A DNA stretch of 22,102 bases, from assembly GCA_038127595.1 (NCBI GenBank), contig JAYPIC010000007.1, positions 1 to 22,102 on the forward strand, read 5' to 3'. Made by a program: the position numbers and the translations under genes. How positions within the stretch are numbered: the stretch's first letter is position 1; every line of letters starts with the position of its first letter. Below the pieces are notes generated by a model that saw nothing but the letters and a program-made list of their open reading frames with translations, was not told where the DNA came from and searched no databases. Positions 1-22,102 of the stretch are shown here, in pieces. The DNA is from a bacterium. Lineage in GTDB: Bacteria; Fidelibacterota; Marinisomatia; Marinisomatales; UBA1611.

Positions 1-158
1 ATCTTTTCCTTAATGAGTATTGCCTCTTCAATCGCGTAATTATCAGGAGGGTTCATAACGAATGTAGCACTACTATCATCAATCCATTTTTGATCTTGAG
101 AAATTTCAAGAGCCGATTCGGACCCAACAACTTGCTTTACTAGTACTGCGATTTTCAT
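1..158 (-). CDS. etfB: Electron transfer flavoprotein subunit beta (FixA family), 5' part; runs off the left edge
   Basis: Not in the ORF track. My translation from the ATG at 158-156 is MKIAVLVKQVVGSESALEISQDQKWIDDSSATFVMNPPDNYAIEEAILIKEK. It matches the ETF-beta N-terminus (MKIxVxVKQV...MNPxDxxAIEEA). Confidence 0.92.
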   Translation of the reverse strand, partial: MKIAVLVKQVVGSESALEISQDQKWIDDSSATFVMNPPDNYAIEEAILIKEK

Positions 159-335
159 GTATAATTATATATCATCACAGTTTAAATTTAACAAATTAAT
201 AATTACAAAAAAAATCAGTGGCCATACATGATTTCCGATATAATTCTTAATTCAATTTTTGTCTTAGGTAGTATTGTATTTTTATATTGCCTATGGATAC
301 TCTGGGCAAGGTCAAATCAAAAAAAATAAAGCGCT

Positions 336-364
336 TTGATACATGCTAAGGAATTAATTAGTTT
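336..364 (+). promoter_or_regulatory. Putative sigma70-type promoter for the 630-aa gene
   Basis: TTGATA (336-341), 17 nt, TAGTTT (359-364), preceded by an A-tract resembling an UP element. Strong SD AAGGAGG at 421-427. Confidence 0.45.
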
Positions 365-432
365 TAGGGATAAATGTTAATTCATTGCTACGCTAATCGT
401 GGCTGAGACAATAATTAATCAAGGAGGAATAA

Positions 433-2325
433 ATGAGAAAACTGTTATATGTTTTTCTTTCAATTATTATAAGCTACTCAAACATACAAGCTCAATCTAT
501 AGAAGGTAACTTTGAACTAGATAGTTTGGTCGTTGAATATACAATTGTGGCTAGAGATATCGAACAGGTCGGTAACGACGGTAACATTCATATCACTACA
601 TATGATGAAGAAGAGGCTACCTATGATGTTACGGTAGGTTGGCCAATTGCTGGTGATGATGGGATTTTTGATTTTTCATTACCCTATTGGGATATCGGTG
701 ACACCATGGCAGTAACAAAAGTGCCATTAGGCTCTGCAGCTGCTTTAGCAGCTTTTGGTTTAGGCCTAAATGTAGATTTTACTGATGGAGCATATACTGT
801 AAATCAAGGAAGTGTATACCCAACCACAAATACAGAAAATTGTGTTACTTCTCAAGTATTTTTACCAATTCAAGACCAAGGCGTTTGGGACAATGGCGGA
901 CATGACCCAATTTTGCTACCTGGCAACAAAGTTAAATGGGGTTGGGCTATAATTGAGTCTGGTATCTTTGCAAATTTTAAAGCACCTAACATGAATACAG
1001 ATGTTTATGGTGTGGACTATGGTGCAGGAACTGATATGGAAAGCTGGGGATATTTCCAAGCTAACTATATTGATGATACATATTCTGCAGTAGATGGACT
1101 AAATATTGGCTGGGAAGCTCATGATGGTGTCGAAGCTGATCTAGGAGTAGTAAGCGATGGAGATCCTTACTACGTACAAGCTGAAGCTGAATTAGGATTA
1201 ATGAATGGCATGTTGGGAAGAAGTGAATTACCTGTTGACTCTGTTACCATTCCAACATTAGCTGCTCTTGCTGCTGCAAACGGTATTACAGTTCATGTCC
1301 CTACAGAAAATACTCCATTTGCTGCTGGTGCAACCGGGATTGATCTTGACCAAGATGGCACTCCCGATGGTGCCACTAGCTCAGACTTCTTTTATGTCTT
1401 TGATCCTACAGGCGACGTCCTAGGTGGCGGAGATGGTGTTCCGTTTAGTGGAGATGAAGGTTTACAATATACTGGTTACTATGCTACTTGGAATACATTG
1501 ATAACTTTAAATGGTATCGAGGCTGGTGTAACGGCCGCTGCAATGGGAGGCGCATTAGTAGACCCAATGGCGCCAAACATTCCAATGATTGTTGATTCTG
1601 TTCTTGCTTACACACTTTATTATTGGGATATGTCTGATGCAACTTTAGCAGCTGTAGAGGCAGCTGGCGTAGCAAGTGCCGCAGTAACACAAGTTGGAAC
1701 ATGGCTTGCAGGAGGAATGGGTTTAGAAGATGTAGCGAATGCTCTTTTACCTTACATACTTGGTAATGTCACAGGACTTCAAGCTCAAGCTACCGCAGCA
1801 GGAACCCCGTTAACATACGAAAATGGTGACCCGGTCATCGTTGATGATTCAGGCCATGATCTAGATACTGCAGATTTCCAGTGGGAAAATGCATACTACT
1901 ATGGCGAGCTATGGAATAATAAAGGTGGAAGACTTTATGTTCAAAGTTATGCAAATTGCTTCCCAGCTAAATGGACTCAACGTGTAGATTCACACTGGTC
2001 TTATATGGGCGCTTTGAGCACCGTAAATGACAACAATATCACTGTTGATAGGTTCGAATTAAAAGGAAATTATCCAAATCCTTTTAATCCAACTACTAAA
2101 ATACGATTCACCAATGATAGAAGCAGTAATGTGAAAGTAACTGTCTATGCATTGAACGGTGAAAAAGTTGCTACCATTATGAACAGAAACGTTAATGCTG
2201 GCGCATATGATGTGTCATGGAATGGTAGAAATTCAAATGGTTCGATTGTCCCTACAGGTATGTACTTGTATGATGTTGAGTCTGATGGTAGAAGACTACA
2301 AGGTAAAATGTTATTCCTTAAGTAA
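433..2325 (+). CDS. Secreted, highly acidic protein of unknown function with C-terminal FlgD-Ig / T9SS type A-like sorting domain
   Basis: N-terminal Sec signal (MRKLLYVFLSIIISYSNIQA). C-terminal FELKGNYPNPFNPTTKIRF...VTVYALNGEKVATI...WNGRNSNG..VPTGMYLY...KMLFLK is the typical FCB-group C-terminal domain. Contains a DLDQDG (DxDxDG) motif. Good SD. The body is not recognised. Confidence 0.85.
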   Translation: MRKLLYVFLSIIISYSNIQAQSIEGNFELDSLVVEYTIVARDIEQVGNDGNIHITTYDEEEATYDVTVGWPIAGDDGIFDFSLPYWDIGDTMAVTKVPLGSAAALAAFGLGLNVDFTDGAYTVNQGSVYPTTNTENCVTSQVFLPIQDQGVWDNGGHDPILLPGNKVKWGWAIIESGIFANFKAPNMNTDVYGVDYGAGTDMESWGYFQANYIDDTYSAVDGLNIGWEAHDGVEADLGVVSDGDPYYVQAEAELGLMNGMLGRSELPVDSVTIPTLAALAAANGITVHVPTENTPFAAGATGIDLDQDGTPDGATSSDFFYVFDPTGDVLGGGDGVPFSGDEGLQYTGYYATWNTLITLNGIEAGVTAAAMGGALVDPMAPNIPMIVDSVLAYTLYYWDMSDATLAAVEAAGVASAAVTQVGTWLAGGMGLEDVANALLPYILGNVTGLQAQATAAGTPLTYENGDPVIVDDSGHDLDTADFQWENAYYYGELWNNKGGRLYVQSYANCFPAKWTQRVDSHWSYMGALSTVNDNNITVDRFELKGNYPNPFNPTTKIRFTNDRSSNVKVTVYALNGEKVATIMNRNVNAGAYDVSWNGRNSNGSIVPTGMYLYDVESDGRRLQGKMLFLK

Positions 2326-2354
2326 TCTTTACTGATCTATTATTATAACATTAC

Positions 2355-2394
2355 AAAAACAGCCTCTTGCTAAAAACGAGAGGCTGTTTTTTTT
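2355..2394 (+). terminator. Rho-independent terminator after the 630-aa gene
   Basis: AAAAACAGCCTCTTG-ctaaaaa-CGAGAGGCTGTTTTT stem with a T8 tract. Confidence 0.88.
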
Positions 2395-2418
2395 AAAATA
2401 ATAAACGAATAAAATTTC

Positions 2419-5400
2419 ATGCGCGCTGTTATACTAAATCTATTTCTAATAAATTTAATTTTTGCCCAAACCTATAGGCTTGAAGGTGAAATATTAGATG
2501 CTTCAAATAAATCTGCATTACCCTTTGCCAATGTAATATTAGAGGGGACAACCCTTGGGTCTGCATCAGATGCTAATGGCAAGTTCAGTATTGAGAAGAT
2601 CAATGCAGGCACTTATACTATCATCGCTTCTTACATGGGGTACTCTACTATTAAAACCCCAATCACTGTTCCTAATAAAGATGGTATAATTACTATATTG
2701 CTAGAACCTGAGGCAATTCAATTAGATGAATATGTAGTTACTGCATCAAGAAGAAGAGAACGAATTGAAGATGCACCAGCTGCAATATCAGTTATCTCTA
2801 AAAAAGAAATAAGAAGAGAGAGTAATACAAACTTAGGTGATTATCTAAAAGGCACCAAAGGTATAGATTTCACACAATCTGGTATTGACAGTTACAATAT
2901 GACGGCAAGAGGCTTTAATTCATCTTTTAGTTCTAGGCTTTTGACATTAACTGATGGAAGAATGGCTAATGTACCTTCGCTACGTTTAACTGCATATAAC
3001 GTTATTCCGGTCTCTTTCGATGATGTTGAACAAATTGAAGTAGTCTTAGGTCCCTCTTCTGCTCTTTACGGTCCTAATGCACATAGTGGAGTTTTAAATA
3101 TTGTCACCAGCTCTCCATTAAGATCTCAAGGTACTAAGTTTAATTTTCAGACTGGTTATCTTAACCAACCTAATACTAGACCTTTAGAAAAATATACTTT
3201 TCGAACTGCTCATAAATTTAACAATTTTGGAATAAAACTTTCTGCAGTAGCACTAACAGGAGAAGATTGGAGACACTATAACGAAGATGAGTATGAAGGA
3301 CATTCACCATCTTTTATTGGAAGAAGTAATTTAGTTCATAATAGAGTAGAGGATGGCGCAAATGCTGGCGAGTTTGGTAGTCCGAGGATGCCCGTGGAAT
3401 GGCTGACTGGTGAAATTGATGGTAATGGAAAAGATGATAACGGCAATGGCTTCATAGATGAAAACTTAAGTTGGGGTACTGGAGATATTGAAAATTGGAC
3501 TGGACCTAAAATTGGCGATGGTGTTGATAACTTAATTTTTACTGATGCTGAAGCTGGCTCTCCTGTAATTGACTCAGCCATGGTTCAGATTGCTTTAAAT
3601 GACCCCTATGGCAGATATATTTTAGATAATGGCATTGTACTTTATGATGTTGGTTACGAAGACATTGGTAGAGGGTATATAGATGGAATTGATAATGATG
3701 GCGATGGGCAAATAGATGAGGGCATAGATTTAGGAATCGACGAACCAGGAGAAATATGGTTTGATGGTATTGATAATGATGGGGATGGGCAGATTGACGA
3801 AGAGGATGAGACAGGCACTGTTTGGCTTAAAAGGTTTGGTACATACTATGGAGATTGGAGCATTGATAAAGGAGGTTTCGGCGAATATAAATTTGATGAT
3901 GAAGGCAACATAATATTTGACACTAACAATAACGGCTTATACAATGATAATTGGAGATCCGATGGAATAGATAATGATGAAGATGGTATTATAGATGAAA
4001 ATGATGAAGCTGATTTTGTAATGAACTACGGAGGGCTTCCTAAATTACGTTATGATGCTAATGATGATGGCATTGACGATTTTCCAGATTTTAATGTGAA
4101 AAATGTACGTTATGATCTAAGGTTAGATTGGGAGCCTAATTCAGATATCACAGCCAGTCTATCTCATGGCTATGCTTGGGCTAAAAATATTAATATTACT
4201 GGAATTGCAAGATACTTAGCAGATGGTTGGATATATAGATACTATCAAGGAAAACTGCGATATAAAAATCTTTTTCTACAAACATACCTAAATACAAGCT
4301 TTTCTGGAGAAGATGATAGAGCTACAAGAAATTTGGCAACAGGTGGCGTTATTTATGACCGCTCAAAAAAGTTCAGTTTACAACTACAACATTACATAGA
4401 AAGAATGAATGGCGATTTTAGATTTGTTTGGGGATTAGATTATTTTCTAACTCTTCCAGATACCAGAGGAACAATTTTATCAGATAGTGATATAACAGAT
4501 AACCGAGATAATAATGGCAATGGTGAAGCAGGATCTCCAAATCATTATTATGATGAAGATGATAGTTTTTTCTATGATGAAGGTGAGGCATATAGAAATA
4601 TTGATTCGCTTAATCAAATTTCAAATTATAATCCAACTGCCATATGGGGGTCAAACCCATATGATGCCAACTTATTTTCTGGCGATAACGTCCAAGGCGC
4701 TGTTGGGGATAATTTAGATAATGATAGAGACAGTGATGATTTTAATGATGTAGATGGGAATGGTTTCCCATGGACTGATAATAATGGCAATGGTGTATTT
4801 GATGTCGGGATTGATGCTGTAGAGGAAGGCGCTAGATTAATTAATGGAACACATATTTTTGTTTATGCCGATGGAATTGATAATGATGGAGATGGGAAAA
4901 CAGATGAAAACATTGATGAAGGCATCGATGAAAAATCAGAAGACAATCGCTATAAAGTGAATGAGTTTGGGGCTTACTATCAGTTGAACTGGAAACTAAA
5001 TGATAAACTAGAATTTATCCAAGCTACACGCTTAGACGTCCACGATAGGTTAACTAATTTTTTAGAATTTAATAATCAGGGTTATAATGATTCATATAGC
5101 CCAACAAATTGGAATTTTAATTTTAATAAAACAGATGGTTTACAAATTTCACCAAAATTTGGACTTTCATTTAAACCAAAAGAAAATCAGAATTTTAGAC
5201 TTACTTGGGCTAAAGCTTTTAATACTCCATCGAATCAGGCTCTATTTCTTGATATCTTCGTAACAAGAATTTCCATTTTTAAAGTTTATGCAAAAGGGTC
5301 CTACGGTGGATATAACTACACAACAAATCAAAATGGAAATAATGTATGGTTTGAATTTGATGAAGGTTTATACAGACCAATGGATTCTACAAAAATTTTC

Positions 5401-6234
5401 TTTTTCCCATCTGTTGATCCAAAAATCAAAGGATATTTTAGTAGTAAGTTGCAAGACCAGCCTGAGCTAGAGCCAGAAATTGTTAGTACATGGGAGGTAG
5501 GATATAAGGGCAGGCTAGCTAGTAATATTTTTGGAACCCTTGATTTGTATACAAGTCACTACACTAGCTTTGTTAGTGGAGCAACGTTTATAAGCCCATT
5601 AGTTTTAAGAAAATCAATTTTGACTGATGACTATAATCAGAACGGTATAACAAATATTGATGGCGCTGATGGGCAAGTAATAATAAACGACCAAGAGGAT
5701 TATGATGAAGCATTAGACTTTTGGCGTCAGGGCCTTGTAGGAGTGACGGCAACCAGTGATACAATTCCAGGCGCTCCCCCTCCCGTTGTTATCGGCTTTT
5801 TGAATTATGGAGAAGTTGATATTTGGGGTTTTGATGGTAGTTTAGCTATTTTTCTTAGCAGAAAATGGAATATGGACCTTACATACTCTTTTATGGGCAC
5901 AACAGAATTCTTAAACCCGTTAACCAAAGCAAAAGAATCAGTAAATGCTCCTAAACATAAAGCCGGATTGAAAATTCAGTACAACCCGACTAAATATCCA
6001 CTAACGGTATCTTTGAATGGTAGATACGTTGATAGCTTTGATTGGTCATCTGGAATTTATTACGGTAAAATAAATGCGTATTCAATATTTGATCTTCACC
6101 TGGGCTATGAAATAAATAAGAATATTAAAATGAATTTTACTATTAACAATTTATTGGACCATAACCATACTGAAATTATTGGTGGACCTTCACTTGGAAG
6201 AGTAATGATGCTGCGCTTAGAAACTAAGCTGTAA
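2419..6234 (+). CDS. TonB-dependent outer-membrane receptor (carboxypeptidase-regulatory-like N-domain, plug, beta-barrel) with large acidic repeat insertions
   Basis: Signal peptide. N-domain LEGEILDA...LPFANVILEGTTLGSASDANGKFSI...GTYTIIASYMGY. TonB box LDEYVVTASRR. Plug motifs ARGFN...LTLTDGR and IEVVLGPSSALYGPNAHSGVLNIVT. Barrel motifs LEPEIVSTWEVGYKG and FDLHLGYE...INNLLD...GRVMMLRLETKL. Confidence 0.93.
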   Translation: MRAVILNLFLINLIFAQTYRLEGEILDASNKSALPFANVILEGTTLGSASDANGKFSIEKINAGTYTIIASYMGYSTIKTPITVPNKDGIITILLEPEAIQLDEYVVTASRRRERIEDAPAAISVISKKEIRRESNTNLGDYLKGTKGIDFTQSGIDSYNMTARGFNSSFSSRLLTLTDGRMANVPSLRLTAYNVIPVSFDDVEQIEVVLGPSSALYGPNAHSGVLNIVTSSPLRSQGTKFNFQTGYLNQPNTRPLEKYTFRTAHKFNNFGIKLSAVALTGEDWRHYNEDEYEGHSPSFIGRSNLVHNRVEDGANAGEFGSPRMPVEWLTGEIDGNGKDDNGNGFIDENLSWGTGDIENWTGPKIGDGVDNLIFTDAEAGSPVIDSAMVQIALNDPYGRYILDNGIVLYDVGYEDIGRGYIDGIDNDGDGQIDEGIDLGIDEPGEIWFDGIDNDGDGQIDEEDETGTVWLKRFGTYYGDWSIDKGGFGEYKFDDEGNIIFDTNNNGLYNDNWRSDGIDNDEDGIIDENDEADFVMNYGGLPKLRYDANDDGIDDFPDFNVKNVRYDLRLDWEPNSDITASLSHGYAWAKNINITGIARYLADGWIYRYYQGKLRYKNLFLQTYLNTSFSGEDDRATRNLATGGVIYDRSKKFSLQLQHYIERMNGDFRFVWGLDYFLTLPDTRGTILSDSDITDNRDNNGNGEAGSPNHYYDEDDSFFYDEGEAYRNIDSLNQISNYNPTAIWGSNPYDANLFSGDNVQGAVGDNLDNDRDSDDFNDVDGNGFPWTDNNGNGVFDVGIDAVEEGARLINGTHIFVYADGIDNDGDGKTDENIDEGIDEKSEDNRYKVNEFGAYYQLNWKLNDKLEFIQATRLDVHDRLTNFLEFNNQGYNDSYSPTNWNFNFNKTDGLQISPKFGLSFKPKENQNFRLTWAKAFNTPSNQALFLDIFVTRISIFKVYAKGSYGGYNYTTNQNGNNVWFEFDEGLYRPMDSTKIFFFPSVDPKIKGYFSSKLQDQPELEPEIVSTWEVGYKGRLASNIFGTLDLYTSHYTSFVSGATFISPLVLRKSILTDDYNQNGITNIDGADGQVIINDQEDYDEALDFWRQGLVGVTATSDTIPGAPPPVVIGFLNYGEVDIWGFDGSLAIFLSRKWNMDLTYSFMGTTEFLNPLTKAKESVNAPKHKAGLKIQYNPTKYPLTVSLNGRYVDSFDWSSGIYYGKINAYSIFDLHLGYEINKNIKMNFTINNLLDHNHTEIIGGPSLGRVMMLRLETKL
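3682..4908 (+). repeat. Four dispersed coding repeats DGIDND[G/E]DGxxDE (3682-3720, 3763-3801, 3961-3999, 4870-4908) plus several degenerate Dx[DN]x[DN]G copies inside the receptor
   Basis: Seen directly in the protein and DNA (gatggaattgataatgatgg... copies with synonymous differences). Confidence 0.9.
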
Positions 6235-6296
6235 TTCTGTTTTCATTTAGTAGTATTATTTTTGACTAAAATCATTTCTAATAGGCATAAAATTCT

Positions 6297-6896
6297 GTGA
6301 TAGACAAGATCATAGAATTAGATAAAGCCTTAATGATATTTTTAAATAAAAATATCTCTAATTCTTTATTTGATGTAATTATGCCAATAATTACAAGTAA
6401 AGATTTTCTAACAGTCATAGGTTTAATTCTTATTTTTTATTTGGTGATATTTTGTGGAAAGCGAGGTAGAATCGCTATTTTAGTTTTGATTTTTGCTGCG
6501 GGAGCCTCCGATGCAATTTGTGCACAAATTATTAAACCATGGATAGGAAGAATAAGACCCTCCCATGAATTTATTGAATTTATAAATTTGCTAGTCTCAA
6601 AAGGAGGAAAGTGGAGTTTTCCTTCAAATCATGCAGCCAATAGTTTTGCTTTTGCAACTGTGCTATCTTATTTTTTTGATCATAAAAAAAGCATTCTTTT
6701 TACTACTGCTTCCATAATTGCTTTCTCTAGGGTATACGTAGGGGTGCACTACCCGCTAGATATTATTTTTGGTGCGATAATAGGTTATATCCTATCTTGG
6801 ATTGTATTATCTATTTGGGTGATAATAAAAATGAGAGAATTAAAAAGAGGTAGAATGTGGGTGTGGTATGCTAATGACACTCCACCAACAATTTAA
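6297..6896 (+). CDS. PAP2-family membrane phosphatase (undecaprenyl-PP / lipid phosphatase-like)
   Basis: All three PAP2 motifs are present: KPWIGRIRP (K-x6-RP), FPSNH and SRVYVGVHYPLD. Several TM segments. GTG start. Confidence 0.92.
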   Translation: MIDKIIELDKALMIFLNKNISNSLFDVIMPIITSKDFLTVIGLILIFYLVIFCGKRGRIAILVLIFAAGASDAICAQIIKPWIGRIRPSHEFIEFINLLVSKGGKWSFPSNHAANSFAFATVLSYFFDHKKSILFTTASIIAFSRVYVGVHYPLDIIFGAIIGYILSWIVLSIWVIIKMRELKRGRMWVWYANDTPPTI

Positions 6897-7219
6897 TTCG
6901 GCATATTCTCATCTGGTGGGTTAACACCAAATGGGGAAAAACCATCCTCATTATTAGGTAACTTAATTTCACCATGCTTTGATTCAAACTTGCTTATGTT
7001 ATCATTCAATGCTTTTAAGAAAGTTTTAGCGTGTGGCGGCGCCATAATTATTCTTGAGTGAACTTTCGCCTTAGGGACTCCTGGTAGTATCCTAGTAAAA
7101 TCTAAAACAAATTCAGCTGGAGAATGCGTAACAACAACAAAATTTGCATATTCTCCACTACTAACATCCGCATCCAGCTCAATATTAATTTGCTGCATAT
7201 TTTTCTTTTTATTTTCCAT
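6893..7219 (-). CDS. DUF3467-family protein
   Basis: QQINIELDADVSSGEYANFVVVTHSPAEFVLDFTRILPGVPKAKVHSRIIMAPPHAK..LKAL.DNI.KFE..HGEI is the recognisable family pattern. SD GAGG upstream. Confidence 0.85.
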   Translation of the reverse strand: MENKKKNMQQINIELDADVSSGEYANFVVVTHSPAEFVLDFTRILPGVPKAKVHSRIIMAPPHAKTFLKALNDNISKFESKHGEIKLPNNEDGFSPFGVNPPDENMPN

Positions 7220-7232
7220 TTTTATCCCTCAT

Positions 7233-7628
7233 TTATGAACCAGAGTTTTCAAAATCTCTTTCGTTAAAGTCTTCCCACTCATCATTTAGACCTTCAAATT
7301 GAGAATATTCTTTTATGTTTTCATCAGTTTTGTCTTCTGGTAAAAGTTCATTTTCATAGATATTGTAATGATCTTTCTTTTTCTCAAATTCACTTGGATC
7401 ACCCTCTTCTTCTTTAGTTTGATCCAAATCATCAACATCTTCACTGTAAACCTCTGGATCAAAAAAGTCTAAATTATCAACTATGCCATTTGCCATTAAA
7501 AACTCAAGAAAATCTAAAAATCTTCTGTCTTTTAAATCAGCTCTGCAATGAGGACATACTAGTGAATCTTGAAGATCTACCTCTTCAAGAGTATTTTCAC
7601 ATACGGGACAGATAATACCTTCTAACAT
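7233..7628 (-). CDS. Hypothetical zinc-ribbon protein with acidic C-terminal tail
   Basis: CPVC...CPHC pairs at the N-terminus and a D/E-rich C-half. SD AAGGA and a strong promoter lie upstream. Confidence 0.7.
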   Translation of the reverse strand: MLEGIICPVCENTLEEVDLQDSLVCPHCRADLKDRRFLDFLEFLMANGIVDNLDFFDPEVYSEDVDDLDQTKEEEGDPSEFEKKKDHYNIYENELLPEDKTDENIKEYSQFEGLNDEWEDFNERDFENSGS

Positions 7629-7655
7629 TAATTTTTCCTTTTTAAACCGGCGGGT

Positions 7656-7684
7656 AATATAGTTGTTGCATGATAATACGTCAA
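7656..7684 (-). promoter_or_regulatory. Near-consensus sigma70 promoter for the zinc-ribbon/DUF3467 pair
   Basis: Minus strand reads TTGACG, 17 nt, TATATT, then a GC-rich ACCCGCCGG. Confidence 0.7.
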
Positions 7685-7715
7685 CTTATTATATGGATAG
7701 AATTAATTTTTCTTA

Positions 7716-8264
7716 TCAAAATTTTACTCCCAAAAGACTTAAAATCTTTGAAAAGTAGCTTTCTAAGAATGCATTTTCTTTTCGCTCTAAGGTGATAGTG
7801 TAAATTTTTCTATTAATTAAAGAATCAAATCCTATTTTTAATGGAGCATCTAAATCGAAAAATAGCATTGAAGATGCTGCACAAAAGTTTGTATTTAAAT
7901 CAACAATTGCATCATAATTTTTTATCTTAATTTCATTTAAAAGGGATACTGATTTTATCGTGTTAAAATAATTTAAATCATTATCATTGTAGGTAAATAA
8001 ACTAACATTCTCCACATGAGGATAGAATGACTTAGACTTATCACTACAAATTAAACCAATCTCATAATCGGAAAGAGGGTTCTCAACTTTTACAAAATAA
8101 TTTATAACTTTTGCATCTTCTTTTTTTTCAGGCAAAAAGAATAAAACTGATCTTACTCCTCTACCTTCTTTGGTTATTTTGATATGAGGACTATCTTCTT
8201 TTTTAGAAAAAAGATTTTTCCAAAACAGATATATTTTAAATCTAATAGGTATATCCACAATCAA
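7716..8264 (-). CDS. Hypothetical protein resembling the N-terminal Rossmann half of GT9 glycosyltransferases (DUF6913-like)
   Basis: YDAIVDLN...LDAPLKIGFD resembles the GT9/DUF6913 'YDxxIDL...AxxRIGF' pattern. TTG start is uncertain. Confidence 0.5.
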   Translation of the reverse strand: MIVDIPIRFKIYLFWKNLFSKKEDSPHIKITKEGRGVRSVLFFLPEKKEDAKVINYFVKVENPLSDYEIGLICSDKSKSFYPHVENVSLFTYNDNDLNYFNTIKSVSLLNEIKIKNYDAIVDLNTNFCAASSMLFFDLDAPLKIGFDSLINRKIYTITLERKENAFLESYFSKILSLLGVKF

Positions 8265-8325
8265 ATATACTCACAATAAAATAAAACAAATTAAAAACTC
8301 TTTTTCATAGTGATATGTACTACAT

Positions 8326-8331
8326 TATAAT
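8326..8331 (+). promoter_or_regulatory. Putative -10 element for the mutase gene run
   Basis: Perfect TATAAT 22 nt before the ATG at 8354. The -35 is weak. Confidence 0.35.
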
Positions 8332-8353
8332 TGAAGGTTAATAATTACCTAAT

Positions 8354-9841
8354 ATGAAAAAAGAAGAACCTGGGAAGTTTCCATATACCAGAGGTTTGTA
8401 CGAAAAAATGTACAATTCAAGGCTCTGGACGATGAGACAATACGCTGGATTTACCTCTGCTGAAGAGTCAAATAAAAGATTTAAATATCTTCTTGAAAAC
8501 GGAGTAATGGGATTGTCAGTGGCTTTTGATCTTCCTACGCAAATAGGTTATGACTCTGATCATGCCATGGCTGAGGGAGAAGTTGGTAAGGTCGGAGTTC
8601 CTATATCAACTTTAAATAATATAGAAACTCTTTTTAAAGGAATTCCACTGGATAAAGTTTCTACATCCATGACAATAAACTCTACTGCAGGTATTTTACT
8701 CGCTTTTTACATAGTAAATGCTGAAAACAAAGGTGTCCCATTTGCAAAGCTAAAAGGGACTATTCAAAATGATGTATTGAAAGAATTCGCTGCAAGGGGG
8801 ACATACATATACCCTCCTAAACCTTCCATAAAATTAGTTACTGATATCTTAGAATTTTGCGATCAAAATTTACCTAATTGGAACCCAATATCTATATCAG
8901 GTTACCATATTAGAGAGGCAGGAAGTACTGTTGAACAAGAGCTTGCATTTACATTGGCAAATGGCATTGCGTACATGGAAGCAGCAATTGAAAAAGGCTT
9001 AGACCCTAATAAATTGGGCCAAAGAATTTCTTTTTTCTTTAACGCCCACAATGGCTTCATTGAAGAAATTGCAAAATTTAGAGCTGCGCGAAAAATGTGG
9101 GCTTTAATTATGAAAAAACGATTTAAGGCCATAAATGAAAAGGCTATGATGTGTAGATTTCATACTCAAACAGGAGGTTCAACGTTAACCTCCGAACAGC
9201 CATCAAATAATATTATAAGAACTACCATTCAGGCTATGTCAGCTGTTTTAGGGGGAACGCAATCTTTGCATACAAATGGATTTGACGAAGCCCTTTCTTT
9301 GCCGTCAGATGATTCAGCAAAATTAGCTTTGCGCACGCAACAGATAATCGCACACGAAACTAATATTCCCAATTATCCTGATCCTTTTGGAGGAAGCTAT
9401 CTCATTGAAGAAATGACAAATAATTTTATCGAAAATTCCTTTAAAATAATAGATGAAATAGGTGAAATAGGTGGAGCATTAGAAGCAATAGAGAATGGTT
9501 GGATTGAAAACCAAATTTCTAAAAGTGCATACGAATATCAAAAAGGGATAGATGATAACTCAAATATTATAATTGGAGTAAATCAGTTTATCGATGAAAG
9601 CTCAGAAAGTGAACATACATTCCAGATTAATACAAAATCAGTAGATGAACAAATTGATTCACTCCACTTATATAAAAAAAATAGATCAAAAATTGATTTT
9701 AATGAAAAATTAAACATGCTGAAAAAAACAGCTGCTTCAAATGAAAATATTATGCCTGCTATTTTAGAATGTGTTAAAAACCAATGTACACTAGGGGAAA
9801 TTTCAGATACTTTAAGAGAAGTCTTTGGTAATCATGAGTAA
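8354..9841 (+). CDS. Methylmalonyl-CoA mutase large (substrate-binding TIM-barrel) subunit, without the B12-binding domain
   Basis: PGKFPYTRG, WTMRQYAGF, GLSVAFDLPTQIGYDSD, GTIQNDVLKEFAARGTY, SISGYHIREAG, GGTQSLHTN, DPFGGSY. Tyr in RQYAG and Arg in KEFAARG are the methylmalonyl-type determinants. No DxHxxG motif. Confidence 0.93.
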   Translation: MKKEEPGKFPYTRGLYEKMYNSRLWTMRQYAGFTSAEESNKRFKYLLENGVMGLSVAFDLPTQIGYDSDHAMAEGEVGKVGVPISTLNNIETLFKGIPLDKVSTSMTINSTAGILLAFYIVNAENKGVPFAKLKGTIQNDVLKEFAARGTYIYPPKPSIKLVTDILEFCDQNLPNWNPISISGYHIREAGSTVEQELAFTLANGIAYMEAAIEKGLDPNKLGQRISFFFNAHNGFIEEIAKFRAARKMWALIMKKRFKAINEKAMMCRFHTQTGGSTLTSEQPSNNIIRTTIQAMSAVLGGTQSLHTNGFDEALSLPSDDSAKLALRTQQIIAHETNIPNYPDPFGGSYLIEEMTNNFIENSFKIIDEIGEIGGALEAIENGWIENQISKSAYEYQKGIDDNSNIIIGVNQFIDESSESEHTFQINTKSVDEQIDSLHLYKKNRSKIDFNEKLNMLKKTAASNENIMPAILECVKNQCTLGEISDTLREVFGNHE

Positions 9842-10430
9842 TCATAATATTCAAAAAATAGGTATAATAATATCCTACCTTATCCATCCTATGGTCATAT
9901 CTTTTGTGACATTTTTATACCTTATCTATTACTCAAATATATTGATCGAAGATAAAAATTTAATATTTATACTATGCTTTACGTTCAGCACGATATCGCC
10001 AATAGCCACATTTTATTTTTTAAAAAAAAACAATCTAATATCAGATTTAGATGCTTCAAAAAAAGAGGAGCGTCTACTGCCAATGGCCTTTGGTGCATTA
10101 TTTTTTCTTCTGGGGTTTGTAACTCTTAGAATGTTGAATGCACAATTGCTAATTCAAGGCATAATGTTCTGCGGCATGATAAATGTTATTCTAGCTTGGT
10201 TGATTACAAACTATTGGAAAATTTCCATACATGCCATTACACTTTCATCGAGTATTACAATATTTTGGATATTTGGATATCAAAATGTTTTTATCGTTAT
10301 TTTAATACTTTTTATTTTAATAATTGGCCGCCTCCTAGCACAAGCACACGACTTAAATCAAATTATGGCTGGTATTTTTTTAGGTATTATATCTACCTTT
10401 ACGTGTTACACTATTTTATTTTTACAATAA
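9834..10430 (+). CDS. Multi-pass membrane protein, PAP2-superfamily-like
   Basis: About 6 TM segments. KISIH and GRLLAQAHDLNQ resemble PAP2 motifs 2 and 3; motif 1 is absent. ATG at 9834 overlaps the mutase end and is preferred to the track's TTG at 9825. Confidence 0.65.
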   Translation: MSNHNIQKIGIIISYLIHPMVISFVTFLYLIYYSNILIEDKNLIFILCFTFSTISPIATFYFLKKNNLISDLDASKKEERLLPMAFGALFFLLGFVTLRMLNAQLLIQGIMFCGMINVILAWLITNYWKISIHAITLSSSITIFWIFGYQNVFIVILILFILIIGRLLAQAHDLNQIMAGIFLGIISTFTCYTILFLQ

Positions 10431-11197
10431 TGATATTTACACAACTGATTCAAACAAATCTGCGAACAAAGGAACTTGGTAAAAAAGTAGAGTATTATAA
10501 CCGACTTGATTCCACAAACGAGGAAGCATGGGAGTTATTAGATGAAGGATATCAGCACGGTTCAGTTATCATCACAGAAAATCAAACAAAAGGTAAAGGC
10601 AGACAAAGTAATTCATGGTCTACTATAGCAGGTAAGGGTCTAGCATTTACCCTAATTCTTGATAAAGAATATTCTAATTCATTTTCCAGTTTTATTTCAC
10701 TTGCGGCTGGAATATCCATTGTAGAGTCTATTATGAAACGAGGTGTTGATTGTTTATTAAAGTGGCCAAATGATATATTTGCTTCAAATAAAAAAATTGG
10801 AGGAATTCTTTGTGAAAGTAAAATAAAAGATAAGCGTATAAAAAAAATGATTATTGGTATAGGATTAAATGTAAATGAAACAGTTGAAGAACATCCGCAA
10901 GATATACAAGATTATATTTCGACAATGTATAGCATAACAAATCATGCTCACCAAAGGGAGTTAATTGTTGCTGAATTTTTAAATAGCTTTGAAAAGTGGA
11001 TGAACAAAATTGAAGATGAACCAGCTAAAATTGTAGAGACATGGAATATCCATTGCATGCACATAAATAAAAGTATCTCTTTTTTCGACAGAGGAAAGAA
11101 AAACGAAGGTACCTTTATTGGGCTTAATGACGAAGGATTTGCAAAAATTGATATTAATGGAAAGATTGAAACCTTTAATTCAATTAATATCACTTAA
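10430..11197 (+). CDS. birA: Biotin--[acetyl-CoA-carboxylase] ligase, monofunctional (no HTH domain)
   Basis: LDSTNEEA, ENQTKGKGRQ..W, LKWPNDI...KKIGGILCE, IGIGLNVN. True start is most likely the ATG at 10430 (TAATG overlap with the upstream stop), giving 255 aa. The track's N-terminal extension is spurious. Confidence 0.93.
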   Translation: MIFTQLIQTNLRTKELGKKVEYYNRLDSTNEEAWELLDEGYQHGSVIITENQTKGKGRQSNSWSTIAGKGLAFTLILDKEYSNSFSSFISLAAGISIVESIMKRGVDCLLKWPNDIFASNKKIGGILCESKIKDKRIKKMIIGIGLNVNETVEEHPQDIQDYISTMYSITNHAHQRELIVAEFLNSFEKWMNKIEDEPAKIVETWNIHCMHINKSISFFDRGKKNEGTFIGLNDEGFAKIDINGKIETFNSINIT

Positions 11198-11237
11198 TAA
11201 ATATTGCTTACACTTTAACGTAGCATAGCTAATTTTA

Positions 11238-11666
11238 ATGATGAATAAAGAAAAAATATTACAATGTCTTAATAACATTCTCGAGCTTGAACTTGCTGGA
11301 GTGGTGAGATACACACATTATGCTTTTATGGTACAAGGTCCTTACAGGCTTAGCGTGGTAGATTGGCTCAGAGAGCAGGCAAAAGAGTCTTTAATGCATG
11401 CTGAGATGGTAGGTGAACATATTACTAGCCTTGGAGAACATCCCACGCTAAAAATTGGAGAGCTATTAGAAACTCATAAACACTCAACAGAAGATATATT
11501 AAATGAGTGTCTTGAGCATGAAAGGTCTGCTATTAAAGCTTATTATGACCTGTTAGAAAATATTGATGGTAAATCAATTATGCTTGAAGAGTACGCTCGA
11601 ACGATGATTGCTACAGAAGAGATGCACGAAGCTGAGCTTAAAAAAATGCTAAGAGATAACTTTTAA
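11238..11666 (+). CDS. Bacterioferritin-like / ferritin-like four-helix protein
   Basis: LNNILELELAGVVRYTHY...ESLMHAE..GEHI..LGEHP...LEHERSAIKAY...EEMH follows the ferritin-like helix and ligand spacing. Confidence 0.82.
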   Translation: MMNKEKILQCLNNILELELAGVVRYTHYAFMVQGPYRLSVVDWLREQAKESLMHAEMVGEHITSLGEHPTLKIGELLETHKHSTEDILNECLEHERSAIKAYYDLLENIDGKSIMLEEYARTMIATEEMHEAELKKMLRDNF

Positions 11667-11674
11667 GTTATACT

Positions 11675-12850
11675 CTAAGAATCATAAGCCGCGATCCCCG
11701 TAACAGATTGACCTAAAATTAGTGAGTGCATCTCATGTGTGCCCTCATAAGTAAATACAGTTTCTATGTTTGTCATATGCCTCATCGGAGAATAATCTTC
11801 CATTATTCCATTCCCTCCTAATATCTCACGGCATGTCCTAGCTACATCTCGAGCCATTTTACAATGATTCCTTTTAGCTAAAGAAACTTGGTCAAATCTC
11901 ATTTTATTTTGGTCTTTTAATCTTCCAAGCTGATAAACGGTTAATTGAGCCAATGTTATTTGGGTTATCATCTCTGCAAATTTTGATTGTGTCAACTGAT
12001 AACCTGCAATTGGCTTACTAAACTGCTTTCTTTCTAATGAATAATCTAGTGCAGTTTGGTAACAATCAACCGCTGCTCCAACCATTCCCCAAGCTATTCC
12101 ATATCTAGCTTGTGTCAAGCAAGATAGAGGACCTTTAAGACCTTCTATATTAGGCAGTCTAGAACTATCAGGAACCCTTACATTCACCATTGAGAGTTCT
12201 GAAGTAACTGAGGCTCTTAAACTCAATTTACCGTGAATGTCATTGGATGTAAAACCTTCCATACCTTTTTCTAATAAAAAGCCCCTGACTATGCCGTCCT
12301 CATCTTTTGCCCACACAAGAGCTACATCAGCGAGACTCCCATTAGTGATCCACATTTTTGAACCATTAATTATCCATTCATCCCCATCTTTTTTAGCAGT
12401 AGTTGCCATTCCTCCTGGGTTTGAGCCAAAATTTGATTCAGTTAAACCAAAACAGCCAATAAGCTCACCAGCTCCTAATCCAGGCAGCCATTTTTCTTTT
12501 TGTTCATTGGAACCATATGCATGAATTGGATACATTACTAAAGAGCCTTGGACGCTTGCGAAAGAACGCAAACCTGAATCACCTCTTTCAAGCTCGTGAA
12601 GAATTAATCCATAAGCAACATTACTTACCCCTGCACCTCCACTTTCTTCAGGCAAGGCAGAACCCATAAAACCCAATTCACCTAATTTTGTTGCAATCTC
12701 TAAAGGAAAAGTTCCTTTATCAAAATGTTCATTGATGATTGGCTTAAACTCATTTGATACAAAATCATGAGCTGTTTTTTGAATGAATAGTTCTTCCTCA
12801 GTTAATAAATCTGATATATTGTAAAAATCTGGACCAATAAGTTTCATCAC
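11675..12850 (-). CDS. gcdH: Glutaryl-CoA dehydrogenase
   Basis: YGLILHELERGDSGLRSFASVQGSLVMYPIHAYGS, GCFGLTE.NFGSNPGGM, KMWITN, KLSLRASVT, GPLSCLTQARYGIAWG, ILGGNGI...TYEGTHEMHSLILG are GcdH-specific. Start is GTG 12850 or ATG 12847, with SD AGGA. Confidence 0.92.
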   Translation of the reverse strand: MMKLIGPDFYNISDLLTEEELFIQKTAHDFVSNEFKPIINEHFDKGTFPLEIATKLGELGFMGSALPEESGGAGVSNVAYGLILHELERGDSGLRSFASVQGSLVMYPIHAYGSNEQKEKWLPGLGAGELIGCFGLTESNFGSNPGGMATTAKKDGDEWIINGSKMWITNGSLADVALVWAKDEDGIVRGFLLEKGMEGFTSNDIHGKLSLRASVTSELSMVNVRVPDSSRLPNIEGLKGPLSCLTQARYGIAWGMVGAAVDCYQTALDYSLERKQFSKPIAGYQLTQSKFAEMITQITLAQLTVYQLGRLKDQNKMRFDQVSLAKRNHCKMARDVARTCREILGGNGIMEDYSPMRHMTNIETVFTYEGTHEMHSLILGQSVTGIAAYDS

Positions 12851-12918
12851 GTTATCCTAAATCTGTTAATATAAATTAATCTAATATAGTAAAAAAAGTA
12901 AACTCTGATAATTTGCGG

Positions 12919-13932
12919 TTATAACACCAAGTTTTTTTGTTCTTCTATACCCATTGAAACGACAAAAGGGTTGTTTTTTTGAGTGCTGAGAAAATCCTGT
13001 TTTGATTTCAATCCATTCCACTGCTGATTAATAAGTATTTGTGCCACTGGACCACCTAATGAATTTCCAGGCCCAAGTAACACAACATGATCTGGACAAA
13101 ATTCTTTTAATGCAACAGAAACGGAACTAGAAAAATCATATTTTTTTATAACTTGATAAGTTAGCGTATAATTATAGAGCTCACTTACATTAGTTGACCA
13201 AGGACTCCAAATATTACCTCTACCATCAATTAAAGGTATTTTAGGTTTACTAAAAATAGCTCTATCTAATTTTGATTCTGCCAAACTAGGAATTTTTTCT
13301 AATAACTCAGTGTGAAAAGCAGAATGAAAGGGTATTTGAAAAGGATATTTATCTATTTTGGGAAGTTTTTTTAGCAAATGATCTAATTGACTTTGTAAAC
13401 CTGCAATTACTAAATAACCTCCTAATTTTATAGATACTTTAGCACCTATTTTCAATATTTCTTTTAAAACAGATTCATAAAGTTTTTCATCTTTACACCA
13501 ATCATCATCAACAATGGGATAAATGATTTGGCCACCTTGCCCATTTTCATGGGTCAAAGTTCCCATTTCTTGGATTAACTTAAATCCATCTTCATAGCTT
13601 AGGGAGCCCCCTAGTGCTAACGATATGTACCATCCCATAGAATTACCACAAATAGCTACTACCTCATACTTTTGCTGATCAATTGAAAAAAAATCTTTTA
13701 AACTGCAAGCGTAAATTAAAGGAGAGGCATTTTCTCCGCTCATATGAGTTTTTGTTCGGAAAGTGCCTGAGTCTAATTCGCTTATGCTAGGTAAGCCTTC
13801 AGACAATCTTACTTTATCATGAGATCTTATTAAAGAAGTCAGACTAGAATCACTAAATGCTAAATAATTGGAAGTCTCCCTTGAATAAGATCCTCTTCCA
13901 GGGCATATTACAATTATTCGCTTCTTAGTCAT
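12919..13932 (-). CDS. FabD-fold (ACP S-malonyltransferase-like) serine acyltransferase with non-canonical substrate pocket
   Basis: CPGRGSY (cf. FPGQGSQ), GNSMG (cf. GHSLG), SAFHT (cf. AFHS), LGPG. True start is most likely ATG 13932 (MTKKRIIVICPG, 337 aa), overlapping the end of the E1 gene by 8 nt. Confidence 0.85.
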   Translation of the reverse strand: MTKKRIIVICPGRGSYSRETSNYLAFSDSSLTSLIRSHDKVRLSEGLPSISELDSGTFRTKTHMSGENASPLIYACSLKDFFSIDQQKYEVVAICGNSMGWYISLALGGSLSYEDGFKLIQEMGTLTHENGQGGQIIYPIVDDDWCKDEKLYESVLKEILKIGAKVSIKLGGYLVIAGLQSQLDHLLKKLPKIDKYPFQIPFHSAFHTELLEKIPSLAESKLDRAIFSKPKIPLIDGRGNIWSPWSTNVSELYNYTLTYQVIKKYDFSSSVSVALKEFCPDHVVLLGPGNSLGGPVAQILINQQWNGLKSKQDFLSTQKNNPFVVSMGIEEQKNLVL

Positions 13933-16141
13933 CTTTGTATAGTTTAATTGCATTATTATAGATCGATTGAATGTTAGGCAATGTTGATGTAGCAGCCATT
14001 CCAAGAGGGATAAAACTATCTTTAGCTGAATGTAATTTTACTACGATATTACTTTTTAATTTTGAATATAATGATGACATCAATCCTTCTCCGTAAGAAC
14101 CCGATCGTCTACACTCATCAACAATAAGAATTTTTTTTGATGGATGTACTTCATTAATAATTTGATCAATTTTAATATCAGACAGCCAGCATAAATCAAT
14201 TATTTTTATTTTATTGCTAATAGCTTTTTCAATTTTTGGTTTCGCTTTCAAAGAATGATAAAGACCGTTACCATAGCTGATAATCGTAAGTGCATCGCCT
14301 TCACCATATTTTACATATTCGCCAATTTCATGTTCCTCATTTGGGCTGGGGTAATTAAAAGACCACCTATTATCTTTATTTTTATGCAAATCCTTAGTCA
14401 TATAAAGAGCAATAGGCTCAATGAAAACTATAATTCTACCATTCATATAAGCATGTTTTGCTGCAGTTCTGAGCATTTTCACGGCGTCCACACCATTTGA
14501 AGGACATGCAACTACGACCCCTGGTATATCTCGAAAAATAGATAAGGAATTATCATTATGAAAATGTCCACCAAAACCTTTTTGATAGGCAAGTCCAGCA
14601 ATTCTTATAATCATTGGATTAGTATATTGGGACTTACTAAAGAAAGATAAAGTAGCTGCCTCACCCCTTAGTTGATCTTCAGCATTATGAAGGTAAGCAA
14701 GAAATTGAATTTCAGGTATTGGTAAAAATCCATTGTGAGCTAGTCCAGATGCAAATCCTAATATTGACGTTTCATCTAATGGACTGTTAAATACTCTACG
14801 AATTGAAAATTGCTCGTATAAGCCAGCGGTGATATGATAAACACCTCCCTTTTTTGCTACATCCTCCCCAAAGATTAGTGCATTATCATATTGCAACATA
14901 ATATCTATAAGGGCATAATTAATTAATTTGGCCATGCTTGCTGGTCTATTTAGCCTATTGTAATCCTTTCCAAAAAGTTTTTCTCTTTTGTCCTCATTTG
15001 GTAATGCTGGAACATCTTTCCGAATGTTTTTTGGGACTATAGATGTCATCACATCTGATGCTTTTTCTAATTTTGGTTTTAATGTTGCATGGTCAAAAAT
15101 ATAGCTTATCCTCTTTCTGCAATTTTCATATAAATCAATAATTTCATAAGAGGATAAAACTTTATTCTTTATCAGAGTTGCAGCGCTACAGAGCAAAGGG
15201 TCTTTACTTTCAGCATTTTCTATTTGATCTAGGTCCAAATAACTGAGCTCAATATCTGAACCAGCATGCCCCATTAATCTTACTGTTTTCATATGTAAAA
15301 ATACAGGAGCTCTTTTGCTTCGACAATGAGACTCCGCTTCTTTAGCAGTCTTAATGGTATCGAAAATATCTAAACCATTACAGCTTAAATATTTTAGATG
15401 TTCTTGATCAGAAAAAGTTTTCCCAATCCAATCTTTTGGTGTTGGCACAGAGATACCTAAACCATTATCCTCACAAATAAAAACTATTGGAACATTCCCT
15501 CCAATACTTCTAATCCACCTAGCTGTATTTATGCCTGAAAGAGCTGTGGCATGATTAGCGCTTGCATCACCAAAACTACATAGTACAAGGCTATTAGATT
15601 CTAATTCTTTCTCCTTGATTTTAAGGTCTCTAGCTCTGTCAATCCCAAAAGCTGTTCCAACTGCTTTTGGGATATGACTAGCAATAGTACTAGTTTGTGG
15701 AGGCACATTTAACTTTTTAGACCCAATGACTTTATGCCTACCTCCGCTAATTGGATCATCTGAAGAAGCCATGAAAGATAAAGCCATATCATACAAAGGA
15801 CTACTGCCAGGAATTTGTTTAGATCTCTCAATAAAAAATGGGCCACTGCGATAATGTAAAAAAGCTATATCAGTATATGGGAAAATATGTCCAAAAACTG
15901 CATTTGATTCATGGCCAGAGCTACCGATGGTATAAAAACATTCACCTTTCTCCTTTAGCTCTCTAGCTTTGATATCCATATGTCTACTAAAAACTTGACT
16001 TTCAAAAATAGATATTATGTCACTTGCTTTAAGGCCAAGATCTGAAATAGAATGTTTAGTTATGGTGCCCGGAAGTGAACCATTTTTCAATTTTTGTAAA
16101 AAATTTATATCAAGTATCTCAGCTCTATTGTATGGATTCAT
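13925..16141 (-). CDS. Fused ThDP-dependent 2-oxoacid dehydrogenase E1 alpha/beta
   Basis: Alpha part: FYTIGSSGHE, LHYR, ThDP motif FGDAS...FICEDNGLGIS, RLMGHAGSD. Beta part: FGEDV..KGGV...RVFNSPLDETSILG, EIQFLAY, GGHFH, FIEP..LY, IVDE. Confidence 0.92.
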   Translation of the reverse strand: MNPYNRAEILDINFLQKLKNGSLPGTITKHSISDLGLKASDIISIFESQVFSRHMDIKARELKEKGECFYTIGSSGHESNAVFGHIFPYTDIAFLHYRSGPFFIERSKQIPGSSPLYDMALSFMASSDDPISGGRHKVIGSKKLNVPPQTSTIASHIPKAVGTAFGIDRARDLKIKEKELESNSLVLCSFGDASANHATALSGINTARWIRSIGGNVPIVFICEDNGLGISVPTPKDWIGKTFSDQEHLKYLSCNGLDIFDTIKTAKEAESHCRSKRAPVFLHMKTVRLMGHAGSDIELSYLDLDQIENAESKDPLLCSAATLIKNKVLSSYEIIDLYENCRKRISYIFDHATLKPKLEKASDVMTSIVPKNIRKDVPALPNEDKREKLFGKDYNRLNRPASMAKLINYALIDIMLQYDNALIFGEDVAKKGGVYHITAGLYEQFSIRRVFNSPLDETSILGFASGLAHNGFLPIPEIQFLAYLHNAEDQLRGEAATLSFFSKSQYTNPMIIRIAGLAYQKGFGGHFHNDNSLSIFRDIPGVVVACPSNGVDAVKMLRTAAKHAYMNGRIIVFIEPIALYMTKDLHKNKDNRWSFNYPSPNEEHEIGEYVKYGEGDALTIISYGNGLYHSLKAKPKIEKAISNKIKIIDLCWLSDIKIDQIINEVHPSKKILIVDECRRSGSYGEGLMSSLYSKLKSNIVVKLHSAKDSFIPLGMAATSTLPNIQSIYNNAIKLYKDD

Positions 16142-16170
16142 ATTGAAAGGCTAAATGATTTAAATATGTT

Positions 16171-16869
16171 TTATTTTTTCTTTATTAATTTAGCAGGGAT
16201 TCCGCCCCAAACTTCGCCTGCAGGGACATTTGTATATTTAGGGACTATCGCCCTTGATGCAATCACCGCACCATCGCCAATTTCGCACCCTGGATTAATT
16301 TGTGCACCTAAACCAACAAGACAATTATTGCCTATTTTTATGGGAGCAAAAACCAGCTCATTTTTTTCTGCTAGATGAGGAGTTATAATAACTTTCGAAC
16401 CAATGACTGTATTTTCTCCAATTGAAACTAAATATGGGTCATTTATACGATCACTGCTTACAAAAGAACCTTTACCAATTGTGCAACCTAAAGATCTGTA
16501 GTAAAAATCAGTTACCCATGATGGGACCATATGGTGGATACAAGGTTTTGCTAATCGATCTAAAACATTCAAAAATCCCCATCGAATAGAGGTTATTGAT
16601 AAAAATGGCACTCTAACTGAGCCTATGGAAGGTTTTAAAATAAAACTTAATATAGATGTAAGGAAAATTGTTGATAGCATCCACATAACATATGCAACCC
16701 CTGTGCTAACACCAATTAGCATAGCTCGCTCAAAATTTGAATAATTAGCTGTATTTTGAAAGATGTTTAAAAAAAGATAAACACCTGGAGCTGCACAAAT
16801 GCCCCAATGAAGTCCCGTATATAGAATTACAATAGTTGTTAAGAAATTTTGAATAATTTTCCACAACAT
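16171..16869 (-). CDS. Membrane-anchored hexapeptide-repeat (left-handed beta-helix) acyltransferase-like protein
   Basis: Two N-terminal hydrophobic stretches, then YRSLGCTIGKG, VSIGENTVIG, IKIGNNCLVG, CEIGDGAVIA, VWGGIPAKLIK. Start is probably ATG 16869 (MLWKIIQN); the track's start lies inside thyX. Confidence 0.8.
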   Translation of the reverse strand: MLWKIIQNFLTTIVILYTGLHWGICAAPGVYLFLNIFQNTANYSNFERAMLIGVSTGVAYVMWMLSTIFLTSILSFILKPSIGSVRVPFLSITSIRWGFLNVLDRLAKPCIHHMVPSWVTDFYYRSLGCTIGKGSFVSSDRINDPYLVSIGENTVIGSKVIITPHLAEKNELVFAPIKIGNNCLVGLGAQINPGCEIGDGAVIASRAIVPKYTNVPAGEVWGGIPAKLIKKK

Positions 16870-16882
16870 GATTTGTTCTATT

Positions 16883-17593
16883 TTATTTTTCTTGTGCGTC
16901 CCAATATACCTCCTGCCACAATTTAGTTGTCTCAGGAAATACATTTAACATAATCTTTTTTAAAACGCGAGCATATTCTTGAATTTCAATCTGAGCCGTT
17001 GCCTCATCTCTTAACTCAATGAAATTCATAATAGACTGAAAAGAAGCAGTCCACCAGACTTGAGTATAAACAGTCAAGGGCAAAATGCTCCTGGCTTGCT
17101 CTTTGGCCATGCCCATTTCAATCATTTTCTCATACGATTCTATTGATTTTTGTTGAGCGTCACTCCAAATTTTTTCAGCACTTTCTTGATCTTCAACCAA
17201 CCCTTCACTAGCCTGTTTATTATCACTTGATTGAGCTCGAAAATTTTCAGGAATGTAAAAATCAGAATATTCTACATACCTACCACTTATCTCATTCCAA
17301 GCATGGTCTTTGGTTGGGTGATCAGAGGTAGTTTCAATACCGACAACATGCTTATACCACTGCCTCATTACAAACTCAGGCGCTTTAATTATCATCATAA
17401 CATGTTGGTGCCTAAATGGTGAAAAATGCTTGTGTTTAATAAGAAATTTAGAAAGCCTTCTATCTTTATCAGTAAATTCTTTTGATCGTCCGCCGAATGA
17501 AACTCTCGCTGCATTAACAGGAGTTAAGTCATCACCTAAGACGTCAACAACTTCAATATAACCTTTGTCCAATACTTTTTCAATATTACTCAT
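16883..17593 (-). CDS. thyX: FAD-dependent thymidylate synthase
   Basis: VNAARVSF, FLIKHKHFSPF, APEFVMRQW, WNEISGRY, AKEQARSILP, NFIELR...AQIEIQEYA. Confidence 0.93.
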   Translation of the reverse strand: MSNIEKVLDKGYIEVVDVLGDDLTPVNAARVSFGGRSKEFTDKDRRLSKFLIKHKHFSPFRHQHVMMIIKAPEFVMRQWYKHVVGIETTSDHPTKDHAWNEISGRYVEYSDFYIPENFRAQSSDNKQASEGLVEDQESAEKIWSDAQQKSIESYEKMIEMGMAKEQARSILPLTVYTQVWWTASFQSIMNFIELRDEATAQIEIQEYARVLKKIMLNVFPETTKLWQEVYWDAQEK

Positions 17594-17611
17594 TACTTAC
17601 CCTATCGTAAT

Positions 17612-18415
17612 TTATTCTTTATTTAATTCTTTAAATGTTTTTTCAACTGACAAATTATAACCAGCAATTATTCCTGGTTCAATCAAAGTTTTCTTTTTAT
17701 TGAACTCAAGCTCATTGCCGTTTAAGTCAATTGAAATACCTCCTGCTTCATTGATTAAACAAACCCCTGCACATACATCCCACTCATTTTTTGGGCGTAG
17801 TGTAGCGAAAACATCTGCTTTACCAACTGCTGTGAGTCCCATTTTATATGCTACACTGCCAATAGGCTCAAGCTTTTTAAAACTGTTCTTGAAAGGATCC
17901 CAAAGTCCTCTACGAGTTTCAGACCTGCTATTTAATATTGTCATATTTCTTAAACTGTTTTTCTTTGTTACTGTCAACTCTTCATCATTTAAAAATGTGC
18001 CATAACCACTACCTCCATAAAAAGTTTCATTTGTAGCTGGATTATGCAAAACGCCAACAATAGGTTTCCCATTTTGAACTAGCCCAACGCTTACAACAAA
18101 TTGAGAAACACCTTCAATAAATTCCTTTGTACCATCTAATGGATCTACGATCCAAACTCTTTCTTTGCTAAGTCTGCTTGTCGAATCTATTGTTTCTTCA
18201 GAAAGCCAACCATAATCTGGCCTAGCATCCAATAATGTATTTTTTAAAAAACTATCTGCTTCTTTATCAGCAGTTGTAACAGGGTTATGATAACCTTTTT
18301 CATTGATTTCATAATCGTGCTTATAATATTTCATGATTATATCGCCAGCTTTCTTTGAAGCTTTCAAAGCGATTTCAAGGTCATCCTCAATTTTTAAATT
18401 AATGTTAGATACCAT
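17612..18415 (-). CDS. cysQ: Inositol monophosphatase family protein / 3'(2'),5'-bisphosphate nucleotidase (CysQ-like)
   Basis: PVTTAD, WLSEE, WIVDPLDGTKEF, EWDVCAG...EAGG. GTKEF and SRS favour CysQ over SuhB. Confidence 0.8.
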   Translation of the reverse strand: MVSNINLKIEDDLEIALKASKKAGDIIMKYYKHDYEINEKGYHNPVTTADKEADSFLKNTLLDARPDYGWLSEETIDSTSRLSKERVWIVDPLDGTKEFIEGVSQFVVSVGLVQNGKPIVGVLHNPATNETFYGGSGYGTFLNDEELTVTKKNSLRNMTILNSRSETRRGLWDPFKNSFKKLEPIGSVAYKMGLTAVGKADVFATLRPKNEWDVCAGVCLINEAGGISIDLNGNELEFNKKKTLIEPGIIAGYNLSVEKTFKELNKE

Positions 18416-19108
18416 TTAGAAAATATTAGTCATATCAAGAGGATCATCAATTATCTGGCCATTTTTTTCTTTAACGTTATATACTTTAGAGTCTTTGAAA
18501 AATGATATGTTTTTAAAAGGATTATTATCAATGAAATGCATCGCTGCACCATCTTCTATTGCGTAAGTGGATTTTATTTTACCGTCTTTAATGAATTTAT
18601 GAACACTTGGCTTCCTATCTTTCTCAGAATCATAATGAGGGCAGCAAGTACCAGGGATTAGTCCCAAACAATCAATGACATTTAAATTACTTGCCCATGA
18701 GTCAGTAATACCTTGATCAAACCAGCAAATTGCACCCGCACTAACTCCTGCTAAAACGGTACCTTTGTTGTAAGCTTTGAGTAGATATTTATCGAGCTTC
18801 CACTCTCTCCAAACAGCTAACATACTTTTTGTATTACCTCCACCAATATAAATGATATCTGCTTTGTTTATAAGACTATCTAATCTTGGAGTTCGCTGAA
18901 AAAAATTTAAATGATTAGTTGTACAATCTAATCCATTAAAACATGAATAAAAATTAACTGTGTAAGATTTATCTTCTGCACTAGCAGTAGGGATGAAAAG
19001 TACATTTGGCCGATCAATATTTGATTGCTCAATAATATACTTCTCAATTACCCTTTGACTCGGGTTTCGCCCAAATCCGCCTCCACCAATAGCTATAATT
19101 TGCTTCAT
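18416..19108 (-). CDS. pepE: Peptidase S51 family (dipeptidase E-like)
   Basis: FIPTAS, IYIGGGNT, nucleophile motif GVSAGA, CPHY. Confidence 0.85.
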   Translation of the reverse strand: MKQIIAIGGGGFGRNPSQRVIEKYIIEQSNIDRPNVLFIPTASAEDKSYTVNFYSCFNGLDCTTNHLNFFQRTPRLDSLINKADIIYIGGGNTKSMLAVWREWKLDKYLLKAYNKGTVLAGVSAGAICWFDQGITDSWASNLNVIDCLGLIPGTCCPHYDSEKDRKPSVHKFIKDGKIKSTYAIEDGAAMHFIDNNPFKNISFFKDSKVYNVKEKNGQIIDDPLDMTNIF

Positions 19109-19325
19109 TTTACATTTATTCTTCTTAAAAAGTTGTCAGAAATTAATTCTAAAATAATTTCTTTATACCCGTTATAATTATTTTTTTATTTGTCTTGAAT
19201 CCCACCTTTAATTTCGTGTATTTTTAAACAGAGTGGGAGTTTAGTAGGAAAATAAATTTCATATTTTTTCTGACGATATTGACAACTTTTTTATCATCCC
19301 TAAAAAATTATTGGGACAAAATTTC

Positions 19326-19439
19326 TTACCTTTCTATTCTCCTCACTGTAAATGAAATATAACCTTTTTGGCCAGGTTCAACTACGCTATCAGTGCGTGG
19401 TATTCTGCGTTCAAAAAATGAAAGATTAGGTGGCTTATA
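19326..19439 (+). promoter_or_regulatory. Candidate structured 5' leader of the Rne/Rng gene
   Basis: Hairpins AACCT/AGGTT (19361-19378) and ACTACGC/GCGTGGT (19381-19401). TTACCT (19326-19331) is complementary, with G:U pairs, to the SD AGGTGG (19428-19433). Confidence 0.45.
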
Positions 19440-20978
19440 ATGAAGAAAGAGATTTTCATTAATGAGAGTATGGGAGAAACAAGAATTGCTATCCAAGAAG
19501 ATGGGCAGATCGTTGAAGTATACATTGAACGTCAAGACAAGCAAAGGATGGTGGGCAATATATACAAAGGAAAAGTTGAAAATGTATTACCTGGTATGCA
19601 AGCTGCATTTGTGGATATCGGCTATGAACTAAATGCATTTTTACCTTTTTCTGAAATAGCAAACCCTGATTATATAATTGAAGACGACGCAGATGGAAAT
19701 CAAAAAAAGAAAAGTAAGCCAGATAACATTGAGGTTGACCTTCAAACAAATCAAGAAATTTATGTGCAAGTTATCAAAGAACCATTTGCTGGTAAGGGGC
19801 CTAGAGTAACAACAGAAGTTGCAATCCCAGGAAGATTATTGGTTTTAGTCCCTTATGAAAACTACATCGGAATTTCAAAAAAAATATGGGACAAATTCGA
19901 AAGAAGAAGGCTCAAAAAAATTGCTAAAGGACTCAGACAGAAAGATACAGGTATAATTATCAGAACAGTTGCTGAGGGAAAGAGTGAAGAACATATCGTA
20001 AATGATTTTAATTCGTTATTAAATAGCTGGAACAAAGTTAGTAAAGTAGCAGAAAATGAAGAAGCTCCTGCACTAGTATATGAAGATCTTGAAACAGCTT
20101 CGAGCGTAGTTAGAGATCTATTAACTCCGGATGTGGAAAAAATTATTATTGATTCCAAGCGGCTTTATAAGAAAACACAAAAGTATCTTGAAGAGGTGTC
20201 TCCAAGCCTAGCAGAAAGATTAGAGCTGTATAAACTAAAACTTCCACTATTTGAAAGCTTTGGAATTGATTCTGAAATTGAAAAATTAATGAGGCCTAAA
20301 GCCTGGTTAAAAAGTGGTGCTTATTTAATTATTGAAAAAACTGAAGCAATGGTTGTGATTGATGTTAATAGCGGTAAATTTGTTGGCAAAAAACTTCATG
20401 AAGAGAATTCACTCAAAATAAATCTTGAAGCTGCAAGAGAAGTAGCAAGACAATTACGATTAAGAGATTTATCAGGATTGGTTGTGATAGACTTTATTGA
20501 TATGCGGCTTGAAGAAAATCGGAAAAAAATATATCATGAACTTCGAAAAGAGCTAAGAAAAGATAGAGCGAAAGTAGCAGTCTCTCCAATTACAGAATTT
20601 GGTCTTCTTGAAATGACCCGACAAAGGATCCGAGTGAGCCTTTTGGATTCAATGAGTGAAGAGTGCCCAACTTGCTACGGGTCAGGAAGAATCATTTCTA
20701 AAGAAACATTGATTACTAGAATCGAGCATTGGCTCAGAAGGTATAAAAGCAAACACAGGGATTTAAGGATAATACTTCAACTTCATGAGGAAAATGCAGA
20801 TTATATAAAAAATGATAAAAAAAATATATTAAGAGGTCTTATGTGGAAAAATTTTGTTCATATTAAAATTGAAACAAACAAAGATGTAGGCAGAGATGAG
20901 TTCAGATTTATAAAATCAAAAACGGGAAAAGACATTACAAATGAGATGGCACTTGATAAGGACAAATCAATGGCTTAA
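19440..20978 (+). CDS. rng: Rne/Rng family ribonuclease (RNase G-sized, no long scaffold tail)
   Basis: S1 domain VGNIYKGKVENVLPGMQAAFVDIG, VQVIKEP...KGPRVT, catalytic IDVNSG and IDFIDM, GLLEMTRQR, Zn-link CPTCYGSG. Confidence 0.95.
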   Translation: MKKEIFINESMGETRIAIQEDGQIVEVYIERQDKQRMVGNIYKGKVENVLPGMQAAFVDIGYELNAFLPFSEIANPDYIIEDDADGNQKKKSKPDNIEVDLQTNQEIYVQVIKEPFAGKGPRVTTEVAIPGRLLVLVPYENYIGISKKIWDKFERRRLKKIAKGLRQKDTGIIIRTVAEGKSEEHIVNDFNSLLNSWNKVSKVAENEEAPALVYEDLETASSVVRDLLTPDVEKIIIDSKRLYKKTQKYLEEVSPSLAERLELYKLKLPLFESFGIDSEIEKLMRPKAWLKSGAYLIIEKTEAMVVIDVNSGKFVGKKLHEENSLKINLEAAREVARQLRLRDLSGLVVIDFIDMRLEENRKKIYHELRKELRKDRAKVAVSPITEFGLLEMTRQRIRVSLLDSMSEECPTCYGSGRIISKETLITRIEHWLRRYKSKHRDLRIILQLHEENADYIKNDKKNILRGLMWKNFVHIKIETNKDVGRDEFRFIKSKTGKDITNEMALDKDKSMA

Positions 20979-20981
20979 ATT
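20953..20981 (+). promoter_or_regulatory. Putative sigma70 promoter of rplU-rpmA embedded in the 3' end of the ribonuclease gene
   Basis: TTGATA (20953-20958), 17 nt, TAAATT (20976-20981), followed by GC-rich CGCCAGC. Confidence 0.55.
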
Positions 20982-20998
20982 CGCCAGCTTTTAAAGTT

Positions 20999-21379
20999 AT
21001 GTACGCAATAGTAAATATATCAGGTAAACAGTTCAAGGCCGAGAAAGGTTCTAAACTTTGTGTGCCCAAACAAGCACTTGAAGAGGGTAAAAAACTCATC
21101 ATTGATGATGTTTTATTAGTTCATGATGGCAAGTCAACGCAGTTTGGTAGCCCCAAAGTAGCTGGTGCAAAAGTCACTGCAACTATTTTAGATCATGGCA
21201 GAGAAAGAAAAATATTAGTTTATAAGAAAAAGAGAAGAAAAGGATATGCCCGTAAAAATGGTCACAGGCAATGGTACACTAATATAGAAGTTCAAAATAT
21301 TCAGGTCACGAAAGTAAAAGCTAAGCCTGCAGCGAAAGCAAATGCTGAAAAACCTAAAGAAGAAAAAAAAGATAAGTAA
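20999..21379 (+). CDS. rplU: 50S ribosomal protein L21
   Basis: [13 protein letters not shown]...[20 protein letters not shown], with a short Lys/Ala/Glu C-terminal extension. Confidence 0.98.
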
Positions 21380-21384
21380 ATATT

Positions 21385-21633
21385 ATGGCACATAAAAAAG
21401 GACAGGGAAGTTCAAGAAATGGTAGAGACTCTAACGCGAAGCGTCTGGGTCTTAAAGTTGGAAATGGTCAATCTATTCTAGCGGGGTCAATCATCTTAAA
21501 ACAAAGAGGGACTAAAGTCCATCCAGGTAGTAATGTTAAAAGGGCAAATGATGATTCTCTTTTTGCATTAAAAGATGGTGTAGTTGAATTCAAACGCAAA
21601 GGCAGAGATAGAAATATTGTTAATGTAGTTTAA
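21385..21633 (+). CDS. rpmA: 50S ribosomal protein L27
   Basis: [22 protein letters not shown]...QRGTKVHPG...[10 protein letters not shown]. Confidence 0.98.
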
Positions 21634-21657
21634 GTTTTATTTACTGCAGATTTATTT

Positions 21658-21687
21658 AAAGCCTTGCAACTGTGAGGCTTTTTTTTT
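21658..21687 (+). terminator. Rho-independent terminator after rpmA
   Basis: AAAGCCTTGC-aact-GTGAGGC followed by T9. Confidence 0.85.
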
Positions 21688-21712
21688 ACACAATAATATC
21701 CCTAGCTTCTAA

Positions 21713-22102
<390 letters not shown>

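Follow-up and report, generated by a model that had tools for sequence, protein, structure and literature searches.

A fused E1 and a FabD-fold acyltransferase encoded beside glutaryl-CoA dehydrogenase: a candidate bacterial route from 2-oxoadipate to glutaryl-CoA

To our knowledge, acyl transfer in all textbook 2-oxoacid dehydrogenases is carried out by an E2 of the CAT fold. The animal 2-oxoadipate dehydrogenase complex consists, according to bioRxiv 10.1101/2020.01.20.912931, of the E1a DHTKD1, a borrowed E2o (DLST) and the E3 DLD, and the glutaryl-CoA route is described in passages of bioRxiv 10.1101/450254 as not observed in bacteria. In this study, we describe a locus of a marine bacterium, lying in a window of 22,102 nucleotides (the whole stretch analysed), which, if our reading is true, would supply that 2-oxoadipate to glutaryl-CoA step. 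A preliminary description of this DNA knew of no biochemical account of the system, and our literature search likewise found none of the E1 family or of the acyltransferase; subscription papers and supplements (the Phaeobacter proteomics cited in PMC5653290, public fitness tables) lay outside the search and may link the genes to lysine.

Three genes on one strand

The E1 gene (13925..16141, minus strand) encodes a fused alpha/beta ThDP enzyme of 738 aa, likely a 2-oxoadipate dehydrogenase E1. Its stop overlaps by 8 nt the ATG of a FabD-fold serine acyltransferase (AT; 12919..13932, minus strand; 337 aa), whose own stop is followed, after a gap of 68 nt, by the GTG of glutaryl-CoA dehydrogenase (GcdH; 11675..12850, minus strand; 391 aa from this GTG, 390 from the next ATG). 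A longer AT reading frame (361 aa from a TTG) was discarded, its start codon falling inside E1, and the ATG form is used here. GcdH shows ACAD domains (Pfam) and the motifs ELExxDSGxRS and TYEGT, which we take to be marks of this enzyme; ten PDB chains of glutaryl-CoA-dehydrogenase type match it at 401-453 bits, the next ACAD at 253. No E2, E3, lipoyl domain, ACP or ketosynthase was found among the 20 window ORFs scanned. The preliminary description had given the same gene layout, overlap and gap, the same absences and the same identity for the third gene, and the ORFs, the scan and the clear score gap agree with it on each point. The absence of E2 and E3 from 22 kb says little alone, because two E2 genes, one E3-like gene and GcvH lie elsewhere in the source genome. 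A member of the biotin/lipoate ligase family is encoded on the opposite strand (10196-11197), the genes upstream, which encode a hexapeptide acetyltransferase, ThyX and a member of the inositol monophosphatase family, represent local synteny only, and a promoter and terminator scan stayed at chance level (35 vs 35.1; 4 vs 4.2).

The E1 is a single chain of E1_dh, Transket_pyr and Transketolase_C domains (Pfam) and defines, in this analysis, a family of its own, about 30% identical to ordinary E1s and forming a separate clade (support 100). Searches return at least 8000 E1-like matches, ordinary E1s included, with generic labels, relatives of this E1 being labelled 2-oxoisovalerate dehydrogenase. 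D192, H292, E457, Y483 and H528 are unchanged in 77/77 aligned members and N226 in 76/77, the GDx..N ThDP/Mg motif (D192, N226) being present. E457, Y483 and H528 correspond to Glu59beta, Phe85beta and His128beta by alignment to 1W85_B, and H292 probably to His271alpha, from its motif position. By these features the family belongs with the ThDP-dependent alpha/beta E1s of 2-oxoacid dehydrogenases, and the two histidines that it keeps are tied, in PMC2663715, to reductive acylation of lipoate. The C-terminus of the beta part departs from this pattern: Asp and a terminal Tyr/Phe, each found in 19/19 ordinary fused E1s, give way to Asp or Glu in 4/77 and an aromatic end in 1/77 members, so that neither the acidic L-D-G-P motif nor the terminal aromatic is conserved. 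The corresponding surface, Glu285/Phe324 of G. stearothermophilus E1beta, presumably binds the peripheral subunit-binding domain of E2, and this E2-binding motif would thus not have been kept. Prediction of a complex between an E1 beta dimer (residues 400-734, two copies) and AT, with the alpha domain left out, scored 0.00 and counts neither for nor against such a complex.

AT has no Pfam match and scores weakly against TIGR00128 (FabD; 40.7 bits, cut-off 260.9), a separate FabD-level match being present on contig C5 of the source genome. Its AlphaFold model (pLDDT 96.6) finds FabD/MCAT as best PDB matches, at 14-19% identity and TM 0.7-0.8. AT has the FabD fold and its Ser-His dyad, with Ser98 (in GNSMG), His207 and Gln260 as the catalytic residues. 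Met123 sits at the place of the malonyl-binding Arg117, and Arg13 at that of the oxyanion-loop Gln. Throughout the 71 aligned ATs, R13, N97, S98, H207 and Q260 are invariant and Arg117 is replaced, position 123 being Met in 70 and Leu in one. AT lacks the marks of a malonyl-CoA:ACP transacylase (GHSxG, Arg117, a TIGR00128 score at cut-off), in line with its earlier description as a non-malonyl FabD-fold enzyme. Loss of Arg117 also marks acyl hydrolases; according to passages of PMC11775670 these have Gln at this position, and their oxyanion loop carries a Gln/His that is strictly conserved. AT shares this mark only in part, with Met for the usual Gln, and with Arg13 in the loop and no PKS in the window it does not fit the trans-AT PKS acyl hydrolases (PksD/PedC).

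Linkage, distribution and pathway context

AT is present in 87/103 evaluable E1 loci, and gcdH within the locus in 64/119 (35/56 of those having 5 kb on both sides), across phyla. None of the 119 E1 loci contains E2, E3, GcvH, LipA or LipB, and the one lipoyl-like match stands ahead of a biotin-carboxylase-like gene; a cognate E2 with a lipoyl domain, as in a canonical three-component complex, is thus found by E1 in 0/119. In a sample of 602 genomes, whose members are kin, AT is present in 22/33 E1-positive and 0/569 E1-negative genomes and was found only beside this E1; the metagenome loci are biased to Marinimicrobia. Distance correlations are 0.85 for E1-AT (56 loci) and 0.90 for E1-GcdH (32 loci), and, as the former is no higher than the latter, they indicate only shared descent.

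P0288, P0290 and P0292 are in-frame E1-AT fusions with both active sites intact; their hosts are probably algal and the location probably mitochondrial. Their otherwise invariant R135-H136-K137 loop becomes V-H-C, which we count against the best explanation given below, and P0288 had no usable match in the ESM Atlas. Three further candidates (P0271, P0272, P0192) were rejected as frameshift or deletion artefacts, the E1 match breaking into out-of-frame or missing sequence.

AT has been lost repeatedly among proteobacterial E1 genomes: 10/21 E1-positive Pseudomonadota are without it, profile search included, and the E1 loci of Legionella adelaidensis and Nonomuraea also lack it. Many lineages therefore do without AT, which rules it out as a strictly required stand-in for E2. 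SucA is found in 10/10 of the AT-less proteobacterial genomes and also in all 11 that keep AT, and so does not explain retention; in Marinimicrobia SucA is found in 0/26 genomes, and AT is kept in 11/12 of those bearing E1. Residues 114, 406, 677 and 706 differ between AT-positive and AT-less E1s, a difference confounded by two large clades. The expectations of the preliminary description thus fared differently: the conserved E1-AT and gcdH linkage is borne out, as is the absence of E2 neighbours, which it had proposed to count, and the replacement of E2 by AT is favoured by linkage, the missing E2, the confinement of AT to E1 genomes, the fusions, the lysine/tryptophan setting and the SucA-less source genome, but does not hold as a general rule in view of the AT-less Pseudomonadota.

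The genes that flank E1 or tend to accompany it, among them gcdH, Pcd, an aminotransferase gene and those of the kynurenine pathway, point towards 2-oxoadipate. Pcd immediately follows AT in two genomes, a PLP aminotransferase precedes the E1-AT unit in two loci, a saccharopine-dehydrogenase family gene follows AT in two, and a homocitrate-synthase-like gene lies between AT and gcdH in 14. In Pseudomonadota, E1-positive and E1-negative genomes differ in gcdH (21/21 vs 10/33), Pcd (13/21 vs 3/33) and 3-HAO (11/21 vs 1/33). In Marinimicrobia 3-HAO is found in 5/12 vs 0/14, gcdH and Pcd being as common without E1 (13/14 and 12/14) as with it. HglS occurs in 7/21 E1-positive vs 2/33 E1-negative proteobacterial genomes, so that mutual exclusion of E1 and HglS was not seen. 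The source genome has adjacent Lat and Pcd genes, both above cut-off, a second fused E1, of ordinary type and paired with an E2, and a 2-oxoacid:acceptor oxidoreductase that could perform the 2-oxoadipate step as an alternative. It has neither SucA nor HglS, and without SucA the animal route, borrowing E2o, looks closed there. Tryptophan was discarded as the 2-oxoadipate source in this genome, which has a TDO-like gene but no 3-HAO, ACMSD or KMO match.

A proposed route and its rivals

The best reading overall, to which we give slightly less than an even chance, is that a 2-oxoadipate E1 acts on borrowed lipoyl arms and AT shifts glutaryl to CoA. The substrate is likely to be 2-oxoadipate; given the rest, transfer of glutaryl to CoA by AT stands at even odds or a little better. 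The three-gene unit would convert 2-oxoadipate, derived from lysine (from tryptophan too in relatives), into crotonyl-CoA. E1 would decarboxylate it onto the lipoyl arm of another protein (in the source genome a BCKD-like E2, the PDH E2 and GcvH are candidates), AT would move the glutaryl group via its serine to CoA, a shared E3 would re-oxidise the carrier, and GcdH would complete the conversion of glutaryl-CoA. AT would be required where the catalytic domain of the borrowed carrier handles glutaryl poorly, and lost where the succinyltransferase E2o can do the transfer. The chief rival to transfer is hydrolytic proofreading: with the same E1 and substrate, AT would strip glutaryl or a wrong acyl group from stalled PDH/BCKD lipoyl arms, freeing glutarate, and an ordinary E2 would make glutaryl-CoA. 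The universal replacement of Arg117, as in PksD-type hydrolases, the repeated loss, suited to a housekeeping helper, and the absence of AT wherever E1 is missing all agree with editing, which we nevertheless consider unlikely: the Met and invariant Arg13 of AT differ from the hydrolase residues, hydrolysis would throw away a thioester beside gcdH, and among the units looked at individually none showed a CoA-transferase.

The empty count of lipoyl genes, the lost C-terminal motif and the fusion of E1 with AT would also suit a lipoate-free route, in which E1 makes glutaryl-ThDP with another oxidant, or glutarate semialdehyde non-oxidatively, and AT or CoA takes the acyl group without a lipoyl carrier. 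We know of no precedent for it, both lipoate-linked histidines are invariant, and GcvH is present in every E1-positive genome tested (35/35, an uninformative count beside 30/33 in others), so that this route seems very improbable. It is also rather unlikely that E1 uses another substrate (2-oxoglutarate, 2-oxopimelate, an aromatic or a branched-chain one), with gcdH linked via general amino-acid catabolism, or that AT loads an ACP, for instance with glutaryl for biotin. The missing SucA of the source genome, the database labels and the HglS found alongside E1 would favour another substrate; against it stand the SucA that each of the 21 E1-bearing proteobacterial genomes has and the ordinary E1-E2 pair of the source genome. 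FabD folds normally serve ACP, but neither ACP nor ketosynthase occurs in the window or the annotated loci, and glutaryl-ACP is stated in PMC7645780 as not observed in nature.

Glutaryl transfer by AT from a borrowed arm could, on a tentative view with the odds somewhat against it, constitute a new 2-oxoacid dehydrogenase architecture: a dedicated bacterial 2-oxoadipate E1 without an E2 core, with a FabD-fold serine transferase that takes the glutaryl group off a lipoyl carrier, whether free or borrowed, and passes it to CoA, a working route in SucA-less Marinimicrobia, and E1 and transferase in one polypeptide in some lineages. The single-chain fusion P0288 and the culturable Ruegeria/Shewanella operons make the system directly testable.

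Comparison with known systems

The proposed system resembles the animal DHTKD1 complex in leading from 2-oxoadipate to glutaryl-CoA before GcdH, with an E1 that lacks its own E2 and borrows lipoyl machinery. However, DHTKD1 is an OGDH/SucA-type E1, whereas the window E1 is an alpha/beta fusion of PDH/BCKD type that gives no TIGR00239 match (OGDH/SucA-type E1) at its locus and is not, by sequence, a homodimeric E1 of OGDH type; moreover, the DHTKD1 system has no FabD-fold partner. With the alpha2beta2 PDH/BCKD E1s (PDB 1W85, 1UM9, 1DTW) and ordinary fused E1s the family shares the fold, the ThDP/Mg motif and the catalytic Glu/His, and differs in having RH--KV for the RQMPxH substrate loop, a longer beta loop (LxYQKGFGGHFH) and no cognate E2. 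In the case of AT, the fold, the Ser-His dyad and the conserved Gln260 are common to FabD/MCAT and the PksD hydrolases, the latter also being without the malonyl Arg, whereas GNSMG in place of GHSxG, Arg13 where these enzymes have Gln, Met at the Arg/Gln position, and a neighbourhood tied to E1, free of ACP and PKS, set it apart. HglS (DUF1338) of Pseudomonas putida likewise disposes of lysine-derived 2-oxoadipate in a bacterium, but is, as passages of bioRxiv 10.1101/450254 describe it, an Fe(II) enzyme yielding D-2-hydroxyglutarate, unlike the E1 route proposed here.

Linkage of the E1 and acyltransferase genes

The system formed by a fused, ThDP-dependent E1 and a FabD-fold serine acyltransferase (AT) is real and conserved, and apparently undescribed, as no description of the pair was found in the literature searched, supplements aside. 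In the window, whose organism has its nearest relatives among the Marinimicrobia, three minus-strand genes follow one another: E1 (13925-16141; 738 aa, with E1_dh, Transket_pyr and Transketolase_C domains on a single chain), AT (ATG start at 13932) and gcdH, whose product is a glutaryl-CoA dehydrogenase with a clear score gap to other matches. Re-reading of the ORFs bore out the positions given in the preliminary description and, with AT starting at this ATG, the 8-nt overlap with the E1 stop and the 68 nt from the AT end to gcdH. Elsewhere in the window, a membrane-anchored hexapeptide-repeat acetyltransferase gene lies 30 nt upstream of E1 (16171-16944; top NCBIfam match the Pls/PosA terminal domain, below cut-off), a position seen only in the closest relatives, and a stand-alone 495-aa gene (8354-9841) encodes a methylmalonyl-CoA mutase catalytic domain.

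E1 finds matches at 56-100% identity in 12 of 201 genomes of the phylum, the next ones being at ≤33%, and its family stands apart from the ordinary fused E1s (support 100) in a 68-row tree (30 near-redundant rows removed). Among 119 E1 loci (5 genome contigs, 4 of 5 plasmid-collection matches, 30 genome stretches and the best 80 of 577 metagenome matches), AT is present in 95 (87/103 with sufficient downstream DNA) and gcdH in 64 (35/56 with 5 kb on either side), while homologues of E2, E3, GcvH, LipA or LipB are found in none; the proposed association of E1 with AT and gcdH, as against E2, thus holds. The single lipoyl-like match stands beside a biotin-carboxylase-like gene. Gene orders include ACAD-E1-AT (Shewanella aestuarii), LysR-aminotransferase-ACAD-E1-AT (Ruegeria) and gcdH/E1-AT (Bdellovibrionales). 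AT occurs in 11/201 genomes of the Marinimicrobia phylum and 11/401 of Pseudomonadota, each time adjoining E1, and in 0/569 genomes of these two samples that have no E1.

The two proteins also occur as in-frame fusions of ~1130 aa. In P0288, P0290 and P0292, E1 profile positions 42-730 and AT profile positions 3-328 are covered with both active sites intact; P0289 is a further such fusion, and P0233 is a partial sequence, 55% identical. Their E1 part is 29% identical to that of the window and scores 338 bits with the family profile versus 126 with ordinary fused E1s. Since the N-terminus, rich in Arg, Ser and Leu, resembles a mitochondrial presequence, the fusion proteins are probably eukaryotic, and they probably go back to one fusion event. 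Three further apparent fusions (P0271, P0272, P0192) were rejected as frameshift or deletion artefacts.

The earlier proposal that AT may replace the E2 catalytic domain is favoured by this linkage and by the lack of E2 in the loci, but AT is not an obligate partner: it is absent from 10/21 E1-positive proteobacterial genomes, where profile searches yielded FabD-level matches only. The Legionella adelaidensis locus reads E1-ACAD, with no AT; in Nonomuraea E1 stands by itself within 20 kb. As the AT-less E1s are scattered over five places of the tree, two of them (L142 and L153) nested in strongly supported AT-positive groups, repeated loss of AT is suggested. SucA, the OGDH-type E1, is found in 10/10 AT-less and 11/11 AT-keeping genomes of this set. 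In the sole E1-positive Marinimicrobia genome in which AT was not found, an ORF that we take to be transposase-like (L051:91-537) follows E1 near the contig end.

Active sites of E1 and AT

AT gives no Pfam match and weak FabD matches; its predicted model (pLDDT 96.6) matches FabD/MCAT structures at 14-19% identity. In alignments, the nucleophile, base and conserved Gln of FabD have their counterparts in Ser98, His207 and Gln260, each present in 71/71 sequences; the malonyl-binding Arg is replaced by Met (70) or Leu (1), and the oxyanion-loop Gln by an invariant Arg13. Because the first three residues are kept and the malonyl Arg is replaced, AT looks like an active, non-malonyl acyl-serine enzyme; speculatively, Arg13 could hold a distal carboxylate.

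Of the 77 E1 family members aligned, 76-77 retain each of the ThDP-binding and catalytic residues, among these the counterparts of His128beta and His271alpha, which the part of the source available to us ties to reductive acylation of lipoate (PMC2663715). Signatures of the family are RH--KV, where ordinary E1s carry the RQMPxH substrate loop, and a lengthened loop, LxYQKGFGGHFH. Unlike 19/19 ordinary fused E1s, the family does not conserve the L-D-G-P motif or the aromatic residue at the terminus, which presumably form an E2-tethering surface.

Substrate and host context

The substrate of E1 is likely to be 2-oxoadipate, a meeting point of lysine and tryptophan catabolism according to the consulted part of a DHTKD1 preprint (bioRxiv 10.1101/2020.01.20.912931). 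Two genomes have Pcd (piperideine-6-carboxylate dehydrogenase) directly behind AT; in two loci a PLP aminotransferase gene lies upstream of the unit, and in two a saccharopine-dehydrogenase-family gene lies downstream. In an 80-genome subset (33 E1-positive, 47 of the 569 E1-negative), E1-positive and E1-negative Pseudomonadota differ in gcdH (21/21 versus 10/33), the kynurenine-pathway enzyme 3-HAO (11/21 versus 1/33) and Pcd (13/21 versus 3/33); for Marinimicrobia the figures are 11/12 versus 13/14, 5/12 versus 0/14 and 12/12 versus 12/14. HglS, the known bacterial 2-oxoadipate enzyme, is not excluded by E1 (7/21 versus 2/33 in Pseudomonadota). As the genomes are related, these counts are patterns rather than independent tests.

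Two side observations concern the same metabolism. A homocitrate-synthase-like gene (408.9 bits versus a cut-off of 413.55) lies between AT and gcdH in 14 Marinimicrobia loci (L054:6324-7448 and 13 others), a 2-oxoadipate-making gene, yet in a unit presumed to consume it; in the window's own genome it is away from the E1 unit (C126:741-1874). Compact kynurenine-pathway clusters surround 3-HAO (L168-L174, L178) with genes that, from their sequences, we take to be TDO, KynU, KMO, ACMSD, aldehyde dehydrogenase and RidA-like; those of most Marinimicrobia additionally carry what we likewise read as an SDR, which could be a 2-oxoadipate-forming reductase.

The window's genome (95.8% complete) has adjacent genes for L-lysine 6-transaminase and piperideine-6-carboxylate dehydrogenase, both above cut-offs, which provide a lysine route to 2-aminoadipate; a saccharopine-dehydrogenase-family gene is also present. 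Neither SucA, HglS nor 3-HAO was found in it, and SucA is absent from 26/26 Marinimicrobia genomes tested; a 2-oxoacid:acceptor oxidoreductase alpha gene (C23:7554-9395) is above cut-off in this SucA-less genome. On contig C2 an ordinary fused E1 adjoins an E2, lipB and lipA, and an AceE-type E1 with E2 and E3 is divided between C18 and C60 (lipA, lipB, AceE and E3 being labels that we assigned by reading the sequence). With genes for two E2s and GcvH, lipoyl carriers are available. A DHTKD1-type OGDH partner is apparently missing, given that SucA is lacking and that the C2 E2, presumably BCKD-like, reaches the cut-off of none of the E2 models, not even that of SucB.

Proposed mechanism and known systems

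As the leading, if still tentative, account we propose that E1 would decarboxylate 2-oxoadipate and glutarylate a borrowed lipoyl arm, from which AT would carry the glutaryl group via Ser98 to CoA; a shared E3 would re-oxidise the arm and GcdH would convert the product to crotonyl-CoA. That AT is instead an editing hydrolase is rather unlikely. PksD-type hydrolases likewise lack the malonyl Arg, with Gln at its site and Gln/His kept in the oxyanion loop, as far as the source was seen (PMC11775670), and AT differs from them at both sites (Met/Leu and Arg13), so both acyl transfer and hydrolysis are possible. Equally doubtful is a different E1 substrate or an ACP branch. Lipoate-free chemistry, with the E2-less loci on one side and the retained histidines on the other, is the least probable.

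Proposed in this form, the chain from E1 through lipoyl arm, AT and CoA to GcdH touches on a route that Thompson et al. (bioRxiv 10.1101/450254), in the portion consulted, state to be unobserved in bacteria; in Phaeobacter, lysine label reaches 2-aminoadipate and glutaryl-CoA, and the portion seen of that report names no gene for the step (PMC5653290). Compared with known systems, the window genes lack defining features of a canonical complex, and AT lacks some that define FabD and the acyl hydrolases. In its working the proposed system would resemble the DHTKD1 complex of animals, but its E1 is of a different class, and it is thus not a member of that type.
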